This document shows, one piece after another, positions 1 to 64,000 of a stretch of 64,000 nucleotides of DNA; position 1 is the stretch's first letter, and each line of letters begins with the position of its first letter. The stretch is from an uncultured bacterium. Its GTDB lineage: Bacteria > Cyanobacteriota > Cyanobacteriia > CAZCXK01. Below the pieces are notes generated by a model that searched no databases, was not told the origin of the DNA, and saw only the letters and a list, made by a program, of their open reading frames with translations. The translations under genes were made by a program, and so were the position numbers. The stretch is taken from contig CAZCXK010000013.1 of assembly GCA_964502605.1 (NCBI GenBank), positions 703-64,702 of the forward strand, written 5' to 3'.

Positions 1-459
1 AATCTGTTGACTGTCGTTTTCCTGATCAAGTATGTTAGCCAGTTGGAACCGCAGTTGGGCATTATTTGCTCCCAAAAGTAGAGCAATCAGCGTGGTTATT
101 CCGGCGATGATTTTGCTCCAAGGAAAGGACGGTCGAGTGTTGAGTGATGGACTGGAGGATGGAGGAGTTGTCGGTAAAGTAAGCGTTCTCGCTCCTGCTA
201 TTGCTGACTCTAACCCAGTGTCGTAGGCGGCAAGAATCTTATTTTGGAGTTCTGGAGGAGGGGCAACAGTGGCTAACCCGTGGGGGAGCGATCGCAAACT
301 TACACTGAGGGCGTTGATTTCGCGCTGCATTTCAGGACGGTCTTGTAAGAGAATCTCCAGTTGATGCTGTTCGTCATCACTCAAATCCCCCAGGACATAG
401 CCTGCGGCCAGCATCTGTTCCTCTTCAGATAGTGATGGTGATGGGTGTTGATGTGTCAT
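1..459 (-). CDS. Anti-sigma factor, partial (C-terminus runs off the window start). Single predicted TM segment 'WSKIIAGITTLIALLLG'.
   Basis: I translated the minus strand by hand from the ATG at 459..457. The frame stays open all the way to position 1: MTHQHPSPSLSEEEQMLAAGYVLGDLSDDEQHQLEILLQDRPEMQREINALS... followed by a hydrophobic segment. The ATG overlaps the TGA stop of the upstream ECF sigma gene (ATGA at 456-459). The track omits it because it is partial. Confidence 0.6.
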   Translation of the reverse strand, partial: MTHQHPSPSLSEEEQMLAAGYVLGDLSDDEQHQLEILLQDRPEMQREINALSVSLRSLPHGLATVAPPPELQNKILAAYDTGLESAIAGARTLTLPTTPPSSSPSLNTRPSFPWSKIIAGITTLIALLLGANNAQLRFQLANILDQENDSQQI

Positions 460-1034
460 CCAACTGTATCTCCCAAAAGCTGTCTGAGTTTAACTAAGCC
501 CTGACGAGCGCGGCTTTTGATCGTCCCTAATGGTAATTCTAGCTGCTGTGCAATGTCAGCATGGCTCATACCCTGATAATAATTAAGTTCTAAAATCTGA
601 CGCTGTTTGTCTGGGAGTTGCCTTAATGCCTGTCGAACCTGTTGGGACTGTTCGGTACGAGACGCTTGCTCTAAGGGAGTGGGAGCGAAGAGGTCAGACG
701 TGGTGACAGCTTTGAGGCGATCGACAGACCGCTGCCGACTACCGTGGCTAGCAATCTTGTTGAGGGCGCGCGATCGCACAATCACACATAAATAGGTACT
801 CAAAGAGGCTTTCTCTGGACTGTATTTGTGGTTGTTTAAGCTTTCGTCTTTCCAGAAAGTGAGAAACACGTCTTGGGTCAGCTCTTCGGCATCAGTGGAT
901 TGCTTCAGCATTCTCAAGGCCAGCGTATAAACGAGTCCACTGTAGCGCTCATACAGCACGGGTAGAGCTTGTGCTTGCCCTGCTCGGAGATGGTGAATCA
1001 GCTCAACATCGGATGCATTAGAAAAGTGCTCCAT
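456..1034 (-). CDS. RNA polymerase sigma-70 factor, ECF subfamily
   Basis: Region 2 (LYERYSGLVYTLALRMLKQSTDAEELTQDVFLTFW) and region 4 HTH (LELNYYQGMSHADIAQQLELPLGTIKSRARQGLVKLRQLL) are typical of ECF sigma factors. It is coupled to the downstream anti-sigma ORF. Confidence 0.85.
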   Translation of the reverse strand: MEHFSNASDVELIHHLRAGQAQALPVLYERYSGLVYTLALRMLKQSTDAEELTQDVFLTFWKDESLNNHKYSPEKASLSTYLCVIVRSRALNKIASHGSRQRSVDRLKAVTTSDLFAPTPLEQASRTEQSQQVRQALRQLPDKQRQILELNYYQGMSHADIAQQLELPLGTIKSRARQGLVKLRQLLGDTVG

Positions 1035-1140
1035 CGGCTAAACTGCAAATCCTACATGCGACAGCATTTGATTCTATCTCCACAAGCGGTGTGAACACGG
1101 TATGTTGGCTTTAATGATACGGCCTAAATGTATCATTGTG

Positions 1141-1184
1141 TTCTAAATTTCGCTAAACCCCAGAGTCCGCTATGAACTCTGGGG
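1141..1184 (-). terminator. Putative rho-independent terminator downstream of the RTX gene
   Basis: Inverted repeat CCCCAGAGT(1158-1166)...ACTCTGGGG(1176-1184). On the minus strand it is followed by a T-rich tract, TTTAGCGAAATTT. Confidence 0.4.
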
Positions 1185-1314
1185 TCTATGCTTACACACT
1201 GCTCATGAGTTCGTTCGAGGCTCCTTTGACAAAGCCATGGTTTCTTACTCACAGACAGATGCATCATTCATTTGGTGCATCTGTTGGTAGAACCCTGGGA
1301 ACTATACAAGCGTT

Positions 1315-3045
1315 CTAAGCTAGGGCAAAGTTATCCGCCGTGAAGCCTGCAAGATCGGCAACATCGGTGATGTTTTGCATATTGGCTAGCACATCAATGG
1401 TGCCCCCAGCACCCAGGTTTTCGGAATATACCAGACGCGCAAATCCGAGGTTTTCGTTGAAGTAAACAAACACACCTTCTTCAGCGATGATCTGATTATT
1501 GTTGGCGATCGCCTGGGCTGCGGCTCCTGCATTGGCAAAGGTCTGCCCTTGCAGAATCAGCACGTTGCTGTTGTTTGGAGCTACTTCTATTTCTTCTGCT
1601 ACTTTTTCGATTAGCGCTTCCCTTGGCGCTGCATTTTGGAACAGCAATTCATCAATGCCCAACTCACCGCCCACCAATACATGCTGGTCATCACTGATGG
1701 AATAGTCCGTAATGGTGTCCGTAGCATCGCGGCCATCAGCACCAAAGGCGAAGCGATCGCGCCCAGCACCCCCGGTTAAGAGATTTGTACCTAAGCCTCC
1801 CAATAAGAAGTCATCAGCACTGCCTCCTGCGAGTGTGTCATCTCCGGCTCCACCATTGGCTTCAACTGAAACACCTGCATTGGCCGCATCCAGAGTGTCA
1901 TTCCCATCTCCCCCGTTGAATACGATGAGTGCAATATCGGTGCTGGTGACATCGCTGACCACAAGAGAATCGTCGCCTCCATTGCCGTTGACTTCCATGG
2001 TCTCAGACTCGGTGATGGTCAGAGTCACAGGGCCAGGATTAACCCGGTCGAAAATAGCCTGATTGCCGTTTTGTTCTAAGGTAAATTGCTCACCAGCACC
2101 ACCGCCATTAAAGACGGCTGTGTCAATCCCTTCGCCACCGACCATGATGTCGCTGTCACCGCCAGGATTCCAGATCAGGCGATCGTTGCCTGCACCGCCC
2201 AGCATCGTGTCGTCGCCGCGACCACCATCAATCACATCATCGCCATCGCCTCCTTGCAGTAGGTCGTCGGCATCACCACCTACCAGCGTATCGTTACCGC
2301 TGCCCCCATCGGCTACGATTTGTACGTTGGTTTCAACAGCATCTAGCGTATCGTCCCCCTCGCCTCCGTTAAACACAACCTTCACCACAGATGTATTTGA
2401 CAAATCCTCAACCCGAAACGAATCATTGCCTCCAAATCCATTCAATTCCACTACTTCGGTGCTCTTGATATCAAGGGTGAAAGGGAACGGATCGACCCGG
2501 TCAAATAATGCACGACGTCCCTGCTGCTTGAGGGTAAAGGTCTCATCAATGCCGCCACCATTGGCGACTGCTGTATCCGTACCCGCACCCCCTTGCATGA
2601 TATCGTTGCCATCTCCCTGATTCCAAACCATGCGGTCATCGCCTGCACCGCCTTTCATGGTGTCGTCACCTGTATCCCCAATTAGCAGGTCATCGCCTTG
2701 TCCGCCTTTGAGTACATCATCATCATCCCCACCCCGTATCGTATCGTTACCCGATCCGCCACTGAGCTGATCGGCACCGCTGCCGCCATTAATCCGGTCA
2801 TCTCCAGCGCCGCCAGCAATACGATCATCGCCACTATTGCCATTCAGCTTGTCGTCTCCGTCATTCCCGTTAATGGTGTCATTGCCGCCCTGTCCTCTGA
2901 CGTTATCATCATCGTTGCCTGCCTGAACGATGTCGTCACCACCACGGGCACGGATGCGATCGCTTCCGTCTAATCCGCGTATCAGGTCAGCGTCGAGGGT
3001 GCCAATAAGTTGATTGTCGTTGTTGTCGCCAATAATACGAGCCAT
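1315..3045 (-). CDS. RTX-type calcium-binding (hemolysin-type repeat, beta-roll) secreted protein
   Basis: Many GGxGxDxL/I nonapeptide repeats (GGAGNDRLIW, GGDGDDVIDGGRGDDTMLGG, etc.). The likely true start is ATG at 3045 (MARIIGDNNDNQLIG), preceded by AGGAGA 7 nt upstream. The track ORF extending to 3255 is probably over-extended. Confidence 0.8.
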   Translation of the reverse strand: MARIIGDNNDNQLIGTLDADLIRGLDGSDRIRARGGDDIVQAGNDDDNVRGQGGNDTINGNDGDDKLNGNSGDDRIAGGAGDDRINGGSGADQLSGGSGNDTIRGGDDDDVLKGGQGDDLLIGDTGDDTMKGGAGDDRMVWNQGDGNDIMQGGAGTDTAVANGGGIDETFTLKQQGRRALFDRVDPFPFTLDIKSTEVVELNGFGGNDSFRVEDLSNTSVVKVVFNGGEGDDTLDAVETNVQIVADGGSGNDTLVGGDADDLLQGGDGDDVIDGGRGDDTMLGGAGNDRLIWNPGGDSDIMVGGEGIDTAVFNGGGAGEQFTLEQNGNQAIFDRVNPGPVTLTITESETMEVNGNGGDDSLVVSDVTSTDIALIVFNGGDGNDTLDAANAGVSVEANGGAGDDTLAGGSADDFLLGGLGTNLLTGGAGRDRFAFGADGRDATDTITDYSISDDQHVLVGGELGIDELLFQNAAPREALIEKVAEEIEVAPNNSNVLILQGQTFANAGAAAQAIANNNQIIAEEGVFVYFNENLGFARLVYSENLGAGGTIDVLANMQNITDVADLAGFTADNFALA

Positions 3046-3456
3046 TGGAAGTCTCCTATAGTTACAGTTGTGTATGAGGTTGGTGTGTGTGAGGTTGATT
3101 AAATCAATGTCGGGATTGCCAACGCAGAACTCAGATTGGTTTTGGTTAGAGTGGGCTGATGACAATACCGCGTAAGAAAGAGTGGAACAGACCCACGCAG
3201 CAGCCCATCTCTCATCAGCTACGCTGATCAGATAGAGGTAATGCATACATGGCAAAAGGCTGGTGAATTGGGAATGAGAGCATCGAAAGCATCACGCTTA
3301 GGATGGAGAACCATCAATGGTCATCCCCTAATTGCTGGTCTGTATCTTGTCGTTCTATAAGTGATACAGGGATCAGCCGACATTGGATTTAAATGTCAGA
3401 AAAAAAGTCAGATGAGAGAAAGGCTTGAGGCTCCAACTTGCCATTGGGGTCTTTGA

Positions 3457-3960
3457 CTAGAACCCAACGGATGGGAACAGCAGGCAATCCAGTGTGATAC
3501 CAAACCGCTGTCTCAGAAGCAACCTGCAGTTCATGGGGACTAACAGCATCAAAGAGAGCCAACGCAATCCACTGGTTTTGACAACGTGGCTATCACTCGA
3601 GCGCACCGGGTCGCGGTAGATCCCTCGAGCTGCAATCCGTTTACCCCATCGCCGTTCTATCGTGTCATCGATGCCCGTCACTAGAACTCCATTCGCAACA
3701 AAAACTTTGACCAACTGTTGCAGCAGTAATCGACTTGCCTGACGACTCGACCAGATCGCTCGGCTCAGCACCCGATGATAGTTTTGGAAGTGAGGTTCAT
3801 GCTCCATTCCCAGCGCCCGCAAAATTGCACTGACGGTGCGTTTGCCGGGTGCTACAATAGCACCCAAAAGCAGCACAAGTGCTGATTCCCAAACAGGTTT
3901 AGAAAATAACGGGGCAAACACCACAATCCAAGGGATTAACTCTTTCGGTAGCAAGTTCAT
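3457..3960 (-). pseudogene. IS701/IS4-like DDE transposase, N-terminal fragment (truncated)
   Basis: The N-terminus FSKPVWESALVLLLGAIVAPGKRTVSAILRALGMEHEPHFQNYHRVLSRAIWSS ... GIDDTIERRWGKRIAARGIYRDPVRSS is characteristic of the IS701-like transposase family. The ORF ends at ~167 aa, whereas full-length family members are >350 aa. Confidence 0.55.
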
Positions 3961-4199
3961 CAGGAGAAACCGAGTAACGCTTTCCTGATTTTGCTACCTT
4001 TCCTCCCCTTCACAATGAATAAAGTCGAGCTGATACAACAGAGCCTTGTGATTGGCAGACATTTGCCTGAATCAGTGCCCAATAGTCAGCCTGGGACAGA
4101 ATATGCGCGCCGCTTTGCAAAGGAGTCGCCATGCTTTCTATCTCATATTAATATCGGTAGACTCTCATCGTAGATTTCTTGAGAATCATCGTCAATAAA

Positions 4200-6254
4200 T
4201 TATGTGTACGGCCTGCTGATGGTGCGATTGATTACTTGGCCCGCTTCTAAGTAGAGCACTTGATCGGCTCGATTGAGCACGGAGGGGCGATGGGAGACAA
4301 CGAGGCAGGTGGGGAGTCGGGTGGATGGGTGGATGGGTGGATGGGCTTCGGCGCGATCGCTCAGCCGAAGGGTGGATGGGTTTTGGGTATCCGGTATCGG
4401 GTGCCGAGTATCAGGTTCTGATTCTGATTTCTCCCTTGCACCTTGCACCTGATACCGTTCACCCTCCATACCTCCCCCACTGCCAAACAACTGCTCCCAG
4501 AGATGCTGTTCAGTCTCCACATCCAGGGCACTGGAGAGGTCGTCGAACACCATCAGGGCGGGACGACGCAGCAGCATGCGGGCGGCAGCAACCCGTTGTT
4601 TTTGGCCGCCGGAGAGGCGCACGCCTCGGGTGCCGATCAGGGTGTCAAGGCCATCGGGCATGGTAGCTAGGTCTTGATCAAAAATGGCAGTGGCGATCGC
4701 CTGATCAATCTGCTCTGAAACAATGGTATCCCCCAGCCCTAGCAGCAGGTTCTCCCGCAGCGAGGCGCTGAAAAGCTGGGGAATTTGGGGTGTATAAGCG
4801 GCCCGAGGAGGCACCAAAAAATTCGCCGGGTCGAGAATCGGTTGACCATTCCAATATAGCGTGCCAGACTGGCTGGGCAGCAGGCCCAAAAGCACCCGCA
4901 GTAGGGTAGTTTTACCCGCGCCCACCCGTCCGGTGATCACCGTCAAACTGCCCTGGGTGAGCGTAAAACTAATGTCCCTGATGCCGCCACCGACTGGATA
5001 GCAGTAGGTCAACCCTTCGACTCGTAGCTCGTGGAGGGGGGCGGGGATGATGGCTCTTCCGGGCGGGTCTTTGACTATCGCACTTACACTCGGTGGCAGC
5101 GCCGATTCTCCGCCAAGAATAGGTTTGAGATAGAGGGGGTGGGGATGGGTGAGAGGGTGGGATGGGTATCGGGTACTGGGTATAAGGTTTACAGTCTGAC
5201 TTACAGGTTGCTGCTTAACGGAAGAAACAGCAGTTTCATCGTTTCCTTCCACCCTTGCACTATGCAACATGCACCTTGTACCTGTTCCCACAAGCCCTGC
5301 CATGCGCTCAAAAGACACTTCACTCTGCCTAGTGATCGCGATGAATCCGCCGAGGAAGGCGAGGAAGTAGGTGACAAAAGATAAGTAATAGACAAACAGG
5401 GCAAAGTCGCCCACGGTGAAGTCGCCTTGGGCACCAAGGCTCTGGGAGGCGACCAGCAAAATGAACCCGGTGCCGATGCTGACGATGTTTTCAAAGCCGG
5501 AGTTGAGGATGGCGCTGAAAACTTGGTCGCGTACCACCTGGTTGCGACGGCGATCGCACCTTCCCCGCAATTCCTCCAGCATTTGGGCTTCTGCCCCGGC
5601 TACTTTGACCGCTTGCACGGCGGTGAACAGTTCGCCAATCAGCCCGGTAACCTGCTGAGTGGCCTGGCGGCTGGCGCGGCGGTAGCGTTTGAGGCGGTGT
5701 TCGGCTTGGTGAGCTAAAAGGGCGATCGCACACAGTGGCAAAAACACCAGCAGCGTCATCGTCGGGTTGACGCTGATCAACAGCGCCACCGAGCCCACCG
5801 CAAACACCCCGGCGGCAAAAATCTCGTTGGTGCCCACCACCACATCCTCAATCTGGGCCGCATCGTCGCGAAAGTAGCTGAGAATTTCGCCGGGGGAGGC
5901 ATTTTGGCCGTCGGCCCCACCCGTTGCCAGTTCGGCGCCAGGACGCTTGAGCAGTTCATGCAGTAGGTTGTGTCGCACCAGACCGCTGATCAAAAAGCGA
6001 TGCTGGGTCTTGGTGATGCGCCCCAAAAAAATTGCCACCACCCGCGCCAGCCCCACTGCCAGCAGTAGCCCAATCCACACCCAGGGTGATGCGCTAAAGC
6101 GCGATTCCCCAGTGAGGGTGTCGAAAAACTCACGAATGAGCAGCCCCGGCACCGCTGGCAGACCCAGAATGAACAGCCACAACAGCGTATCGACCCAGTA
6201 GAGACGCTGAGCGTAGCGAATCAGTTGCCAGAGGAGTTGGGTGATGGAGGGCAT
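4200..6254 (-). CDS. ABC transporter, fused permease/ATP-binding protein (exporter type), carrying two in-frame low-complexity insertions
   Basis: N-terminal 6-TM exporter domain. Walker A GRVGAGKTT, signature LSGGQKQRV, Walker B LMVFDDLSSALD and H-loop VVSHRPS are all present. About 50-60 extra residues sit in the TMD-NBD linker and between the D-loop and H-loop (see findings). Confidence 0.8.
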   Translation of the reverse strand: MPSITQLLWQLIRYAQRLYWVDTLLWLFILGLPAVPGLLIREFFDTLTGESRFSASPWVWIGLLLAVGLARVVAIFLGRITKTQHRFLISGLVRHNLLHELLKRPGAELATGGADGQNASPGEILSYFRDDAAQIEDVVVGTNEIFAAGVFAVGSVALLISVNPTMTLLVFLPLCAIALLAHQAEHRLKRYRRASRQATQQVTGLIGELFTAVQAVKVAGAEAQMLEELRGRCDRRRNQVVRDQVFSAILNSGFENIVSIGTGFILLVASQSLGAQGDFTVGDFALFVYYLSFVTYFLAFLGGFIAITRQSEVSFERMAGLVGTGTRCMLHSARVEGNDETAVSSVKQQPVSQTVNLIPSTRYPSHPLTHPHPLYLKPILGGESALPPSVSAIVKDPPGRAIIPAPLHELRVEGLTYCYPVGGGIRDISFTLTQGSLTVITGRVGAGKTTLLRVLLGLLPSQSGTLYWNGQPILDPANFLVPPRAAYTPQIPQLFSASLRENLLLGLGDTIVSEQIDQAIATAIFDQDLATMPDGLDTLIGTRGVRLSGGQKQRVAAARMLLRRPALMVFDDLSSALDVETEQHLWEQLFGSGGGMEGERYQVQGAREKSESEPDTRHPIPDTQNPSTLRLSDRAEAHPPIHPSTRLPTCLVVSHRPSVLNRADQVLYLEAGQVINRTISRPYT

Positions 6255-6272
6255 AGGGGTAGATGGGGTGGT

Positions 6273-6337
6273 AAGTTTTGAGTTCTAAGTTTTGAGTTCT
6301 AAGTTTTGAGTTCTAAGTTTTGAGTTTCGAGTTCTAG
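6273..6337. repeat. Tandem direct repeat, 14-bp unit (AAGTTTTGAGTTCT) x4-5
   Basis: Read directly: gtaagttttgagttctaagttttgagttctaagttttgagttctaagttttgagtttcgagttctag. It starts about 19 nt upstream of the ABC transporter start codon on the minus strand. Confidence 0.85.
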
Positions 6338-6441
6338 CACCTGATTGACTTGTATGTTGAGACTGTGGAAGGAAACGCAAGCTGTGCCGGAAGAGGAGTC
6401 TGGTTTATGCTGAAAAGTTACCACACCCAACAGTCAGGATA

Positions 6442-6707
6442 ATGGCTCCTACGTCTCGACTCTATGATGCGTTGAACGAATTTCTGCGTCAATGTGAGAT
6501 CCAGTGGCAAGACGTCGGCCACTGAAAACCCCTATGCTGGATGATCATTGGCATTCTCCAAAATCAAACTATTCATCTCTTGGGTGGAGTCATGGCTCTA
6601 ACTACCTTATTTCTGGTCTGCAAGGGGTACAAGTGGTGGCATCGGGTCAACGGTGGCAAATCGATGCCCATTGGAATCGGGGAATGAGTGATCTCAAACT
6701 GGGCTAG
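6442..6707 (+). pseudogene. Degenerate N-terminal remnant of an IS4/IS701-like transposase (frameshifted)
   Basis: ATG at 6442 gives MAPTSRLYDALNEFLRQCEIQWQDVGH, then a stop. A shifted frame (6504..6707) continues with ...DDHWHSPKSNYSSLGW... This resembles transposase N-termini of the MTSLYDTLKPQLTQW type. Weak, recalled from memory. Confidence 0.3.
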
Positions 6708-7079
6708 AACTGGATTCGGCTTGCTATTACTCAGCAGTCAGATATTCAGGTCTATCGGTTTCTTTACTAGTGCTCCAGACCAGCAGCTACCTCTTGCCTG
6801 CAAATGTCAATTCAATAAAGCGTTTCGTCGTGAATTCACCGTTCTCAGTCGCATTCCTGCTTCTTAATTTTGTCAGTCAAGCAGCACTTTCCCCCAAACT
6901 CTTTCGGGGGAAATGTTCCAGGAGAGGCGTTGGCGATCGCTTCCATTTCTTCATCTCGCCCTCTTTCTTCCGCTTTCTATCCCCCGTCTTCTGTCCTTCA
7001 AACCTAGTTGACTAACAAAAAATTCTGCATAGGATGCAGAAACTGCACGCTTACAGTATTTCATCTAATGGAGGGGGCC

Positions 7080-7216
7080 GGCTGGTTGCCTGACAGATCT
7101 TCGGAGTGTGGATTTCGGCTGCGCTCAATCCACGTCATTGTAGATACCTTAGGCAAAGTGCAGTCGAAGCCTACGGTACGGGAGAATCAGCCTTTCACAA
7201 GTTTTGTCAGCCAGCC
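7080..7216. repeat. MITE-like dispersed repeat, copy A (~137 bp). Imperfect terminal inverted repeats (GGCTGGTTGCCTGACAG ... TGTCAGCCAGCC) and an internal hairpin (GTGGATTTCGGCTGCGCTCAATCCAC).
   Basis: Roughly 85-90% identical by eye to a second copy at 39152..39296. Confidence 0.75.
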
Positions 7217-7320
7217 AAAGGAGCAGGTCTCCTGATCCAATGCAGGATATGGGTTGTAAATAGTTTTGTCCGTCAATCAGCCTTCAGACCTTATATGCCC
7301 CAGTGAGCAGATATTTGCTG

Positions 7321-9615
7321 CTATGTTTTAGAGAGTGCAACGGGTCGCACGTCAATATTGCGATCAAACAAAATGCGCGGCGTCAGCAAGATTCTAATCA
7401 AAATCATCAGTGATTGAAACTCACCCGGAGTATGGCGACTTTTCCATTGCCCAGGGCGGCAAAACAGCAGTTTGATCAGGCGGCGCTGGTGTTCAAGGCT
7501 GGCAGCCTCCAGCATGATGCGAACCGTTGGAAACTCGTTGTGAAACCCTGTACGCACTACCTGCCCATGAAAGCATAAGTTTTCTTCTAAGATCTCTAGG
7601 TCAACATTGAGAGGGGTGGCAGCTGAGTCAACGCTGGGGAAGCCCGCTTGAGTTAGCTCAACTTCGACTCCGACCTCCGAAATCATGCGTGTTGTGCCCC
7701 AAAATGTTTGCTGCCCCAGGCTCAGTCGCACCGTTCGGCGCAGATCAAACCATTCATGCACATTAGGACGCGGCACATCAAGCAAGATTAACAGGGCAAT
7801 GCTGAGCATGATCAGGTTATAGGCGCTCCAAATCCAGCCGAGGTCAAAGCCGTGCATCCGTTGTGCCATTTTTGCTGCGGCTTCTGGCGATAACGTAGAC
7901 ATCTCCGCATCATGCACAATCGAGAGGCCAAGGTTAATCCACAGGCTAACGGCAGTTGCAATAAACATAACGACTAGCGGCCAAGCAAGCGACCAGTTGA
8001 AGGAATAGCGATCGCTTGCCGTCCCTTTCGGAGTCACCTTAAACCCTTTACCAAATGGAATCAGCATCGACTGAATAGCTGTCAGCGCTAGTGGGAAGCA
8101 GAGCACCAGCGAATAAATATCAGAAAGCAAGGCCGAGCGCGAGCGATAGTTGAGCCATGCAAAGACGGCCATCTGTACCAAATAGTAGGGCAGAAAGAAA
8201 TACAGCAACTCAGACGGAGATGCCCGCAGAGGAATTGCTTCAAGAAACGAATAGGCCAGCGGCATGAGCAAAAAGCCGACGCGTGAGATGCTGGTAAACC
8301 AGTGCAACAGCCCTTCTAGATAGGCTAGGCGCTGCACCGGGCGCAGTCCTGGAATCGTCAACGGATTCGATTGGATAAAAAACGCTTGCAACGTGCCACG
8401 GGCCCAGCGAATGCGCTGGAGCGCTTGAGAAGAAATATTTTCGGCAGCGAGGCCAGCGCTGAGCTTTTCGTCAAGATAGACTAAACGATAGCCCTCAGCC
8501 GCCAGACGAATCCCGGTAAAGTAGTCTTCACTCAACGATTCGGTAACAAACCCACCTGTCTTTTGCAAGGCGACTCGACGGACAACAAACGATGTGCCTG
8601 AACACACTACACCACCTGCTCCATCGCGCATTGGCTGAATCTGGCGATAAAACACTTCCTCCTCTGAGGTGAGCACATCTTCTAAGCCAAGGTTACGGGC
8701 AATTGGGTCAGGATTGTAGAAGCTTTGGGGTGTTTGAATCAGCCCTACGAGATCATCTTGAAAGAAGCCTACTGTGCGAGTGAGAAAGTTGGTAGTTGGT
8801 ACAAAGTCAGCGTCAAATATCGCAATCAGTTCACCAGTTGTGAGAGCGATCGCATTGTTGAGGTTCCCAGCTTTGGCATGGCGGTTATCCGATCGGGTGA
8901 TATATTCACAGCCCAACTCGTCCGCCAGTTGCTTAATCTCTGGGCGGCGTGTGTCATCGAGAAGATAGATGCGTTTGTTGGCATAGTCGAGCGCCTGACA
9001 CCCAATCACCGTTCGTCGCAAAATAAATGCGGGCTCATCATAGGTTGGAATCAGCACATCAACCCAAGGAACATAGGCTCCTGAGACAACATCTTGAGCC
9101 AAAATATCTGCTTCTGGGCGGCGATCGCGCACATTGAGCATCAGAAAAAGCTGGATGCAACTGTTCCCCAAAATCAGCAGCTCTAGCAAAAACAGAACCA
9201 GACTAAAGACCCCATTTAATGGAGTGCTTAGATTGAGAGTAGAGAGCGATCGCCAGACGAGATAACGCCCCAACAGCACTGACAAGATGCCGATGACAAT
9301 AAAGCGCGACCATTGGCGAGGCTGAGGTGAAACCCGCATCACGACGAAGACAATCAGCAGCAAAATTACAGTCGGAAACAGCAAATATTCCATGGCCACG
9401 CGGGGCACTTCCAGCCACAGCGGCGGGTTGGCCTGAGACATATCAAACGTGGAGAAAATGGCTGTGATTTGCCCCTGACCTGCAAACCAGGCTGCCACAA
9501 TTGTGGCAGCGAAACAAATCGACCCTAGCATCACAAGCGTTGCACCATGAGGCCGCCAGATTTTGTGTCGTCTCTGTCGATAGCTGAGTTCGTCTTGTGT
9601 CTGCGAAGGTGTCAT
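7321..9615 (-). CDS. Cellulose synthase-like family-2 glycosyltransferase (BcsA/CesA-type) with C-terminal PilZ domain
   Basis: GT2 motifs DDTRRP...DAD...TPQSFYN and QRIRWARG (QxxRW). Multiple TM helices. C-terminal RRTVRL...(PilZ RxxxR) plus a D/NxSxxG-like segment. Confidence 0.75.
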   Translation of the reverse strand: MTPSQTQDELSYRQRRHKIWRPHGATLVMLGSICFAATIVAAWFAGQGQITAIFSTFDMSQANPPLWLEVPRVAMEYLLFPTVILLLIVFVVMRVSPQPRQWSRFIVIGILSVLLGRYLVWRSLSTLNLSTPLNGVFSLVLFLLELLILGNSCIQLFLMLNVRDRRPEADILAQDVVSGAYVPWVDVLIPTYDEPAFILRRTVIGCQALDYANKRIYLLDDTRRPEIKQLADELGCEYITRSDNRHAKAGNLNNAIALTTGELIAIFDADFVPTTNFLTRTVGFFQDDLVGLIQTPQSFYNPDPIARNLGLEDVLTSEEEVFYRQIQPMRDGAGGVVCSGTSFVVRRVALQKTGGFVTESLSEDYFTGIRLAAEGYRLVYLDEKLSAGLAAENISSQALQRIRWARGTLQAFFIQSNPLTIPGLRPVQRLAYLEGLLHWFTSISRVGFLLMPLAYSFLEAIPLRASPSELLYFFLPYYLVQMAVFAWLNYRSRSALLSDIYSLVLCFPLALTAIQSMLIPFGKGFKVTPKGTASDRYSFNWSLAWPLVVMFIATAVSLWINLGLSIVHDAEMSTLSPEAAAKMAQRMHGFDLGWIWSAYNLIMLSIALLILLDVPRPNVHEWFDLRRTVRLSLGQQTFWGTTRMISEVGVEVELTQAGFPSVDSAATPLNVDLEILEENLCFHGQVVRTGFHNEFPTVRIMLEAASLEHQRRLIKLLFCRPGQWKSRHTPGEFQSLMILIRILLTPRILFDRNIDVRPVALSKT

Positions 9616-9975
9616 GAGTTGTCCCTAATCCAGTTTGATAGTGATGCCACAAGCTCTTGAGGGATATTAACCTCGTCCAAGTCTATAACTGGAGTTCTGC
9701 ATATGGGAAACCTTTAGTTCTCAAATAGTTCTCAAACATGATAAGAACATGGCATGAGAACATACTAAGTTGACGCTCCTAAACCACTGATATCGGCTTT
9801 AGAATGGCCTAGATTTTACGATTTTTAATAGCTACAGCCAGTATAGTGTGGCTACAAATTTCTCTGATGGCCGCACGATCCCGTCAGGGAGCGATCGCAT
9901 GCTGATTAATGTACGGCGCTCACCCGATAATGGTTTCGACAAACTACAGGATTAAGACTCTCATAGGCGGTTAAT

Positions 9976-10902
9976 ATGGCGGTCGTGCTGCTAGGAGACA
10001 TCGACTCTCCAACGGATTGGATTCATGAACTTACCAAGACATTATCCGAAACCGAAATTTTGCTGGAGTCAGAACTACAGGATGTAAGCCGCATTGAGGC
10101 TACGCTCACCTGGATGCATCCGCTCGGCTCATTGAGGCAATTTCCTAATCTCAACGTGATTATTTCAACAGGAGCCGGAGTCGATCACATTCTCCGCGAT
10201 CCTCAGTTGCCAGACGTGCCCATTGTTCGGATTGTTGACCCGAGCATGACGATGCAAATGAGTGAATATGTGATTCTGGCTGTGCTGCAATTTCAGCGGC
10301 GATCGCTCAATTATCAAACGCTACAAACCCTCAACCGCTGGGAGTATTTGCCAGCCAAACCCGCTAACTCATGCCCGATTGGCATCTTGGGTTTGGGGGT
10401 GCTGGGCACGGATACAGCTCAAAAGCTGAGCACCCTAGGCTTTCCAATCCGGGGTTGGAGTCGCACCCCAAAATCAATTCCTGGAGTCGATTGCTTTTCT
10501 GGCTGGACAACGCTGCCAGAATTCTTGAGCGGATGTCAGGTGCTCGTTTGCTTGCTACCGCTGACACCTGAAACAGACAGCATCCTCAATGGTGAGACGT
10601 TTATGGCGCTGCCGCAGGGTGCCTATCTAATCAACAGCGCCCGTGGACAGCATTTAGTCGAAGCTGATTTATTGGCCGCACTCGACTCGGGGCAGCTTGC
10701 GGGAGCGCAGCTAGATGTCTTTCGCACGGAGCCGTTGCCAATGGAGCATCCGTTTTGGGCTCACCCTAAAATTACGATGACGCCTCACATTGCTGCGCGC
10801 ACCGTTCCAGCGACTGCTGCCGTTCAAGTTGCCGAGGCGGTGTGCCGCAGCCGAGCCGGTATGTCACTAGAGCATGTTGTGCAGCGCGATCGCGGCTATT
10901 GA
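9976..10902 (+). CDS. D-2-hydroxyacid dehydrogenase family protein (glyoxylate/hydroxypyruvate reductase A-like)
   Basis: NAD-binding GILGLGVLGTDTAQKL; catalytic-domain pattern typical of GhrA-like enzymes. Confidence 0.7.
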   Translation: MAVVLLGDIDSPTDWIHELTKTLSETEILLESELQDVSRIEATLTWMHPLGSLRQFPNLNVIISTGAGVDHILRDPQLPDVPIVRIVDPSMTMQMSEYVILAVLQFQRRSLNYQTLQTLNRWEYLPAKPANSCPIGILGLGVLGTDTAQKLSTLGFPIRGWSRTPKSIPGVDCFSGWTTLPEFLSGCQVLVCLLPLTPETDSILNGETFMALPQGAYLINSARGQHLVEADLLAALDSGQLAGAQLDVFRTEPLPMEHPFWAHPKITMTPHIAARTVPATAAVQVAEAVCRSRAGMSLEHVVQRDRGY

Positions 10903-10932
10903 CCCCCTGTTATTTGTTCTTGAGTTGTTGTG

Positions 10933-12405
10933 TTAAGTACCCAACACCCAGTTGACCAATGTCCGCACGGCAAAGCCAGTGCCGCCAGGGTTGTTGTACC
11001 CGTCTTCTTTATCCGTCCAAACTGGGCCAGCGACGTCAAGGTGAACCCACGGTGTATCGTTGACAAACTGTTTCAGGAAGAGCGCCGCAGTGATGGCACC
11101 CCCTACACGCGGCCCCGTATTTTTCATATCGGCCACGACTGATTTCATGCCCTCAAAATATTTTTCTTCCATGGGCATGCGCCAAAACTTTTCGCCGGCT
11201 CGATCCGCTGCTCCTAGTAGTTCGGCTGACAAGGCATCACTTTCGCTCCAGAGTCCAGCGATATCATTGCCCAAGGCTACCATGCAGGCTCCGGTGAGGG
11301 TGGCTAAATCAACCATGGCATCAACCCCGAGCTTGTCAGTAAACACCAATGCATCCGCTAACGTCAGGCGACCTTCTGCATCCGTATTATTGACTTCGAT
11401 CGTTTTGCCGTTAGATGCCGTGAGAATGTCGCCGGGACGCATAGCACGACCGCTGATCATATTCTCAGTAACGGCACTAATAAAGTGAACTTCGACATTG
11501 GGCTTCAACTGGGCGATCGCCTTGGCCGCCCCTAACGTTGCAGCAGCTCCCCCCATATCGGTTTTCATCATTTCGATGCCGCTGCCAGACGGCTTGAGAT
11601 TCAACCCACCGCTGTCGAAGGTGAGCCCCTTGCCGATGATGGCGAGCTTGCGCTGAGGGGTGTCATCGGGGCGATAGGTGAGATGAATAAACTGAGGTGG
11701 CAAGTCTGATGCTTGAGCTACTCCCAAGAAGGCTCCCATGCCAAGCTTTTCGCAAGCCGCTTGGTCTAAAATTTCGAGGTCTAGGCCATATTCATGGGCG
11801 ATCGCCTCTGCGGTCTCAGCCATCACCAATGGCGTCACCACATTGGCAGGTGCTGAAACCAATTCGCGAGCCAAAATCACACCCCGGCAAACCTGCTGCG
11901 CCCGCTGAATGGCATCGTTCTGATCACCGAAGTTTAGCAAGTCAATCGTTTTGGGAGCATTGCCCTGCCCGTCTGATTCTGATTTGAAGCGAGTATCTTG
12001 GTGTAGCGCCAGCTCTAGCCCTTCCACGATTGCCTGAGCGGTCATCGCAGCCTGATCTCGCCACAGCGGCAGATATATCCCAACGGTCTGGCAGCGCTCC
12101 CGTTTCGCCATGCGGGCAATCGTACCTGCGGCCTGTCTGAGCGTTTCTACCGTCAATGTTTCTGGTTGGCCCAGCCCCACAATGGCAATCTTGCGAATGG
12201 GACTATTCGCCCCCACGCGGGTGATGGCACTGCTCCCCGCTTTCCCCTTAAACTCTATGTCTTGAATGAGTTCTGAGAGCGTGCCTGAGAGCGTTTCATC
12301 CAAGCACACCACCTCCTCAGACAACGGTGCGTCCGCAAAGAGACCGATCGCCAAACAATCACCTGACCACTCTAAAAGTTGCGTTTCTGTCCCTCGAAGC
12401 TCCAT
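10933..12405 (-). CDS. pepA: Leucyl aminopeptidase (M17 family)
   Basis: M17 signature [16 protein letters not shown]; length ~490 aa. Confidence 0.9.
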
Positions 12406-12532
12406 GCCGTCTATTACCTATCGTCTACTGATTTTTATAGCTCTACATCTTACTTTCCAGTATTGCTCAATTTCATCAGAGCTTGCGCTAGCATTCGTCA
12501 AGAGATATCGAAAATATCCATGTGCCGAACGA

Positions 12533-14773
12533 ATGATTAAGACTCGTAACGCAAAAATTCTACTGGGAGTAGGGTCTGGAATTGCTGTGGCGATCGCTGG
12601 AGGTGTTGGGCTTGCTACCCTAACGGGCATGGTGCCTCAAATCCTGAGCCTAGGGGACGCTGGCGATCGCCCCTCAAACGCCGAATCTGATGAGGCTGAT
12701 GTGTCCTCAATGGTGCTGCCGCTGATGACCGTTGCCCCAGCAGACCGGGCTGCTCAGCTAGAGGCGATCGCCATAGGTGAAGGGTCTGATAGCGATCAAG
12801 TTCCAACGGCTCTAGACCAGAGTCGAGCCCGCTTTGTGTTGGCAAGTGACCTGATTCAGCAGGGTAAAGCGGGATCGGCAGTGCCACTTTTAGAAGGGTT
12901 AGACGTAGATTATCCTAGTTTTGCGCCTGCAATTTTAATGCGGCAGGCACAAGCCCAGACTGCAACTGGAGACGCAGAGGTCGCTACGGCAGCTTGGCAA
13001 AAATTGTTGGCTGCCTATCCCGATAATCCGCTGGCAGCAGAGGCATTGTTTGCGCTCGGCAAAGCCGACCCACAGTACTGGGATCAGCTATTGGAGACGT
13101 TTCCGGCCCATCCTCGGGCGGTTGATGTCGCTCAAACTCGCCTTAGCGAAAATCCTGATTCGCTTGACCTACTGCTACTGGTGGCCAAGCATGGGCTCTA
13201 TTTGCCTGATAGTGGCGAGGTACTCAATCGCTTGGTTAATGAGTATTCTGACCAGCTTCAGCCTGATGATTGGCAGGCGATCGCCTTTGGTTACTGGGAA
13301 ACGCAGTATTACGGTAGCGCCTCCTATGCCTATGAGCGGGCTGCGGTAACGCCGCTTCATCTCTATCGGGTGGGGCGAGGGGCGCAACTCGATAGACGGG
13401 GTGCAGATGCGATCGCGGCCTATCAGCGGCTGATCAGCGAATTTCCTGAGGCTGATGAAACGGGTGAAGCACTGTTGCGCCTCTCTCGCTTGGTCAATGC
13501 CAACCAGGCGATCGCCTATCTTGATCAGGCGATCGCCCAATTCCCAGATCAGGCCGCATCAGCTCTCCAAGAACGAGCCGCAGTGCTTGACGAGCTGCAA
13601 AGCAGCCAATCTGCCGAACAAGCGCGTCAGTCAGTGTTGACCCAATATTCAGAGTCTGATGCCGCTGCTGAAATTCGCTGGCAGCAAGCCGAACAATACG
13701 CCGAACAGGATGATCCTAAAAATGCTTGGGAATGGGCAGGCCAAATCGTGACGCACAATCCAGATAGCGAACTAGCCCCCGAGGCGGCATTTTGGGTTGG
13801 CAAGTGGGCGTTGCAATTAGGGCGAGACAATGAAGCTCGCCGTGCCTTTGAGCACACCCTGACTCAATATCCAGAGTCTTACTATGCATGGCGATCAGCT
13901 GTTTATCTAGGCTGGGACGTCGGTGACTTTACATCGCTGCGGTCAAAGTTGCCGACGCTGGAAAAACCGGCCCTACGACCTGCTCCGCCTGCAGGCTCAG
14001 ATGTTCTGAAAGAACTGTATCAGCTTGGGCAAGATCGAGAGGCATGGTCAATGTGGCAAGTCGAATTTGCCATGCCGACGCAGCCAACAGTTGCAGAACA
14101 ATTTACCGATGGCCTCATGCGGCTGGCGATCGGAGACAACCTCGACGGCCTTTTCATGCTGTCTAGCCTGACGTGGCGCGCCACGCCAGAAGAGGCCCTC
14201 AGTGCCGCTGATGTCAAGCAACAAACTGCCTATTGGCAAGCACTCTACCCATTTCCATATTTTGCAGCCATTCAGTCGTGGTCAGATCAGCGCCAGCTCA
14301 ACCCCGTCTTAGTCACTGCACTCATTCGCCAAGAATCTCGGTTTGAATCACGCATCCAATCTGTTGTAGGAGCCACTGGACTGATGCAGATCATGCCGTC
14401 TACCGCCGACTGGATCGCCCAGCAAACCGATGTGGGCGACTACAATCTCAATGAGCCCAACGACAATATTGAGCTGGGTACCTGGTATCTCGACTATACC
14501 CATCAAGAATATGATGACAATTCGCTCTTTGCAGTGGCCAGCTACAATGCTGGCCCTGGTAGTGTTGCCGACTGGATCAGTCGATTTGGGTTTAGCGACC
14601 CAGATTGGTTTGTCGAGCAGATTCCATTTCCTGAGACAAAAGGATATGTCGAATCTGTATTTGAAAATTATTGGAACTATCTGCGACTTTATAATCCAGA
14701 GGTCTCACAGCAGCTAGCTCAATATTCACCCAAGCATGCGGGGCTAATCAATCGCGCCGAATATCCGCGCTAA
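12533..14773 (+). CDS. Soluble lytic murein transglycosylase-like protein (TPR-like superhelical domain + C-terminal SLT domain)
   Basis: SLT motifs ESRFESRIQSVVGATGLMQIMPSTA and ...YNAGPGSV. The likely true start is ATG 12533 (MIKTRNAKILLGVGSGIAVAIAGG, a signal/TM). The track start at 12266 overlaps pepA on the opposite strand and is probably over-extended. Confidence 0.75.
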   Translation: MIKTRNAKILLGVGSGIAVAIAGGVGLATLTGMVPQILSLGDAGDRPSNAESDEADVSSMVLPLMTVAPADRAAQLEAIAIGEGSDSDQVPTALDQSRARFVLASDLIQQGKAGSAVPLLEGLDVDYPSFAPAILMRQAQAQTATGDAEVATAAWQKLLAAYPDNPLAAEALFALGKADPQYWDQLLETFPAHPRAVDVAQTRLSENPDSLDLLLLVAKHGLYLPDSGEVLNRLVNEYSDQLQPDDWQAIAFGYWETQYYGSASYAYERAAVTPLHLYRVGRGAQLDRRGADAIAAYQRLISEFPEADETGEALLRLSRLVNANQAIAYLDQAIAQFPDQAASALQERAAVLDELQSSQSAEQARQSVLTQYSESDAAAEIRWQQAEQYAEQDDPKNAWEWAGQIVTHNPDSELAPEAAFWVGKWALQLGRDNEARRAFEHTLTQYPESYYAWRSAVYLGWDVGDFTSLRSKLPTLEKPALRPAPPAGSDVLKELYQLGQDREAWSMWQVEFAMPTQPTVAEQFTDGLMRLAIGDNLDGLFMLSSLTWRATPEEALSAADVKQQTAYWQALYPFPYFAAIQSWSDQRQLNPVLVTALIRQESRFESRIQSVVGATGLMQIMPSTADWIAQQTDVGDYNLNEPNDNIELGTWYLDYTHQEYDDNSLFAVASYNAGPGSVADWISRFGFSDPDWFVEQIPFPETKGYVESVFENYWNYLRLYNPEVSQQLAQYSPKHAGLINRAEYPR

Positions 14774-14855
14774 TTCAGCCATCTTTTCAAGTTCTTTACT
14801 TTTTAGAACTATTGTAGTGGGTGTTGAATATATGGTTGCAATGAGGAAAATACTC

Positions 14856-15545
14856 ATGAGCAAGACTTCTAATCAGTTGAAGAGACTTGGCGCGTTACTC
14901 GGAGTTGCAGCAGCTGGCCTGTTTGTTAGCTTGCCAGCGCTCGCCGGATCTGCAGATGTCGGTAATTCTTCATCGACACAGGTTTCTCAGGCTGATGATC
15001 TGGCTCCGTCAGAGAGTATGGGCCAACCCGATGCTCCTGCCGAAGGCTCTATGACTCCGGCAGAACCACCGCCAGCCCAACCTAACGCTCCTGCTCAAAC
15101 ACCTCCGACAGAGGCTCCAGCTAATGAGCCAATGGATGAGACAATGTCTCCATCGGAGGCTCCAATGAGTGAATCTGTGACGCCTGACGAGCTAGAGCAG
15201 TTTGCGAATGTCGTTCCTGAGCTGCAAGCAATTCAGCAGTCTGCTCAAGCAGGGGTTGCGGCTGCAATCGAGGAATCGGGTCTAACGCGTGAGCGATTTA
15301 GTGAGCTTTATCAGGCTCAAGAGTCGCCAGAAGCCGCCTCGGATGCGACTGCTTCACCAGAGGAGCAACAGTCGTTTAGCGTTGCATTTGCAGAAATTCA
15401 GCAGATTGAGCAGGAGATTCAGTCTCAGCGAGAGCAGGTGCTAGCAGATGAAGGATTAGACCTACAGCGGTTTAATGAAATTTTGGGCGCGATTCAGCAA
15501 GATCCGAGCTTGCAGCAACAGGTTCAAGAAATGTTAACAAACTAG
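14856..15545 (+). CDS. Secreted Pro/Glu/Gln-rich hypothetical protein (possibly DUF4168-like)
   Basis: Signal peptide MSKTSNQLKRLGALLGVAAAGLFVSLPALAGSA. GAGGA lies 9 nt upstream of ATG 14856. The C-terminal half has paired alpha-helical repeats. Confidence 0.5.
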   Translation: MSKTSNQLKRLGALLGVAAAGLFVSLPALAGSADVGNSSSTQVSQADDLAPSESMGQPDAPAEGSMTPAEPPPAQPNAPAQTPPTEAPANEPMDETMSPSEAPMSESVTPDELEQFANVVPELQAIQQSAQAGVAAAIEESGLTRERFSELYQAQESPEAASDATASPEEQQSFSVAFAEIQQIEQEIQSQREQVLADEGLDLQRFNEILGAIQQDPSLQQQVQEMLTN

Positions 15546-15752
15546 TGCTGGGCTGATAGGCGACCCAAACTAGACGTGCCCAGGCTTACTTAACTTTGGA
15601 TGTGCCGAATCCAGGTGCTGAATCCTTGATGGCGAGGATTCAGCTTTTTTTATGCTAATCTGCCAAATTCATGTCCCCTTGTCTCAACTCCCCCATTACA
15701 ATAGTCAACGAAGCCGACACATGATTCAGGAAGCAAGGATTTAGCAAGGCTC

Positions 15753-16547
15753 ATGACAACCCTCTCAGATCCGAAAACAAACGAGAAGGAAGATCGGCCT
15801 GTTTCGGCTGGCGATCGCTCACATTCTGACTATGCTGATGACGCGCTAGATGACGTCGAAATGTCGCTGTTTGATCACCTCGAAGAACTGCGATTGCGGC
15901 TTTTTTATGCGCTGATCGCCGTGGTGGTCGGGGTGATTGGGTGTTTTGCCTTCGTCAATCGCATTGTCCAGGTTCTAGAGCTGCCAGCACAAGGCGTCAA
16001 ATTTCTTCAGCTCTCACCGGGAGAATATTTCTTTGTATCGGTCAAAGTGGCAGGTTACAGCGGAATTTTGATCGCCAGCCCCATGATTCTTTATCAGATT
16101 ATTCGGTTTGTGCTGCCCGGTTTAACCCGGCGAGAGCGCCGCTTACTGGCTCCAATTGTCTTTGGCTCCAGTGTGTTGTTCTTTGCAGGACTGGCATTTT
16201 CATATTTTCTCTTGATTCCGGCTGCACTCAATTTCTTTATCAGCTACGGGGCTGATGTTGTTGAACAACTGTGGTCGATCGATCGATATTTTGAGTTTGT
16301 GTTGTTGCTGATGTTTAGTACGGGATTGGCATTTCAAATCCCGGTGGTGCAGTTTTTGCTAGGCGTGCTGGGTATCGTCTCGTCGAAGCAAATGCTGTCG
16401 GGCTGGCGCTATGTATTGGTTGGGGCGGCGGTGCTGGGGGCGGTGCTGACTCCATCAACTGACCCGATCACGCAGAGTCTCTTAGGGGGTGCTGTGCTGG
16501 CTCTATATTTTGGCGGTGCCGGGTTAGTGGTTTTGTTTGGGCGCTAG
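15753..16547 (+). CDS. tatC: Twin-arginine translocase subunit TatC
   Basis: [24 protein letters not shown] is the canonical TatC N-terminal motif, with 6 TM helices. The N-terminal extension before MSLFDHL may be non-coding. Confidence 0.85.
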
Positions 16548-16556
16548 AGCATTAAT

Positions 16557-16865
16557 TCACAAAATCCATTCTGAGGCGCGTTCTCCTAGGTCGATGGGAA
16601 TGCTCACAGCCTTGCCCAATCGGGGCCGATCGCGTGTTTGTTCAATAAAGTCGCGCACTTGAGCTGTGCTCCCCCATGCGTTGAGGTAGTCGGCGATCGC
16701 CTCTAGATGAGCCATATATTCGGTCTCATTCATCGGAAATGATGCTTGCTCTAGATATTTCCACATCACTTGGACAAACATTTTGTCTTGAACGCGCCGC
16801 AGCTGGATATCAAACGAATATCCCCATTTTTCTAACAGTAGCTGGTGCAACTCTTCTCCAGTCAT
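16557..16865 (-). CDS. Conserved cyanobacterial hypothetical protein (DUF3067-like)
   Basis: MTGEELHQLLLEKWGYSFDIQLRR... resembles the DUF3067 family. Recalled from memory. Confidence 0.45.
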   Translation of the reverse strand: MTGEELHQLLLEKWGYSFDIQLRRVQDKMFVQVMWKYLEQASFPMNETEYMAHLEAIADYLNAWGSTAQVRDFIEQTRDRPRLGKAVSIPIDLGERASEWIL

Positions 16866-17358
16866 AGCGCTCAGGCAATATTGAAATAGTCAGAGTATTA
16901 CGATCCTCATCTTCTTTTAGAGTAAAACGTTTATCGGGCGCGTCAACTGATTTGCCAACAGACAGGTTGCACCAAGCCCCAGCAGTGCAATTTCTTCTCT
17001 GGGGTTTGGCTTGATCAGGTGCAAGCACGCTGAATCTATGGCGTCATGGCCCGACGCAGCGCACCTGAAAGCGATCGCCCTAGAAAATGTTTGACACAGG
17101 TTTCAATCAACTTGGGGTTTGACGACACACAATAAAACGAAGTGAGAATTACTTAAGAACTAGAGGTTTTCCCAGACAGAGAACCTGTTTTCGACTTCAA
17201 TGTGGCTGTAATAAGTTCACGTAAGCTTCATACAAACTGGGGAACTTGGGCAAGTCTGTGAAGATTCTGCGAATTTCCCTGATCCCCACCCAGTCTGTGA
17301 CTAACGAACCATGCGCAAATCTTTATAACCAGATATAGGTACTTATACGGTCATACGT

Positions 17359-18108
17359 ATGGGTTACTTATTTTGGTTTTATTTCCGATCATCAGATCCG
17401 GTCATCGATTACGGCGAAGGTTTTTTTAGCATGACCCATTACTCTCAGGCGGATTTCTCAAGTGCAGCTACTGTTGCCTCTCCAACACTATTTGATTTGA
17501 TGCATCCATCGTCATGTTGTCCTTACAAGCGACTGATTGATGTCGCTGGAGGTCTGGTGGGCTTGTTGATTCTGGTGATTTTACTGGTTCCCTTGGCGAT
17601 CGCCATCAAGCTTGACAGTCGAGGCCCGATCTTTTATCAACAAACGCGATATGGGTTGCACGGGCGTCCGTTTATCATTCGCAAGTTTCGCTCGATGGTC
17701 GCAAATGCAGACGATCTTAAAACCCTAATTCCAAACGAGGCCAAGGGGCTAATCTTCAAGAATAAGCACGATCCGCGCGTGACGCGGGTGGGCCGGTTTC
17801 TACGGAAAACTAGTCTGGATGAAATCCCCCAGTTTTGGAATGTATTCGTCGGGGAAATGAGTCTTGTGGGTACTCGTCCCCCGACGGGTGATGAGGTCAA
17901 ACACTACAGCGATCGCCACTGGCAACGACTGAATGTCAAACCCGGTTTAACTGGAGAGTGGCAGGTTAGCGGGCGCTCAAGCATCAGTGATTTTGAAGAT
18001 ATTGTCAATTTAGACTTGCGCTATCAATCTCAGTGGACCCCATTCTACGATCTGCACTTGATTTGGAAGACAGTGCAAATCTTGCTGAGAGGAGAAGGTG
18101 CTTACTAA
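17359..18108 (+). CDS. Sugar transferase (polyprenyl glycosylphosphotransferase, EpsL/WbaP C-terminal-domain type)
   Basis: Bacterial sugar transferase motifs: KLDSRGPIFYQQTRYGLHGRPFIIRKFRSM ... LDEIPQFWNVFVGEMSLVGTRPP. Confidence 0.85.
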   Translation: MGYLFWFYFRSSDPVIDYGEGFFSMTHYSQADFSSAATVASPTLFDLMHPSSCCPYKRLIDVAGGLVGLLILVILLVPLAIAIKLDSRGPIFYQQTRYGLHGRPFIIRKFRSMVANADDLKTLIPNEAKGLIFKNKHDPRVTRVGRFLRKTSLDEIPQFWNVFVGEMSLVGTRPPTGDEVKHYSDRHWQRLNVKPGLTGEWQVSGRSSISDFEDIVNLDLRYQSQWTPFYDLHLIWKTVQILLRGEGAY

Positions 18109-18375
18109 CTCAAGATTGTTGACTCAAAACCGCAACGCAACTTAACGATTGGCCATAAGATTTGCAAGCATTTCAGCACAGAGCCGTCCTCAGGTTTTAC
18201 AACTGAAGTGAGGGCCGCACCAGCACCAGATGGCATCTTCATTGGTAGTGCGTAATTGGGTGCAGATGAAGAGCAGATGAGATGAGTCTCAGGCCAAGCT
18301 CAGGCATCTCTTGAGACTCTGGTGATGCCGCTTTCAGTTGATGCGCCTCAGTTGAATCTGCTGGAGGATTGCGCT

Positions 18376-18906
18376 ATGTATGGCAAGGTTTTAGCTGCGG
18401 TTGATCGCTCCGACATGGGGCATCAGGTATTTGCCGAAGCGCTGGAGATCGCTAAGGCTAACCAGAGCCGTTTGATGTTATTGCATGTGTTATCGCTTGA
18501 GGAAGACGGGAGCCCAGGAGTTCCTCTCTATGCAGGGCCAGCGGTGTATCCCATTCCCGATGAAACCTATCTTGCTGCTTATCGCCAACAGTGGGACGAC
18601 TACGAGCAGGCCGGGTTAGACCTGTTGCGATCGCTGACAGATGAGGCGATCGCTGTAGGCATTCATCCTGAATTTACACAGAATACGGGCAACCCAGGCC
18701 GCACTATTTGCGATCTATCGCGGACATGGGGTGCTGATCTAATCGTCATGGGGCGACGAGGACGCGCTGCCTTGACCGAACTATTTCTCGGCAGTGTCAG
18801 CAACTATGTCATGCATCATGCCAAATGCTCGGTGCTCATTGTGCAAGGGCAGCTTGCTGCATCGACGAATGCATCTCCCCAAACAGCCATCACCTCAGCC
18901 CGTTAG
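18376..18906 (+). CDS. Universal stress protein (UspA family)
   Basis: MYGKVLAAVDRSDMGHQVFAEALEIAKANQSRLMLLHV, plus the C-terminal ATP-binding G-x2-G-x9-GS-like segment LIVMGRRGRAALTELFLGSVS. Confidence 0.8.
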   Translation: MYGKVLAAVDRSDMGHQVFAEALEIAKANQSRLMLLHVLSLEEDGSPGVPLYAGPAVYPIPDETYLAAYRQQWDDYEQAGLDLLRSLTDEAIAVGIHPEFTQNTGNPGRTICDLSRTWGADLIVMGRRGRAALTELFLGSVSNYVMHHAKCSVLIVQGQLAASTNASPQTAITSAR

Positions 18907-18925
18907 CTGGTCAAAATTCGCTCGA

Positions 18926-19240
18926 TTAATTCTGCAATAAAAACTCAATCTGAGGGATCAGAGGATCTTGCACCAAGCCGATGCCTGTAAACTCCCACCG
19001 CTTGAGCAGTGAACCGAGCTGGGTAGAGGGAATAGTCTCCACTGTAAAGCGATCGGTGAGCCCCGATGCATGGGTGTTGAGATAGATCAACGCATCAGCA
19101 TGGTCTTGAAAGATCAATAAAAATTGAGACAGCGATTGAGCAGAATCATCAACCGAGCCAGCATCTTGGCGTTGAGCACGAGCCACAAGATACTGACCAT
19201 CGGCACGAGAACGAATAAGATAGTAAGCCTGAGACAACAT
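18926..19240 (-). CDS. Hypothetical protein
   Basis: Clean 104-aa ORF with no recognised motif. Confidence 0.35.
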   Translation of the reverse strand: MLSQAYYLIRSRADGQYLVARAQRQDAGSVDDSAQSLSQFLLIFQDHADALIYLNTHASGLTDRFTVETIPSTQLGSLLKRWEFTGIGLVQDPLIPQIEFLLQN

Positions 19241-19657
19241 GCCCCCTATTGTCTCAGATTTTGCAACTATCTAGGGGCGATCGCTGAGCAGGATATCTCA
19301 GGAATAAGCCGAATTCAAATCATCTGATAGCGTTGATGCAGTTGTCTGTGTGTTGGTATGTGAGAATGATGCAGGTTCCCTCTTGCAGTTCTCATCAAAG
19401 CTCTGTATTGTATTCTCCGGGTTTGCTATAAATTTTTAGTAAAAAGTAGAAGAGCGTCATCAAATGCTCAATTCTGACAAAAAATGCTCCTATTCCTTGA
19501 CGTTTTGATGGGTTTTCCATCTTTTCGAGAGAAATCGGTGCTACGCGAATCAAAATGATTTAAGCTGGGGATGTTCAAACGGTTGTTTTCCCTAATTTTG
19601 AGCAGGGTGCTAGATATTGCTTTTAAGTACTACTTTAGAGCTATTTGTTGTTTGTAA

Positions 19658-20578
<921 letters not shown>

Positions 20579-20656
20579 CATGTGTTGCTTATTTAGAGGG
20601 ATCATGTTCCTGATGGCCGCTTCACGTTAGGGCGGCGGCTGATGAGACTGACCGTA

Positions 20657-21769
20657 TTAAAGATGTCGAGGCTGCAGAAACTCAATCTGGTTGGCTGCGA
20701 CTGGGTATGTGTCTAATCGAGGAACCCCTTCTAAGGTTGAACCCGTCAAATACAGAATTGTCTTTGGATCTAGGCTACCGCTAGGCTTGAGGTTATGAGC
20801 TGACTGGAATAATCGCAGACTGTGGCTCAGGCGATCGGCTCTGCTGAGATCGTCGAGATAGCCTAGACGACGTAATGCCACTGCAGCTGCGTCTGGGGTT
20901 AACGATATATTGGTTGGATGAAAAATAGGAACATATTCTTCACGCCAGATATGTTCAAATAGGCCGCGATCGAGATAAAAGATTTTGCCCCTAGCTGGGT
21001 CTGCGATGGTTGCAACTGAATCTGTCAGACCTAAAAGTGCAACTGCATGAGGCCGTTTACGATCGCCATCAAACAACCAAACAGCTAAAATCCCAGGACG
21101 ATTAATCTGCTGCATTTCTTCCCACGAAGACTTGAGCTCTAACCCTTCCATACCAATGGCCTTGGCGGCAATCAGCAACTGTGGCATTGTCGTGCCAAGG
21201 CGACTTGTTCCAGCTAATTGGGCAATAGTTGACTCAGATTTGTCGATGCCCCAATGCCGCAGAAGTGTCGCTAACGCTGCAGGTGCACAACTGCTATCTG
21301 ATGTTTGAGCATAGACCCCATTGGCCTGTAAGTTGTCGTGCAATGAGGCATGAATCGGTGACAAAAAAAATGCTTCAGTACTGCTAAATCCTGCCAGCCC
21401 AAGCACTCCAACGAGAGCAACCGACAGCACCTGTGGTCTAGCCGTATGCCAGCTCACCGTCATGGCCATGCCACATGCACCCAGCAGGAAGATACGCAGC
21501 AGTGCCCAGGAAATGTGCAAGCCGTAGAATCGCCATTCAAGCGGTAGCGCTTGCATTTGAGGCCAATTGAGTACAACTACCAGCAAGCCTACGTATAGGC
21601 CCAAAAAAGCCAGCGAGAGGGGTTTTTTCCCTTTAAATAAATCATTGGCCGTCGCCCCTTGATGCAGCAGTGTCTGTCCTAGACGCATCCCCCAGATAAA
21701 CATTAAAATTCCTACAAACAGCGAAAGCAAAAAGCTGAGCAGCACGGAGACGCTCCTTATGATCGACAA
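20657..21769 (-). CDS. Membrane-anchored C39-like cysteine peptidase domain protein with C-terminal peptidoglycan-binding-like domain
   Basis: About 4 N-terminal TM helices. C39-like Cys motif QTSDSSCAPAALATLLRHWG and His motif RPHAVALLG. C-terminal ...LRLFQSAHNLKPSGSLDPKTILYL resembles PG_binding_1. Confidence 0.55.
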   Translation of the reverse strand: MSIIRSVSVLLSFLLSLFVGILMFIWGMRLGQTLLHQGATANDLFKGKKPLSLAFLGLYVGLLVVVLNWPQMQALPLEWRFYGLHISWALLRIFLLGACGMAMTVSWHTARPQVLSVALVGVLGLAGFSSTEAFFLSPIHASLHDNLQANGVYAQTSDSSCAPAALATLLRHWGIDKSESTIAQLAGTSRLGTTMPQLLIAAKAIGMEGLELKSSWEEMQQINRPGILAVWLFDGDRKRPHAVALLGLTDSVATIADPARGKIFYLDRGLFEHIWREEYVPIFHPTNISLTPDAAAVALRRLGYLDDLSRADRLSHSLRLFQSAHNLKPSGSLDPKTILYLTGSTLEGVPRLDTYPVAANQIEFLQPRHL

Positions 21770-21981
21770 CCTGACAACTGATACCCAGGATGTGGGGACT
21801 TGTTCAAACTAGGTGTATTCACTCATCTACCAGCCATCTGAAAAGTGGTGAAGAGGCAAATGGTGTAGTTAAGGTGCTGGCATCACCCATCCGCAGTGTG
21901 GGGTAGATGCTTGAATAATTTTGACAACGGCAGCACCGAAATTCGGTAAAGTTCATATAACGATTCTAAGAAGTTTGGGTC

Positions 21982-23364
21982 ATGCTGGCGATCGCCCTTG
22001 GGTTACAGTCGTACATTTGGGGAGCCATACAGCCACTGATAGGGTTGGTACGAGGTTTTCCAGAGAGTTTTGAGCGGCCTTCTAACACGAACCCCATGCG
22101 ATTTGGGAGCATTACCATTGCCATACCCTTGATTGGATTGGTGTTGCCCCATGTTTTGCCAACGCCGACTCACGCGCATGAACGATCTGAAATCCCGATC
22201 CAGGTTGCCAATCAGAGCAGAAATTTGGATACTCAGTCGGTTGATCCCTGGTTGATGCCGGGGCTATATGTGCCATCAATGCCATCGTTCAATAGCCAGC
22301 GTCTGGATGAGCAGTTGCAGAACTATTCAGCTTATTTGGCTGTCTGGGGAACGCCCGATCTTTTGATCATTGGCAGTTCGCGATCGCTGCAGGGCATTGA
22401 TCCGGTTGTCTTGCAACAGACCTTAACGGCTCAAGGATATCCTCACCTAAAGATTTATAACTTCAGCATCAATGGCGCAACCGCTCAGGTGGTCGATTTA
22501 GTGGTTCGCTATCTCCTCCGTAGCAATCAAACGCCCCGCTTCATGCTCTGGGCTGACGGATCACGAGCCTTTAATAGCAGCCGCACCGACGTGACCTATC
22601 TCAATATTCGTGCCTCAGATGGGTTTCAGCAGGCGTTGGCAGATGAGCCGCCTATCCCCAACTGGCATGCGGCCATGCTTCAAGAGCCAATGCCGCCAAT
22701 CTGTCAGGGATCTCAGAATCATTTGACAGGGACACGCAGCATGACACGCTCTGATGGGGCGTGGCGTTGGCGCAGCAGGCTCTTCCTCAATGAAGAGGTT
22801 CTAGATGATTCGCTATTCTGTGAGGCACTCAGTCAGCACCCATCGCTGGATCGGCTGGATCGGCGCGTGGCTAATTCTGTGGTGCAATCGCTGCATCACA
22901 TGATGGGCGATCGCCCCCCCGATGCGATCGATATCAATGGATTTTTAGCTGTCGAAACGCAGTTTGATCCGGCTGCATATTATCAGCAGCACCCCAACGT
23001 GCCTGGACAATACGATGCAGATTATGCTCAATTTAGACTAGACGGAGACCAAACGACTGCAGCGATCGCCCTAGCTCAATTGACCAAGACTCACGATAGG
23101 GCTCTTATGTTTGTCAATTTACCACTGAGTCAAGACTATTTAGACCCAACCCGCCGTCAGCATGAAGAGCACTTTCATCAGCATTTGCAAATGCTGGCAA
23201 CTCAAGAAGGGTTTACCTTTCAGAATCTAAACCAAGTCGAACTCAGGCAAAATTCCTTCTTTGCTGACCCAAGTCATCTCAACCGCAATGGCGCGAGTGC
23301 GGTATCCCAATATTTGGGGCGCGATCCCGTGTTTCTACGGTGGCTTGAAGCTCTAAATCACTAA
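21982..23364 (+). CDS. Hypothetical protein, possibly SGNH/DUF1574-like hydrolase fold
   Basis: N-terminal hydrophobic segment. The 'LLIIGSSRSLQGIDP' block resembles SGNH block I. Weak. Confidence 0.4.
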   Translation: MLAIALGLQSYIWGAIQPLIGLVRGFPESFERPSNTNPMRFGSITIAIPLIGLVLPHVLPTPTHAHERSEIPIQVANQSRNLDTQSVDPWLMPGLYVPSMPSFNSQRLDEQLQNYSAYLAVWGTPDLLIIGSSRSLQGIDPVVLQQTLTAQGYPHLKIYNFSINGATAQVVDLVVRYLLRSNQTPRFMLWADGSRAFNSSRTDVTYLNIRASDGFQQALADEPPIPNWHAAMLQEPMPPICQGSQNHLTGTRSMTRSDGAWRWRSRLFLNEEVLDDSLFCEALSQHPSLDRLDRRVANSVVQSLHHMMGDRPPDAIDINGFLAVETQFDPAAYYQQHPNVPGQYDADYAQFRLDGDQTTAAIALAQLTKTHDRALMFVNLPLSQDYLDPTRRQHEEHFHQHLQMLATQEGFTFQNLNQVELRQNSFFADPSHLNRNGASAVSQYLGRDPVFLRWLEALNH

Positions 23365-24096
23365 TTTTCATGAATCGCGTATAAAGCTCCCCGGAAAAGG
23401 CTACAAAAAATGGTGAACTTTGCTCCTATACAGCGCGATCGCCTCCTTGAGTCGGGTTAGGGTAGTAGCGAACAAATCATCATGCCATTACTGCTCAAAC
23501 AGACAGGCAAGGCTGATTGACAGGGTGCTTTTCTAGAGAGAATGCAGCGCCGATAGATGATTCCCCACTTAAATGCAGCCGCCCCATCCGACGAGATCCG
23601 GTCTAACAGAGTCTTGGAATTAGCAGAACTCAATTCTTGTCTCAAAGGATGAAAGAGTAATCGGCAGGCAATTTTCTGCAAAGCCCGTGGCACTATCTTG
23701 CTGTCGCGATCGCCACCTGCTAAATGTGGCAATTTTGCCAACATGTGCATCAGAATTCTTAAGGGGGCTAACCCACAGGGGGGGTGAGTCCTACAGGGCG
23801 TCTTCCCGTTGATAGATGCATCAGGTATGGTCTATGGTAATGTTTTACTGTCATGATTCGGCTGGTTTCTTCAGCCAACATTGGCTGTAATAGGCTGGTG
23901 CCGTCTCGGCAATGTTTACAGAAATTTCCATCAGTTGGCATCCTGCAACGTAGATGTTTCAGCCTTTAATCTGCGATAAGTCTGTGGTGGCAAAATGGGT
24001 TTTGTTATGGTTTGCTCAGAACTTGATGAGTCTATGGCATGGGTGAAGGCTCGTCAGAGATTAAAGAACATGATGTCGTTGAGGTCTTAACCGCAT

Positions 24097-24306
24097 ATGT
24101 ATCTCGCCGAGTTTGCTTTCTGCGGCACCAAAGAACTAGCCGACGAGCTGTTGATTCAAGCCTATTCTGAGACCGCAGCAAAACAGTTTGCTCAGCAATA
24201 TGCCCAACATTGGGGCATTGAATTATTCTCACTGACTCTAGCCGATCAGCAACGGCTCATGCCAGAGCTAACAATTGGGGCAGCACCACTGCACGAGCGC
24301 AATTGA
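24097..24306 (+). CDS. Small hypothetical protein (69 aa)
   Basis: Isolated ORF in a ~1-kb intergenic gap; protein-like composition (MYLAEFAFCGTKELADELLIQAYSETAAKQFAQQYAQHWGIELF...). Confidence 0.3.
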   Translation: MYLAEFAFCGTKELADELLIQAYSETAAKQFAQQYAQHWGIELFSLTLADQQRLMPELTIGAAPLHERN

Positions 24307-24338
24307 CAGATGTTTTGTTTGCCAGGTGTGTTTTCACC

Positions 24339-25859
24339 TCAGCATGCTTGAGTTTGCTGGCTGTGCCAATCTTGCGCCTTCTTGCGAATTGACGCTAGCT
24401 CTTCAGGTGATATTTTTTGCAAATTTGCCAGGATGAGATTCATCCGACCCTGAGATTTGAGCTTGTCTTGATGGCGTGCCAGAAAGTCCCAGTAGAAAAA
24501 GTTAAATGGGCAGGCGCGATCGCCCGTCCGTTTATTCTTGTCATAGCTACAATTTTGACAATAGTCGCTCATCCGGTTGATATAGTTGGCCGACGCTGCA
24601 TAGGGCTTAGAGGCTAACACCCCTCCATCGGCAAATAGCCCCATGCCAATTACATTCGTTTGCATCACCCAGTCGTAGGCGTCAATAAAAGCTGCATGGA
24701 ACCAGTTTTCGACCTCTTGGGGCAAGAGACCCGCAATCAGCGCAAAATTACTGAGAATCATTAGCCGCTGGATGTGGTGAGCATACCCAATTGACTCCAC
24801 TTGCTTTAAGCTCTGATGCACACAGTTCATGTCAGTCTGGTTAGCATCCCAAAAAAACGGAGGTAAGGGATGGCTATGCTCAAACCAGTTTTGCTGGGGA
24901 TAGTCGTCATCGACGTAAGCGTAAAGCCCCCGCATAAATTCTCGCCAGCCCAACACTTGCCGAATAAACCCTTCCACACTGTTGAGGGGTAAGTTGCGAT
25001 CGCGATATGCCGTCTCTGCGGCTTGCACCACCTCCATCGGCTGCAGCAGCCCTAGGTTTAGATAGGGAGATAACAGCGCGTGCCACAGGGTAAATTCGCC
25101 GGTGACCATGGCGTCTTGATAGGGGCCAAAGGTAGACAGACGGTGTTCGATGAAGTAAGTCAGCACCTGCAAGGCTTGTTCTCGCGTCACAGCCCACCGG
25201 AACGGCTCGATCTCGCCATAGCTTGAGAACTCCTGAGTATCAACCCAGTCAATCACCTCTTGCGTGATGGCATCGGGCTCAAACCATAGTGGTTGGGGTG
25301 GGTTCAGATTTCCTTTAGGGGGCTTGCGGTTGTCTTTATCAAAGTTCCATTGGCCGCCGATGGGGTCTTGCTCATCGGTCATTAGCACCTGTAGTTGCTT
25401 GCGACCCGCACGGTAAAACGTTTCCATCAGCAAGGTCTTGCGGCCTTTGGCCCACTGACTAAAGGCCTGATCCGTCCATAGGAAATGGTTGTTGGGCACA
25501 ACAGTGATCTGACATGGTAGATCTAGGTGCTGAATCAATCGAGCAAAGGGGCGATCGCCCGGAGCCATCACCCGTAGTTCGGTAATGTCAGCCTGCTTGA
25601 CCCATGACTGGAGCGGCGTGACAAAATCTTGAGTGATTTCATAGGTCACATGCCAACCGCTCTGCCGCAGTTCGGCGGCAAAGTGACGCATGGCTGACCA
25701 GACCAACACCAGCTTTTGCCGATGATATGGACGCACGCTCCCATGCTGAGCCGACTCAATCAAAATCACTGGACAGTCCTTTGACTGCTGAGCGCAGCTT
25801 TGCAAAGCGGCTTGGTTTGCCCAAAGTTGATCTCCCAGAACCCAAACCCCAACTGTCAT
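24339..25859 (-). CDS. FeS-cluster bacterial cryptochrome/photolyase family protein (FeS-BCP; (6-4) photolyase PhrB/CryB-like)
   Basis: Photolyase-related N-terminal and FAD-binding regions. The C-terminus has four Cys (YCQNCSYDKNKRTGDRACPFNFFYWDF) typical of the [4Fe-4S] site in FeS-BCP proteins. Confidence 0.7.
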   Translation of the reverse strand: MTVGVWVLGDQLWANQAALQSCAQQSKDCPVILIESAQHGSVRPYHRQKLVLVWSAMRHFAAELRQSGWHVTYEITQDFVTPLQSWVKQADITELRVMAPGDRPFARLIQHLDLPCQITVVPNNHFLWTDQAFSQWAKGRKTLLMETFYRAGRKQLQVLMTDEQDPIGGQWNFDKDNRKPPKGNLNPPQPLWFEPDAITQEVIDWVDTQEFSSYGEIEPFRWAVTREQALQVLTYFIEHRLSTFGPYQDAMVTGEFTLWHALLSPYLNLGLLQPMEVVQAAETAYRDRNLPLNSVEGFIRQVLGWREFMRGLYAYVDDDYPQQNWFEHSHPLPPFFWDANQTDMNCVHQSLKQVESIGYAHHIQRLMILSNFALIAGLLPQEVENWFHAAFIDAYDWVMQTNVIGMGLFADGGVLASKPYAASANYINRMSDYCQNCSYDKNKRTGDRACPFNFFYWDFLARHQDKLKSQGRMNLILANLQKISPEELASIRKKAQDWHSQQTQAC

Positions 25860-25909
25860 AATCTGTTATAGATGACCTACCGAGTAAATGTAACAAATTA
25901 TTTAAAAAA

Positions 25910-26278
25910 TCACCGAGAATCAGCCTTGGAGTCCTCAGGTGAAGATGCCTTTTGCTGGAGTAAAAGCTGGATTCCCAGGGCTAGCAAACCCAGCGCCGCG
26001 ATCGCAAAAATGCTCATCCCTAGAGCACTCATGCCGATCACCAGCGTCCGCACTAAGACAGCAAGCTTTGCTGCAAGAGCATTTTGAGTGGGTAATGGTT
26101 TGTTGGCAAAGCTATGGACAATTGAAAGGGTGAGGCGATAGAGCACAAATGCCATTGGAGCCGCTATCAAAGTTCCGGTAAAACACCGCAGCGGAGTTGG
26201 GGGAGTAGACGCTGCTGCTGGAGGCTCTAAAGCAGGTTGTGGCTGAGGAGAGTTAGGCGTTAGGTGTTGATTCGACAT
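25910..26278 (-). CDS. Small membrane protein (DUF3082-like)
   Basis: Pro-rich N-terminus then two TM helices. The track start is GTG; the likely ATG start is at 26278. Confidence 0.45.
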   Translation of the reverse strand: MSNQHLTPNSPQPQPALEPPAAASTPPTPLRCFTGTLIAAPMAFVLYRLTLSIVHSFANKPLPTQNALAAKLAVLVRTLVIGMSALGMSIFAIAALGLLALGIQLLLQQKASSPEDSKADSR

Positions 26279-26283
26279 GGGCA

Positions 26284-27234
26284 CTAGCTAGAATGGGCCA
26301 TTTGAATGCCGTTTGATACGGTTTGCGTGATCCACAGCTCCAGATTTGGATCGGATAGACGCGCCTTAACCTGATCATGAATTTGTTGCGCGTGGTTAGG
26401 CGATTGGGCGATCGCAAACACAGTTGGGCCCGACCCCGACATGAGCACACCCAACGGATGGGCGGCTACCAATTCTTCTTTAAGATTTGCGACCTTTGGA
26501 TGGGCAGGTAAAACAACTTGCTCTAGATCATTATGCAGCAGTCGCCCAATCTGAGAATAGTCATGATGGGAAATGGCCTGCACCATCGGCCCCGAATGCA
26601 CGCGCTGTTGGCGATCGCTGAGAGCATTAGCGCTTGATACATAGGCATGACCAAAGTGTTGGCGATAGGTCTGATATGCCCACGCGGTTGAAACCTCAAG
26701 ATCCCGGTATTTTGCCAACACCAGCGACAGGTTCTCCAGGCTGGGCAACGCCGACAGCACCTCACCGCGCCCTGTGGCCAGAGCGGTTCCCCCGGCCAGA
26801 CAAAACGGCACATCTGAACCCAGCTTGCCCCCCAAATCTTGCAGCTCAGATTGCGTTAGCCCCAGCTTCCACATCAGATCTAGACCCACCAACACCGCTG
26901 CAGCATTGCTCGAACCTCCGGCCAGCCCAGCACCCACCGGAATGTGTTTGTCAATAATAATTTCAACACCGCCATAGCGGTTAAATGACTCAGGAAATTG
27001 CTGCTTCAGCAAACGTGCGGCTCGATGCGCCAGGTTGCGCTCGTCGGTAGGCACACCTGGATGGGGGCAATGCACCAGAATATCGTCGGTTCCGAGCAAG
27101 CGCATTTCGATGCGATCAGACAGCCCAATGCTCTGCAGCAGCATGGCAAGTTCATGAAAGCCATCGGGGCGATCGCCAATAATTTCGAGATATAGATTAA
27201 TCTTTGCTGGAGCAATCAACGAATAGGGACGCAT
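26284..27234 (-). CDS. ispE: 4-(cytidine 5'-diphospho)-2-C-methyl-D-erythritol kinase
   Basis: MRPYSLIAPAKINLYLEIIGDRPDGFHEL; GHMP kinase motif PVGAGLAGGSSNAAA. Confidence 0.9.
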   Translation of the reverse strand: MRPYSLIAPAKINLYLEIIGDRPDGFHELAMLLQSIGLSDRIEMRLLGTDDILVHCPHPGVPTDERNLAHRAARLLKQQFPESFNRYGGVEIIIDKHIPVGAGLAGGSSNAAAVLVGLDLMWKLGLTQSELQDLGGKLGSDVPFCLAGGTALATGRGEVLSALPSLENLSLVLAKYRDLEVSTAWAYQTYRQHFGHAYVSSANALSDRQQRVHSGPMVQAISHHDYSQIGRLLHNDLEQVVLPAHPKVANLKEELVAAHPLGVLMSGSGPTVFAIAQSPNHAQQIHDQVKARLSDPNLELWITQTVSNGIQMAHSS

Positions 27235-27245
27235 GAAAGAGACTA

Positions 27246-28073
27246 TTAGGACGATAGAACTGGATAAAGCTGGTTAGTCAGCGCCACCCAATCTGTCACG
27301 CCGAGATCTTCAGCACGAGCTTGGGGGCTAATCTCTAATTGTTCCAGCAAGTGGAGCAGGCGATCGCGTTCGATGAGACTCTTCAAATTATTTCGCAACA
27401 TTTTACGCTTTGTGGCAAACCCCAACTTGACCAACAACTCCAGCTGACGCGGATCGCTAGCCGCAGGATGGGTAGCTCTTGGACGCAGCTTGACAACGGC
27501 AGAATCGACTGCCGGAGGTGGTGAAAATGCTTTAGGTGGAACCACACATACCATCTCACACTCAGCCAGATATTGCACTCGCACAGACAGGGCTCCAAAT
27601 GTGCGCGACCCTGCTTGGGCACAAAGCCGAGCCGCAACCTCCCTTTGCACCAACAATACGATTGAGTCAAACGGCTGCGGATTGGGGGTAGAAATCGTAC
27701 CGAGCAATTTCTCCAAAATGGGGCCTGTAATGTAATACGGGATGTTGGCAACGACCTTATTGGGATAGCCTTGGCCACTGACTGCGATCAGGTCTCCTGG
27801 CAGCTCTAAGTTAAGAATATCCCCTTCGATCAACTCAAAATTTTCGGTTGATTGAAACATCCGGCGCAGAGTGACACACAAGTCTCGATCAATCTCAACT
27901 GCGACTACTGCGTTGGCGAGGCGAATGAGCCAGCGGGTCAGCACCCCTGTACCAGAACCAATTTCAAGAATGCGATCGCCCGATGATACGGCGGCGGCGG
28001 CCAAAATCTCATGAAGAACGGGTTCACTTGTGAGCCAGTGTTGCCCAAAGCGTTTACGAGTTCGATAGGTCAT
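27246..28073 (-). CDS. rsmA: 16S rRNA (adenine1518-N6/adenine1519-N6)-dimethyltransferase
   Basis: RKRFGQHWLTSEPVL...ILEIGSGTGVLTRWL, plus NIPYYITGPIL. Confidence 0.9.
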   Translation of the reverse strand: MTYRTRKRFGQHWLTSEPVLHEILAAAAVSSGDRILEIGSGTGVLTRWLIRLANAVVAVEIDRDLCVTLRRMFQSTENFELIEGDILNLELPGDLIAVSGQGYPNKVVANIPYYITGPILEKLLGTISTPNPQPFDSIVLLVQREVAARLCAQAGSRTFGALSVRVQYLAECEMVCVVPPKAFSPPPAVDSAVVKLRPRATHPAASDPRQLELLVKLGFATKRKMLRNNLKSLIERDRLLHLLEQLEISPQARAEDLGVTDWVALTNQLYPVLSS

Positions 28074-28119
28074 GCTTTTATCCTACTGTTCCTGGGAGCA
28101 GGTTTCGCAGTCGATCTCG

Positions 28120-28809
28120 TTATGGGTCATGAGGCATGGGGCATGGATCAATCATGAGGCTCAGTTCCTGATAGCGCCTGAGCAGATCACGGATAAAGTT
28201 GGCAGCGCTGATTGGCGTGCGACCGGGTTCTGCAATTGAGGCGAGCAGGGGACAGGCCGATGGCCATGACTGAGTGGTTTGAGGAATCCGCCAGCCAGGA
28301 GTTAGATGGGGCGATCGCCAGATTTCTAGATGATCAACTGGGGGATCAGCATAAAATCGATCGGCACCCGCTCCAAGTAACGCCGAACTCCAGTGTGTGA
28401 TGTAATCATGACTCATCCGATGAATTAAGAAAGGCGCATTTAACGGCACACCCCAGCCATCAATCGCGATCAATGCATTGACTCGTCCCCCGCTCAGGTG
28501 CCACCCCCAAGCGGCTCCAGCGGCAGCAACAACCCCGGCACTAAACCCCAAAAATGTGAATGAAGGCTGCGGTCTTGAGGTAGATGCAGGAACAGATGCA
28601 GGCGTCGCAGAGAATGTATGAGAACTGGGTTCAAGGTGGGAACTCATTTCGAGCTGATGCCGCAACCAGTGCAACAGATGCCATGACGAATAGGCGGGGT
28701 AGCGATCTACTGGATAGACCCAATAATGCACCGGGGTCTCATGAAATATGTTGAGGAATCGCTGAGTCAGTTGAGGAGAATGAACCCCCGGACAGATGAT
28801 AACCGTCAT
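28120..28809 (-). CDS. Putative alpha/beta-hydrolase-fold protein
   Basis: GFSAG (G-x-S-x-G nucleophile elbow). Start likely MTVIICPGVHSP. Confidence 0.5.
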   Translation of the reverse strand: MTVIICPGVHSPQLTQRFLNIFHETPVHYWVYPVDRYPAYSSWHLLHWLRHQLEMSSHLEPSSHTFSATPASVPASTSRPQPSFTFLGFSAGVVAAAGAAWGWHLSGGRVNALIAIDGWGVPLNAPFLIHRMSHDYITHWSSALLGAGADRFYADPPVDHLEIWRSPHLTPGWRIPQTTQSWPSACPLLASIAEPGRTPISAANFIRDLLRRYQELSLMIDPCPMPHDP

Positions 28810-29524
28810 AGCCGCAAAGACACTACTCACGAAACAAATAAAGGAGAAACCGAAGAAAACAATTAAATCGTGTCAAGACAAATTAATTCAGAATTAATCC
28901 AACATTAATTCAAGTTTGTCTTAATACAATTTATGACTGGCTTTTATTAAACGACGATTTAATCCGATATGGGCTGATTGTGTCGCAGGATCATCTCCAC
29001 TGGGGTATTTAAGTTGGGTTAAAAGGTCAGTCTTGAAAGCGTTCTGACGGCTATTAAGTTTCTAAAACAAAGAGTAAACTTTTGAGTCGTTCTCTTACTA
29101 TTCTTTGTGTGCTGGCGTCATAATAATCGCAGATGAGGGATTAATTTCGTATCGGCCATGCGACATCGATGATTCATCCACTGTTAAATCAAGTCCTGTT
29201 GATCTAAATTCTATTCAATCAAAAGCTTTCCATTAAACAGGTTGAATCAAAAGCTTTGGTTAATGGTAGTTATATTTAACTGGATGATGGGTATCGTTAG
29301 CAGTTGAGTCGATTTATTATCCCTTACATTCATTACCTTCAGATTGTGATGTTGGATCAAACAAATGCCCATCATGAATCCATCTACGCTTCTGATGATC
29401 AGCGTATAAGCGTCTAGTTTCAACCCAACGTATTAATGAGTGTGTGAGTGTGAGATGGGGCGATCGCCCTTACTTTGTGCAACAGATTTGTGTAGGTCAT
29501 TTCAATAAAACTGGGGCAACGAAA

Positions 29525-29884
29525 ATGACAAAAGCAATCGTTAACTTATCACTCCCATTGGTCATGCAAGAGGCCGAAGCGGTGCTTGAGACCTATCCAC
29601 ATCATCCATATCGGCAGGCTTTTTCGATTCCAGACATGCGGCAAAAGCTGATTTGCTATGTCTTAAGTCGGATGCCCGGTCTTTACACAGTTGTTGAAGA
29701 AACAGAACGATCGCTCATGAACACGACCTCGATGTGTTCCTCGTTAGATGATCGCAAATGCCAGATTGAAACCCTCATCCGCCAGGGCATTCAGTCAATT
29801 TTGAATGAACATTTAGATTGGGTCGATCGGCATATCCCTGAAGAGACCGAATCTCGCCAAATGCCGTCTAGCTGGTTTGGCTAA
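29525..29884 (+). CDS. ComFB-family (late competence development protein-like) small protein
   Basis: KAIVNLSLPLVMQEAEAVLETYPHHPYRQAFSIPDMRQKLICYVLSRMPGLY resembles the ComFB pattern (N-x-E-x-V...RLPPLY). ATG at 29525; the track start at 29444 is probably over-extended. Confidence 0.5.
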   Translation: MTKAIVNLSLPLVMQEAEAVLETYPHHPYRQAFSIPDMRQKLICYVLSRMPGLYTVVEETERSLMNTTSMCSSLDDRKCQIETLIRQGIQSILNEHLDWVDRHIPEETESRQMPSSWFG

Positions 29885-30041
29885 AGGGCACGCGTTGAAA
29901 GTGGCGGGTATCTCGATTAAAAAGTTCGGTTCCGAGGCTATTCGTAACCTGCAACGGCCAGTTATCTTCTTTATAAAGGTAGACGTAGGAGCACGATTCT
30001 AACGTTACCGATCCAAACGATATGAGCCGTTCGCGGGATGG

Positions 30042-31739
30042 ATGTCTGTGTATCAGCGGTACTTACCAACCCTTTCTGAAATTATTGCTCTCAAAGAGCC
30101 AGGGCAGCGGCGATTTGCAGCACTCTCAGTCCAGCAGGCCGATCGGTCGGCCCGAGAATGGTATGGGGCGATCGCTGCGTTAAATATGCTGCTGCAGCAG
30201 TCAATTGAGGGGGGCGTTCATGCCGACATTGGCGTTAACGCAGATCCGGGGCTAGAAGCAGATGCTGATGGGGTCAGCCCTTCGATTGAGGGGGTGGTGC
30301 TATCGGGGCCATTACCGGTTCTGATTCATCCATGGCTGGTTTCGCGATTTTCAGTATGGACGTTGAGATCAGAAAGCTCATTGGCAGGCTTGTGGTCGCC
30401 CCTGCATCTTTTACCTGCCGCAGAGGAAGCCTTTGCGGCTTTTTCGCCAACGACTTTGCCTTTGGCAGATGGTGATCCGCTGACGCAAGAACAATTTTGT
30501 TTGGTACTAACGCCTGACTTTTGCCTAGTGATGGCGCTGCAAGACTCTAATTCTGATGCACCTGCCTTTCAGTTTTCGTTTAATCCAGAAGTGGTTTGGC
30601 AGACCTGGCGATCGCTCCAGTCTCGGTTGCAGACGACGGTTCCCCATATGCTCAACCGACTCAATGTGTTAGTTGAGCAGTTTGCTCCCGTCATGCCTAG
30701 CTATCGCACAGTTGCCGATTTTGCTCATCTGATTTTAGATTTTCTGCCTGACCCGATCGAATGGAAGCCAGTTGCCCATGAACGGCATAGCGCCCCCCTG
30801 CGTTCAGAGCAGCTTGGCATAGAGCCTAGGTCAGGGGTGGCGTCAAATCGCAATCGGGGCGATCGCTTCAAAGTGAAGCCTGCCCTGTGGGATGGTGACT
30901 CTGATGACAATCAAGTGGTTAATCCTGTAGCCAGTGCTGCTAAACTCGGAACCGCTCTAGAGGATTTGACGACCATCAAGCCTACATCTGATGCCGAATT
31001 ACTGGAGGCGATCGCCCATGAAGTTCGCACTCCGCTGACTACGATCCGTACGCTGACGCGACTTCTGTTAAAGCGCCAAGATTTAGGGGCAGACGTTGTG
31101 CGTCGGCTAGAAGCCATTGACCGAGAATGCACCAAGCAAATCGATCGATTTAGCCTGATTTTTCATGCGGTTGAGCTAGAAACCCGATCATCCCATCGAC
31201 CCGTTAGCCCCTTAGCAAAAATTTCTGTCGCGCAGGTCTTTCAACAAAATATTCCTCGCTGGCAGCAACAGGTGCAGCAGCGCAATCTGACTCTGGATGT
31301 CGTCTTGCCTCAAAAGCTACCAATGGTGATGAGTGATCCCACGATCTTAAACCAAGTTTTAACGGGTCTCATCGACCGAATCACCAGCACCTTGCCCTCA
31401 GGTAGCCACATTCAGGTGCGTGTGATGCCTGCCGGAAATCAGCTGAAGCTCCAGTTTTATTCTCAGCTGCAGCCACTTAATCCATCTATCCCCAATGGGT
31501 CTGCGCCTCATCCCCCCCCTAGCGCTCCAAATGTCTTGCCCAAATTTACCTCAACCCTCAAGTCTGTTGGTCACTTGCTCATGTTTCAACCCGAAACCGG
31601 GAACGTTAGTCTGAATCTGGCTGTAACCAAAAATCTGTTTCAGGCGCTGGGTGGCAAGCTTACAGTGCGCCAACATCCCCAACAAGGCGAAGTGTTGACA
31701 ATCTTTTTGCCATTGGACGGGCCGGGTTTATTGGCCTAG
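30042..31739 (+). CDS. Sensor histidine kinase (cytoplasmic, uncharacterised N-terminal sensor region)
   Basis: H-box EAIAHEVRTPLTTIRTLTRLL. C-terminal HATPase_c segments (NLAVTKNLFQALGGKLTV). Confidence 0.7.
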   Translation: MSVYQRYLPTLSEIIALKEPGQRRFAALSVQQADRSAREWYGAIAALNMLLQQSIEGGVHADIGVNADPGLEADADGVSPSIEGVVLSGPLPVLIHPWLVSRFSVWTLRSESSLAGLWSPLHLLPAAEEAFAAFSPTTLPLADGDPLTQEQFCLVLTPDFCLVMALQDSNSDAPAFQFSFNPEVVWQTWRSLQSRLQTTVPHMLNRLNVLVEQFAPVMPSYRTVADFAHLILDFLPDPIEWKPVAHERHSAPLRSEQLGIEPRSGVASNRNRGDRFKVKPALWDGDSDDNQVVNPVASAAKLGTALEDLTTIKPTSDAELLEAIAHEVRTPLTTIRTLTRLLLKRQDLGADVVRRLEAIDRECTKQIDRFSLIFHAVELETRSSHRPVSPLAKISVAQVFQQNIPRWQQQVQQRNLTLDVVLPQKLPMVMSDPTILNQVLTGLIDRITSTLPSGSHIQVRVMPAGNQLKLQFYSQLQPLNPSIPNGSAPHPPPSAPNVLPKFTSTLKSVGHLLMFQPETGNVSLNLAVTKNLFQALGGKLTVRQHPQQGEVLTIFLPLDGPGLLA

Positions 31740-31796
31740 TGAGGAGATAAACCATGACTAAAGTTATGAACTAAATGTATGATTGGCTGCAGCGAC

Positions 31797-33476
31797 TTAC
31801 TCACCCCCAAATTGCGATCGCAACTCTTCAATGCGGGCATCGTCTAGCTTTTGAAACAGCGGCGGCGGCACGTCAAATGCTCGATGAGGCTGTAATACAG
31901 AAAAATCAACCACGGCTGCCAACGGAGTATGACGCTCAGCCTCAGAAAGCTGAAGGGCGTCAAAAACTATCTTTGCTGTAAATGGAATGAACGGAGCCGA
32001 GGCGATCGCATAGATGCGAATCAAGTTGATGCAGGTGCGGATCACCATTGCCGCCTGATCCGGGTCTTGCTTAAACAGACTCCAGGGCGCTTGCACGTCG
32101 ATATATTGGTTGCCTACCGTCCACAAGCTACATAGCGTATCCGCCGCCTTCCGAAATTCAAGTCGGTGCAAGCAGTCTCGCATGACCTCAATTTTTGCGA
32201 TGCAGTCAGCCTCTAATTGCTGCTCTGCAATACCGGGCTGCCCTCCCGCTGGAATTTGCCCCCCAAATCGCGACGCAGCAAATTTGAGAATGCGGTTGAT
32301 AAAGTTGCCTAAGTTATCAGCTAAATCTTTATTTACCTTGGTTTGCAAATGTTCCCAGGTAAACGCAGAATCAGACGATTCGGGCGCACTTGCCATCAAG
32401 GTATAGCGCCAGTAGTCAGCAGGCAACACGTCCAGAGCTTGGTCGAGAAACACGCCGCGCTTTGAGCTCGTAGAAAACTTACCGCCGTAGTAATTGAGCC
32501 AGTTAAACCCTTTAATGTAGTCGGCTAACGCCCATGGCTCCTTCGTCCCCAAAATCATGGCGGGCCACATAATCGTGTGAAAGGGCAAATTGTCCTTTGC
32601 CATAAACTGGGTATACCGTACCTCATCAGGGTTTTGCCACCAGTCAAGCCAATTACGGCCTTCAGCCTCAGCCCCCCAGGCCTTCGTTGCAGCTATATAG
32701 CCAATTGGCGCATCAAACCAGACATAAAACACCTTCGTCTCAAACCCAGGCCGAGGGACTGGTACACCCCAACTCAAGTCACGGGTAATGCAGCGACTTT
32801 GCAGCCCTTCATTCAACCACTTCATCGCAATAGATTTCGTCAGCAGAGGCCAGTCGCTATGGCGCTCGACCCACTGCCGCACATCATCACTCAGCGAACC
32901 CAGCTTGAGAAACAGATGTTTGCTCTGACGAATTTCCAAGTTGGTGCTGCCAGAAATTGCCGAACGCGGCTCGATTAAATCTGTTGGGTTCAACACAGAG
33001 GTGCAGTTTTCACATTGATCGCCTCTAGCTGCTTGATAGCCACACTTTGGGCATGTGCCAATGACATAGCGATCTGGCAAAAAGCGCTGATCGGCTAACG
33101 AATACATCTGGCTGATTTCCCGTTCTTCGATGAGCCCATTCTCATCTAGCTGCTGATAAAAGTGCTGGGTCAGCTCACGGTTTTCTGGAGATGAAGTACG
33201 GCCAAAATAATCAAATGACAGGCCAAATCGAGCGTAGACATCCGATTGGCGTTCATACTGACGTTGACAATATGTGGCAACGTCAAGCCCTGCTTCTAAC
33301 GCCGCCAATTCAGCAGGGGTGCCGTGCTCATCCGTGCCGCAAACATAGAGGACGGTTTCTCCTTCTTGCCTTAAAAACCGCGCATACACATCGGCTGGTA
33401 GCATCGAACCTACTAAATTGCCGAGGTGCTTAATGCCATTAATGTAGGGCAGTGCGCTGGTAATGAGATACTGCAT
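31797..33476 (-). CDS. metG: Methionine--tRNA ligase
   Basis: HIGH-type motif PYINGIKHLGN, KMSKS-type KFSTSSK, zinc knuckle CPKCGYQAARGDQCENC. Confidence 0.9.
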   Translation of the reverse strand: MQYLITSALPYINGIKHLGNLVGSMLPADVYARFLRQEGETVLYVCGTDEHGTPAELAALEAGLDVATYCQRQYERQSDVYARFGLSFDYFGRTSSPENRELTQHFYQQLDENGLIEEREISQMYSLADQRFLPDRYVIGTCPKCGYQAARGDQCENCTSVLNPTDLIEPRSAISGSTNLEIRQSKHLFLKLGSLSDDVRQWVERHSDWPLLTKSIAMKWLNEGLQSRCITRDLSWGVPVPRPGFETKVFYVWFDAPIGYIAATKAWGAEAEGRNWLDWWQNPDEVRYTQFMAKDNLPFHTIMWPAMILGTKEPWALADYIKGFNWLNYYGGKFSTSSKRGVFLDQALDVLPADYWRYTLMASAPESSDSAFTWEHLQTKVNKDLADNLGNFINRILKFAASRFGGQIPAGGQPGIAEQQLEADCIAKIEVMRDCLHRLEFRKAADTLCSLWTVGNQYIDVQAPWSLFKQDPDQAAMVIRTCINLIRIYAIASAPFIPFTAKIVFDALQLSEAERHTPLAAVVDFSVLQPHRAFDVPPPLFQKLDDARIEELRSQFGGE

Positions 33477-33588
33477 AAATCTGAAATTAGAGCCTCATGT
33501 TCTAGAAACCAGACGATTAAAAAGGCAGAGTAAAGGAATGATGCTCTCTAGAATCAATAGCGTGGAGGTTTGTAAGTCCTGCAGCTAA

Positions 33589-34737
33589 TCAGGCAGCTTC
33601 TAGATCTGCGTTGGCTCGCTTTCGAAGTAATTCGGTGATGGACGCCTTTTCTAGAAGGCCGACCAATGCTCCATTTTCTTGGGTTACGGCGAGGGACGTC
33701 AACTGCTGCTCCTCTAACATGCCGATAACTTCGATCAGCGGCTTAGTTGAAGCAACGGTGTTGAGTTGCTCTACTGGCTGCATTAAATCGCGGACAGACA
33801 CATTCCACCAGTCAGTAGTCGGCACTGTTTTCATCGCGTCTAAATCAATATCGCCAATGACTTTACCATCAGCATCGGTCACAAGATATTTTCGCCAACT
33901 TAAGTCACTACCGATAATGTGGTTGTTTGCCAGCTCGCGCAGAGAAATATCAGCCGACACAATGGGGCTCTTGGCATATACTGCATCCGCTGCTGTCAAC
34001 CCGCTAAGCTGTTCTTGAATGGCTGCAGATTGAGCCGACCGGCCTGCATTTTGCAACAAGAACCAGCCAATCAGCAGTGTCCAGATGCTGCCAATCGGGC
34101 GTAGCCCAACCAACGTACTAAAGCCAAGTACAGAGTCAAGCCCTATGACGATACCAACCCAACCAAAAAACTGCCCAACTCGACTAGCAAACGCAATGCC
34201 TCGATAGGGTTTGCCAGTGATTTGCCAGACGATAGACTTGAGCACGTTGCCGCCATCAAGTGGCAAGCCTGGAATCAGATTAAATGCCCCTAAAGCCAAA
34301 TTGATATAGGCCAAGACCGCGATCATTGCAGCCAGCGGCCCAGACACCCCAGTGAACAGGCTCAAGACGGTGAATACGCCAAATAAGGCAAAGCTTACCA
34401 ACGGGCCAGCGATCGCCACTAAGAACGACTGCAGCGGCGTTTTTGATTCTTCGCTCAAGCTAGCCAGACCGCCAAAAATGAACAGCGTAATTGACTTTAC
34501 TTCAATGCCCTGACTCATCGCCACCACGCTATGACCCAGCTCATGGGCCAGCACAGATGAAAACAGCAGTAGCGCTGTGATCATACCCAACAGCCAGGGC
34601 AACACTCCATTCAGCTCTGGGAATTGAGCGAGGTCGCCACCGTAAACCAGTGTTACCAGCCCAAATACAATGAACCACGATGGGTTAATAAAGAAGGGAA
34701 TCCCAAACAGGTTTCCTACGCGAATATTGCTGTTCAT
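33589..34737 (-). CDS. Site-2 protease (M50) family zinc metalloprotease with CBS domains
   Basis: HELGHSVVA (HExxH) in a TM helix; multiple TM helices; C-terminal CBS pair. Confidence 0.8.
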   Translation of the reverse strand: MNSNIRVGNLFGIPFFINPSWFIVFGLVTLVYGGDLAQFPELNGVLPWLLGMITALLLFSSVLAHELGHSVVAMSQGIEVKSITLFIFGGLASLSEESKTPLQSFLVAIAGPLVSFALFGVFTVLSLFTGVSGPLAAMIAVLAYINLALGAFNLIPGLPLDGGNVLKSIVWQITGKPYRGIAFASRVGQFFGWVGIVIGLDSVLGFSTLVGLRPIGSIWTLLIGWFLLQNAGRSAQSAAIQEQLSGLTAADAVYAKSPIVSADISLRELANNHIIGSDLSWRKYLVTDADGKVIGDIDLDAMKTVPTTDWWNVSVRDLMQPVEQLNTVASTKPLIEVIGMLEEQQLTSLAVTQENGALVGLLEKASITELLRKRANADLEAA

Positions 34738-35023
34738 AAAATGACCTCTCGCCCTCCAGTTATCGAGCGATGCTTCCAGAACGCTTAATCAACGTGCCAT
34801 GAAACATCTAGTTTTACTGTAACGAAATATAAAGACGACTTAATCTGCCACGGGATGTAATAGCCGCAATTAATCGTTCGGTATATACACCCTAACCCTT
34901 TCAAATCAGCTATCTCTTAGCGCTTTACATCACATACCTACTAACCTCGAACTGGCAGGATTGTGTGCTTCGACAGGTTAGACTTTGCATGATCCTATCA
35001 TTGCCGCTGCGGATTGCTTCCAT

Positions 35024-35343
35024 TCATGGCCATAACCGCCGTAACTGTCGCAGTTGAAAGATGGCAAACCCAGACAGAAGCACCGCAATGATATCAATCG
35101 AGAGAATGAGCCGAGTGTATCGACCAAAATTTTGAGGAGCCGCGCAAGCTGCGCCAGGGTCAGGGTCAGGGTTGCATAGAACTGAGTTCAGTACAATCCA
35201 GGGGAGTGTGCCAAAGATCCAGATTACTGAAAGCAGCAGCACCCCAACAAACAGCACAATATACTTAAGATCAGTATGAAACAACGTCCGTAACGCAGAT
35301 TTCACGGCAGTAGAAACGTCGGGTTTTTGGGGATGATGAACCA
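35024..35343 (-). CDS. Small membrane protein, hypothetical
   Basis: MVHHPQKPDVSTAVK... plus two TM helices. The upstream part of the track ORF overlaps alr and is probably not coding. Confidence 0.35.
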
Positions 35344-35355
35344 TGATGAATCTGC

Positions 35356-36627
35356 TCAGAGTTTTAGTGACAGCTCGGTTGCAGCCTGAACTATTGAATG
35401 GGGTAACTGCGATACACCTGCGACCATTCGGCGCGGCTGAGATGGATGAATTCGAGACACCACTTCGTAGTTGATGGTGCCCATCCAAGCGGCGAGCTGT
35501 TCGGCACTAATCCGTTCGTCGCCATCGCCTCCCAAGAGGGTAGCGATCGCCCCAGGCACCACATCAGCAATATGAGTCACATCGACCATCATCATATTCA
35601 TGCAAATGCGCCCACAGACTGGGGCTCTTTGGCCATGAATCAGAACGTAGCTCAGGTTAGAAAGCCGCCGGTCATAGCCTTCGTGATAGCCCAACGGCAA
35701 AACGGCGATTGTCATCGGGTGTGTGGCTCGAAAGGTTCGACCATAGCTGATATAGCCGCCGACTTCAACCTGTTTGACCTGCGCCACCCGGGTTCGCCAT
35801 GATAAGACGGGTTGCAAATTAGGAATAAACCCACCATTGGGGCGATCGCTAGCCGTTTGCAATACCGTGGCGTAAGTTTCAGTAGATGGCCACAGCCCAT
35901 AGGCAGCAATGCCAACCCGTACCAAGTTTCCATGGGCTTCGGGCCAGAGGATGGTGGCTGCAGAATTAGCCGAATGCACCATTGGCACAGCAAACCCTGC
36001 CTGATGAAAGGCTTGCTGTGCTTGCTTTAGCTGGGTTAGCTGCTGCTGAGCAAACTGATGATTAGTCGTATCTTCAATATCAGCATAATGCGTTGCAATG
36101 CCTTCTAGCACCAGACCATCAAGCTCAGACACCAGTTGTGCTAGCCGTAATGCGTCTTCCAATGGCAACCCCTGGCGATGGGTTCCGGTTTCAATCTTGA
36201 GATGCACGGGGACTAATCGTCCAAGCTGTAGCGCTGCGTGGTTCAAGGCTTTGGCAACCTCAGCATCATAGAGCACCAAACGCGCTCCCGTCTCAGCCAC
36301 CATGTGCGCTTGCGCCACTGAGACATTGCCACAGATATAAATAGGGGCATTGATTCCTGCCGCTCGAAGCGCCACCGCCTCATAGGCAAAGTTGACGATC
36401 AGCCAATCGGCTCCGGCTGCCAAAAATTCACGAGCGCAAGGGCTGAGGCCATGACCAAATGCATCCGCCTTGACGACTACACCCAGCTTGACTCCCGCTC
36501 CAATGCGGCGGCGCAGCATCGCCACATTCGATTGGATGGCATCACGCGAAACTTCGCACCAAGATGAAGACTCTGGCTCAATTCCTTGTGAGGCGTCATG
36601 ATCCATACTGCTGCTCCTAGCCGACAT
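35356..36627 (-). CDS. alr: Alanine racemase
   Basis: PLP-lysine motif VVKADAFGHG. Length and fold-typical C-terminus. Confidence 0.85.
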   Translation of the reverse strand: MSARSSSMDHDASQGIEPESSSWCEVSRDAIQSNVAMLRRRIGAGVKLGVVVKADAFGHGLSPCAREFLAAGADWLIVNFAYEAVALRAAGINAPIYICGNVSVAQAHMVAETGARLVLYDAEVAKALNHAALQLGRLVPVHLKIETGTHRQGLPLEDALRLAQLVSELDGLVLEGIATHYADIEDTTNHQFAQQQLTQLKQAQQAFHQAGFAVPMVHSANSAATILWPEAHGNLVRVGIAAYGLWPSTETYATVLQTASDRPNGGFIPNLQPVLSWRTRVAQVKQVEVGGYISYGRTFRATHPMTIAVLPLGYHEGYDRRLSNLSYVLIHGQRAPVCGRICMNMMMVDVTHIADVVPGAIATLLGGDGDERISAEQLAAWMGTINYEVVSRIHPSQPRRMVAGVSQLPHSIVQAATELSLKL

Positions 36628-36827
36628 TTCCCATCAGTCTAGACTAACTCCGAGATTTGGCAAGACGTTTGCACCCAGAGAGGAAAGCCAACAAACACTC
36701 CTTTTGAGGAAAATTCTCAGTGCGTTCGCAGAATGGCTCTCAAGCGGCGATGCCTGTCAACACATGTCAAGGAATAGGGATAACTTAGGACTTGACAGAT
36801 TTTCCTACCTGCCGATAGGATGTAAAC

Positions 36828-37406
36828 ATGAAACAGCCCGACACCAAAACCCTCATTCTTGATGTGGCTCAAGACTTGATTCAACGTCTAGGTGTAAATG
36901 GGATGAGCTATCAAGATATCAGTGAGCGCGTTGGCATTCGGAAAGCTAGCGTGCATACGCATTTCTCAAAAAAAGAGGATTTGCTGACGGCACTGCTGGA
37001 TCGGTATAGCGATCGCTTCTTGCGCATTGTTGATGGCATCCTGGCCTCCAACGACACCTCAGAGGTAAAACTGCGCCGCTATTGCGGCCTGTTTGAAGCC
37101 ACACTCAGCAGCGGCAACCAAGACAGAGCTTGTCTATGTGCCATGTTGGGGGCAGAGCTGGAAACCTTAAATTGTTCCTCAGTGGAGCGAGTGCATAGGT
37201 TTTACCAGGCCAACGAAGAACGTCTGGCAACGCTTCTTCATACAGGACGGCAGGATGGGAGTTTTCGCTTCCCTGGTGAGGTACAAGCAATGGCAGCGCT
37301 GATTTTTGGGTTGTTAGAGGGGGGCATGTTGGTGGCGCGAGTTCGGGGTGGAGCCAGTCAGTTTCACCAGATGATCGAGCAACTGATGCGATTGGTTAAC
37401 GGCTAA
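36828..37406 (+). CDS. TetR/AcrR family transcriptional regulator
   Basis: N-terminal HTH LILDVAQDLIQRLGVNGMSYQDISERVGIRKASVHTHFSKKEDL. Confidence 0.85.
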   Translation: MKQPDTKTLILDVAQDLIQRLGVNGMSYQDISERVGIRKASVHTHFSKKEDLLTALLDRYSDRFLRIVDGILASNDTSEVKLRRYCGLFEATLSSGNQDRACLCAMLGAELETLNCSSVERVHRFYQANEERLATLLHTGRQDGSFRFPGEVQAMAALIFGLLEGGMLVARVRGGASQFHQMIEQLMRLVNG

Positions 37407-37456
37407 TTTTTTTTAGTGATTAAACATCCAACTAGTAGGAAGTAGGTAGGTCAATT

Positions 37457-38152
37457 ATGGTAACGATTGGAATTTTAGGTGCCGGCAGAATGGGGGTGCG
37501 TTTAGCTCGGATGTTTGCCCATGCGGGGCAAGAGGTTGTTTTAGGCTCACGGTCTGTCAGTCGGGCTGAGCAGATTGCTGCAGGATTGGGGCTGGCAACA
37601 TTGATAGGTGGGAGTTATGAGGATGCGGCGAAAGCGGATGTCATTCTGCCTGCAATGTTCTTGCGAGATGGCATGTTAGAACTTCTAGAACCGTTGCGAA
37701 ATCACTTTGATGGCAAAGTGTATATCGACATTTCTAACCCGTTCAATGACACTTACACGGATTTCATCCTACCTTGGGACACCAGCGGATCTGAGCAGAT
37801 CCAGCATCGTTTTCCCAAAGTGCGGGTTGTTGGTGCTTTCAAAAATGTCTGGTGGGAGGTGTTTGATGCACCTACCTTTGGCGAAACCGTGAGCGATGTA
37901 TTTGTTGTCAGCGATGATGCAGATGCTAAAGTAACCGTTTTCAGGCTCGTGGAGCAGACGCCATTTCGATATATCGATGCAGGTCGGCTGACTAATGCCC
38001 GCACGATCGAGCGTATGACCCTGCTGAGTGGTGAATTAGGGCAACGTTATGAATACTTTCCGCGTATGAACTACAAGCTGTTGGGTGAGCGTTGGACTCC
38101 CGGACAATGCGATCGCCTTGCGACTCTGATTTCGGGCAACACGACAGTCTGA
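37457..38152 (+). CDS. NAD(P)-binding oxidoreductase (F420-dependent NADP reductase / ProC-like family)
   Basis: Rossmann motif IGILGAGRMGVRLARMFAHAGQEVVLGSRS. Confidence 0.6.
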   Translation: MVTIGILGAGRMGVRLARMFAHAGQEVVLGSRSVSRAEQIAAGLGLATLIGGSYEDAAKADVILPAMFLRDGMLELLEPLRNHFDGKVYIDISNPFNDTYTDFILPWDTSGSEQIQHRFPKVRVVGAFKNVWWEVFDAPTFGETVSDVFVVSDDADAKVTVFRLVEQTPFRYIDAGRLTNARTIERMTLLSGELGQRYEYFPRMNYKLLGERWTPGQCDRLATLISGNTTV

Positions 38153-38425
38153 GCGGTTTAATTTGAGCAGTTTAAACTGATTTAACCAACCGCTGGAGGC
38201 GGAGCCACTTCATGCGTTGCTGAACGTAGGGATGATGTGTAGCTATGAATTGAGTCTTCGCCTCAGCTATCGTAAGGTGGGCAAGGAGCTAGCTTTCTGC
38301 CCGTCACAACCTGATCGGAAATTCCGGTGAATTTGCGATCTACTGAGATTAGTGGAGCGGACAAGCCGTGACTGTATTACGGGAAGAACTGCTAACTGCC
38401 ACTCATCTGTTCTGTTCTGTTCTGT

Positions 38426-38830
38426 ATGGATGAAGCCAGCAAAGAACTCCATGGCCATCTCTATAAACCTATGGAGATGCAGCCTGGTGTTGATGCCAAG
38501 GAAAAGTTTCATTACACCCCTTCATGGGTGCAAGCGCTCTTTGTATTTTTGTTTCCCAATCGAGGGTGGCGACGGGGCAGTTGTCGCGATCGCCGCACAG
38601 CTAACGATTGGGCGGAGGAAGTCAAACACCTCTTGGAGGTGGACTACCCCGATGCACCTAAAATTCGGTTACTCTCGGATAATCTCAACACCCACACCAT
38701 TACCTCCCTGCACAAAACCTTTCCTGCTGAGGAGGCCCACCGTCTAGCCCTCCGGCGAATTGAACTGATCCATACTCCCCGTAATGGCAGTTGGCTCAAT
38801 GTCGCTGAAATTGAGTTGTGTTCTCTCTGA
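38426..38830 (+). pseudogene. IS630-family transposase, C-terminal fragment (truncated, adjacent frameshifted ORF)
   Basis: ...LSDNLNTHTITSLHKTFPAEEAHRLALRRIELIHTPRNGSWLNVAEIEL matches the IS630/Tc1 DDE C-terminal region (DN..H ... SWLN..E). The N-terminus is missing, and an overlapping out-of-frame ORF sits at 38352..38747. Confidence 0.6.
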
Positions 38831-39151
38831 GCAATGTTTGAAACGGCGGATTCCGATGGTGGAGGGGCTTACGCAGGAGATTGATGCTTGATAGAAGGAG
38901 CATCATGAAAGTGGGGCAACGGTGAATTCGCAATTCACGACTGATGGAGCCTCAAAGGATGCGCGAATCAAACTCAAGCACCTTTATCCTGTGTTTGAGG
39001 TCGATGATGAACTCGCTTCTAATCTACCCAATTAGCTGTGCCGCGCCACTAGCATAATTAAATGGGAGCATGAATCTGGAACGGGTGAACGCGAGAAAGT
39101 ATCGTGGGCTCAGTATCGCCAATACGATAGGCACAAGCAAACTCTTTCCCC

Positions 39152-39296
39152 CCTGGTTGCCTGACTGATCTTCGGAGTGGGGATTTCGGCTGCGCTCAAT
39201 CCACGTCGTTGTAGATACCTTAGGCAGAGCGCCATCGAAGTCTAAGGTACGGGAGAATAAGCCTTTCACGAGTTTTGTCAGCCAGCTAGGTGAGAA
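39152..39296. repeat. MITE-like dispersed repeat, copy B
   Basis: CCTGGTTGCCTGACTGATCTTCGGAGTGGGGATTTCGGCTGCGCTCAATCCACG...TTTTGTCAGCCAGC is highly similar to 7080..7216. Confidence 0.75.
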
Positions 39297-39310
39297 GCAC
39301 CGTCTAAGGA

Positions 39311-39805
39311 TTGAGCCGAAATGAAACATGCAAAAATCCCACTGTAAAAATTCCATTGGCAGAAATTTTTAATTGCGAGGAACTGATGGCCTACAGTGAT
39401 TTCACACGAGCTCAGGTGCAAGAAACGTTTGCTTTAGCAACTGAGGAAAACCAGAGGTTGTTTACCGAAGTCAAGCCAGTTCAGCCATCAGAGCGGTTGC
39501 TGATTGATCTGAACGAAAACAAGCCATTGGCGATCGCCATCAATAGCGAAAAAGCGCGATCGGAATTTTTGATTGCCCCAATTTTGGCAGAGGTGAGGCG
39601 GCAAACCCATTACCAAGCCAGCTTGGTTTCGGGAGTTGAGTTCATGCTTGATGCAGCACTGGGCTTAAAAGGATTCTGCGACTATATTCTCAGTCGATCA
39701 AAGGAACAGTATTACATCACGATCGAAGATTTTGAAGAAGACCCCAAAACCTCACCCATTAAAATCCAGAATTCCCGTAAAACGGCTGTAACTTGGGACG
39801 GGTAG
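39311..39805 (+). CDS. Hypothetical protein
   Basis: ORF immediately 3' of MITE copy B. The track start is a non-ATG codon (TTG); the first ATG (MAYSDFTRAQVQ) is ~75 nt in. No recognised motif. Confidence 0.4.
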   Translation: MSRNETCKNPTVKIPLAEIFNCEELMAYSDFTRAQVQETFALATEENQRLFTEVKPVQPSERLLIDLNENKPLAIAINSEKARSEFLIAPILAEVRRQTHYQASLVSGVEFMLDAALGLKGFCDYILSRSKEQYYITIEDFEEDPKTSPIKIQNSRKTAVTWDG

Positions 39806-39822
39806 CCCCCTAGGGTAGCACT

Positions 39823-40467
39823 TTAACGGCGGCGTTCTTGCAGCTTGCGATAGACCTCTCGAATATCAACCTGATGGTGAGCGAGGGCTACAAGGGTGTG
39901 ATAAAACAGGTCAGCGACTTCACCAGCGATCGCCTCTGGGTCATCATCTTTGCAAGCCATCACCACTTCAGCGGCTTCTTCGCCAATTTTCTTGAGGATT
40001 TTGTTGTCCCCCCCCTGCAACAGCTTGCAAGTGTAGGAATCAGGGTTGGGGTGGTCACGGCGATCGCAAATGATGCGAAAGACTTGCGACAAGGTGTCTG
40101 CCGCAGGCGATTGAATGCTGTGATCAACCTGATGAAAACAGCTTTGCTGCCCGGTATGGCAGGCGATATCTCCAATTTGTTCAATGGAGAGCAGCAGCGC
40201 ATCGCTGTCGCAGTCATAGCGCATCGATTTGATCATCTGGAAATGACCTGACGTGGCTCCCTTATGCCATAGCTCAGAGCGCGATCGGCTCCAATACCAG
40301 GCTTGTCCAGTTTCCAGGGTTTTTTGTAGCGACTCGCGATTCATCCAGGCGAGCATCAACACTGTACCGTCTAGATAATCCTGGGCGATCGCGGGCACCA
40401 GCCCTTGGTCGTTATAGCGAATCTCATCCACCGGAATCGTCAACATTACCGACACATCTTCACCCAT
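39823..40467 (-). CDS. hisIE: Bifunctional phosphoribosyl-AMP cyclohydrolase / phosphoribosyl-ATP pyrophosphatase
   Basis: HisI region ([26 protein letters not shown]...[17 protein letters not shown]). HisE region ([16 protein letters not shown]...[13 protein letters not shown]). Confidence 0.85.
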
Positions 40468-40480
40468 TGCTTACTCTGCC

Positions 40481-42229
40481 TCACTGCAAGACCTCTTCGA
40501 GTTTGTGCTGCTCCCATAGCTCTTGATATAGACCGCCCTGATCTAGCAGTTCGGCGTGAGTGCCCGACTGCGCAATGCGCCCCCGATCCATCACCAAGAT
40601 GCGATCAGACATGGCTGCTGCTGAAAGCTGATGAGAAATAAAAATCACCGTTTTGCGCTGAGCGCCTGACGACAAGTTTTGCAAAATGGCCGTGGCTGTC
40701 TGGTTGTCAACGCTGGAGAGCGAGTCATCCAAAATCAGAATGGGAGCATCGACTAAGAGGGCGCGAGCTAGGGCCGTGCGCTGGCGCTGTCCGCCGGAGA
40801 GCGTAATGCCTCGCTCTCCCACAATTGTTTTATAGTGCTTAGGAAAATTGAGAATCTCACTATGAATTTGCGCCTGCTTGGCCGCATATTCGACCTCTGG
40901 ATCTTCAGCCAAAGGATTGCCATAGCGGATATTGTTTTTGATCGTGGTGCTAAAGAGAAAACTATCTTGCGGTACATAGGCGATCGCCCGTCTGAGATTA
41001 GACAGCCGAATCTGCGTGACATCGTGACCATCTACCATGAGCTGCTGTGGGGCAATGTCAAGCAAACGCGGAATTGCATTCGCTAGAGTTGATTTTCCTG
41101 ACCCAATGGGGCCAACAATAGCAACTGTTTCTCCCGGCTCAATTACAAAACTAATGTCATTGAGAGCAGGCGCATCTGCGCCCGGATAACAAAACGTCAG
41201 ATGGTGAGCCTCTAGGCGACCCGCGACCTCCCCCGGATTCAGAGTGATGGCCTCAGTCTCATCCTGAATCTTGGGCTCAACTGTCAAAATCGACTCCACT
41301 CGATCAATGCTCACCTCTCCACGCTGATAGGCCGTAATCGTAAAGCCCAGCAGCGCCGTTGGAAACACCAATTGCTCGACATAGAGCAACAGCGCGATAA
41401 AATTGCCGACGCTAATTGATCCGTTGGCGATCGCCCCTGCCCCCAGCGCCAAAATCACCAGCAGACTGACACTGGCTAACCCCCCCAATAGCGGAAACAA
41501 CGTATTCCGAGTTTTGCCCAGCTTGAGATTGGCCGTCAGCAACTGGTGGTTGAGCTGACGAAACGCCTGCCGCTCATTATCTTCTTGCGCATAAATTTTG
41601 ATCAGCGCCATGCCGCTCATGTCTTCTTGAATCAGCTCGCTCAGGCTGGCATTGTCTTCTTGCACCTGCATTTGCTCAGTGCGGAGGCGATCGCTAAACA
41701 TCTGCACCAGCACCAACATCACTGGATAAATTAAAATTGCGGCTGCAGTCAAGCGGATGCTAATGCTAAACATCACCGGTAGGCGCAGCGCATAGGCAAA
41801 CACAGTATTTGCCAAACTCAAGACCGCAAACCCAAGCAGTCGACGGATATTGTCTACATCACTTGTGGCGCGACTAATTAAATCGCCTGCTGTATGTTGA
41901 GCAAAATAAGCAGGTTCAAGCGTCAGCAAATGATTGAAAATTTTCTGCTTCAGGTCAAACTCGACCTGACGCCCCACCCCAAACAGCAGCGTGCGAGACT
42001 GCATGCGGACAAACCACATCACCGACGCCAAGGCAATAATCAGCAGCGCATAGCGCACAATCTGACCGATGCCGAATGCCACCTGCAAGTCGTCTACCCC
42101 ATTGCTAATCAACAGCGGAATGTAGACAGCAATGCCATTGACAATAAACAACGCCACGATACCCAACGTCGCCTGACGCCAGTGGGGCCGTAGATAAGAA
42201 CCAAGTTGGTGCAGATGAGAATTAGCCAT
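40481..42229 (-). CDS. ABC transporter permease/ATP-binding protein (MsbA-like exporter)
   Basis: 6-TM domain plus NBD with Walker A GPIGSGKST, signature LSGGQRQR, Walker B ILILDDSLSSVD, H-loop ISHQLS. Confidence 0.85.
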   Translation of the reverse strand: MANSHLHQLGSYLRPHWRQATLGIVALFIVNGIAVYIPLLISNGVDDLQVAFGIGQIVRYALLIIALASVMWFVRMQSRTLLFGVGRQVEFDLKQKIFNHLLTLEPAYFAQHTAGDLISRATSDVDNIRRLLGFAVLSLANTVFAYALRLPVMFSISIRLTAAAILIYPVMLVLVQMFSDRLRTEQMQVQEDNASLSELIQEDMSGMALIKIYAQEDNERQAFRQLNHQLLTANLKLGKTRNTLFPLLGGLASVSLLVILALGAGAIANGSISVGNFIALLLYVEQLVFPTALLGFTITAYQRGEVSIDRVESILTVEPKIQDETEAITLNPGEVAGRLEAHHLTFCYPGADAPALNDISFVIEPGETVAIVGPIGSGKSTLANAIPRLLDIAPQQLMVDGHDVTQIRLSNLRRAIAYVPQDSFLFSTTIKNNIRYGNPLAEDPEVEYAAKQAQIHSEILNFPKHYKTIVGERGITLSGGQRQRTALARALLVDAPILILDDSLSSVDNQTATAILQNLSSGAQRKTVIFISHQLSAAAMSDRILVMDRGRIAQSGTHAELLDQGGLYQELWEQHKLEEVLQ

Positions 42230-42476
42230 GAGGTGATGTCAGCGGTGACGAGATAACAGGTGATATCGAATGCATTAAACGGATCACGGTAGAGGCAAAA
42301 GCAAACAGCCTTATCTTAGATGGTTACAGTTGAGAATTAACTGGGCCCTCCAAGACGGGCAACAGGTCAACCCGTCAGACCCTATGAACATGAATCCATT
42401 GGTTCATAGACCTGATGAACCAAACTCTCTCTGGCAACCGCCCCAAGCGCTTACCCCATCACTAGACTACCTAATA

Positions 42477-43496
42477 TCAGAAACTCATGGGATCAACCAG
42501 CCAGCCGCGCAAGAAATAATAGAGCGTTGCTAAATATTCTTCAACCAGGCGAGTTGTCAGCGCCAGTGCTTCTACGCTGGGAATAATATCAGTCACTGCG
42601 ATGGGAAATTCATTAGGAGTTTGTAGCTGAAAACACGACAAATCGGTTGCTCTCGGAATCACCCGAATCCCTAACCTGGCAAATGTAGCACTGGCACGAC
42701 GGATTGATGTGACTGATGAAATTAACACCGTATCGCCTCCCCGTTCCTGGCTGGCAACCACTTCAGCACTGCCCCTCAGATTGCGAGGTCCCGTCTCCAC
42801 TCGAACTCGGCTGCGAGGCACCCCCAACACCTCAAGCTGCCTAAACACAGCTTCCCCAACTTCACCGCCCACACAGCGAGTCTCTGGCCCAGCCACTACC
42901 ATCACCAGCGGATCATTCTCTTGAATGGTGGGCAGATTGTAGAGTCGGGCGGCTTCATTCAATCGGCTCAAAAAGCTGCTACTAAGGCCATCAGCAGTAC
43001 TCGAAAATCGGCTTTGCAGGCGATATCCTGGTTCGGATGGGGTGAGCGTATCGCCCAAAACAACAATTGTCTGCACCTCTTCAAAGCGGGCAGACGTCAC
43101 ACTCGGATTGCCAGTGAGCACGTCAGATTCGAAGGTGCGCTCAGTACGTTCGGTAAGCCAATAGGCTGCAATCGGCGTAATCGGTAAACTGGTAATCAAT
43201 AAAACTAAAAATGCAGCCAATACGAGAGCCCCCTTCGCGTTTTTTGCCCCCTCTCGCAAGGCAAACCCCAGCAATACGAGGGTTAGCCCCAACGGCTTGA
43301 GTGGCCACGCCAACAAATTCCAGACGGGCTCAATCACCTGATCTGACGGAAACAAAAACGCCGCAATCAGCAATGCCAGCAGAAAAAAGCCACCCAGCCA
43401 GGTTAAATAGGCTTTGGGGATTAACTCCGTCAAGACGAAGCGAATCAAAATGATGAGCAGCACCACCAAAATGATGCGGGTGACAACAACAAACAT
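42477..43496 (-). CDS. YdcF/ElyC (DUF218) family membrane-anchored protein
   Basis: N-terminal TM helices plus a DUF218-like core (VVLGDTL...VMVVAGPE...). Confidence 0.55.
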   Translation of the reverse strand: MFVVVTRIILVVLLIILIRFVLTELIPKAYLTWLGGFFLLALLIAAFLFPSDQVIEPVWNLLAWPLKPLGLTLVLLGFALREGAKNAKGALVLAAFLVLLITSLPITPIAAYWLTERTERTFESDVLTGNPSVTSARFEEVQTIVVLGDTLTPSEPGYRLQSRFSSTADGLSSSFLSRLNEAARLYNLPTIQENDPLVMVVAGPETRCVGGEVGEAVFRQLEVLGVPRSRVRVETGPRNLRGSAEVVASQERGGDTVLISSVTSIRRASATFARLGIRVIPRATDLSCFQLQTPNEFPIAVTDIIPSVEALALTTRLVEEYLATLYYFLRGWLVDPMSF

Positions 43497-44062
43497 GGCG
43501 ATACTTCCTTATGCTGCCCGTCTGGTCAATTCTAAAAGCGGGTGAACTAGCGTCGTCAAGATAAACATGTTCGAGCATACCCGAAATGAAGATTAATTCA
43601 AGGATTGACGCTAATTCAACACTATTTTTTTCATCGGCGTTGAGTCGATAAATCAGCCCGCATCATTTTGGTCACGTTTGATCGCGAGTGCCGGGGTTGG
43701 TTGAGCGATCGCCCTGTGTCAGTTCATGGGCTTAACGCTTTCTGAGCACGATCGCCCTCAATCATTTCAATCATCAGCATTACTTTCACTTGCTATTGAA
43801 AATAACAATTGGGTTAGAGCTAGTACTTGACATCTTTTGTGATTTGATTTTAATCAATGATTTCTTTTTCATTCATAGATTTAAACCTATAAAAGAAGAT
43901 TTGATTCTTGGGTTGCTATCAACATGGTTAGAGCAGCCACAAAACAAGAATCCTGAACTTTCTAGGGGCGATCGCAGTCCAGCCCGGTTGATTGCATCAG
44001 CTTATATATCTGCGTCATCACGTTTTAGCTCAAATCAGTACGTAAGGTAGACAGGAATAGTC

Positions 44063-45760
44063 ATGCAAATTACGAATACAATTCATTTCCGAAACTTGCG
44101 CGGTGACATCTTTGGAGGTGTGACGGCAGCCATTATTGCGTTGCCGATGGCCTTAGCGTTTGGTGTTGCGTCTGGTGCAGGTGCAGCAGCTGGTTTATGG
44201 GGAGCCGTGTTAGTCGGCTTCTTTGCCGCCTTGTTTGGCGGTACCCCGACCCTAATCTCAGAACCCACTGGCCCCATGACAGTTGTCATGACGGCAGTGA
44301 TCGCCAACTTAACAGCTACTAACCCTGAAAACGGTCTGGCTATGGCGTTTACCGTCGTGATGATGGCCGGAATTTTTCAAATTATCTTTGGGGCTCTGCG
44401 GCTAGGCAAATACATCACGATGATGCCCTACACGGTGGTTTCGGGCTTCATGTCTGGTATCGGTATCATCCTGGTGATTTTGCAGTTGGCTCCATTTTTA
44501 GGCCAAGTTAGCCCTGCGGGTGGAGTGATTGGTACGCTGAAAGCCATTCCTGATCTGCTAACGAATGTTCAGCCCGCAGAAACCCTATTAGCCGTGACTA
44601 CGGTAGCCATTATTTGGTTTATGCCTGAACGGATTAGGCGAATTGTGCCACCTCAGTTAATTGCCCTCATTGGCGGTACTGTTTTGTCCCTGATGCTGTT
44701 TCCGGGGCTTAATATTCGTCGGATTGGTGCAATTCCGATGGGTTTTCCGGCCTTGCAAGTTCCAACTTTTAGCGCCGATCAGCTGCAGCTCATGCTAGTT
44801 AATGCGGCGGTGTTGGGCATGTTGGGCTGTATTGATGCTCTATTAACCTCGGTCATTGCAGATAGTTTGACTCGTACAGAGCATGATTCTAATAAAGAAC
44901 TCATTGGGCAAGGGCTAGGCAACTTGATGTCTGGCTTGTTTGGCGGCATTGCAGGGGCTGGAGCCACAATGGGAACAGTAGTCAACATCCAAACGGGTGG
45001 AAAAACCGCTCTCTCTGGCTTGACGCGGGCAGGTCTATTAATCATTGTGATTTTGGGCGCAGCTAATTTAACGGCTAACATTCCTTTGGCTGTGCTGGCG
45101 GGTATTGCTCTAAAGGTTGGAGTTGACATTATTGACTGGAGTTTTTTAAAGCGGGCACATCGAGTTTCAGTGAAGGGTGCCCTGATCATGTATGGGGTAA
45201 TTCTGCTGACTGTTTTGGTTGACTTGATTGCAGCAGTGGGCATTGGCGTCTTTGTTGCCAACATTCTGACGATCGAGCGCATGAGCACGCTGCAGGCTCA
45301 GTCGGTTCAAACCATTACGGATGCTGATGATGCCATCCAGCTTGATGCCAGTGAAAAACGCTGGCTGGATGAAGCTAATGGTCGTGTTCTGCTGTTTCAA
45401 CTCAGTGGGCCCATGATTTTTGGGGTTGCCAAGGCTATCTCCCGCGAACATAACGCGATTGGAGAATGCGATGCCATTGTCTTTGACCTCAGTAATGTCC
45501 CTCATCTGGGCGTGACAGCCTCTTTGGCCTTAGAAAACTCTGTGCGTGAGGCCGTTGAGAAAGGACGTCACGTTTTCATGGTTGGAGCAACTGGACAGAC
45601 CAAACGTCGCCTTGAAACGCTGGACGGCTTTAATTTGATTCCGTCGCACCACATCTATCTGGATCGTGCTGAAGCACTGAAGGAAGCAGTCTCCGCAGTT
45701 TTCTCAACATCGAGTCAGCCGGGGAATGCAACAGATTTTGATGCTCCAGCCCGACTCTAG
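44063..45760 (+). CDS. bicA: SulP-family Na+-dependent bicarbonate transporter (BicA-like) with C-terminal STAS domain
   Basis: The N-terminus MQITNTIHFRNLRGDIFGGVTAAIIALPMALAFGVASGAGAAAGLWGAVLVGFFAALFGGTPTLISEPTGPMTVVMTAV closely matches my recollection of Synechococcus PCC 7002 BicA. STAS domain at the C-terminus. Confidence 0.75.
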   Translation: MQITNTIHFRNLRGDIFGGVTAAIIALPMALAFGVASGAGAAAGLWGAVLVGFFAALFGGTPTLISEPTGPMTVVMTAVIANLTATNPENGLAMAFTVVMMAGIFQIIFGALRLGKYITMMPYTVVSGFMSGIGIILVILQLAPFLGQVSPAGGVIGTLKAIPDLLTNVQPAETLLAVTTVAIIWFMPERIRRIVPPQLIALIGGTVLSLMLFPGLNIRRIGAIPMGFPALQVPTFSADQLQLMLVNAAVLGMLGCIDALLTSVIADSLTRTEHDSNKELIGQGLGNLMSGLFGGIAGAGATMGTVVNIQTGGKTALSGLTRAGLLIIVILGAANLTANIPLAVLAGIALKVGVDIIDWSFLKRAHRVSVKGALIMYGVILLTVLVDLIAAVGIGVFVANILTIERMSTLQAQSVQTITDADDAIQLDASEKRWLDEANGRVLLFQLSGPMIFGVAKAISREHNAIGECDAIVFDLSNVPHLGVTASLALENSVREAVEKGRHVFMVGATGQTKRRLETLDGFNLIPSHHIYLDRAEALKEAVSAVFSTSSQPGNATDFDAPARL

Positions 45761-45877
45761 ACTGAGCAGTGACATAGTCTTGAAAGTCAAAGGTTGCAGC
45801 CATATTGAAATCATTCACAAATTCAGCGAAGCCCAAGCCAGGTTTGATAGATTCCAACGTGGGGTCGACGGGTTGAT

Positions 45878-48800
45878 TTAGAACCGAATCTCATATTCTA
45901 AAACAGCCCGGTTTTCATCTGAGAAGTTTGTGGTGCCGCGAATCAGAAATTGATCATTGAGCCGATAGCGGATGTTGAACTGAGTCGGTTCTGCGACGGT
46001 GAGCAGTTGCAGAATTGAAATCGAAAGATTGTCAGTGAGGTCGAAGCCTAGTTCAGCGGCGAGGGCAAGGGTAGCGATCGCCCGATCGGCGTCACTCCGC
46101 TCTCGGTCATCGCGCACAATGGTCGTTGGAAAGAGGCGAAAATCACTGATGCCCAGTGTGTTGCTGAGGAGCGTTTGCAGCCCGGTAAAGAGAGCCGACC
46201 CGGCCAAGTTGGCGATCGCCAAGGCACTGTCTCCTCGACCCAGAGTATCGACAAAGCCGCCGCCCAAGAGCGCAATGAGTTCGTTTTCGCTGCGAGGTGG
46301 GCTACTACGCAGTTCGATATTGTTAAACAAATCGCTAGCTGGGCCAACCACGCTGGCTTCAACTCGAATGGTCTGCAATTCGCCAAAGTCATTGGCGGAA
46401 ACATCTGCAACCTCAGACAACGCAAACGGGCTGCTCGACGAAATCGGGCTGCGAGTTTCTTCTAAAACCGACGCAATCAGCTGTACATCAAGCACCGGAT
46501 CAAGCCCTCGGTTGGGTTGAAATTCGGCAATATTGCGATGACGGCGACTGAGATTGAATTGTGAGGTAAAAATGCTGACTTGGCCGCTCCGCAGTCGAAT
46601 CGTGCCCTGAGGCCGAATATCATCAAGGGTGCCGTTGATAAATAGATCCCCTGTGGCCACAAAGTTGAGAATCGGGGCGCGAGTCAGCAGCAAGCGATCG
46701 CCCAATGTGATTTGGAGGTTGTTGAACTGCGGCGGGGCGACCACGCCGCCAAATTCTGGAAAGACTAGCTGGCTAGCAGTTGTAACCGTCACCCCTGCTG
46801 CTGTATCGGGCAGTGAGACGCGCCCATTTGATAACATCACCTCACCCCCAATCTGAGGCGCGAGGGCCGTACCGGTAATGGCGATCGCCCCATCAACGCC
46901 GCCGTTATAAAGACCTTTAAGGGTAACGGCTAAGCCCGACAGCGTGATGCTGAGCGGTTGAGTCGCATCGGGGTCATCGGCTCCCAGGGGTGTCAAAATG
47001 GGCAATACGCCCGTGGCCGTCACCTGCCCATTGCTAAACTGCCCAGTGACCCCGGTCGTAATAATGCGATCGCGGTCGAATATGACCCGCCCAGTTACAT
47101 TCGTCAGGGGTTCTGGCAGCACCTGCGCCCCAAAGCGGGCATCCTCAAATATGGCCTCTCCCGTGGCCAATGGCCGCAAGTCAAACCCGTTGGGGGTTTG
47201 CTGCAATGTTCCGCCCACCGCCAACCGGACGCTCCCCTGCCCTCCTTCCCAGGTAATGGGCTGATTCAGCAGATTCAGTAAAGCCAAGCCTTCATCCCGG
47301 AGGCTGACATCTACGTTGATGTCGTCGCTCTCAGGGGAAACGGTCATAAACGGAAACCGATAGGGAATGCTGCCACGTAATCGCAACGGATCGGCTTCAT
47401 CTTCGGGCTGGTCTTCAACCAGCATGCGCCCAAAGAAATTAAGCCGAGCGTCGGCATAGCTAAAGATGCCATCGGCTTCAGCAATTGGGTTATTGTTGAT
47501 GGTGGCATCCGCTAGAATGATTTCACCCCGGGCTCTAGGGTTGCCGATTGTTCCAGTGATGATGGCGGTAGCATTGAGATTGCCGTCTATATCGAGGGGC
47601 ACTGCCAGCAGATCGCGCAGCACTACTACAGGTACATTCTCAGCCCGAAGCTGGCCCGAGTTTTCGTCAACCCCGCCAATGGTGCCCGCAAAGCTAATCA
47701 AGGTATCCCCCGACTCAAATCGAAAGGGCAAGAAAGTCAATGTGCCATCGTTGAGGCTGCCCTGAAGAATGATCTGGTTGGGGTCATCATAGTCGCCCCA
47801 GCGCCAGTCTTGACCTCGCAGGTCAAAGTCGGCAGAAAGGCCGCCCTGACGGGAGAGTTCAACGTTGATTTCACCCGAAAATTCTCCATCTAGCTTGGCT
47901 AGGTCGGGAAAAATCGAGGCGCTTTCTCGCTCGGCAATTTGGCGATTAAGTAGGGTGACTATTTCAGAATAGCGCTGCAGTTGGGTCAGCACCGAGTCGG
48001 CATCCGTCACGATGGGCAAGGGAGAAACCTCACTGGCGCTGCTGTAGACAGGGGCAGTTAAAAACCGAGCAAAATCGCCGATTTCAAATATTTGTAGAGC
48101 CACTAGCAAGGCTTGAGCGCTGCCTGATTCTGCGATTAATTGGCCTCTAAAGGGCACCTCCCCCACTGGGTCGAGACTGCCCACAACCGCATAGCGGCTG
48201 GCTCCTAGCAGCAATTCGCCCTCACTCAAGGTAACAATGCCGTTGGCGTAACGCAGCTGCCCTCGGAATGAGTCACCTGTGATATAGCCAATTCGAGGGC
48301 GGGCGATCGCCACTGCACCCAGTCCAGAGGGGTTGGCTAAATCAGCAATATTGATATCAAAGTTGCCATTGACCAAGCCGCCCAGTTCGCTGAGCCCATA
48401 GTTGGTCGCAGGGCGAATATTGAGAACTTCGAGCGGAAAGTTTTCAAGTTGAGCCAGCAGGCGATCGCCCTGTCTATGCCCCTGAGCCAGGGTGTCATTT
48501 TGCCGCACATAGAAGGTCAGAGGGCGGAAGTCGCTGTCTAACGCGACCCGAATCTGGTCTTGCTCGCCTGCAACATCGAGGGTCAGCCCTCCTGTGCTGG
48601 CAAACCGGAGATCGCCAGTCAGTCGGGGCTCAAACACCAGATTGCTAATGGCTAAATCGGTTAGACCCACCGCGCCCACAATCCTGGGATCGGCCAGAGT
48701 GCCCGTTACCTGTCCTGAAAAATCGACGTGCCCTGCCAGGGCTAGCTGGGGCGGCAGTGGAATCGGCAAAGCTTCGACATTAGCCAAATCATAGTCTCGG

Positions 48801-50791
48801 AGCTGCACCACCAAGTCGAGTGTGGTAATAGCCGGTGCCCCGACGCCTGTGAGCTGAGTGCCAATGATGCCGCTGGCGCTGAAGCCAGATGCGGTAGCTT
48901 GCAACACCTGAAGGCGATCGCCCAACCAGCGGAGCTGAGCCGTTAGCGGCTGATTGAGGTAAGGCACTTGCGACAGCGTTACACGCCCGTCCGCATCGAT
49001 CGCATCGGGACTCAGATCATCAAACAGCCCAGACAGCCGAAACTCACCCTCGGCAAGACCAGTAAGCTGGGCCGAAAACTGACCAAGCTGAATCTCCGTC
49101 GCATTAACAATTGCCTGCCACCGCCGCTCCGACAGGCTCGCCTGCCCGCTCGCAGCCACCTGACCGCCCGCAACTTGTAGAGTTGTATTCCGGAGGCTGA
49201 CCCGATCGCCTGCAACTAGCAATTCGCCTTGCCCCGCATAGGTCGCATCTGGAGCTTGCCATTGCACAACAGTCTGAATGGCGTCTAACGGCCCAAAGAT
49301 CTGAATATCAGCTGCTAAGGTGCCCAGTGTATAGCCAGCGGGAATGGGCCGATACGCTTGGGCGATCGCATCCCCATCCAGATTACGAGCTTCCAGATCA
49401 AAGACAAGCCCTCCTCCAACACCTAACTGAACCTGTCCATCGCCCGTAATCTGGCCGCCAGAGGCTAATACCGCCTCAAGAGACTCTAGCACCAGCCGCT
49501 GAGGGGTCAGGAAAAACTGCGCCCGCGTCTCATTCACGAGCAGGCGATCGACTTGAATCGGGTCAAGATTCGTAGCCACCCCCATGAGCAGCGGCTGATT
49601 AAACGGCCCCGTCAGTTTGAGATCAGCCTGAAATTGACCCTCAATGGGCACCGGCAACTCTAAGTCAAAGGTGTCAAGCAGCTGTGTCGCAGTTACAGAA
49701 GCCACCTGAGCGGCAATATCATACCCGGTTTGCACATGCACCCCACCCGTTGCCGCTGCCAGAATGTCACCATAGCGAATCGTCGTGTCTTCTAGCTCAA
49801 TGCGTTCTCCCATCAGTCGGAGGCGGCCCTGACCCTCTGTAAACCGATTGGGAACGTTGTTAATCTCGGCGGCCACGTCTTCAAACTGAGCTACCCCGCG
49901 CAGATCTACCGTGCGATCGCCCCGGAGTTCGACCCTGACATTGCCGCCCGCCTGCCCGTCTTGTAAGGTAATGGGCAACGATGGCAATAGTCCTGCTAAT
50001 TCAGCCAGGGGCATTTGGCTAAACTGGGCGATCGCCTGCGCCTCTAGCGCCAGCTCCCAATTGGCTTCCCCGTTAACTGCAAACTCGCCGCGATCGCCCG
50101 TTTCTCCGGTCAGCTCAAACCGCGCCAGCCGATTGTTGTTTCGCAACACCACCTGCCCATCAAACGGCTCGATCACGATCACGGGCAGAGCGATCGGTTC
50201 ACGAGACGGCTCAGCAGAGAGTTCTGCATCGAATCCAGGCTCCAAATCAGAGCCGGAATTCTCTAAGGCTGCCGATGGGTAGGGAGCCAGTTCAACCCGA
50301 CCATCTTCTAGCCCAACGCTGTCAAGCTTAAACTCGATCCAGCCCGGTTCGGGCGCATTGATCCGGGTTGCTAGCCATTGCCCATCCTCATCTTGACTAA
50401 TTCGAGCTTGAGGACGAACAATCGTCACGTAGAGCGTCAATTGACGACTCCAAAGCACTTCTAAGGGGTTAAAGCGAGCCTGGATTGCCTCCATCGCAAC
50501 CCAGTCAGAATCGGTGGCCGTGGGGGGCACAATCGACTCACCAAACCGCACCCCAGTCGGTGAAAAGTTCTCAACATCACCAATCTGCACCGGACGCTGC
50601 AGCACATTATTGAGGCTGCGCTCAACCAGTGGCACCAGTCGGCGATCGACAAAGAGGCGCAGTCCAAATCCGGCTGCGCCTCCCGCCATCAGGAGGAGAC
50701 CTAGCGCAATGCTGATGCGACGGACATAGAAGCGGGGGCGTTCATTCGCACTGGAATCAGCCCCTTCGTCGGGGTTAGGAAGATGTGTCAT
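45878..50791 (-). CDS. TamB/Tic236-like translocation-and-assembly-module protein (AsmA-like, DUF490 C-terminus)
   Basis: 1637 aa with an N-terminal signal-anchor, long beta-rich repetitive body, and a C-terminal DUF490-like segment ending ...NFSDENRAVLEYEIRF. Confidence 0.65.
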   Translation of the reverse strand: MTHLPNPDEGADSSANERPRFYVRRISIALGLLLMAGGAAGFGLRLFVDRRLVPLVERSLNNVLQRPVQIGDVENFSPTGVRFGESIVPPTATDSDWVAMEAIQARFNPLEVLWSRQLTLYVTIVRPQARISQDEDGQWLATRINAPEPGWIEFKLDSVGLEDGRVELAPYPSAALENSGSDLEPGFDAELSAEPSREPIALPVIVIEPFDGQVVLRNNNRLARFELTGETGDRGEFAVNGEANWELALEAQAIAQFSQMPLAELAGLLPSLPITLQDGQAGGNVRVELRGDRTVDLRGVAQFEDVAAEINNVPNRFTEGQGRLRLMGERIELEDTTIRYGDILAAATGGVHVQTGYDIAAQVASVTATQLLDTFDLELPVPIEGQFQADLKLTGPFNQPLLMGVATNLDPIQVDRLLVNETRAQFFLTPQRLVLESLEAVLASGGQITGDGQVQLGVGGGLVFDLEARNLDGDAIAQAYRPIPAGYTLGTLAADIQIFGPLDAIQTVVQWQAPDATYAGQGELLVAGDRVSLRNTTLQVAGGQVAASGQASLSERRWQAIVNATEIQLGQFSAQLTGLAEGEFRLSGLFDDLSPDAIDADGRVTLSQVPYLNQPLTAQLRWLGDRLQVLQATASGFSASGIIGTQLTGVGAPAITTLDLVVQLRDYDLANVEALPIPLPPQLALAGHVDFSGQVTGTLADPRIVGAVGLTDLAISNLVFEPRLTGDLRFASTGGLTLDVAGEQDQIRVALDSDFRPLTFYVRQNDTLAQGHRQGDRLLAQLENFPLEVLNIRPATNYGLSELGGLVNGNFDINIADLANPSGLGAVAIARPRIGYITGDSFRGQLRYANGIVTLSEGELLLGASRYAVVGSLDPVGEVPFRGQLIAESGSAQALLVALQIFEIGDFARFLTAPVYSSASEVSPLPIVTDADSVLTQLQRYSEIVTLLNRQIAERESASIFPDLAKLDGEFSGEINVELSRQGGLSADFDLRGQDWRWGDYDDPNQIILQGSLNDGTLTFLPFRFESGDTLISFAGTIGGVDENSGQLRAENVPVVVLRDLLAVPLDIDGNLNATAIITGTIGNPRARGEIILADATINNNPIAEADGIFSYADARLNFFGRMLVEDQPEDEADPLRLRGSIPYRFPFMTVSPESDDINVDVSLRDEGLALLNLLNQPITWEGGQGSVRLAVGGTLQQTPNGFDLRPLATGEAIFEDARFGAQVLPEPLTNVTGRVIFDRDRIITTGVTGQFSNGQVTATGVLPILTPLGADDPDATQPLSITLSGLAVTLKGLYNGGVDGAIAITGTALAPQIGGEVMLSNGRVSLPDTAAGVTVTTASQLVFPEFGGVVAPPQFNNLQITLGDRLLLTRAPILNFVATGDLFINGTLDDIRPQGTIRLRSGQVSIFTSQFNLSRRHRNIAEFQPNRGLDPVLDVQLIASVLEETRSPISSSSPFALSEVADVSANDFGELQTIRVEASVVGPASDLFNNIELRSSPPRSENELIALLGGGFVDTLGRGDSALAIANLAGSALFTGLQTLLSNTLGISDFRLFPTTIVRDDRERSDADRAIATLALAAELGFDLTDNLSISILQLLTVAEPTQFNIRYRLNDQFLIRGTTNFSDENRAVLEYEIRF

Positions 50792-51315
50792 CGTATCCTC
50801 GTCGGATGACCAAGATAGGGAGGATCATAGTGACCGTGGGGCGGTCAGGCAGTCAGGGGGCAAACTTTCTAAATATACGGGGTTTGACCCCAGCTAGATT
50901 CACGATGTCATCGGGGTATCTAGCTGATTTATTCTGGTGTAGACACGCCCTATCTTACTGCCAGAAGTTTTAGACGCTGGCATTTCTTGGTTCTCATTCA
51001 ATCAGATCTGCATTCAGATGGGCATTGAATTAGCCTCTCGATCAAACCAGCTCTATTCAGACGTTGGGTCTGCAACAAGGAGCCATGTCGGGGGCGATCG
51101 CGGAGTAGCTTGCTGGCAAGCCTGTCGTCCTACGCCGAGATCAGATCGGTAGACGCACCTCCTAAGGTAGTCGATTCCTGTTTTTATGCTGAAAAGGTTT
51201 AGAAAACTGAAACCAACTCAGAACTTCAGACCTGTGGCCAAATCTTCATCGACCAAAACGTCATAGACTTAAGTACGATAGACGCAATATTAGAGACATG
51301 AGGTTTCATAGACCC

Positions 51316-51732
51316 ATGCATGTATTTGTCTTACTGTTTAATTCTGGAACAGACAATGAAGGCATCCATACCCTCAAAGTGGGCGATCGCAATGTAGTCT
51401 TAATGTTTGAAGACGAAGATGACGCCGCCCGCTATGCACTAATGCTAGAAGCTCAAGATTTTGGCAATCCGTCAGTCGAAGTATTTGACGCTGATGAGAT
51501 TGAGTCCTTTTGTGAGGATGCTAGCTATGAGTCAAAATTTGTGCCCAGTGGCACGCTCAGCGTTCCACCTGACGCCAATGTTGACTCAACGGATTGGAGC
51601 CCTGATGCCGATCCTGCCGATCGCTCCGCCCGTCCAGCAGAGGCCAAAGGAGCCGCAGGAACAGAGGCAGAATCCGAATTTTCGCAAGCTGAACTAGATC
51701 GGATTCGCAATGCCCTTGAAGGTCTCTTATAG
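51316..51732 (+). CDS. DUF3110-family cyanobacterial protein
   Basis: MHVFVLLFNSGTDNEGIHTLKVGDRNVVLMFEDEDDAARYALMLEAQDF matches the DUF3110 pattern as recalled. Confidence 0.55.
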   Translation: MHVFVLLFNSGTDNEGIHTLKVGDRNVVLMFEDEDDAARYALMLEAQDFGNPSVEVFDADEIESFCEDASYESKFVPSGTLSVPPDANVDSTDWSPDADPADRSARPAEAKGAAGTEAESEFSQAELDRIRNALEGLL

Positions 51733-52000
51733 TGATGCTGAGAGTCCTAAATGGCTACAGAATAACCCTTGAGGGCAGGCGATCGCTCTCAATGATTTAG
51801 TCTTGGCGAAGCCGCCTTGATGAATCAACCCCGATGAACCAACCGAAGTCGATCTCTACAGTAACTAACTGATTGCCGACTGAAGAGGATGACCAAGAGC
51901 AAAGGCTCCGTAGTCGTGACTAAGACTTGATCAAATTCTCTGCTGCAAGTCCTTGAGATCACTCTTGAAATCACCCTAGATCACCACAGGTGTAGAACAA

Positions 52001-52924
52001 TTGGAATATAGCCGTATGGAAGGCATTCGCGAACGGGGACATCTGCTGACAGAGCAGGCTAATCCAGAGAGTCAGAATCTCGATCAGCTGACCTCCCTAG
52101 AACTCGTAGACTTATTTAATCAACAGGATGCCCATGTGATTAAGGCTGTCCATCAGGCTCGATGTGCCATTGCAGACGCCATTGATTGCACTGCGCAAGC
52201 GCTGAGTCGGGGGGGGCGATTGATTTATGTGGGTGCAGGCACGAGCGGGCGGCTAGGCGTGTTAGACGCAGCAGAATGCCCACCCACGTTTTGCACGCCG
52301 CCTGATTGGGTGCAGGGCATCGTTGCCGGCGGAGAAGCTGCTTTGATCCGCAGTTCGGAGGCGCTAGAAGATCGAGCCGATGATGGAGCAGCGGCGATCG
52401 CCCACCGTCAAATCACTCCCCATGATGTCGTCGTTGGCATTACGGCAGGCGGCACCACTCCCTATGTGCATGGAGCCTTACAGGCTGCTCGACAGCGGGG
52501 CGCAACGACAGTTTTTATTGCCTGCGTTCCGACTGATCAGGTCTCGGTTGAGGTAGATGTGGATATTCGTCTGCTAGTGGGGCCGGAAATTTTGGCGGGG
52601 TCTACTCGACTCAAGGCAGGTACGGCGACCAAGTTAGTGTTAAATACTCTCTCCACCGGGGCAATGGTAAAACTGGGAAAAGTCTACAGTAATCGAATGG
52701 TTGACGTTTCCGTTACCAACAGCAAACTCTATGATCGAGCCCTGCGGATTGTGCGCGATTTGACCGGGCTCGAACCAGCCGCTGCCGCAGGCTTGTTGGC
52801 TCAAAGCCAGTGCCGGGTAAAGCTCGCCTTACTGATGCACTGGACGGGGATCAGCGCGGAGGAGGGCGATCGCCGCTTGACCGACCACAACGGACACCTG
52901 CGAAACGCCATCTTCAACCAATAA
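52001..52924 (+). CDS. murQ: N-acetylmuramic acid 6-phosphate etherase
   Basis: SIS-domain motifs: LIYVGAGTSGRLGVLDAAECPPTF ... KAGTATKLVLN. Confidence 0.85.
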   Translation: MEYSRMEGIRERGHLLTEQANPESQNLDQLTSLELVDLFNQQDAHVIKAVHQARCAIADAIDCTAQALSRGGRLIYVGAGTSGRLGVLDAAECPPTFCTPPDWVQGIVAGGEAALIRSSEALEDRADDGAAAIAHRQITPHDVVVGITAGGTTPYVHGALQAARQRGATTVFIACVPTDQVSVEVDVDIRLLVGPEILAGSTRLKAGTATKLVLNTLSTGAMVKLGKVYSNRMVDVSVTNSKLYDRALRIVRDLTGLEPAAAAGLLAQSQCRVKLALLMHWTGISAEEGDRRLTDHNGHLRNAIFNQ

Positions 52925-53097
52925 GATATCTGAGAGGGGTCAATGCCCTAATTGACTCGCACTCGGCATCCATCTACTATCTAAACCAGCTTGAACGCTG
53001 ACTATGGCGCAGAATTACAAGCCTGACGAGCATTGCGAATCTTTTCTAAATTGAGTTTCGGGACACCCGTCCATCACCGATTTCAACTCAGGGGCAC

Positions 53098-54996
53098 ATG
53101 AACGTGAATCAAATACTGGGGGGGCGTTACCAAGTTGTCAAGGGGTTGGGGGCCTCAAGCCGGAGTAACACCTACTTGGTTGAAGATACAGGGCTATCGG
53201 GCCACCCAGAATGTATTGTGCGCCGACTCCCGCTGCCGGCACGCAGCCCCAGAGCTCTGAAGTTTATTCTGGTGTTGCTCAAAAAAAAGGCAGAGGCGCT
53301 TAAATATGCCGGAGCCCACGACCAAATCCCCAAAATCCTCGATTACTTTGAGGAAAATCAAAGTTTTTATCTGGTTGAAGAGTTAATTGTCGGCCAGCCT
53401 TTGAGTACAGAGTTGACCGCTGGGAAAGTTTTGCCAGAGTCAGTCGTGATTGATCTGATGCGGGATGTGCTGGAGATCTTGGTCGTGGTGCATAGCTGGG
53501 GCGTGGTGCACCGCAACATCAACCCTGCCAATCTGATTCGGCGGGCGTCAGATCAGCACCTCGTGCTCACCGGGTTTGGCATTTTTGAAGAAATTAGCAA
53601 TCAAATTGCGCGATCGCGACTTTCGGCTTCAGAACCCTTTCCGATCAATGGGGCAGCGGTGTATGCCCCCGATGAGCAGTTTCAGGGCAAGGTTCACTTC
53701 AATACCGACCTGTACGCGATCGGAATGATTGGCATCCAAGCGTTAACAGGGCTATCGATGGCCGAGCTGGTCGATTTGCGTCAGGCCAACGGCAAAACGA
53801 TGGGGCTCTTCTCGTGGTATCAATATGCTCAGATCGAGTCGCCGCTGGTCGCCATTCTCAATAAAATGGTGCATCCTGATGTGCAGCAGCGCTATCGCAA
53901 TGCCACCGAAGTGCTTGATGATCTCAAGTTTTTAACCGAGGGGGCGCTGGCCGTGCCGTCCTATTCGACTCCGACTGAGATCACCCCAACAGACGAACAA
54001 ACGCCCTCTCGACGCCCTCAAGGGCACTGGCTGATAGGCGGGGCGATCGCCACTCTTTTGGGGGCGGTTTTGGTGGGGCTGATGTATGCTCAAACACCGC
54101 AGCGGCTATTGGCGCAGTTTTTTTTGCAGCGGGCAGCGGCTCAAACCCACCAAGGTAATGACTCAGAGGCGATCGCCACCTACACTCGTGCGATTCAAAA
54201 CTATCCCAGCCTTGCGGCCTATCTCCAGCGGGGTCGCCTTTATCATCAGGCAGGGGATTGGCAGTCGGCGCAGGCTGATTTTAGCCGTGCCATTGAGTTG
54301 CAGCCCAAGGCCCCAGAGGCTTACCATTTTCGCGGCCAAATTCGCTATGAAGTCGGCGATCGCCAGGGGGCGCTCGAAGACTATACGCAAGCAATTCAGC
54401 TGGATCCAAACTCTGCACCGACCTATGTTAATCGCGGCAGCATCCGAGCAGAGCTAGGCGACGAAGAGGGGGCGCTAGCCGACTACACTCAGGCCATTCA
54501 GCAGGATCCGAGCCTGCCAGCAGCTTATCTCAATCGCTGTCTGACGCGATCCAATTTAGACAATCATCAAGGGGCGATTGAAGACTGTAATCAGGCGATT
54601 AGCCTCGATCCGACGTCAGTCCTAGCCTATCAAAATCGCGGTCTAGCTCGCCGCCGCTTAGGAGATATTAAAGGAGCCATTGAAGATTTAAATATTGCAA
54701 TTCGCCTCGATCCGAATGATGCAGATCCGTATTACAACCGGGGGCTGGCGCGGTTTGAATTGGGCGATCAAACTGGGGCGATCGCCGACTATGGCCAGGC
54801 AATTCAGCTTAATCCTGATCATGCGCTGGCATACTACGATCGCGGGATGACCTATCTCAATGGCGGCTATACCTCCGAGGCGATCGCCGACCTGCAACAA
54901 TCAGCCAGACTCTGTCTCGATGCCGTTAGAATCAGGTGCTATGAAGACGCTCAATATCAGCTCAAACAAATCCAGCCAGAGATCCAGTTAGAATAA
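53098..54996 (+). CDS. Ser/Thr protein kinase-like domain (predicted catalytically inactive pseudokinase) fused to a TPR repeat domain
   Basis: Kinase-fold landmarks are present but degenerate. Gly-loop LGASSRS. VAIK -> CIVRRL (Lys->Arg). HRDLKPxN -> HRNINPAN (Asp->Asn). DFG -> GFG. APE -> APD. C-terminal ~8 TPR units (AYxxRGxxxxxxGD...). Confidence 0.7.
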   Translation: MNVNQILGGRYQVVKGLGASSRSNTYLVEDTGLSGHPECIVRRLPLPARSPRALKFILVLLKKKAEALKYAGAHDQIPKILDYFEENQSFYLVEELIVGQPLSTELTAGKVLPESVVIDLMRDVLEILVVVHSWGVVHRNINPANLIRRASDQHLVLTGFGIFEEISNQIARSRLSASEPFPINGAAVYAPDEQFQGKVHFNTDLYAIGMIGIQALTGLSMAELVDLRQANGKTMGLFSWYQYAQIESPLVAILNKMVHPDVQQRYRNATEVLDDLKFLTEGALAVPSYSTPTEITPTDEQTPSRRPQGHWLIGGAIATLLGAVLVGLMYAQTPQRLLAQFFLQRAAAQTHQGNDSEAIATYTRAIQNYPSLAAYLQRGRLYHQAGDWQSAQADFSRAIELQPKAPEAYHFRGQIRYEVGDRQGALEDYTQAIQLDPNSAPTYVNRGSIRAELGDEEGALADYTQAIQQDPSLPAAYLNRCLTRSNLDNHQGAIEDCNQAISLDPTSVLAYQNRGLARRRLGDIKGAIEDLNIAIRLDPNDADPYYNRGLARFELGDQTGAIADYGQAIQLNPDHALAYYDRGMTYLNGGYTSEAIADLQQSARLCLDAVRIRCYEDAQYQLKQIQPEIQLE

Positions 54997-55052
54997 GCCG
55001 CAATCTGACGCAGGTTCACAAGCTAACCTGGGAGCATTCATCAGCTGCCAGC

Positions 55053-55256
55053 CTACTGATAGGCTAATACCTGACGACGACCACTACCGCGATGAACCGT
55101 TTGTCCAGAATATCCACCATTGCTTGCAATGGTTTCAACATTATCCGATGGGTTGAGATGCAATTTGGTAGAGTAAGAGGAACGGGCCCAATCGCCTACT
55201 GAGGCGGCAGGCAGCAAAAACGCAAGCAATAGCGCTGTAAAGATTGGAACGCGCAT
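55053..55256 (-). CDS. Small secreted hypothetical protein
   Basis: Signal peptide MRVPIFTALLLAFLLPAASVG. Confidence 0.35.
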   Translation of the reverse strand: MRVPIFTALLLAFLLPAASVGDWARSSYSTKLHLNPSDNVETIASNGGYSGQTVHRGSGRRQVLAYQ

Positions 55257-55427
55257 AGAGATACCTGAAAAATGACTGCTATTCAACTTTTACTGGCAAG
55301 AGGCTCCCGATCCGGAATGTCTAGCCAGCGTCAGCTATATGGCGGATATGCTCTCCTATATCTCTAGCGATGCTGCTTTAGCATTGTCTCTGTCTCTCTG
55401 CGTTCATTTCTGACATGCTCCTTTGTT

Positions 55428-56207
55428 ATGACTGACCCTTCGCTGCTGCCGCCCAGCCGACCAGTGCGTCGCGGCCCGATAAGTATATTTGCTGGGCCAA
55501 CATATCCGTTTCGGGCGTTGGCCTTGTTTTACAAGACTCCCAAACTGCGCGGGTATATTCTTTTGCCGATTGTACTCAATGTGCTTTTGGGCGGCGCTCT
55601 CTACACGGGGGCCCTCTATTTGGGCTGGCAAGGCATTGAACAGATTCTGGGAAATTTACCGACTTGGGCTGTTCCTCTAGAATTTTTGCTCCGGGGTCTG
55701 CTGATTATTTTGCTGCTATTTGTGACGGGGTTTATTTTTTTGCAGTTTGGCGTTTTGCTGGGGTCACCTTGGTATGGCAAGCTTTCCGAAGAGATTGAGA
55801 AACTGCAAACGGGGCGCTTGGTACTGGTCGAAATCAACCCTGTTGCCGAAATCAGTCGCGCTGTCAACTATGAGCTTAAAAAGTTGGTACTCTGGGTTAG
55901 CGTGGGGCTGCTGCTGCTATTAGCCAACTTCCTGCCAGGATTTGGCACCCTCATCGCAACAGTTGGGGGTTTTTCCTTGGCGGCTACAATCGCCTGCATG
56001 GATTTTCTAGATCCAGCTCTAGAGCGACGGCGGCTGCGATTTCGGCAAAAATTGGGGATGGTGCGGCGCGGGTTGCCTGCTAGTTTTACATTCGGCCTCG
56101 TCTGTTTTGGCTTATCTAGCATTCCGTTTCTCAATTTGCTGTCGATTCCTGTGTGTGTCGCGGCTGGAACACTCTTTTTTTGCGATCGCCTCAGCTCAGA
56201 GCCGTGA
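55428..56207 (+). CDS. EI24/CysZ-like (DUF540) integral membrane protein
   Basis: Four or more TM helices; N-terminal segment pattern ...FRALALFYKTPKLRGYILLPIVLNVLL resembles the CysZ/EI24 family. Confidence 0.45.
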   Translation: MTDPSLLPPSRPVRRGPISIFAGPTYPFRALALFYKTPKLRGYILLPIVLNVLLGGALYTGALYLGWQGIEQILGNLPTWAVPLEFLLRGLLIILLLFVTGFIFLQFGVLLGSPWYGKLSEEIEKLQTGRLVLVEINPVAEISRAVNYELKKLVLWVSVGLLLLLANFLPGFGTLIATVGGFSLAATIACMDFLDPALERRRLRFRQKLGMVRRGLPASFTFGLVCFGLSSIPFLNLLSIPVCVAAGTLFFCDRLSSEP

Positions 56208-56287
56208 GGGTGCATCCTCATGATCAAATAGTCTAAATGATCAAATAGTCTAAATTTCACGACGAGTCAGTCAGATACGGGTTTTCT

Positions 56288-57913
56288 ATGACAGCTTCTG
56301 GAGTGCAGCCGGTCTCCTACGCCATCGATTTTGGGACGAGCAATACTGTGATCACCCGATGGAATCTGGTGACTCAACTGCCCGAGACAATCGCCCTTGA
56401 GCACATTTCTCAGCAACTGGGAGATAATCCCGCGCTGGTGCCGAGCCTGATTTATATTGAAGATGCAGCTGATGAGCGCGTCATTGTGGGGCAGACCGTG
56501 CGCGATCGCGGCCTCGACGTAACGCAGGATACTCGTTTTTTTCGTAATATTAAACGCGGGATCGGGGCATCGGTGCAAGGGTTCGCGCCGGAGTTGGATG
56601 GTCGTATGGTGTCGTTTGAGCAGGCGGGCCATTGGTTTTTGGAGACGCTGATTCGTGAGTTACAGGCCCAAGATCCCCATCTGGATTCGCTGATCTTTAC
56701 GGTTCCAGTTGATAGCTTTGAACCCTATCGCCATTGGCTCAACCAAATCTGCACGCCATTGAACATTAGCCAAGTGCGGATGATTGATGAACCCACAGCG
56801 GCGGCCTTGGGATACGACCTAGCTGGGCGAGATGTCATTTTGGTGGTTGACTTTGGCGGCGGCACGCTCGATCTGTCCCTTGTTCGGCTGGATCATCAGG
56901 CGGCTTCGGCGGAGCAAGCCCCCTTGGGGTTTGTTCTTAAATGGGGGCAGAAGACGTTTGCGGCAGAGTCAGGGCAGCGCATTAAAACAGCAAACGTATT
57001 GGCGAAGGCCGGACAAAATTTGGGGGGAGCCGACATTGATGATTGGCTGGCAGAGGAGATGGCTGCAGCCCAGGGAATCGAAATCACGGCGCTGACATTG
57101 CGCCTAGCTGAGCGCCTCAAGATTCAGCTTTCGACACAGCGGAGTGCCACGGAAGCCTTTTTCAACGACGAAACGCTCGAAAGCTATGAATTGCAGCTTG
57201 ATCGCGATCGCTTCAATGCGATTTTGCATGAGCACCAATTTTTTGAACGACTGGATGAGTCGATGACTCAGGTGCTGCGGCAGGCTCGCCGTCAGGGGCT
57301 AGAAGCCTCGGATATTGATGCGGTGCTGCTCGTCGGGGGGACGTCGCAAATTCCAGCGGTGCGTGGCTGGGTGGAGCGATATTTTGAGGCGGCTAAGGTG
57401 TTTTCTGATCAGCCCTTTGAGGCGATCGCCCGTGGGGCTCTCCAGCTGAGTCAGGGCATTGATCTCAATGACTTTCTTTATCATGGCTATGGCATCCGCT
57501 ATTGGAACCGTCGCCATAACTGCCACGACTGGCATCCGATCATTCGGGAGGGTCAGCCGTATCCGATGGCAACTCCTGTGGAACTGGTGCTGGGGGCATC
57601 GGCAGATCAGCAGCCCAGTATTGAGCTGGTGATTGGTGAATTGGGGGCAGAATCGACCACAACAGAAGTGTATTTTGATGGCGATCGCCTGGTGACGCGG
57701 AGACGCTCAAGTGCAGCCTCGACCGTAACCTCACTCAATGACCAAGAGGGAGCCCGCAGTCTGGCCAAACTTGACCCGCCTGGCACTCCGGGAAGCGATC
57801 GCGTCAAACTGCTGTTTTGGGTTGATGCCGAACGGGTGTTGCGGGTCACCGTCGAAGATCTGTTGACGCACCAGACTCTGTTAGATAATCAGGCTGTTGC
57901 TCAACTTAGTTAG
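56288..57913 (+). CDS. Hsp70-family (DnaK-like) ATPase, short non-canonical paralogue lacking a canonical lid
   Basis: Actin-fold motifs AIDFGTSNTV (phosphate 1), IDEPTAAALGYDL, VVDFGGGTLDLSLV (phosphate 2), LLVGGTSQIPAVRGWV (adenosine). Only ~150 aa follow the NBD. Confidence 0.7.
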   Translation: MTASGVQPVSYAIDFGTSNTVITRWNLVTQLPETIALEHISQQLGDNPALVPSLIYIEDAADERVIVGQTVRDRGLDVTQDTRFFRNIKRGIGASVQGFAPELDGRMVSFEQAGHWFLETLIRELQAQDPHLDSLIFTVPVDSFEPYRHWLNQICTPLNISQVRMIDEPTAAALGYDLAGRDVILVVDFGGGTLDLSLVRLDHQAASAEQAPLGFVLKWGQKTFAAESGQRIKTANVLAKAGQNLGGADIDDWLAEEMAAAQGIEITALTLRLAERLKIQLSTQRSATEAFFNDETLESYELQLDRDRFNAILHEHQFFERLDESMTQVLRQARRQGLEASDIDAVLLVGGTSQIPAVRGWVERYFEAAKVFSDQPFEAIARGALQLSQGIDLNDFLYHGYGIRYWNRRHNCHDWHPIIREGQPYPMATPVELVLGASADQQPSIELVIGELGAESTTTEVYFDGDRLVTRRRSSAASTVTSLNDQEGARSLAKLDPPGTPGSDRVKLLFWVDAERVLRVTVEDLLTHQTLLDNQAVAQLS

Positions 57914-58255
57914 CGATTCAGTTAGCGATCGCCCTCCACCCGCTCACTCAGCCAATTGGGATCGAGTCAGGCTGGTTTGCAGACCTACCTGAGGATAAAT
58001 CTCTTACAATTGCTAGCCCTTGCGCCATTCAGCAATATTTCAGAATGTAACAGTGTGTTGCAACTCTTAACGTACGAGCCCCCTTTGATTGGGATTCCCT
58101 TGGTAGACTAAACACTGTGGGCTGTGAAATGCATACGACGTAGCTGTGCCCTGCTAGCCTGGGTCTTACTGGCTGACAGTTTTTCTACGGTCGGCAGCAC
58201 GGCTAAGCGCACCACCCCAACGGTGCACCATTACAAAAATGAGTTAAGAGTAGCA

Positions 58256-59332
58256 ATGGTAGATTCTGTCAAAAAGCCTGTTTTTGAAGAAATTCGACCG
58301 GGTGTCAAAACGCCAGCTAAAGAAACCATTCTGACGCCTCGCTTTTACACGACTGACTTTGACGAGATGGCAAAGATGGACATCTCAGTCAATGAAGACG
58401 AATTGCGAGCCATTTTGGAAGAGTTTCGTGTTGACTACAACCGTCATCACTTCATTCGCAATGACGAGTTTGCCCAATCCTGGGATCATATTGACGGTGA
58501 GACGCGCCAGCTATTTGTTGAGTTCTTAGAGCGCTCTTGCACCGCAGAATTCTCGGGTTTCTTGCTCTACAAAGAGCTTTCTCGCAAACTCAAGCATAAA
58601 AGCCCGGTGCTAGCTGAGTGTTTCTTGCTGATGTCGCGCGATGAAGCTCGCCATGCCGGGTTTCTCAATAAGGCGATGTCTGACTTTAATTTATCGCTGG
58701 ATCTGGGCTTTCTGACTAAGAGTCGCAGCTATACATTCTTCAAGCCCAAGTTTATTTTCTATGCCACCTATCTGTCTGAAAAGATTGGATATTGGCGCTA
58801 CATCACGATTTATCGCCATCTAGAAGCGCATCCCGAAAATCGGATCTATCCGATCTTTCGCTTCTTTGAAAACTGGTGCCAAGACGAAAACCGTCATGGA
58901 GACTTTTTTGATGCGCTGATGAAGTCGCAGCCACACATCTTAAATGATTGGCGGGCAAAGTTGTGGTGCCGCTTCTTCTTGTTGTCGGTGTTTGTCACGA
59001 TGTATCTCAATGATATTCAACGCTCAGGCTTTTATGAGTCGCTGGGCTTAGATGCGCGTGAGTATGATATTCATGTGATTGAGAAAACCAACGAAACGGC
59101 TGGTCGGGTGTTCCCTGTTGTGCTCAATGTGAGTCATCCAGAGTTCTTTGAACGTCTGGATCGCTGTACTCGTAATAATGCTCAGCTTTCGGCGATCGCC
59201 ACTTCTAATCTGCCCAAGGGTTTGGGGTTGGTGAGAAAGCTGCCGCTGTATTTGTCAAATGTTTGGCAACTGGCACGGCTGTTTTTCATGAAGCCAATTG
59301 ATATGACATCGTTGCAGAGCGCTGCCCGATAA
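58256..59332 (+). CDS. acsF: Magnesium-protoporphyrin IX monomethyl ester (oxidative) cyclase, aerobic (AcsF/ChlE/CycI)
   Basis: [44 protein letters not shown]; di-iron EXXH motifs ([16 protein letters not shown]). The likely start is ATG 58256; the track start at 58124 is over-extended. Confidence 0.9.
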
Positions 59333-59435
59333 GACGTGGTTTCCATAGTTGGTCGATGCGGTTCTGATGAATTCAGAGCCGCTTTTTTTAGGGTGGATTT
59401 GCTAGAATCCACTGGCGAATATCGTTGAGCATTGC

Positions 59436-60464
59436 ATGATACACCATAGTCTTTGGTTGATTTTGATTCGGATGCGACCCTCAGTGCCTGTTGTCAGCCT
59501 ATTGGGGGCGATCGCCCCGATTCCATTCATGTCTACTGCGGCCTGGTCAGCGATCGCAGATCCTATTTGCGCCGAGCACGATGTTAGCTCGCATCAATTT
59601 TGGGCATATCACTACCTCGACAGGGTCGCATCAGCAAATTGTTCTTTTGCAGTCGCCGGTGTTGATGCCCCTTTAGCTCAAGGATGGGGTCTCCTGTCTG
59701 GTGATGGGTCTGAGCTGGAGGTCTGGACGCACCGAGCCCCCAACACCGATGACGTTGGAGAGAGCGCACACGCTCAAGCCCCTGAGACTGCAGCCACGGA
59801 TGCCCAATCTTCTAACTCGGAGGATAGCCAGACTACTCGTCAGTCTACTGCCCAACCCCCGACCCCAGAGTCGCTCAACCTCGACTCAGAACTGGTCGAT
59901 GATAGCCCAGTTTTTCAACGGTGGCTCGACGAGATTCCAGATGTGGCAGCTGATATTCGGCGCGATCCCAGCTTTCGGACGCGGCTGCGATTTGGCTATG
60001 CTGAGGTGCTCTCAACCGATGATGGGAGCGGATTTTTACTTGGAGTCGAAGATGTGTTTGTGGGCAACACCCGCCTCACTCTTGCCGCTGATTATCAGGC
60101 AACCTTTGGGGGCGATCGCCAATCCTATGGTGCTGAAGCTCGCTATTATCTCGCTCCGTTAGGCGGCTATGTCAACGTGGCTCCAGTGGTTGGCTATCGT
60201 AGTCTTGAAACCAGGGGCGATCGCACTGAGGGACTGAGTCTAGGAGTGCGGCTGATGATCGTCCCATCTAGAACTGGAGCTGCTGATTTAGCCGTGAGCC
60301 AGCGCTGGATTGCTCCTAGGGATCGCGATCAAGCCAGCCTCACCTCTCTCTCGCTGGGCTATGCCATCACTCGAAATTGGCGACTGTCAACTGAATTTCA
60401 GTGGCAGCGAACTCCTGACGATGACAGCACTCGACTGGGCGCAGCATTAGAATGGATGCCCTGA
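59436..60464 (+). CDS. Hypothetical secreted protein, possible outer-membrane beta-barrel
   Basis: N-terminal hydrophobic segment and an acidic low-complexity linker. The C-terminal ~200 aa have alternating hydrophobic patterning and a C-terminal aromatic residue pattern (...LEWMP). Confidence 0.4.
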   Translation: MIHHSLWLILIRMRPSVPVVSLLGAIAPIPFMSTAAWSAIADPICAEHDVSSHQFWAYHYLDRVASANCSFAVAGVDAPLAQGWGLLSGDGSELEVWTHRAPNTDDVGESAHAQAPETAATDAQSSNSEDSQTTRQSTAQPPTPESLNLDSELVDDSPVFQRWLDEIPDVAADIRRDPSFRTRLRFGYAEVLSTDDGSGFLLGVEDVFVGNTRLTLAADYQATFGGDRQSYGAEARYYLAPLGGYVNVAPVVGYRSLETRGDRTEGLSLGVRLMIVPSRTGAADLAVSQRWIAPRDRDQASLTSLSLGYAITRNWRLSTEFQWQRTPDDDSTRLGAALEWMP

Positions 60465-60649
60465 AAAATTCTCATTCTCGACAAGGTTTCATGATTCAGA
60501 ATGACCATGGGAGGATCAACTCACCCAAACAGTGGCGTAAGACTGCGATATTTTTCAAACAGTGCTCAGCGTGTTCGGTCATATCGCTAGCAGTCATCTC
60601 CTCCGTCTTCCGCTCTCCGCTATCCATCCTCCGCCCTCTCTTCTGTCCT

Positions 60650-62308
60650 TCAGAGCGCGTAAAGTGAGATCGGCTCCAGCACCGGAGTCAACGTCAGGCC
60701 AAACTCGGCCTCAAAGCTAGTTTTCTTATACGCTAGACTCCACAGTTCTAGGCTGCAATCATCATCAGAGTTGCTGTTTTGCAAACAGAGACGCATCTCC
60801 TTATTATCAGCATGATAGTCACAGCGCAGGTCTTGAATCGCCCCAATCTGACGGCGATCAAGGGCAACTGCAACCCGCAACAGGGCGCTGAGCTGATCAA
60901 CCACCTGACGATGGAGTTTGCTGCCCAAATTGCGATAGTTTTCGTGTTTCTTTTTGGGAGCACTCTTGCGATGATAGCGAGCTAAGTTAGCAACTGTTTC
61001 AATCTCGACTTCGGTGTAGCCAAGCAGTTCGCCATTGCGAATCAGATAGTAAGAGTGTTTGTGGTGAGCAGCATGGCTGACGAAGTGGCCGCAGTTATGC
61101 AGGATAGCCGCTGCCCATAGCAGCCCTCGTTCTTCTACATGCCAGTTATGCAACAGACCTTGCGTCTGATCAAATAGGCTGAGCGCCAGTCGCGCCACAT
61201 GTTCGCCATGCGCCAGGTTAACGTGATACTTGTGCGCCAGTTTGAGGACACTGCGCTGACGGATAGAGCTTTGATAGCGCAGACGATCGTCGATCAGGCC
61301 ATGGGTGAGCATCCAATCCACCACGACACCTTCGCGCAGCGATCGCTCACAGAGCGTCACCGAGTCTACGTGCAGCAGCGTCATAGCCTCCTGGAGAATC
61401 ATTGCGCCAGCGAGGATAATTTCCGCCCGTTTATCAGACATTCCAGGGATGTTGAGTCGGTCTTTATAGTCGAGCTTGCGGAGACGAGTGACGATATCGT
61501 GCAAATCATGCAGGCTCAGTTCGTAGCCATTAAGAGTGCCTGGGGCTTCGCCAAGTTTATCATAAGCATGGATGGTCGCCAACGCTTCAATCGTGCCAGA
61601 GGTGCCTACGAGGCGGGGTACTTCACCTGGATGCAACTTCGACTGCAACTCTTCGATTGGGCGTTCTAACATGCCGCGCACGAATGCTTGCAGATAGGCA
61701 AACTCTTCGATGTTGATGGGGTCAGTCGTGATCAATTCAGCGGTGAGGCGCACGGCCCCTACTTTGGTGCTGCTAAGCACGCGGGGGTCATCTCCGTCGC
61801 CCAAAATCAGCTCGGTGGAGCCACCACCGATATCAATCATGATGTGGGGTTGGTGATGAAACTCCATACCCGACAACACGCCCAGATAGATGCGTCGTGC
61901 TTCTTCTTCCCCTGAAATAAGATTGACTGAGAAGCCCAGCTTTACTTCGACTGCATGCAGAAAATCTCGACCGTTGGGAGATTCTCGCACAGCGCTGGTG
62001 GCGACAGCGACAATGTCTTCGGCATGCATGCTTTTGGCGAGTTCGTAGCAGCGTTTGAGAGCGTCAAGCCCACGCTGCATGGCCTCAGGCGTAAGTCGCC
62101 CTGTTTCATGATCGCGATCGCCCAACCGCACCGTATCCTTCTCTTTAGCGATAATCGAAAACGAGGGTAGGTCAGGTTGAATCTTGACGATGACTAAATG
62201 AATGGAGTTAGTGCCGACATCAATAGCTGCCAAGATGCGATCGCGGCTAGCAGACGACAAAGAAGGCTGGAGCAAGTCATCATTGCTCGGGCGTGTTGAA
62301 TAAACCAT
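60650..62308 (-). CDS. ppx: Ppx/GppA-family exopolyphosphatase / guanosine pentaphosphate phosphohydrolase with C-terminal HD domain
   Basis: ILAAIDVGTNSIHLVIVKI (Ppx/GppA N-terminus); C-terminal HD motif (AAILHNCGHFVSHAAHHKHS). Confidence 0.8.
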   Translation of the reverse strand: MVYSTRPSNDDLLQPSLSSASRDRILAAIDVGTNSIHLVIVKIQPDLPSFSIIAKEKDTVRLGDRDHETGRLTPEAMQRGLDALKRCYELAKSMHAEDIVAVATSAVRESPNGRDFLHAVEVKLGFSVNLISGEEEARRIYLGVLSGMEFHHQPHIMIDIGGGSTELILGDGDDPRVLSSTKVGAVRLTAELITTDPINIEEFAYLQAFVRGMLERPIEELQSKLHPGEVPRLVGTSGTIEALATIHAYDKLGEAPGTLNGYELSLHDLHDIVTRLRKLDYKDRLNIPGMSDKRAEIILAGAMILQEAMTLLHVDSVTLCERSLREGVVVDWMLTHGLIDDRLRYQSSIRQRSVLKLAHKYHVNLAHGEHVARLALSLFDQTQGLLHNWHVEERGLLWAAAILHNCGHFVSHAAHHKHSYYLIRNGELLGYTEVEIETVANLARYHRKSAPKKKHENYRNLGSKLHRQVVDQLSALLRVAVALDRRQIGAIQDLRCDYHADNKEMRLCLQNSNSDDDCSLELWSLAYKKTSFEAEFGLTLTPVLEPISLYAL

Positions 62309-62643
62309 CTAACCGAGTTCCATGCCACAACGGGGTTACGTTCGGTCGCTACAGGCGACAGCATGAACCAACCGGATGGTTAACACCGAGATCAGCGACT
62401 GACCATCCAGCTAGAACACAGAGCTTGAGCGCAGAGATCAAATACAAAGTTTGGGCGATCGCCTCTCAAGCCAGTCCTGCTGGATTTGGCAGGTCAATGC
62501 TGAATAGAATCGCGGAAACTAAGCGTTAAATTGGGTTCTGCGGTATTGCTTTCGACCAGTTTATACCCAGGGTTGTCTCGATCTTATCGCGGTCTGTGCC
62601 GGATTCTGTGAGCGGCCTATTCAAATTTGTGGAGTTATAGGTA

Positions 62644-62731
62644 AAGTTTACAGCGGCTTTAGAGAAAGTTTACAGCGGCTTTAGAGTTAGTGATGACATT
62701 AAAGCGGTGATATAAAGCGGTGACATAAATT
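62644..62731. repeat. Cluster of direct repeats: 22-bp unit AAAGTTTACAGCGGCTTTAGAG x2 in tandem, then GTGAYATAAA-type motifs x3
   Basis: Read directly from the sequence. It lies between the parA-like stop (62928) and the ppx start (62308). Confidence 0.8.
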
Positions 62732-62927
62732 GGCGCAATCGTTGCTACGCACGGGCAAGGCGATCGCTAGGTGGCTGATGCAGTCAATTGATCAGGCATG
62801 TGGCATCAGGCATGTGGCACTAGGCACTCTTAGTCAAATCATTTCATCGACAAACCGTCGGATCGGGGTCAATTTGGCAACTATCACAGGGGCTCGGGCA
62901 TCGGCCCATGTCCCAACTGAGGCGAGG

Positions 62928-63533
62928 TCAAACACGCGTCAAATGGGTCAGCAGTTCTGCTCCCACCTGCTGATAATCTTGCCATGCCTGCTCTGCCTTG
63001 GGATCTTTGACCAAATACACGGGAATGCCGCCACGCGCAGCTTTCTGAAAGGCGGCAAAGCGGCGGACGCCCGCTGACAACACGGGCAAGTTGGCCTCCT
63101 GCAACATCGTTCTCACCTGCTCTCCACTGCGGCTTGGGTGCGGAGGAATAATCGTCAGCACGATGCGATAGCGAGTTGCCCCTACAGACTGGAGATATTC
63201 CAGCGTCAGGGCGAGGGCATCTAAGGCCAAAATATCTGGCGTCGTTGGCAGCACCAGCAGGTCGCAGCTATCAGTCAGGATCGCCAGTTCATTGGGCATG
63301 GGGCGAGCCTGCGTGTCAATGACAACGTGATGATAGCGGCGATTGCGCGCGGGCTGCCACTCATCCACCATTTCAAACGGCAGTTCTCCACGCTGGGCCC
63401 ATGCGGTGGCAGAGCGGTTGGGATCAGCATCAATCAGCAGCGTTGCGGCCTGGGTTTGCAAATAGGCCGCCAGATGAATTGCTGTCGTTGTTTTGCCGAC
63501 GCCGCCTTTAAAACTGGCGATGGTGATAATCAT
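62928..63533 (-). CDS. ParA/MinD-family P-loop ATPase (small orphan ParA-like)
   Basis: Deviant Walker A with signature lysine FKGGVGKTTTAIHLA; DADPNRSAT; ~200 aa. No ParB-like ORF is adjacent. Confidence 0.7.
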   Translation of the reverse strand: MIITIASFKGGVGKTTTAIHLAAYLQTQAATLLIDADPNRSATAWAQRGELPFEMVDEWQPARNRRYHHVVIDTQARPMPNELAILTDSCDLLVLPTTPDILALDALALTLEYLQSVGATRYRIVLTIIPPHPSRSGEQVRTMLQEANLPVLSAGVRRFAAFQKAARGGIPVYLVKDPKAEQAWQDYQQVGAELLTHLTRV

Positions 63534-63759
63534 GAGACGAATCCCTGCATTGGTCTGGGGTTCTGGCTGTATAGCCGATCAGCACAAGAAAGATATTCTA
63601 AAGAAGGTTCATGCTGATGCTCATTCCTCAAGTGAGTTAAAACTTGAGTCAGGCTCCAGGATGAGGAATACTCCTGCGGGGGCTGTGAGATTCATTGGCT
63701 CATTCCTAACGGCAACGGCAACAGCAACCCAACTGATATTAGATGTCTTCCTTCTGACT

Positions 63760-64000
63760 ATGCTGACGCATTCTCACAAACCTGAGTCAACGTGGCAAGC
63801 AGTATTTCGGCTGTTGCGGTGGCACAAACCTGCCGGACGGCTGATTTTGATGATCCCGGCATTATGGGCCCTGTTTTTGGGAGCACACAGCGTCGAAGCC
63901 GGAGCATTGCCGCCTCTCCCGTTGGTGGGGGTAATTATTATCGGCAGTTTGGCGACCAGTGCTGCCGGATGTGTCATCAATGATCTCTGGGATCGCAATA
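63760..64000 (+). CDS. UbiA-family 4-hydroxybenzoate polyprenyltransferase (plastoquinone/ubiquinone pathway), partial (C-terminus beyond window)
   Basis: Hand translation from ATG 63760: MLTHSHKPESTWQAVFRLLRWHKPAGRLILMIPALWALFLGAH...GCVINDLWDRN. It contains the UbiA aspartate-rich NDxxDxxxD start. Open to the window end; absent from the track because it is partial. Confidence 0.6.
   Translation, partial: MLTHSHKPESTWQAVFRLLRWHKPAGRLILMIPALWALFLGAHSVEAGALPPLPLVGVIIIGSLATSAAGCVINDLWDRN

Follow-up and report, generated by a model that had tools for sequence, protein, structure and literature searches.

The two repetitive segments of an ABC exporter gene in a 64 kb stretch of cyanobacterial DNA (hereafter the window, meaning the whole stretch analyzed) are probably loop expansions, translated and intrinsically disordered, of a transporter that still functions; they are built from hairpin-forming inverted arrays of G-rich 7-8-nt units. 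Ever-changing versions occupy both sites in relatives, which argues for old, tolerated passengers and not for a dying gene.

The exporter and its two inserts

The gene (4200..6254, minus strand) is intact in the list of open reading frames, encodes 684 aa and, as the first-pass annotation of this DNA had stated, stays open through both segments. Its product comprises a transmembrane domain (TMD; ABC_membrane, PF00664, residues 38-294, E = 6e-18) and a nucleotide-binding domain (NBD; ABC_tran, PF00005, residues 426-572, E = 1e-23), to which the H-loop strand at residues 648-656 is added. The definition of an ABC exporter requires a six-helix ABC_membrane domain and, after it, an NBD containing the Walker A, Q-loop, signature, Walker B, D-loop and H-loop motifs. 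In the translation, Walker A (GRVGAGKTT), the signature (LSGGQKQR), Walker B (LMVFDD), the D-loop (SALD) and the H-loop (SHR) are readily read, and the closest PDB structures are ABCB1/Pgp and YheI. Judging by these features, the product can be classed as an ABCB-like half-transporter of the type IV fold.

The exporter has two additional segments, one in the TMD-NBD linker, the other between the D-loop helix and the H-loop strand. The latter is as unusual as had been supposed: about 59 residues separate the post-D-loop helix (ETEQHLWEQLF) from the H-loop strand (PTCLVVSHR), compared with about 8 in solved ABC NBDs. Both segments are predicted to be disordered coil loops in the AlphaFold model, a check proposed earlier; residues 321-402 and 594-644 have pLDDT below 50 and lack secondary structure, while the elements around the NBD insert (helix 579-590, strand 649-653) are modelled with confidence. 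The segments were also considered as an intein, dropped as splicing motifs are absent; as a sequencing artefact, dropped as the identical architecture recurs in many independent assemblies; and as a gene fusion, dropped as one and the same NBD supplies both flanks.

According to the protein alignment with orthologues, the NBD-site insert (copy A) occupies 4314..4484 on the minus strand (residues 591-647). In the coding strand it forms an imperfect long hairpin consisting of a G-rich arm (GGTATCA/GGTGCAA heptamers), a loop, and a C-rich arm of CCCGATA heptamers followed by CCCATCCA octamers. Its RNA fold has an energy of -75.7 kcal/mol (z = -3.9), with pairing that spans 4311-4477 from end to end. 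Read in the plus strand, the insert contains a perfect array of the octamer GGGTGGAT (x3.4, 4319..4345; TRF and pattern search) that resumes with a fourth unit at 4370-4381, then GGGTATC-type heptamer units of the GGGNATC class (4385..4409; coding-strand translation PDTRHPIPDT), then a CCTTGCA heptamer array (x2.4, 4434..4450; TRF), whose coding strand GGTGCAA yields the peptide VQGAR. The 12-mers of copy A have 361 matches in repeat arrays of relatives, compared with about 31 for shuffled sequences.

The linker insert (copy B), delimited by the same alignment, lies at 5160..5300 on the minus strand (residues 319-365). It is a decayed heptamer hairpin (GGTACAA/GGTGCAT, loop, ACCCAGT/ACCCGAT) with a fold z of -1.3, retains GGGTATC units at 5164-5181 and shares its left boundary with the linker insert of the related locus L001. 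Its 12-mers are at background level everywhere except at the orthologous site of L001, and copy B is therefore considered a decayed copy. Beside it, at 5121..5159 (minus strand), lies the peptide motif HPLTHPHPLYLKP. Its alignment columns are nearly invariant in clade orthologues, and therefore it is ancestral coding sequence and not a part of the insert, though encoded by C-rich, array-like DNA.

These boundaries change the earlier description of the segments. The variable inserts themselves are real, but their bounds are 5160-5300 and 4314-4484, and the GGGTGG(G)ATGGGT units formerly assigned to the repeat element of copy B are not such, since 5136-5167 mostly encodes HPLTHPHPLYLKP. The architecture said to be common to A and B holds for three motifs, GGGTGGATGGGT, GGGTATCSGGTAYYGGGT and CCCTTGCACYWTGCA, which have the same order and orientation at both sites and, when the whole 64 kb is searched, are limited to 4319-4409/4433-4447 and 5164-5181/5252-5266 (0.1-0.6 matches expected from shuffles). 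It does not hold overall: the gapped alignment has 72% column identity, a weak likeness in which the true matches are short modules only.

The repeat class and its turnover in relatives

The repeat class was defined as at least 2 units of 7 or 8 nt, arranged head to tail and containing a G3 tract, and the inserts belong to it by GGGTGGAT (x3.4), CCTTGCA (x2.4) and the GGGTATC units. In Nodosilinea/Leptolyngbya-type relatives arrays of this class are normally intergenic, occurring in leaders and at the 3' ends of genes. The flanks of clade loci contain 25 intergenic arrays, many of them G-arm/C-arm pairs, and composite arrays matching the inserts are found in intergenic DNA of L001 (5960-6095, 9862-9998), L002 (9263-9360, 16262-16400) and L005 (5262-5360). 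Fold z-scores range from -1.9 to -6.9 for these composite arrays and from +1.1 to -2.6 for hairpins within genes, many of which are no more stable than shuffled sequences. In the window, the 62 kb outside the gene and its leader contain no further array of the class; the dispersal is shown for relatives, the source genome being represented by the window.

Inside reading frames the distribution is narrow. All 24 in-ORF arrays found in 1.15 Mb of cyanobacterial loci are in the ABC gene or its paralogue, and none of approximately 200 neighbouring genes has one, which suggests that this gene is a special host, beyond what pure neutral tolerance explains. Common array units are stop-free in all six frames, their translations exactly match peptide motifs of orthologue inserts, and the peptides that they encode (HPSTHPPI, VQGARCK, DTRYPIP, GRVGEWES) are low-complexity coil; these properties would account for the tolerance of the arrays.

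Further searches gave little. Copy A has no blastn match in plasmids, neither the window nor plasmids nor 1.6 Mb of related loci have a fixed-length or near-identical second copy, and the 16-mer GGTATCAGGTGCAAGG has 5 matches in viral contigs, about the chance level. A protein search with a synthetic array-encoded peptide returned one 86-aa ORF only, such low-complexity queries being uninformative because of HMMER and database-size penalties. No Rfam family was detected in the window, and scans of it for promoters and terminators were at background level.

The same two positions are occupied in all clade orthologues, by inserts whose lengths are 25-67 aa (linker) and 5-74 aa (NBD site), compared with outgroup loops of 5-19 and 8-20 aa, respectively. 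The loops are short in the distant orthologues from Synechocystis, Nostocales and Paenibacillus, in agreement with the expectation that the segments are lineage-specific additions. Sister taxa differ both in insert length and in repeat type. At the linker site, the window and L001 have GGTGCAA, L002, L004 and L093 have GAGTTTT/CTCAAAA, and L005, L092 and L094 have GGGAGAGT/CCCATCCA, the arrays of every type being ordered as G-arm, loop, C-arm. The NBD-site array is almost lost in the clade members P0028, P0019 and P0011, and the hairpin at this site is homologous at the DNA level in the window, L089, L090, L091 and L092. Given this homology and the occupied sites, the insertions predate the source genome, contrary to the claim that an element had landed twice in this particular coding sequence. 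Conserved linker sequence at the same positions in related cyanobacteria had been named as evidence that would speak against an insertion; the positions are indeed occupied there, but by hypervariable and not conserved segments.

The core domains, including the part 3' of the NBD insert, are under strong purifying selection, while the inserts drift neutrally. In comparisons with orthologues, the TMD and NBD have dN/dS values of 0.06-0.17, the 30 codons past the NBD insert 0.06-0.26, and the inserts about 1 (estimable values 0.4-2.9). At the DNA level the reading frame is uninterrupted across both sites in each of the 16 clade orthologues so read. With the catalytic motifs intact, these values do not agree with the early-stage pseudogene suggested previously.

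Orthologues have TonB receptor, FhuD-like, Fur and Feo genes as neighbours. The window gene has lost its usual iron-uptake neighbours, and tblastn finds no remnants of the usual upstream ones (DUF1636, FhuD-like, TonB receptor) in the window. The 3' end of the gene is adjoined by a truncated DDE_5 transposase fragment (3457..3960, minus strand; PF13546, E = 7.6e-19, profile positions 14-135 of 272), which is the IS remnant noted earlier. The leader repeat noted there is also present: the start-codon and leader region (6239..6333, minus strand) contains the tandem repeat TAAGTTTTGAGTTC (x3.9, 6272-6326; TRF), of the CTCAAAAC type in the coding strand, and orthologue leaders have arrays of various types at the matching place.

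Only four (G3N1-7)x4 motifs are found in the 64 kb by regular expression, and three of them lie on the template strand of the ABC gene, at 4311-4345, 5135-5180 and 6239-6268; as G-quadruplexes (G4) they are sequence motifs only. The GGGTGGAT array of copy A doubles as a (G3N5)x4 motif, the linker motif is composed of the HPLTHPHPLYLKP DNA together with 5160-5180, and the third covers the start-codon region. In clade orthologues template-strand motifs are present at the linker in 14 of 14 cases, at the NBD site in 11 and at the start in 8, while none of the six distant orthologues has them and sense-strand motifs are rare. The persistence at the linker and NBD sites makes selection at the DNA or RNA level possible.

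Origin of the inserts and alternative explanations

We propose that, in an ancestor of the clade, inverted, hairpin-forming DNA of G-rich 7-8-nt tandem units (GGGTGGAT, GGTGCAA, GGGTATC and their relatives) would have settled in two surface loops that permit insertions: the TMD-NBD linker and the loop from the post-D-loop helix to the H-loop strand. Afterwards the arrays would have grown, shrunk, swapped repeat type, been partly deleted and decayed, with selection purging frame-breaking variants only. Entry and exchange of arrays may have proceeded by slippage or template switching at hairpins, by recombination with genomic arrays or by transposition, and conserved C-rich coding motifs possibly served as landing or seeding sites. 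For the large arrays, neither transposition machinery nor a clear target duplication was found, nor any allele with an empty site.

The first-pass annotation favoured a single MITE-like element with two recent landings in the coding sequence, which the gene either tolerates or begins to decay from. It is in line with the motif order common to both segments, the hairpin architecture of copy A, the IS fragment adjoining the gene and the loss of the iron-uptake neighbours. Nevertheless, clade orthologues are occupied at both sites with copy A homologous across them, dN/dS stays well below 1 on either side of the inserts, near-identical copies are absent from the window, plasmids and the loci examined, and the 'octamer' end of copy B belongs to conserved coding sequence; this reading seems largely refuted by the orthologue sequences and is very improbable. 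Still less probable is phase variation, where slippage of 7-8-nt units would toggle the reading frame and thereby turn the gene on or off. Intragenic repeats are classically used in this way (PMC4692102, introduction), and the perfect in-CDS array of GGGTGGAT (x3.4) has a unit length that is not a multiple of 3, but none of the 16 clade orthologues examined as DNA is out of frame, the arrays are short and mostly imperfect, and such a switch would be of no obvious use to a free-living cyanobacterium.

The possibility that the loops are selected protein features, e.g. His/Pro-rich disordered regions through which an iron-related exporter would bind metal or be regulated, is improbable, if less so than these two. 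HP-rich peptides such as HPPIHPST recur, HPLTHPHPLYLKP is conserved, the genes around the orthologues are of the iron-uptake type listed above and the paralogous partner exporter has inserts, too; against this, insert dN/dS is about 1, the unrelated peptides LKTQNSK, GRVGEWES and KPQTLNP interchange at one site, lengths vary from about 5 to 74 aa, and the composition just mirrors the DNA repeat units. The strongest of the competing explanations, though itself unlikely, is that the arrays or their C-rich arms are kept by selection at the DNA or RNA level. Template-strand G-quadruplexes or mRNA hairpins, located at the start codon, in the linker and in the NBD loop, would then modulate transcription or translation of an exporter that relatives have among iron-uptake genes, with the peptide loops as a by-product. 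The strand and position of the G4 motifs in the window gene, their occurrence in the clade and absence from distant orthologues, and the restriction of in-ORF arrays to this ABC gene family agree with it. Moreover, according to Rehm et al. (PMC4692102), G-rich repeats typically occupy the antisense strand immediately upstream of ORFs and fold into G4 structures in vitro. On the other hand, the linker motif overlaps a conserved peptide with C-rich codons anyway, simple descent with arrays attracting arrays could explain the positional persistence, and sequence and length turn over freely, with the NBD array nearly absent from P0028, P0019 and P0011. Loop expansion by tolerated arrays thus competes with explanations that are all less probable.

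The nested 24-nt hairpin and known repeat families

The octamer array of copy A is split by a nested hairpin mini-element of 24 nt (4343..4372 including flanks, minus strand; coding strand TTCGGCTGAGCGATCGCGCCGAAG at 4346-4369). It carries a HIP1 site, has CCC on either side and adds 27 nt encoding the peptide LRLSDRAEA, which is missing from P0002, the closest orthologue (82%). Among the 113 HIP1 sites of the window it is the sole hairpin of its kind. Its termini, TTCGGC...GCCGAA(G), recur in linker-site arrays (L114 6607-6630, L096 7034-7084, L129), in an intergenic array (L114 4050-4100), at L114 3125-3148 and within a GT2 gene (L172 1489-1512), whose homologues lack the loop that holds it. 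Only about seven copies were seen, one of them in the window; the exact 25-mer of the nested hairpin has no match in metagenome contigs, and no isogenic empty site was found. A match of the viral locus L173 to the HIP1 version of the core is considered chance, as it falls in a high-GC ParB-like gene and lacks the element termini, and the HIP1-like 9-aa ALREAAIAS in P0016/L089, at a similar position of the octamer array, was not counted, as its termini differ. The newest event in the source genome would be the entry of this hairpin with a 3-nt flanking repeat (27 nt in total) into the octamer array.

In size and structure (21-27 nt, terminal inverted repeat, several unrelated sites, nesting in repeats) the mini-element, and not the inserts as a whole, resembles the SDRs of Nostocaceae as they are characterized in citations of Elhai et al. 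(2008) in PMC5861425 and PMC3116915, and it shares their association with HIP1. As far as these citations describe SDRs, it differs in sequence, in its occurrence in Leptolyngbya/Nodosilinea-type DNA and in having only about 7 copies, being a candidate for mobility only. According to PMC5861425, no SDR-like repeat has been found outside Nostocaceae.

A more speculative, joint proposal, possible but rather doubtful, is that the hairpin arrays are self-perpetuating landing pads seeded by array-like, C-rich coding motifs (HPLTHPHP; P-S-T-H-P-P), that they undergo exchange with the genomic pool and are retained at the start codon, in the linker and in the NBD loop as G4 or hairpin elements of the template strand, and that they are also the target of the frame-neutral 24-nt mini-element. 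Seeding would occur inside the ABC exporter pair in Nodosilinea/Leptolyngbya-type cyanobacteria. The mini-element would add 27 nt (24 nt and a 3-nt duplication), and its 51-nt form 54 nt. If so, Nostocaceae would no longer be the only group with an SDR-like 'very small mobile element', and the size of the new one would ensure that it never breaks a reading frame. Testable leads on the spread of tiny repeats, and on whether these regulate genes, are provided by the nested element and by the template-strand G4 motifs with their conserved positions.

As for the inserts themselves, we regard them as a variant on known kinds, RPE-like in-frame palindromes and GGGNATC-type repeats. Classical cyanobacterial STRR heptamers are reportedly related to the latter. 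GGGNATC-type G-rich heptamer repeats of Xanthomonas and Nostoc are mostly intergenic, often form convergent inverted pairs (Rehm et al. 2015, PMC4692102) and are under-represented in ORFs (PMC4692102). The present arrays resemble them in the tandem 7-nt G3 units (GGGTATC fits exactly), variable copy number, intergenic location near ORF ends, frequent convergent inverted stem-loop pairs and G4-forming potential (here a sequence motif only), but they mix the 8-nt GGGTGGAT and several unit types into composite hairpins, lie inside a CDS where they would be translated, and belong to a Nodosilinea/Leptolyngbya-like lineage.

RPEs are in-frame palindromic elements in protein-coding genes of Rickettsia (PMC10969869). 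Like them, the inserts are hairpin repeat DNA in frame in a functional gene, form a tolerated surface peptide and leave purifying selection in place (intact ORF, dN/dS 0.06-0.26 around the inserts, predicted disordered loops). Unlike them, the inserts consist of short tandem units and are hypervariable in the same two loops of one gene family, whereas RPEs fall into discrete families, about 100-150 bp long and conserved in both sequence and peptide, in unrelated genes. The two appear unrelated in sequence and come from different phyla; the likeness of the inserts to RPEs is probably one of working only.

With MITEs, which include the cyanobacterial Nezha (PMC10969869) and are small, non-coding and hairpin-like, the inserts have in common small size, hairpin-like structure and dispersal in relatives. 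This much of the earlier assignment to small dispersed repeats (MITE- or SDR-like) stands, as a dispersed, mostly intergenic class in relatives. A discrete MITE does not: the arms of copy A are arrays of tandem units instead of defined terminal inverted repeats, neither insert is bordered by direct repeats that would mark a target-site duplication, the window and plasmids hold no other copy, and no parent IS is linked, the neighbouring DDE_5 fragment having no sequence link to the inserts.

Overall, the gene is a clear example, from bacteria other than Rickettsia, of repeat DNA that encodes predicted new protein loops, and the clade orthologues chronicle gain, swap, decay and loss at two fixed sites. 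Low-complexity stretches rich in His/Pro or Gly/Arg in Leptolyngbya-type proteins may accordingly be translated intergenic-type repeats, and not domains or pseudogene scars, which should be considered in annotation. The regulatory insertion in NBD1 of CFTR is likewise disordered and tolerated in an NBD surface loop, but it is conserved, phosphoregulated and not repeat-derived; the repeat-derived window insert is located in another loop, which leads from the post-D-loop helix to the H-loop strand. That loop and the TMD-NBD linker are mapped as exporter sites that tolerate 25-74 extra residues, useful for engineering tags and insertions. A third tolerant site is found in the partner subunit, where the array of L001 and L015 lies at the beta1-beta2 turn, the position of the CFTR insertion.

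The exporter gene and its two variable sites

The ORF at 4200..6254 (minus strand, 684 aa) encodes a canonical ABC exporter half-transporter with the full set of catalytic motifs (Pfam matches PF00664, residues 38-294, and PF00005, residues 426-572), and, as stated in the first-pass annotation, its frame is uninterrupted through both extra segments. Alignment with 34 homologues of 587 to 759 aa shows that differences in length cluster at exactly two positions. Site 1 (residues 319-365; 5160-5300, minus strand) lies in the linker between the membrane part (TMD) and the nucleotide-binding part (NBD), between FERM...G and the motif HPLTHPHPLYLKP, while site 2 (residues 591-647; 4314-4484, minus strand) lies in the NBD, between the post-D-loop helix ETEQxLWxxLF and the H-loop strand PTCLVVSHR. 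In the outgroups (Synechocystis, PCC 7335, Pantanalinema and Chroococcidiopsis from the alignment, plus Nostocales and Paenibacillus loci) these sites comprise 5-19 and 8-20 aa, respectively, confirming that the segments are lineage-specific. Site 2 contains about 59 residues in the window protein vs about 8 in solved ABC NBDs.

The motif HPLTHPHPLYLKP (5121-5159) is nearly invariant across the clade of Nodosilinea/Leptolyngbya-type relatives and bounds the linker insert on its downstream side in every case. Thus, the 'GGGTGG(G)ATGGGT units' previously assigned to copy B (the linker insert) are mostly ancestral protein-coding sequence. The C-rich DNA encoding this peptide resembles an octamer array; it may serve to seed arrays or give them a place to land, or it may itself be an old array that became fixed as protein.

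The suggestion of an early-stage pseudogene is not supported by sequence comparison. Relative to four orthologues, dN/dS of the window gene is 0.06-0.08 in the TMD, 0.09-0.17 in the NBD part upstream of the insert and 0.06-0.26 in the 30 codons past it; moreover, all 16 of the clade orthologues examined at the DNA level keep the reading frame. These values and the retained catalytic motifs argue against decay of the gene. The insert codons that can be aligned show dN/dS of 0.4-2.9, about 1. In an AlphaFold model using the same alignment (overall confidence low, pLDDT 64.7), residues 321-402 and 594-644 are coil with pLDDT <50, and the helix 579-590 and strand 649-653 flanking the NBD insert are predicted well. 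The inserts thus seem to behave as neutral passengers, predicted to be disordered. Metagenome contigs with close orthologues (L106, L114, L157) end within the NBD-coding part (residues 442-481), away from the arrays; strain variation may have broken the assembly there.

Composition and turnover of the inserts

The three motifs named in the first-pass annotation occur in the window only in these two segments, in the same order and orientation (0.1-0.6 matches are expected from the shuffled window), and the first-pass observation is upheld, apart from the stretch misassigned to copy B. The relatedness of copy A (the NBD-site insert) to copy B holds for short modules, but the overall alignment is weak. 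TRF identifies a GGGTGGAT array (x3.4, 4319-4345), a CCTTGCA array (x2.4, 4434-4450) and the leader repeat TAAGTTTTGAGTTC (x3.9, 6272-6326). On the coding strand, each insert consists of G-rich units, a loop and C-rich units. In copy A, the G-rich arm GGTATCA-GGTGCAA-GGTGCAA-GGG is followed by the loop GAGAAATCAGAATCAGAA, and the C-rich arm is CCTGATA-CTCGGCA-CCCGATA-CCGGATA-CCCAAAA-(CCCATCCA)n; its end-to-end fold has -75.7 kcal/mol (z = -3.9), and copy B is a decayed version of the hairpin (fold z = -1.3). The array units contain no stop codon in any of the six frames, and, translated, they give exactly those peptides that recur as motifs in orthologue inserts (IHPSTHPP / GWMGGWVD, VQGARCK, DTRYPIP, GRVGEWES, KPQTLNP, KTQNSKL).

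At the DNA level, the repeat type at the linker site varies between loci of relatives, being GGTGCAA/ACCGTAA heptamers in L001, GAGTTTT/CTCAAAA in L002, L004 and L093, and GGGAGAGT or GGGTGGAT, paired with CCCATCCA, in L005, L092 and L094. The NBD site holds nothing but a solo CCCATCCA array in L001, L002 and L004; in the window, L089, L090, L091 and L092 it holds in addition a hairpin alignable at the DNA level (GGTATCAGGTRCAAGG...GATACCCGGCAC). In a neighbour-joining tree built from conserved alignment columns, sister sequences differ in insert lengths (52|17 vs 44|45; 39|14 vs 43|41). The sites are therefore ancient and clade-wide and their contents change quickly, which speaks against two recent landings in the window gene.

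Orthologue leaders carry arrays of varied types directly 5' of the ATG, with the GAGTTTT/CTCAAAA type in L093 and L095; the window leader repeat (6272-6333) is of this GAGTTTT/CTCAAAA type too, as are the linker inserts of L002, L004 and L093.

The insert unit types also make composite hairpins in intergenic DNA flanking the clade loci: directly past a stop codon (L001 5960-6095), in leaders (L001 9862-9998; L002 9940-9998) and between genes (L002 9263-9360, 16262-16400; L005 5262-5360), with fold z-scores of -1.9 to -6.9. The L001 intergenic array and NBD-site inserts have CCCGATACCCAAAACCC in common. Copy A 12-mers yield 361 matches in the relatives' arrays, compared with about 31 for shuffles, and copy B 12-mers only the background level. 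G-rich GGGNATC heptamer repeats are known in Xanthomonas and Nostoc (Rehm et al.; PMC4692102), being mostly intergenic, often in convergent inverted pairs and under-represented in ORFs (PMC4692102); a repeat survey in Leptolyngbya-like genomes was limited to 1-6-nt units (PMC8619395). The inserts are composite tandem-unit hairpins and not a discrete MITE. The earlier proposal of a dispersed repeat, in frame and tolerated as loops, stands as to kind, but not as to history (ancient, clade-wide) or class. These are known phenomena in a new form, namely in-frame palindromes like the Rickettsia palindromic elements (RPE), here built of GGGNATC/STRR-like arrays.

A nested 24-nt mini-element

The octamer array of copy A contains a nested hairpin TTCGGCTGAGCGATCGCGCCGAAG with CCC on either side (4343-4372). 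Taking out 27 nt restores a perfect four-unit octamer array, and the peptide encoded there, LRLSDRAEA, is absent from P0002, the closest orthologue. The mini-element, with termini TTCGGC...GCCGAAG, has a 24-nt form and a 51-nt form (the former plus 27 internal nt), the added length being a multiple of 3. In linker-site arrays, the 24-nt form occurs with 2 nt different in L114 (6607-6630), and the 51-nt form in L096 (7034-7084) and L129 (1477-1525); L114 also carries the 51-nt form between genes, within an array at 4050-4100, and a variant form at 3125-3148. The exact L114 24-mer is found in frame in a GT2 glycosyltransferase gene (L172 1489-1512), where it encodes VRLSAHAEA in a loop missing from most GT2 homologues. 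The left flank is CACC(C/G) at every site. The window holds one copy, whose exact sequence has no match in the metagenome collection. The mini-element resembles Elhai's small dispersed repeats (SDRs) and is a candidate mobile element, but sits outside Nostocaceae, beyond which SDRs are said to be unknown (PMC5861425). This frame-neutral element is worth pursuing.

In-ORF arrays, G4 motifs and the surrounding locus

A scan of 78 cyanobacterial loci (1.15 Mb) found 49 arrays, 25 intergenic and 24 in ORFs; all of the latter belong to the exporter family (23 in this ABC gene, one in its paralogue, the partner exporter gene). The paralogue bears an in-frame heptamer hairpin in L001 (gene 2-1084, array 359-403) and L015 (gene 343-2274, array 1482-1565), at the NBD beta1-beta2 turn. 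This is a third array-bearing site, besides the linker and the NBD loop, and corresponds to where the regulatory insertion lies in CFTR.

Three of the four G-quadruplex (G4) motifs of the form (G3N1-7)x4 in the window are on the template (plus) strand of the exporter gene, one each at its start codon (6239-6268), in the linker (5135-5180) and at the NBD site (4311-4345). Template-strand G4 motifs are present in clade orthologues at the linker (14/14), the NBD site (11/14) and the start (8/14), and in none of six distant orthologues. Two explanations are compatible with the restriction of in-ORF arrays to the exporter family and with the template-strand motifs. We favour descent, in which coding motifs that resemble arrays would seed them or serve as landing pads. 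The main rival is selection on DNA or RNA structure. This confinement of arrays and G4 motifs deserves further study.

In relatives, the exporter gene lies among genes for TonB-dependent receptors, FhuD-like binding proteins, DUF1636, AraC regulators, Fur and FeoAB, and distant species have it in second place in a tandem ABC pair. No trace of the relatives' usual neighbours was found in the window, where the altered neighbourhood (1315-3960 and 6255-9615) comprises an RTX-repeat protein and a truncated DDE_5 transposase on one side, a cellulose-synthase-like glycosyltransferase (GT2) on the other, and a non-coding stretch of ~1 kb that has no Rfam match. The locus had been called recombinogenic, and rearrangement is borne out by the loss of the iron-uptake neighbourhood of all relatives and the adjoining DDE_5 fragment; it bears no relation to the origin of the inserts.

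The window also carries hetR (19676-20578; Peptidase_S48 and HetR_C) and 113 HIP1 sites in 64 kb at 51% GC, in keeping with a filamentous Leptolyngbya/Nodosilinea-type cyanobacterium; among protein matches, the closest (82%) is from Leptolyngbya sp. FACHB-60. Unrelated tandem repeats (22-mer x2, 13-mer x2.7, 14-mer x2.1) are found in intergenic DNA at 62643-62826, upstream of the ORF 62928..63533 (minus strand).

What the first reader, a model, noticed from the sequence alone, without database searches (positions are those of the whole stretch)
53098..54996. TPR-fused Ser/Thr kinase fold with all key catalytic residues substituted (predicted pseudokinase)
The N-terminal ~280 aa follow the Hanks-kinase layout, but every catalytic landmark is altered. 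The Gly-rich loop is degenerate (LGASSRS). The beta3 Lys is Arg (CIVRRL). The catalytic-loop Asp is Asn (HRNINPAN). DFG is GFG. APE is APD. This combination argues for a non-catalytic scaffold or allosteric regulator rather than sequencing noise. The C-terminal half is ~8 TPR repeats. Bacterial pseudokinases are rarely characterised, and a TPR-coupled one next to murQ (cell-wall recycling) is a good candidate for a signalling adaptor.
Basis: seen in the sequence. Interest (0 to 1): 0.55.

Follow-up and report, generated by a model that had tools for sequence, protein, structure and literature searches.

The report
Conserved cyanobacterial TPR receptor pseudokinase
This gene encodes a membrane-spanning protein whose inner half is a Ser/Thr-kinase fold that has lost its catalytic residues and whose outer half is an eight-repeat TPR binding module; it belongs to a conserved family of filamentous cyanobacteria that recent catalogues of bacterial pseudokinases do not list, so it is most likely a non-catalytic signalling receptor or scaffold, not a broken gene.

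Summary
The ORF (53098..54996 +, 632 aa) is real. Its N-terminal 283 aa are a Hanks-type kinase fold. The glycine-rich loop is degenerate. The beta3 Lys is Arg, the HRD Asp is Asn and DFG is GFG. "APE is APD" is a one-residue mis-registration, because the Glu (E193) is kept. Forty-two relatives besides the window protein (loci and cluster representatives) form one clade in a neighbour-joining tree. They share the alphaC Glu-to-Lys change, a lost Gly-loop and a hypervariable HRD-Asp position. They keep the structural core, and dN/dS on the kinase-like domain is 0.07-0.08. All 54 full-length family proteins examined have the TM helix, and 53 of 54 have exactly four Cys after it, which suggests an extracytoplasmic TPR stapled by disulfides. 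murQ adjacency holds only in the two closest genomes. No neighbour is universal, but canonical kinases (5 loci) and sigF (3 contexts) recur. Verdict: a genuine, selected pseudokinase with receptor-like topology. It represents a new family-level variant of a known kind. The cell-wall link is unsupported.

The parts
53098..54996 (+). Complete CDS, 632 aa: pseudokinase, linker, TM helix, 8 TPRs and a cap
   Evidence: ORF list. Pfam Pkinase plus TPR. AlphaFold2 model with mean pLDDT 84.7. Coordinates checked.
53098..53946 (+). Hanks-type kinase-like (pseudokinase) domain, aa 1-283
   Evidence: phmmer to Stk1, StkP and PknB structures at E about 3e-15. Foldseek to Stk1 9ymt/4eqm at TMt 0.77. dN/dS 0.07-0.08 in unsaturated orthologue pairs.
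53146..53166 (+). Degenerate Gly-rich loop LGASSRS (aa 17-23)
   Evidence: Aligned to LGGGGMS of Stk1. G20 and F22 are lost family-wide but are 93% and 87% conserved in canonical paralogues.
53212..53229 (+). Beta3 strand CIVRRL, with R42 in place of the VAIK Lys
   Evidence: The position is K or R across the family, so a basic residue is kept.
53275..53301 (+). AlphaC segment LLKKKAEAL. K64 replaces the alphaC Glu (the family signature). L68, the presumed regulatory-spine residue, is kept.
   Evidence: K64 is Lys in 41 of 43 clade members and Glu in 100% of 164 canonical relatives. The alphaC-Lys class is monophyletic.
53509..53532 (+). Catalytic loop HRNINPAN: HRD Asp is N140, catalytic-loop Lys is N142, H138 and N145 are kept
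   Evidence: Position 140 across the family is N14/C8/S8/R7/D3 of 43 and is 100% D in canonical relatives.
53572..53580 (+). GFG in place of DFG (G159). F160 and G161 are kept.
   Evidence: Most members have GFG or GLG, and one subclade (L017-L023) keeps DFG.
53665..53676 (+). A-P-D-E: the APE Glu is retained as E193
   Evidence: HMMER alignment of PDEQ to SPEQ. E193 is 88% conserved in the family, and its usual partner R265 is 93% conserved.
53947..54027 (+). Disordered, Ser/Thr/Pro-rich juxtamembrane linker (aa 284-310) ending in a basic cluster (SRRPQGH)
   Evidence: pLDDT below 50 for aa 284-317. The S+T+P fraction is 0.35 in linkers versus 0.17 in the kinase-like part and 0.12 in the TPR part, over 41 members. 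dN/dS 0.23.
54028..54090 (+). Single transmembrane helix WLIGGAIATLLGAVLVGLMYA (aa 311-331), followed by the conserved P334-Q335 (invariant in alignment A3)
   Evidence: Present in 54 of 54 family members (mean Kyte-Doolittle about 2.2). K+R counts are 185 upstream versus 102 downstream. In the model, helix 318-351 runs on into TPR1.
54109..54972 (+). Eight TPRs plus a C-terminal capping helix (aa 338-625), probably extracytoplasmic
   Evidence: Pfam TPR_1/2/11. pLDDT above 90. Foldseek to CTPR8 at TMt 0.86 and to the OGT TPR 1w3b.
54538..54588 (+). Invariant Cys pair C481 and C497, on helix A and helix B of TPR5
   Evidence: Invariant in 24/24 and 30/30 sequences. The two residues lie nearly symmetrically about the helix hairpin, so a disulfide is inferred, not measured.
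54913..54939 (+). Invariant Cys pair C606 and C614 in the C-terminal cap motif C-x7-C-Y-x-D-A-Q-Y
   Evidence: Invariant. 53 of 54 members have exactly 4 Cys after the TM helix. The canonical kinase P0080 shares this cap and this pair.
52001..52924 (+). Context only: murQ-like SIS-domain gene upstream (173-nt gap). It is not part of the feature.
   Evidence: Pfam SIS/GKRP. It is adjacent only in L001 and L002.
56288..57913 (+). Context only: atypical 541-aa Hsp70/actin-fold ATPase gene downstream
   Evidence: Weak HSP70 match (98 bits). NCBIfam scores are far below the DnaK and HscA cut-offs. It is also downstream of the orthologue in L001, L002 and L024.

Best explanation
The gene encodes a bitopic membrane protein that works as a non-catalytic, receptor-like signalling subunit.

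Shown:
- The N-terminal domain has the Hanks kinase fold.
- It lacks the Gly-rich loop, the beta3-Lys/alphaC-Glu pair (here Arg and Lys), the HRD Asp, the catalytic-loop Lys and the DFG Asp.
- It keeps the fold-stabilising residues: the HRD His, the DFG Phe, L68 in alphaC, the alphaF Asp, the APE Glu and its Arg partner.
- This state is ancestral to a monophyletic cyanobacterial family and is under strong purifying selection.
- Every family member has one TM helix, and after it eight TPRs with four invariant cysteines.

Inferred:
- The kinase-like domain is cytoplasmic. There is no signal peptide, and basic residues are enriched on its side of the TM helix.
- The TPR superhelix lies in the periplasm or the thylakoid lumen and is stapled by two disulfides.
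- The TPR groove binds an extracytoplasmic protein or peptide.
- That binding changes the oligomeric or conformational state across the membrane.
- The catalytically dead but well-folded kinase-like domain, together with its Ser/Thr/Pro-rich juxtamembrane linker, then acts on one of the many canonical paralogous Ser/Thr kinases. It could be an allosteric partner, a docking scaffold or a phospho-acceptor. This follows HER3-like or MviN-like logic, which I take from my own knowledge and from the review PMC12599244.

The biological process it controls is unknown. Weak genomic hints point to envelope or cell-surface functions.
For: - Fold and motif placement.
- Family-wide loss of catalytic residues with a retained core. 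Position 140 is N/C/S/R/G, so no catalytic base is conserved. The activation-segment Thr T186 is also lost.
- Single origin: 41 of 42 alphaC-Lys domains fall in one clade of 43 in an NJ tree.
- Purifying selection: dN/dS on the kinase-like domain is 0.070 (L001/L002) and 0.082 (L003/L005).
- Architecture: TM helix in 54/54 members, exactly 4 Cys after the TM helix in 53/54, and K+R 185 upstream versus 102 downstream. C481, C497, C606 and C614 are invariant.
- Origin from an active receptor kinase: P0080 has canonical K/E/HRD/DFG, the same TM plus TPR layout and the same C-terminal Cys cap.
- Paralogues in the same clade carry a TM helix plus an SH3b-type ectodomain (Pfam PF08239).
- Partner-kinase hint: an orthologous, fully canonical kinase of about 365 aa (66-72% mutual identity) lies within about 1 kb in L081, L086 and L087, in different arrangements. 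Other canonical kinases lie within about 1 kb in L012 and L082.
- Linker composition.
Against: - No biochemical data exist. A basic residue is conserved at beta3, N145 is mostly kept, one subclade keeps DFG, and no bulky residue obviously fills the adenine pocket. Nucleotide binding or atypical catalysis is therefore not excluded.
- Topology is inferred, and the positive-inside bias is only about 1.8:1.
- The 64-kb window contains no second kinase, FHA or PP2C gene.
- Adjacency to active kinases is seen in only about 5 of about 19 independent contexts and is at best marginally above chance for kinase-rich cyanobacteria.
- No universal neighbour exists.
Confidence: 0.6

Rival explanations
1. 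It is an atypical but active enzyme. The charge-inverted cleft (Arg/Lys at beta3, Lys at alphaC, no Asp) still binds a nucleotide, possibly without metal. The domain then catalyses phosphotransfer or another reaction, such as AMPylation or glutamylation as in SelO and SidJ, using non-canonical residues.
For: A basic residue is always kept at beta3, and K64 is nearly invariant. N145 is mostly kept, and the subclade L017-L023 keeps DFG. No aromatic residue obviously plugs the ATP pocket. Purifying selection on the domain is very strong. The review PMC12599244 documents kinase-fold proteins once called pseudokinases that perform other chemistry (SelO, SidJ), and a DLHK family with Arg residues facing the nucleotide site.
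Against: The catalytic-base position varies freely among orthologues (N/C/S/R/G), which is not expected for any conserved chemistry at that site. The only family-specific constrained residues found are L61 and K64, and no new invariant acidic or nucleophilic residue appears. The Gly-loop and the activation-segment Thr are also lost.
Confidence: 0.12
2. One reading: it is a cell-wall or peptidoglycan-recycling signalling adaptor functionally coupled to MurQ, a PknB/MviN-style envelope regulator.
For: murQ is directly upstream in the window, L001 and L002. A PBP2-like transpeptidase is directly upstream in L008. Class-A PBPs lie 1-2 genes downstream in L081 and L083, with PBP2 and an M23 peptidase nearby. 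A Mur ligase lies 4.8 kb away in L082. An extracytoplasmic sensor domain fits an envelope role.
Against: murQ linkage vanishes outside the closest relatives. Cell-wall genes appear in roughly 4-6 of about 19 contexts against a rough expectation of about 8% per 12-kb window. That category was chosen after the fact. The unbiased batch annotation found Transpeptidase in only 1 of 86 neighbour ORFs. TPRs are not known peptidoglycan-binding modules, unlike PASTA, SH3b or LysM. The promoter and terminator scan gives no evidence for or against co-transcription with murQ.
Confidence: 0.15
3. It is a decaying or strain-specific inactivated kinase gene, or a sequencing artefact, with no function of its own.
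For: None beyond the degenerate motifs themselves. One orthologue (L012, a 3.7x-coverage MAG) carries a frameshift.
Against: There are intact ORFs in 23 of 24 species-level genomes. About 25 clusters at 90% identity and about 20 at 50% identity share the same architecture. dN/dS is 0.06-0.12 over both domains. The structural residues and four cysteines are invariant.
Confidence: 0.02

Closest known systems
Canonical cyanobacterial TM-TPR Ser/Thr kinases (class 'cbSTKII-TPR' of Zhang et al. 2007, PMC2176072), for example P0080 from Cyanobacteria bacterium UBA11162
   Same: The kinase-fold N-terminus is 40-45% identical. The layout (one TM helix, then a TPR C-terminus) is the same, and P0080 even shares the C-terminal C-x7-C-Y-x-D-A-Q-Y cap.
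   Different: P0080 and the about 164 canonical relatives keep GxGxxG, the Lys-Glu pair, HRD and DFG. The window protein and its clade have lost them and have Lys at the alphaC Glu position. P0080 has only one of the two Cys pairs.
PknB/Stk1/StkP receptor Ser/Thr kinases (kinase, TM helix, extracellular PASTA repeats)
   Same: These are the best sequence and fold matches for the N-terminal domain (E about 3e-15, TMt 0.66-0.77). The topology is the same: cytoplasmic kinase fold, juxtamembrane linker, one TM helix and an extracytoplasmic repeat domain.
   Different: They are catalytically active, and their ectodomain is PASTA (peptidoglycan-binding), not TPR. The NCBIfam PknB_PASTA_kin score is 68.8 against a cut-off of 450.
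MviN (MurJ) pseudokinase domain of Mycobacterium tuberculosis (family ActPs3), and EssB/YukC of the type VIIb secretion system
   Same: Both are membrane-associated bacterial Hanks-fold pseudokinases with all three catalytic motifs degraded, and both act as scaffolds or phospho-dependent docking modules (PMC12599244).
   Different: ActPs3 has a 40-residue activation-loop deletion, aromatic residues that fill the ATP site and a fusion to a flippase. EssB/YukC has a truncated activation loop and a T7SS context. The window protein has a full-length activation segment, no occluding aromatics identified, a TPR ectodomain and no such genomic context.
CP1 pseudokinase family (cyanobacteria and proteobacteria) of the bacterial STK atlas
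   Same: Of the seven catalogued bacterial pseudokinase families, this is the one described as primarily annotated in cyanobacteria.
   Different: CP1 lacks TM regions, is always linked to a COG3899 ATPase domain and is only about 40% pseudokinase. The window family has a TM helix plus TPRs and lacks the catalytic set almost throughout.
HER3/ErbB3 (animals), plant BSKs, and PknG (functional analogies recalled from my own knowledge)
   Same: HER3 is a single-pass receptor with HRN in place of HRD and a substituted alphaC Glu, and it acts as an allosteric activator of a kinase partner. BSKs and PknG combine a kinase fold with C-terminal TPRs. Pfam gives a weak TPR_BSK1_C match, and Foldseek hits PknG 2pzi.
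   Different: HER3 keeps the Gly-loop, the beta3 Lys and DFG, and it binds ATP. BSK and PknG TPRs are cytosolic and lie on the same side as the kinase domain. Homology does not go beyond the shared folds.

Membership tests
Hanks-type (eukaryotic-like) protein kinase superfamily, Pfam PF00069 | Bilobal kinase fold with a significant profile match | tested here: met
   Pkinase scores 66.9 bits against a cut-off of 31.7. phmmer to Stk1, StkP and PknB. Foldseek TMt 0.77 to Stk1.
Catalytically competent Hanks kinase | GxGxxG loop, beta3 Lys with alphaC Glu salt bridge, HRD Asp and DFG Asp | tested here: not met
   The window has LGASSRS, R42, K64, N140 and G159. The same losses run through the family.
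Bacterial Ser/Thr pseudokinase (operational definition of the STK atlas and PMC12599244) | Kinase fold lacking one or more of VAIK-Lys, HRD-Asp and DFG-Asp, conserved as a family | tested here: met
   All three are substituted in the window protein. The clade is monophyletic and conserved. dN/dS is 0.07-0.08.
Bacterial Ser/Thr pseudokinase | No phosphotransfer activity, and absent or altered nucleotide binding | not testable with these tools
   This needs a purified domain, a thermal-shift assay and a radiolabel assay.
CP1 pseudokinase family | No TM region, and covalent linkage to a COG3899 ATPase (often also PAS or FhlA domains) | tested here: not met
   A TM helix is present in 54/54 members. 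The only other domains are TPRs. The family definition comes from PMC12599244.
ActPs3 (MviN-type) pseudokinases | Activation-loop deletion of about 40 residues and linkage to MurJ/MviN | tested here: not met
   The activation segment aa 159-193 is present. There is no flippase domain.
PknB/Stk1 PASTA receptor kinases | Extracellular PASTA repeats, and NCBIfam NF033483 at 450 bits or more | tested here: not met
   The score is 68.8 bits and covers the kinase domain only. No PASTA repeats are found.
Tetratricopeptide repeat proteins | Tandem 34-residue helix-turn-helix repeats forming a superhelix | tested here: met
   TPR_1 165 bits, TPR_2 153 bits and TPR_11 155 bits. The model has 8 helix pairs at pLDDT above 90. 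CTPR8 matches at TMt 0.86.
   The window protein has every one of these features and falls inside the clade.

The most novel reading that the evidence does not exclude
This is the founding example of an unrecognised cyanobacterial receptor-pseudokinase family. Its active-site cleft has been charge-inverted, from Lys/Glu/Asp/Asp to Arg-or-Lys/Lys/neutral/neutral. The cleft would therefore bind a nucleotide or another anionic ligand without metal. The family would couple a disulfide-stapled periplasmic TPR sensor to a dedicated soluble partner kinase, and through it to a SigF-controlled cell-surface or motility programme in filamentous cyanobacteria.
Probability: 0.15. Interest if true: 0.65.

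Novelty: new variant of a known kind. Interest (0 to 1): 0.42.

Why it matters
Few bacterial Hanks-fold pseudokinases have been studied experimentally; the review read here discusses MviN, EssB/YukC, SidJ and SelO. The two 2025 surveys list seven families. None of them is a cyanobacterial TM-TPR family. The one family they describe as primarily cyanobacterial (CP1) is cytosolic and has a different architecture.

This family is compact and well delimited, and it has a clear sequence signature: alphaC Glu replaced by Lys, a degenerate catalytic set, a retained regulatory core, a TM helix and a Cys-stapled TPR ectodomain. It also has an identifiable active ancestor type (P0080-like). In one subclade there is a candidate partner kinase next door.

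That combination makes it a tractable model for how bacteria reuse a dead kinase domain for transmembrane signalling. It also offers a way into the large and poorly understood Ser/Thr kinase networks of filamentous cyanobacteria. Pseudokinases as a class, and kinase-TPR fusions in cyanobacteria, are already known, so a specialist would find this useful but not startling.

Tried and rejected
1. **murQ linkage.** I tested it by tblastn of the window neighbours against 24 orthologous loci. It is conserved only in L001 and L002, so I rejected it as functional evidence.
2. **A universal conserved neighbour.** I clustered flanking ORFs all against all, read pre-annotated contexts for 10 family members and batch-annotated 86 neighbour ORFs with Pfam. 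No universal neighbour exists.
3. **A partner kinase, FHA or PP2C gene in the window.** An HMM scan of the six-frame translation finds only this one kinase-like domain. Pfam annotation of the ±15 kb flank shows unrelated housekeeping genes.
4. **Hsp70 as a TPR client.** The window, L001, L002 and L024 carry an atypical 541-aa Hsp70-fold gene downstream, and L009 and L080 carry grpE-dnaK-dnaJ upstream. These are two different proteins. A cytosolic Hsp70 could not reach a periplasmic TPR domain. I left this as an unexplained lead.
5. **Promoter and terminator scan of 51800-56400.** Counts equal the shuffled expectation, so it is uninformative.
6. **Membership in published pseudokinase families.** CP1, ActPs1-3, GLW, DLHK and DYD were rejected on architecture and motifs. 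SpkE (slr1443) has no TPR (class 'cbSTKI-other'), so it is not a member.
7. **Cys-Cys distances.** I could not measure them because model coordinates are not exposed. I inferred pairing from helix positions only.
8. **dN/dS between the window and L001/L002.** Synonymous sites are saturated, so I used the closer pairs L001/L002 and L003/L005 instead.
9. **First protein search with the single sequence.** It returned only 36 hits and one truncated orthologue. The genome-contig scan and the profile search were needed to find the family.
Full report
**1. The observation.** The ORF is at 53098..54996 on the + strand and encodes 632 aa, with an ATG start and a TAA stop. Pfam finds a protein-kinase domain at aa 72-273 (E 2.5e-18, 66.9 bits against a 31.7-bit cut-off) and seven TPR stretches. 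Against solved structures, the first 300 aa match the kinase domains of S. aureus Stk1/PknB, S. pneumoniae StkP and M. tuberculosis PknB/PknA (best E 2.8e-15). The printed alignments fix the motif register:
- The Gly-rich loop is LGASSRS where Stk1 has LGGGGMS.
- R42 sits at the VAIK Lys.
- HRNINPAN replaces HRDIKPQN. The catalytic Asp and the catalytic-loop Lys are both Asn, and the terminal Asn is kept.
- GFG replaces DFG.

The sequence is A-P-D-E, and E193 aligns with the APE Glu.

**2. Is it strain-specific decay?** No. The nearest database proteins are only 40-48% identical, and most are canonical kinases. A scan of one genome per species returned 24 full-length relatives from filamentous cyanobacteria, including Elainellaceae (67-69% identical), Leptolyngbyaceae, Lusitaniella, Spirulinaceae, ESFC-1, Jaaginema and Oscillatoria. 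In all 23 with intact ORFs:
- The Gly-rich loop is degenerate and the alphaC Glu is Lys.
- The HRD Asp is N, R, S, C or G, with one exception (L023).
- DFG is GFG or GLG in most, and one subclade keeps DFG.
- The beta3 position is Lys or Arg.

I then compared 43 clade members with 164 canonical relatives.
- Family-specific constrained residues: only L61 and K64.
- Lost in the family: G20, F22, D140, the residue before DFG, V163, the activation-segment Thr (T186) and P199.
- Shared with the canonical kinases: the fold core, including H138, P143, G161, Y189, E193, D204, G209, R265 and Y266.

By standard kinase anatomy (my own mapping), the HRD His, the DFG Phe (F160, at least 90% conserved), L68 and the alphaF Asp are the regulatory-spine residues and their anchor. 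So the fold and its active-like scaffold are conserved while the chemistry is not. Free variation at the catalytic-base position is the strongest single argument against phosphotransfer.

In an NJ tree of 259 kinase domains, 41 of the 42 domains with Lys at the alphaC position fall in one clade of 43. That indicates a single origin. dN/dS on the kinase-like domain is 0.070 (L001/L002) and 0.082 (L003/L005). It is 0.06-0.12 on the TPR half and about 0.23 on the linker. The protein is therefore under strong purifying selection.

**3. Architecture.** An AlphaFold2 model built on a 30-sequence family alignment has mean pLDDT 84.7. It shows:
- a kinase fold at aa 1-283;
- a disordered stretch at aa 284-317;
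- a long helix at aa 318-351 that carries the TM segment straight into the first TPR;
- eight helix pairs and a capping helix at pLDDT above 90.

Foldseek matches the C-terminal half to an 8-repeat consensus TPR (TMt 0.86, rmsd 2.8 A) and to the O-GlcNAc transferase TPR superhelix. It matches the N-terminal half to Stk1 (TMt 0.77) and PknB, and PknG (kinase plus TPR) also appears.

All 54 family proteins examined have one strong hydrophobic helix. K+R counts are 185 in the 15 residues before it and 102 in the 15 after it. In 53 of 54 proteins there are exactly four Cys after the helix, whereas the number before it varies from 0 to 6. C481, C497, C606 and C614 are invariant. Each pair sits symmetrically about a helix hairpin: helices A and B of TPR5, and the last TPR helix with the cap. 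From this I infer two disulfide staples, and therefore an extracytoplasmic TPR domain (periplasm or thylakoid lumen). The juxtamembrane linker is Ser/Thr/Pro-rich, at 0.35 against 0.17 and 0.12 for the two domains.

**4. Origin.** P0080 is a metagenomic cyanobacterial protein with fully canonical K/E/HRD/DFG. It has the same TM-TPR layout and the same C-terminal C-x7-C-Y-x-D-A-Q-Y cap. The family therefore most likely arose from an active TM-TPR receptor kinase. Other paralogues in the clade carry a TM helix plus SH3b-type C-terminal domains, which fits an N-in/C-out receptor topology for the whole group.

**5. Genomic context.** The window gene lies between a murQ-like SIS gene (173 nt upstream) and an EI24/CysZ-family gene, followed by an atypical 541-aa Hsp70-fold gene. 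Further out are TamB, DUF3110, SulP, HisIE, a rubrerythrin-domain gene, Ppx/GppA and a ParA-like gene. There is no second kinase domain in the 64 kb. Promoter and terminator matches are at chance level.

murQ, DUF3110 and TamB synteny holds only in L001 and L002. Across roughly 19 independent contexts no neighbour is universal. Three themes recur sporadically.
- **Canonical kinase genes.** They lie within about 1 kb in L081, L086 and L087. Those three share an orthologous soluble kinase of about 365 aa, 66-72% identical, kept adjacent despite different position and orientation. Other canonical kinases lie within about 1 kb in L012 and L082.
- **sigF.** It scores above the NCBIfam NF005644 cut-off and lies 1.3-3.1 kb away in three otherwise non-syntenic contexts: L009/L080, L012 and L082/L088.
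- **Cell-wall enzymes.** These are MurQ here, a PBP2-like gene in L008 and class-A PBPs in L081 and L083. They occur at a frequency not clearly above expectation.

**6. Mechanism.** The best-supported reading is a receptor-like pseudokinase. An extracytoplasmic TPR groove binds a protein or peptide. The signal crosses through the single helix, which the model makes continuous with TPR1. The dead but well-folded kinase-like domain and its Ser/Thr-rich linker then serve as an allosteric partner, scaffold or phospho-acceptor for a canonical paralogous kinase. The fold, the residue losses, the conservation, the selection and the domain order are shown. The topology, the disulfides, the ligand and the partner are inferred.

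The main rival is an atypical enzyme or ligand binder, because the cleft has become basic (Arg/Lys at beta3, Lys at alphaC, no Asp) and is not obviously occluded. I give this rival about 0.12. Decay of the gene is effectively excluded.

**7. Comparison with what is known.** Kinase-TPR fusions in cyanobacteria were catalogued in 2007 (PMC2176072). That survey excluded proteins lacking catalytic motifs and noted SpkE as inactive, but SpkE has no TPR. The 2025 atlas of bacterial STKs and its companion review recognise seven pseudokinase families: ActPs1-3, GLW, DLHK, DYD and CP1. They list TPR-linked families only outside cyanobacteria: Strep1, Strep2, PknG, GN-NS1 and Myxo1. [quoted passage not shown] Public records name family members only "tetratricopeptide repeat protein" or "serine/threonine protein kinase".

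I therefore rate this as a new family-level variant of a known kind (bacterial Hanks-fold pseudokinases). It works like PknB-type receptors in topology, and like MviN or HER3 in using a dead kinase domain.

**8. Verdict.** Interest is moderate (0.42). The family is clean, conserved and apparently undescribed, and it has testable features. However, pseudokinases and kinase-TPR fusions are both established concepts, and the biological role remains unknown.

Noticed in passing
L080:11016-11765, L009:10829-11575, L012:1935-2666 (-), L082:3591-4388, L088:2884-3651: A sigF gene (NCBIfam NF005644, 330-380 bits against a cut-off of 261) lies 1.3-3.1 kb from the pseudokinase gene in three otherwise non-syntenic contexts, with different intervening genes and orientations. 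The window itself has no sigF. This may be a relic of ancestral linkage or a functional coupling to the SigF regulon.
   Followed up: partly
L081:3796-4893 (+), L086:7586-8689 (-), L087:6893-7993 (-): An orthologous, fully canonical soluble Ser/Thr kinase of about 365 aa (66-72% mutual identity, all motifs intact) is kept within about 1 kb of the pseudokinase gene in one subclade despite rearrangement. It is a candidate partner kinase. L012:6914-7909 and L082:8800-10704 carry other canonical kinases nearby.
   Followed up: partly
window 56288-57913 (+); also L001:8332-10014, L002:8319-10001, L024:3339-4964: An atypical 541-aa Hsp70/actin-fold ATPase matches only part of the HSP70 profile, at 98 bits, far below the DnaK and HscA cut-offs. 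It is conserved (63-71% identical) downstream of the pseudokinase in two subclades. Separately, L009 and L080 have a genuine grpE-dnaK-dnaJ operon divergently upstream. Its function and any link are unexplained.
   Followed up: partly
Proteins P0037-P0084, for example P0053 (1396 aa), P0058 and P0113: Many of the strongest hits are cyanobacterial proteins with two or three tandem kinase domains, in which one or more domains are degenerate. P0053 has three domains, all with HRN or HHQ and GFG, GFS or GFV. Tandem kinase-pseudokinase proteins seem common in this clade.
   Followed up: no
L012:3941-5846 (Leptolyngbyaceae cyanobacterium SL_7_1, contig coverage 3.7x): The orthologue is split by a frameshift: the ORF ends at 4192 and the match continues to 5777. 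This is why the public protein P0019 is N-terminally truncated. It is probably an assembly error in a low-coverage MAG, not a pseudogene.
   Followed up: no
L015:6001-7962 and L088:6001-7851 (both on scaffold KB904821.1 of filamentous cyanobacterium ESFC-1): One genome carries two diverged paralogues of the family (HLN with GLG, and HRS with DFA). The pseudokinase family has therefore itself duplicated and diversified.
   Followed up: no
window 59436-60464 (+): A 342-aa ORF between the rubrerythrin-domain gene and the Ppx/GppA gene has no Pfam match at E <= 1e-5.
   Followed up: no
PMC2176072, Table 1 (Trichodesmium Tery_4781 and Tery_4782): The 2007 survey lists two adjacent TPR-bearing STK genes in Trichodesmium, one of them flagged as deviating from the canonical motifs. 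This may be another adjacent pseudokinase-kinase pair. The sequences could not be fetched here.
   Followed up: no

Follow-up and report, generated by a model that had tools for sequence, protein, structure and literature searches.

A ParA-like ATPase gene that lacks an evident partner and is followed by clusters of direct repeats raises the question of what those repeats are: the DNA site of a partition or positioning system, or a feature of the neighboring gene. We addressed this question for a locus in a 64,000-nucleotide stretch of cyanobacterial DNA, the whole of which is referred to here as the window. The gene, parA, occupies positions 62928 to 63533 on the minus strand and encodes a product of 201 aa with the N-terminal start MIITIASFKGGVGKTTT; it was characterized from the open reading frame (ORF), Pfam, a PDB match, alignment, and dN/dS. 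ParA scored 54.9 bits against the Pfam CbiA model (cut-off, 25.4) and likewise exceeded the cut-off of AAA_31. The nearest solved structure was PDB 3CWQ, matched with an E value of 1.5e-73 over the full length of its 209-aa protein. The entry is titled “ParA family chromosome partitioning protein,” and the literature found on it consisted of unrelated docking papers only. ParA_partition (NF041546) was the best NCBIfam model, yet its score of 91.1 bits lies below the cut-off of 180. The deviant Walker A motif, KGGVGKT, spans residues 9 to 15 with Lys9 as the signature lysine and, like all of the Walker motifs, Walker A′ (D35 and D37) and Walker B (D73) are invariant across the family alignment. 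With Walker A at residue 9 and no N-terminal helix-turn-helix, the protein has the small type Ib (ParF-like) architecture. Pfam, 3CWQ, and the Walker motifs thus confirm the initial annotation, which had called a ParA/MinD-family ATPase with a signature lysine. Compared with its orthologs, parA has a dN/dS of ~0.04 to 0.18 (dN, 0.14 to 0.27; dS is saturated), and by this coding-sequence measure the orphan parA clade is under strong purifying selection.

We then searched for a partner gene. That no ParB-like gene flanks parA, as the initial annotation had stated, holds, and ParG-like and McdB-like genes were likewise not found nearby. Within the entire 64-kb window, no ParB-like protein was matched and no parS-like site with up to three mismatches was found. 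The ParG-like and ParB-like partners of related ParA proteins gave no tblastn match to the window, the best score among 11 partner proteins being 18.5 bits. A decayed ParG-like gene in the parA-ppx spacer (QYRRTQF and QQDWLERR in one frame) was ruled out because 63 of 300 shuffled sequences reached its score. A search for a small adaptor ORF beside parA had also been suggested, and the spacer held no conserved candidate: the parA strand between 62309 and 62940 contains no ORF longer than 33 aa, and none of the small spacer ORFs (one of 78 aa on the plus strand, two of 33 and 32 aa on the minus strand, and an antisense one of 115 aa) is conserved in relatives. The apparent similarity of the 115-aa antisense ORF is a mere shadow of the parA 3′ end. 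The orphan status of parA extends to all chromosomal ortholog contexts examined (~12 loci with 11 distinct gene arrangements).

The relatives of ParA fall into two groups. The best 120 matches were all at least 66% identical to it, many of them on megabase-size contigs, and the window protein belongs to a chromosomal clade without a partner (66 to 79% identity), which is distinguished by DADP where others have DGDP and by W59. Plasmid-type cassettes prevail among relatives of 63% identity or lower, and most of those whose downstream region was examined carry a ParG-like or ParB-like gene directly 3′ of parA. By Pfam, one of these partners exceeded the RHH_1 cut-off, and the matches to ParG and ParB_N lay below the cut-off. 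Among the matches listed, plasmid genes of Planktothrix, Synechocystis, Nostoc, and Thermus were 55 to 62% identical; 224 plasmid records matched ParA, one of them with an annotated ParG. Type Ib systems such as ParF-ParG of TP228, the 3CWQ ParA, and the cyanobacterial plasmid cassettes resemble the window protein in their length of ~200 aa, their deviant Walker A, and a ParA without an N-terminal DNA-binding domain, but they have a ParG- or ParB-like partner and an iteron centromere, both of which are missing here. Chromosomal ParABS systems (Soj/Spo0J) differ in that the window has neither ParB nor parS. The ancestors of parA would have been plasmid partition cassettes that combined parA with a gene for a small ParG-like protein or a short ParB-like one. 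We consider it rather probable, as one joint account, that parA encodes a functional type Ib ATPase of plasmid partition descent, now without a partner, and that the repeats arose upstream of ppx by duplication within this lineage.

The setting of parA in the window consists of chromosomal housekeeping genes. On its 3′ side lies ppx (60650 to 62308, minus strand), for which a domain search identified a 552-aa exopolyphosphatase with a Ppx-GppA domain, a domain III, and an HD domain. Upstream and divergent from parA is the 5′ portion of a gene for a UbiA-family prenyltransferase (63760 to 64000, plus strand), which runs out of the window. In 49 of 80 metagenomic ppx loci, ubiA is directly upstream of and divergent from ppx, with no orthologous parA. 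Judged by gene order, the divergent ubiA-ppx pair is ancestral, and parA lies inside it; the direction, insertion of parA into the pair, we infer from the distribution of contexts rather than from a dated phylogeny. Of 11 contexts, 6 retain ppx 3′ of parA and 7 retain ubiA upstream, because parA sits within this pair, and the six parA-ppx contexts show three different upstream neighbors: ubiA, tsaE, and a methyltransferase gene. A selected parA-ppx linkage was rejected, since the ancestral pair accounts for both retentions, and the link between the two genes looks inherited rather than functional.

Alignment of the regions upstream of parA and ppx identified a putative promoter core, TAGAATATC, upstream of parA (63592 to 63600, minus strand), with a −10-like TAGAAT at 63600 to 63595. 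The TAGRATATC core precedes ppx in loci that lack parA, and it precedes parA in the window and in two orthologous loci, L043 and L045. Eight of its nine positions are invariant over three parA-bearing and six parA-less loci, the fourth position being A or G. In a filamentous cyanobacterial lineage, parA alone would have come to lie inside the divergent ubiA-ppx pair, directly 3′ of the old ppx promoter, and because of this position it would now be transcribed from that former ppx promoter. ppx in turn is probably driven by a second promoter-like block within the spacer, possibly with read-through as well. This ppx-proximal block (62557 to 62628, minus strand), whose function is likewise putative, is 75% identical to that of L043 over 73 nt and contains a −10-like hexamer, TAAGAT, at 62586 to 62581, for which relatives have TAGAAT, TAATAT, or TAAAAT. 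Alignment showed the block to be kept in four ppx-linked spacers, with a similar element seen by eye in locus L130, and it is the probable ppx promoter. A simple sigma-70 consensus scan called neither the parA-upstream core nor the ppx-proximal block. If this reconstruction is right, the locus would illustrate how a plasmid partition ATPase shed its partner and centromere and came under a host promoter.

The spacer between parA and ppx (62309 to 62927, minus strand) is 619 bp long, and neither a conserved ORF nor an Rfam family was recognized in it; orthologous spacers measure 148 to 351 nt, so that the window's spacer is ~270 to 470 nt longer. Contigs from two other sequencing runs (L001 and L002) carry the identical spacer sequence, and it is therefore not an assembly artifact. 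Tandem-repeat analysis identified three arrays: a 22-bp unit present twice in tandem with 100% identity (62643 to 62686), a 13-bp unit (TGACATAAAGCGG) repeated 2.7 times (62694 to 62729), and a 14-bp unit (ATCAGGCATGTGGC) repeated 2.1 to 2.4 times (62791 to 62826). The direct-repeat clusters reported in the initial annotation are thus present, although “immediately” 3′ of parA was slightly generous, given the gap of ~100 nt between the parA stop codon and the 14-bp array. The arrays lie upstream of the conserved, promoter-like ppx-proximal block, at a distance of ~55 to 240 nt. On the ppx strand, the sequence of the 22-bp duplication is CTCTAAAG-CCG-CTGTAAAC-TTT, twice, which amounts to four CTnTAAA motifs in an 11-bp phase. 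The 13-bp and 22-bp units have a core in common, CCGCTKTAWA (minus strand), with three exact copies between 62647 and 62720 and one elsewhere in the window, where 0.28 would be expected in the whole. A near copy of this core, CCGCTTTAAT, was noticed by eye at ~62698.

Across related cyanobacterial loci totaling 842 kb, TRF counted ~10 such arrays per 100 kb and no other cluster of at least three in 250 bp; the three that fall within 184 bp here are more than chance would give. The recurrence of the repeats had been singled out for checking, and the 22-, 13-, and 14-bp units have no copies elsewhere in the 64-kb window. Nor do the orthologous spacers of L043, L046, and L003 contain a counterpart of the three repeats. 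An Rfam scan of 61800 to 64000 gave a single chance-level match (E = 0.73), and RNA folding was not notable for either the parA 3′ region (z = +1.5) or the ppx leader (z = −1.6). Two-copy tandem duplications were also seen in other intergenic regions of the window and of its relatives. An apparent inverted repeat proved to be just two GCGATCGC-containing sites, which we take to be HIP1-type palindromes.

From their sequence and distribution, the repeats are probably local duplications upstream of ppx, specific to this lineage, and not a centromere. They would have arisen as tandem duplications in an enlarged spacer, whether through neutral slippage or through amplification of regulator sites. 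Two features speak against this reading: the three-array cluster is unusual, and the 10-bp core common to the 13-bp and 22-bp units looks more like selection for repeated sites than random slippage.

The initial annotation had mentioned regulatory sites for ppx as its alternative, and this alternative fits better than its main proposal, given the position of the repeats before the conserved block and the recurrence of the motif in L043 and L046. In its specific form, in which the repeats would be transcription factor sites controlling ppx, bound by an OmpR/PhoB-family regulator like SphR, for example in phosphate control, we regard the analogy as rather unlikely, though worth setting out. Pho boxes consist of 8-bp repeats with 3-bp linkers (PMC1906773), and the 22-bp duplication follows this scheme: it comprises four 8-bp direct repeats separated by 3-bp linkers and precedes a conserved promoter-like block with a −10-like element and a phosphate metabolism gene downstream. 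CTrTAAA recurs in two of four orthologous spacers, with two copies in L043, upstream of the ppx-proximal block, and three copies plus a near copy by eye in L046, flanking the block on both sides; the three exact CCGCTKTAWA copies and the near copy by eye crowd into ~75 bp; and Nostocales-type ppx upstream regions bear a different, paired CTTTAAA motif. However, the repeats fit the cyanobacterial Pho-box consensus CTTAACCT poorly (3 to 5 of 8 positions by manual count), and the distance from the end of the 22-bp array to the −10-like hexamer downstream is ~55 nt rather than ~10 nt. Unlike the Pho boxes of PhoB and SphR (PMC1906773), the sites are not kept across ppx promoters: CTnTAAA does not occur in the spacer of Oculatella (L003), nor in most of 80 other ppx upstream regions, and it was rejected as a general ppx motif. 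The motif was moreover drawn from the same sequences, so that its recurrence is no independent test, and the perfection of the repeat copies indicates recent duplication rather than long-maintained sites.

A different explanation concerns the protein: the orphan clade could be the Type 2 McdA of beta-cyanobacteria, which positions carboxysomes, with mcdB elsewhere in the genome. We judged this likeness by the published criteria for Type 2 McdA (MacCready et al. 2020, PMC7182216) and consider the identification improbable. Both are cyanobacterial, chromosomal, small ParF-like ParA proteins with the signature lysine and a Walker A followed by two additional threonines (KGGVGKTTT). Two conserved tryptophans adjacent to Walker A′ are also among the criteria, beside three further McdA-specific regions; the window protein has candidates for this pair in W45, which is invariant family-wide, and W59, which is confined to the orphan clade. 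The lengths of the aligned proteins inspected (196 to 227 aa) are close to the published 202 to 253 aa (PMC7182216). The TTT feature, however, also occurs in the plasmid relatives and therefore does not discriminate for Type 2 McdA. In genomes that have both, mcdA and mcdB are adjacent in ~82%, whereas neither the window nor any of the ~12 contexts has an mcdB-type ORF (a disordered, Q-rich coiled coil with a tryptophan in the last four residues) immediately 3′ of parA. A carboxysome shell gene was likewise found in none of these contexts, and no BMC-domain gene occurred among the large window ORFs scanned or the fetched flanks. In the CcmK4 neighborhoods examined, those of Gloeothece, Microcystis, Pleurocapsales, and Chroococcopsis, no ParA was nearby. 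A ChpXY gene was seen ~3 kb from the parA ortholog in a single locus, L044.

In some type Ib loci, such as par2 of pB171, centromere repeats also occur 3′ of the operon. This precedent, together with the statistically unusual clustering of the repeats beside parA and the core common to two of the units, speaks for the original proposal that the repeats are a centromere-like site for an unrecognized ParA adaptor, as part of a chromosomal positioning or partition module. We nevertheless hold this to be very improbable. The spacer has no adaptor ORF, conserved or otherwise, and the ParG-like remnant described above is not significant. The repeats do not occur in orthologous spacers even though ParA itself is 66 to 79% conserved. 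Iteron arrays of the partnered relatives L008, L027, and L016 consist of 5 to 8 degenerate, spaced copies located upstream of parA, whereas the window repeats are 2 to 2.7 near-perfect, head-to-tail copies of unrelated or half-related units on the 3′ side, and no comparable repeat array is present upstream of the window parA. Copy number, position, the missing adaptor, and the restriction to one lineage thus leave the binding-site claim of the initial annotation unsupported, and a false lead, the “centromere” at parA, is removed. A mobile element or MITE was rejected because neither the window nor any of the fetched loci holds further copies.

ParA most likely works as other ParA ATPases do, which would entail an ATP-dependent dimer, nonspecific nucleoid binding, and release by a partner whose gene lies elsewhere or is so far unrecognized. 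PpfA, ParC, MipZ, PomZ, and PldP are orphan ParA-like positioning ATPases whose cargos or partners are known and in many cases encoded close by. The window protein resembles them as a ParA/MinD ATPase without ParB, with the nucleoid as its expected matrix. It differs in that parA offers no candidate partner, the sole clue to a cargo being the inherited ppx/ubiA synteny. Because parA appears to use the ancestral ppx promoter and persists upstream of ppx in six contexts, ParA could conceivably position polyphosphate granules, or granules bearing Ppx, on the nucleoid of filamentous cyanobacteria, an idea that we rate as very improbable. The present evidence for a link to polyphosphate is inherited synteny. 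Were the link true, it would bear on the open question of how polyphosphate granules are spaced: a 2026 study reports that those of S. elongatus are periodic and nucleoid associated, with a positioning mechanism that is unknown and independent of McdAB (PMC13556221). Since orphan ParA-like ATPases repeatedly position non-DNA cargos, the conserved orphan clade is a reasonable target for studies of intracellular organization.

On the minus strand, a parA-like ORF (62928-63533; 201 aa, beginning MIITIASFKGGVGKTTT) is separated by a 619-bp spacer (62309-62927) from ppx (60650-62308; 552 aa with Ppx-GppA, domain III and HD), while a UbiA-family gene starts at about 63760 on the plus strand and extends past the window edge, so that the window holds its 5′ part. 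The parA-like ORF encodes a ParA/MinD ATPase: the Pfam families CbiA (54.9 bits) and AAA_31 both exceeded their cut-offs, ParA_partition was the top NCBIfam model (91 bits, under its 180-bit cut-off), and the nearest solved structure was 3CWQ (209 aa; “ParA family chromosome partitioning protein”), with a full-length match at E = 1.5e-73. Matches to the McdA-like structures 6NON, 6NOO and 6NOP were limited to the P-loop region. All catalytic motifs were intact and conserved in the alignment. ParF-type ATPases form ATP-dependent dimers, bind DNA nonspecifically and are released when triggered by a partner; by analogy, the window ParA should behave in the same way.

ORFs on the parA strand of the spacer did not exceed 33 aa and no small spacer ORF on either strand was conserved in relatives; the search for a small adaptor gene that the initial annotation suggested thus found none there. 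When partner proteins of relatives were used as queries, there was no match across the 64-kb window, and the top match of a partner to the spacer (18.5 bits) was equalled or exceeded by 63 of 300 dinucleotide shuffles. We detected no parS-like site (up to three mismatches) in the window and no ParB-like or BMC-domain gene among its scanned large ORFs, and those in the rest of the window were ordinary filamentous-cyanobacterium chromosomal genes (such as hetR, tatC, metG, ksgA and an AcsF-like cyclase). The description of this ParA as an orphan therefore stood. A 167-aa DDE_5 transposase fragment (3457-3960, minus strand) that matches no more than the model's first half and adjoins an RTX-repeat protein gene may be an insertion sequence remnant. 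No Rfam family was found in the spacer region. The long ppx leader contains a hairpin with a 13-bp stem (62365-62422, minus strand), which accounts for a chance-level Rfam match (E = 0.73) to the group II intron D5 model; overall, the leader folded only slightly better than shuffled sequences (z = −1.6).

A protein search returned 5346 homologs. The best 120 were all at least 66% identical to the window ParA and often lay on megabase-size contigs, mostly from Leptolyngbya-like, Oculatella, Elainella, Thermoleptolyngbya, Phormidesmis and Halomicronema genomes or MAGs. In about a dozen loci at ≥66% identity, no partner gene lay beside parA. The gene is flanked by ubiA and followed by ppx in the window, its closest relative L043, L046/47 and Oculatella (L003); by ubiA and an alcohol dehydrogenase-type gene in L044; by ubiA and another gene in L045; by tsaE and PNPOx in L129; and by a methyltransferase gene and then ppx in L130. 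In L128, tsaE and parA are followed by a 312-aa gene and ppx, and in the Thermoleptolyngbya group (L004-L007) parA lies between an upstream gene and an unnamed 283- to 301-aa ORF. Strong purifying selection acts on this orphan clade (dN 0.14 to 0.27, with dS saturated; dN/dS approximately 0.04 to 0.18), and DADP and W59 were specific to it in the alignment. The ubiA-linked parA of the MAG Cyanobacteria bacterium P01_F01_bin.150 (L010:5001-5603) carries an in-frame stop codon (KDAE*ARAMF) along with altered conserved residues (DTDPNCSA) and is probably a pseudogene, or else a sequencing error. A called 109-aa ORF in L129 (7330-7659) consists entirely of AEGRRQK-type repeats and is probably a DNA tandem repeat misread as a gene. 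A conserved 337- to 356-aa ubiA neighbour without a Pfam family (L045:1678-2691, L046:1678-2691, L044:1843-2913) appears from its sequence to combine a zinc-ribbon-like motif rich in Cys at the N terminus, a hydrophobic stretch and a coiled-coil-like C-terminal region, and is not McdB-like.

In a Ppx-queried metagenome scan (80 loci, 61 to 72% identity), none of the 80 had an orthologous parA upstream of ppx; one (L122) carried a 34% identical ParA-like gene there on the opposite strand. In 49 of the 80, ubiA was directly upstream of and divergent from ppx, often with approximately 50 to 100 nt between them (boundaries approximate), and thus ubiA and ppx are the ancestral pair, with parA inside it. 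A conserved element before ppx in parA-less genomes (...TAGRATATCGTTATT...) also precedes parA in the window (TTTAGAATATCTTTC, 63592-63600, minus strand), L043 and L045; its TAGRATATC core was present in all nine aligned sequences, with eight of nine positions invariant. These sequences are most simply explained by an insertion of parA that separated the ppx promoter from the coding sequence of ppx. Alternatively, parA was repeatedly lost from an ancestral parA-ppx arrangement, but this requires many independent precise deletions. A second block in parA-ppx spacers (62557-62628, minus strand) is 75% identical between the window and L043, alignable in L046 and L003, and resembled by an element read directly in L130. 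It holds a −10-like hexamer (TAAGAT, TAGAAT, TAATAT or TAAAAT) and is probably the current ppx-proximal promoter; a simple sigma-70 scan gave no call for it. Soon after the parA stop codon in L043, a near-perfect 23-nt palindrome (1763-1809, 96% complementary) resembles a terminator, a hint of separate transcription units for parA and ppx in that relative. ParA adjoins ubiA in 7 of 11 contexts and ppx in 6 of 11, and because it would have entered the ubiA-ppx pair, no functional link to either gene is needed.

TRF and a repeat search identified three tandem arrays after the parA stop codon and before the ppx-proximal block: two identical copies of 22 bp (62643-62686), 2.7 copies of 13 bp (62694-62729) and 2.1 to 2.4 copies of 14 bp (62791-62826). 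The spacer is base-for-base the same in contigs from two other sequencing runs (L001 and L002), and therefore the repeats are no assembly artefact; together with the Pfam and 3CWQ matches, this upheld the initial annotation of a ParA/MinD ATPase with adjoining repeats. None of the three units recurred in the 64 kb, and the whole spacer had no second copy in the window or any fetched locus, so within that scope it is not a dispersed repeat. Other intergenic tandem repeats lie at 6272-6333 (14 bp, 3.9 copies) and 56220-56255 (17 bp, 2.1 copies), short arrays are also present in relatives' spacers, and short duplications seem to be widespread among the spacers of this genome. Across 842 kb of comparison loci, arrays occurred at approximately 10 per 100 kb and nowhere else did three fall within 250 bp; the clustering thus exceeds chance. 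A 10-bp core, CCGCTKTAWA, is common to the 13-bp and 22-bp units, with three exact copies in approximately 75 bp (0.28 expected over the whole window) and one more near copy seen by reading the sequence.

The repeats probably arose by recent tandem duplication of sequence upstream of ppx in this lineage, and may be neutral or may amplify a regulator site. The spacer measures 619 nt, versus 148 to 351 nt in relatives, and the 14-bp and 13-bp arrays are without counterpart in orthologous spacers. On the ppx strand, the 22-bp unit reads CTCTAAAGCCG-CTGTAAACTTT, and its CTGTAAAyTT part aligns with L043, where two such motifs, 15 bp apart, precede the block. The L046 spacer has three copies of CTrTAAA, plus a near copy seen by eye, on both sides of the block; the Oculatella spacer has none, and the motif is not general among ppx upstream regions. 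That the repeats form a functional regulator array is unlikely: the 22-bp duplication creates four units of 8 bp separated by 3-bp linkers, the geometry of PhoB/SphR Pho boxes (PMC1906773), but the units match the cyanobacterial Pho-box consensus poorly and the array ends approximately 55 nt from the −10-like hexamer.

By the published criteria of MacCready et al. (PMC7182216), the ParA has the signature lysine, the length and the TTT motif of a Type 2 McdA, and carries tryptophans near Walker A′ that may correspond to those of that type. However, mcdA and mcdB are adjacent in approximately 82% of genomes having both (PMC7182216), and neither an adjacent mcdB nor carboxysome neighbours occurred in any context examined, making it improbable that the orphan clade is Type 2 McdA.

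Plasmid records matching the ParA numbered 224, including Planktothrix, Synechocystis, Nostoc, Thermus and Deinococcus, and most relatives at ≤63% identity whose downstream region was examined had a partner gene directly after parA. Some partners were small proteins, one exceeding the Pfam RHH_1 cut-off and others matching ParG below cut-off; others were approximately 240 aa with weak, below-cut-off ParB_N matches, and one plasmid record annotates the parA neighbour as ParG. Degenerate, regularly spaced iterons lie upstream of parA in L008 (3174-3619; eight copies ending in GAGTACGCAAAA, approximately 55-bp spacing), L027 (4692-4988; seven) and L016 (4655-4950; five), and can serve as references for centromere-like arrays among ParA proteins of this family. 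No such array lies upstream of the window parA. The initial proposal of a centromere beside the orphan ParA is very improbable, given the low copy number of the repeats, their position downstream of parA and the lack of the 14-bp and 13-bp arrays in orthologous spacers.

A 2026 study (PMC13556221) reports that polyphosphate granules in S. elongatus are periodic and nucleoid-associated, with an unknown, McdAB-independent positioning mechanism. That the ParA positions such granules in these filamentous lineages, as its place under the old ppx promoter and beside ppx in six contexts could suggest, is very unlikely, since descent fully accounts for the synteny and parA is kept under selection when apart from ppx (L044, L045, L129 and the Thermoleptolyngbya group). 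In ppx upstream regions taken as Nostocales-type, we observed a paired CTTTAAA element unlike the window's motif. There, GGCAACTTTAAAnnnCTTTAAATAGTCAC, with two CTTTAAA 10 bp apart, is conserved approximately 220 to 385 nt upstream of ppx in five loci (L097, L108, L112, L092 and L103) and is a possible ppx regulator site in that group.
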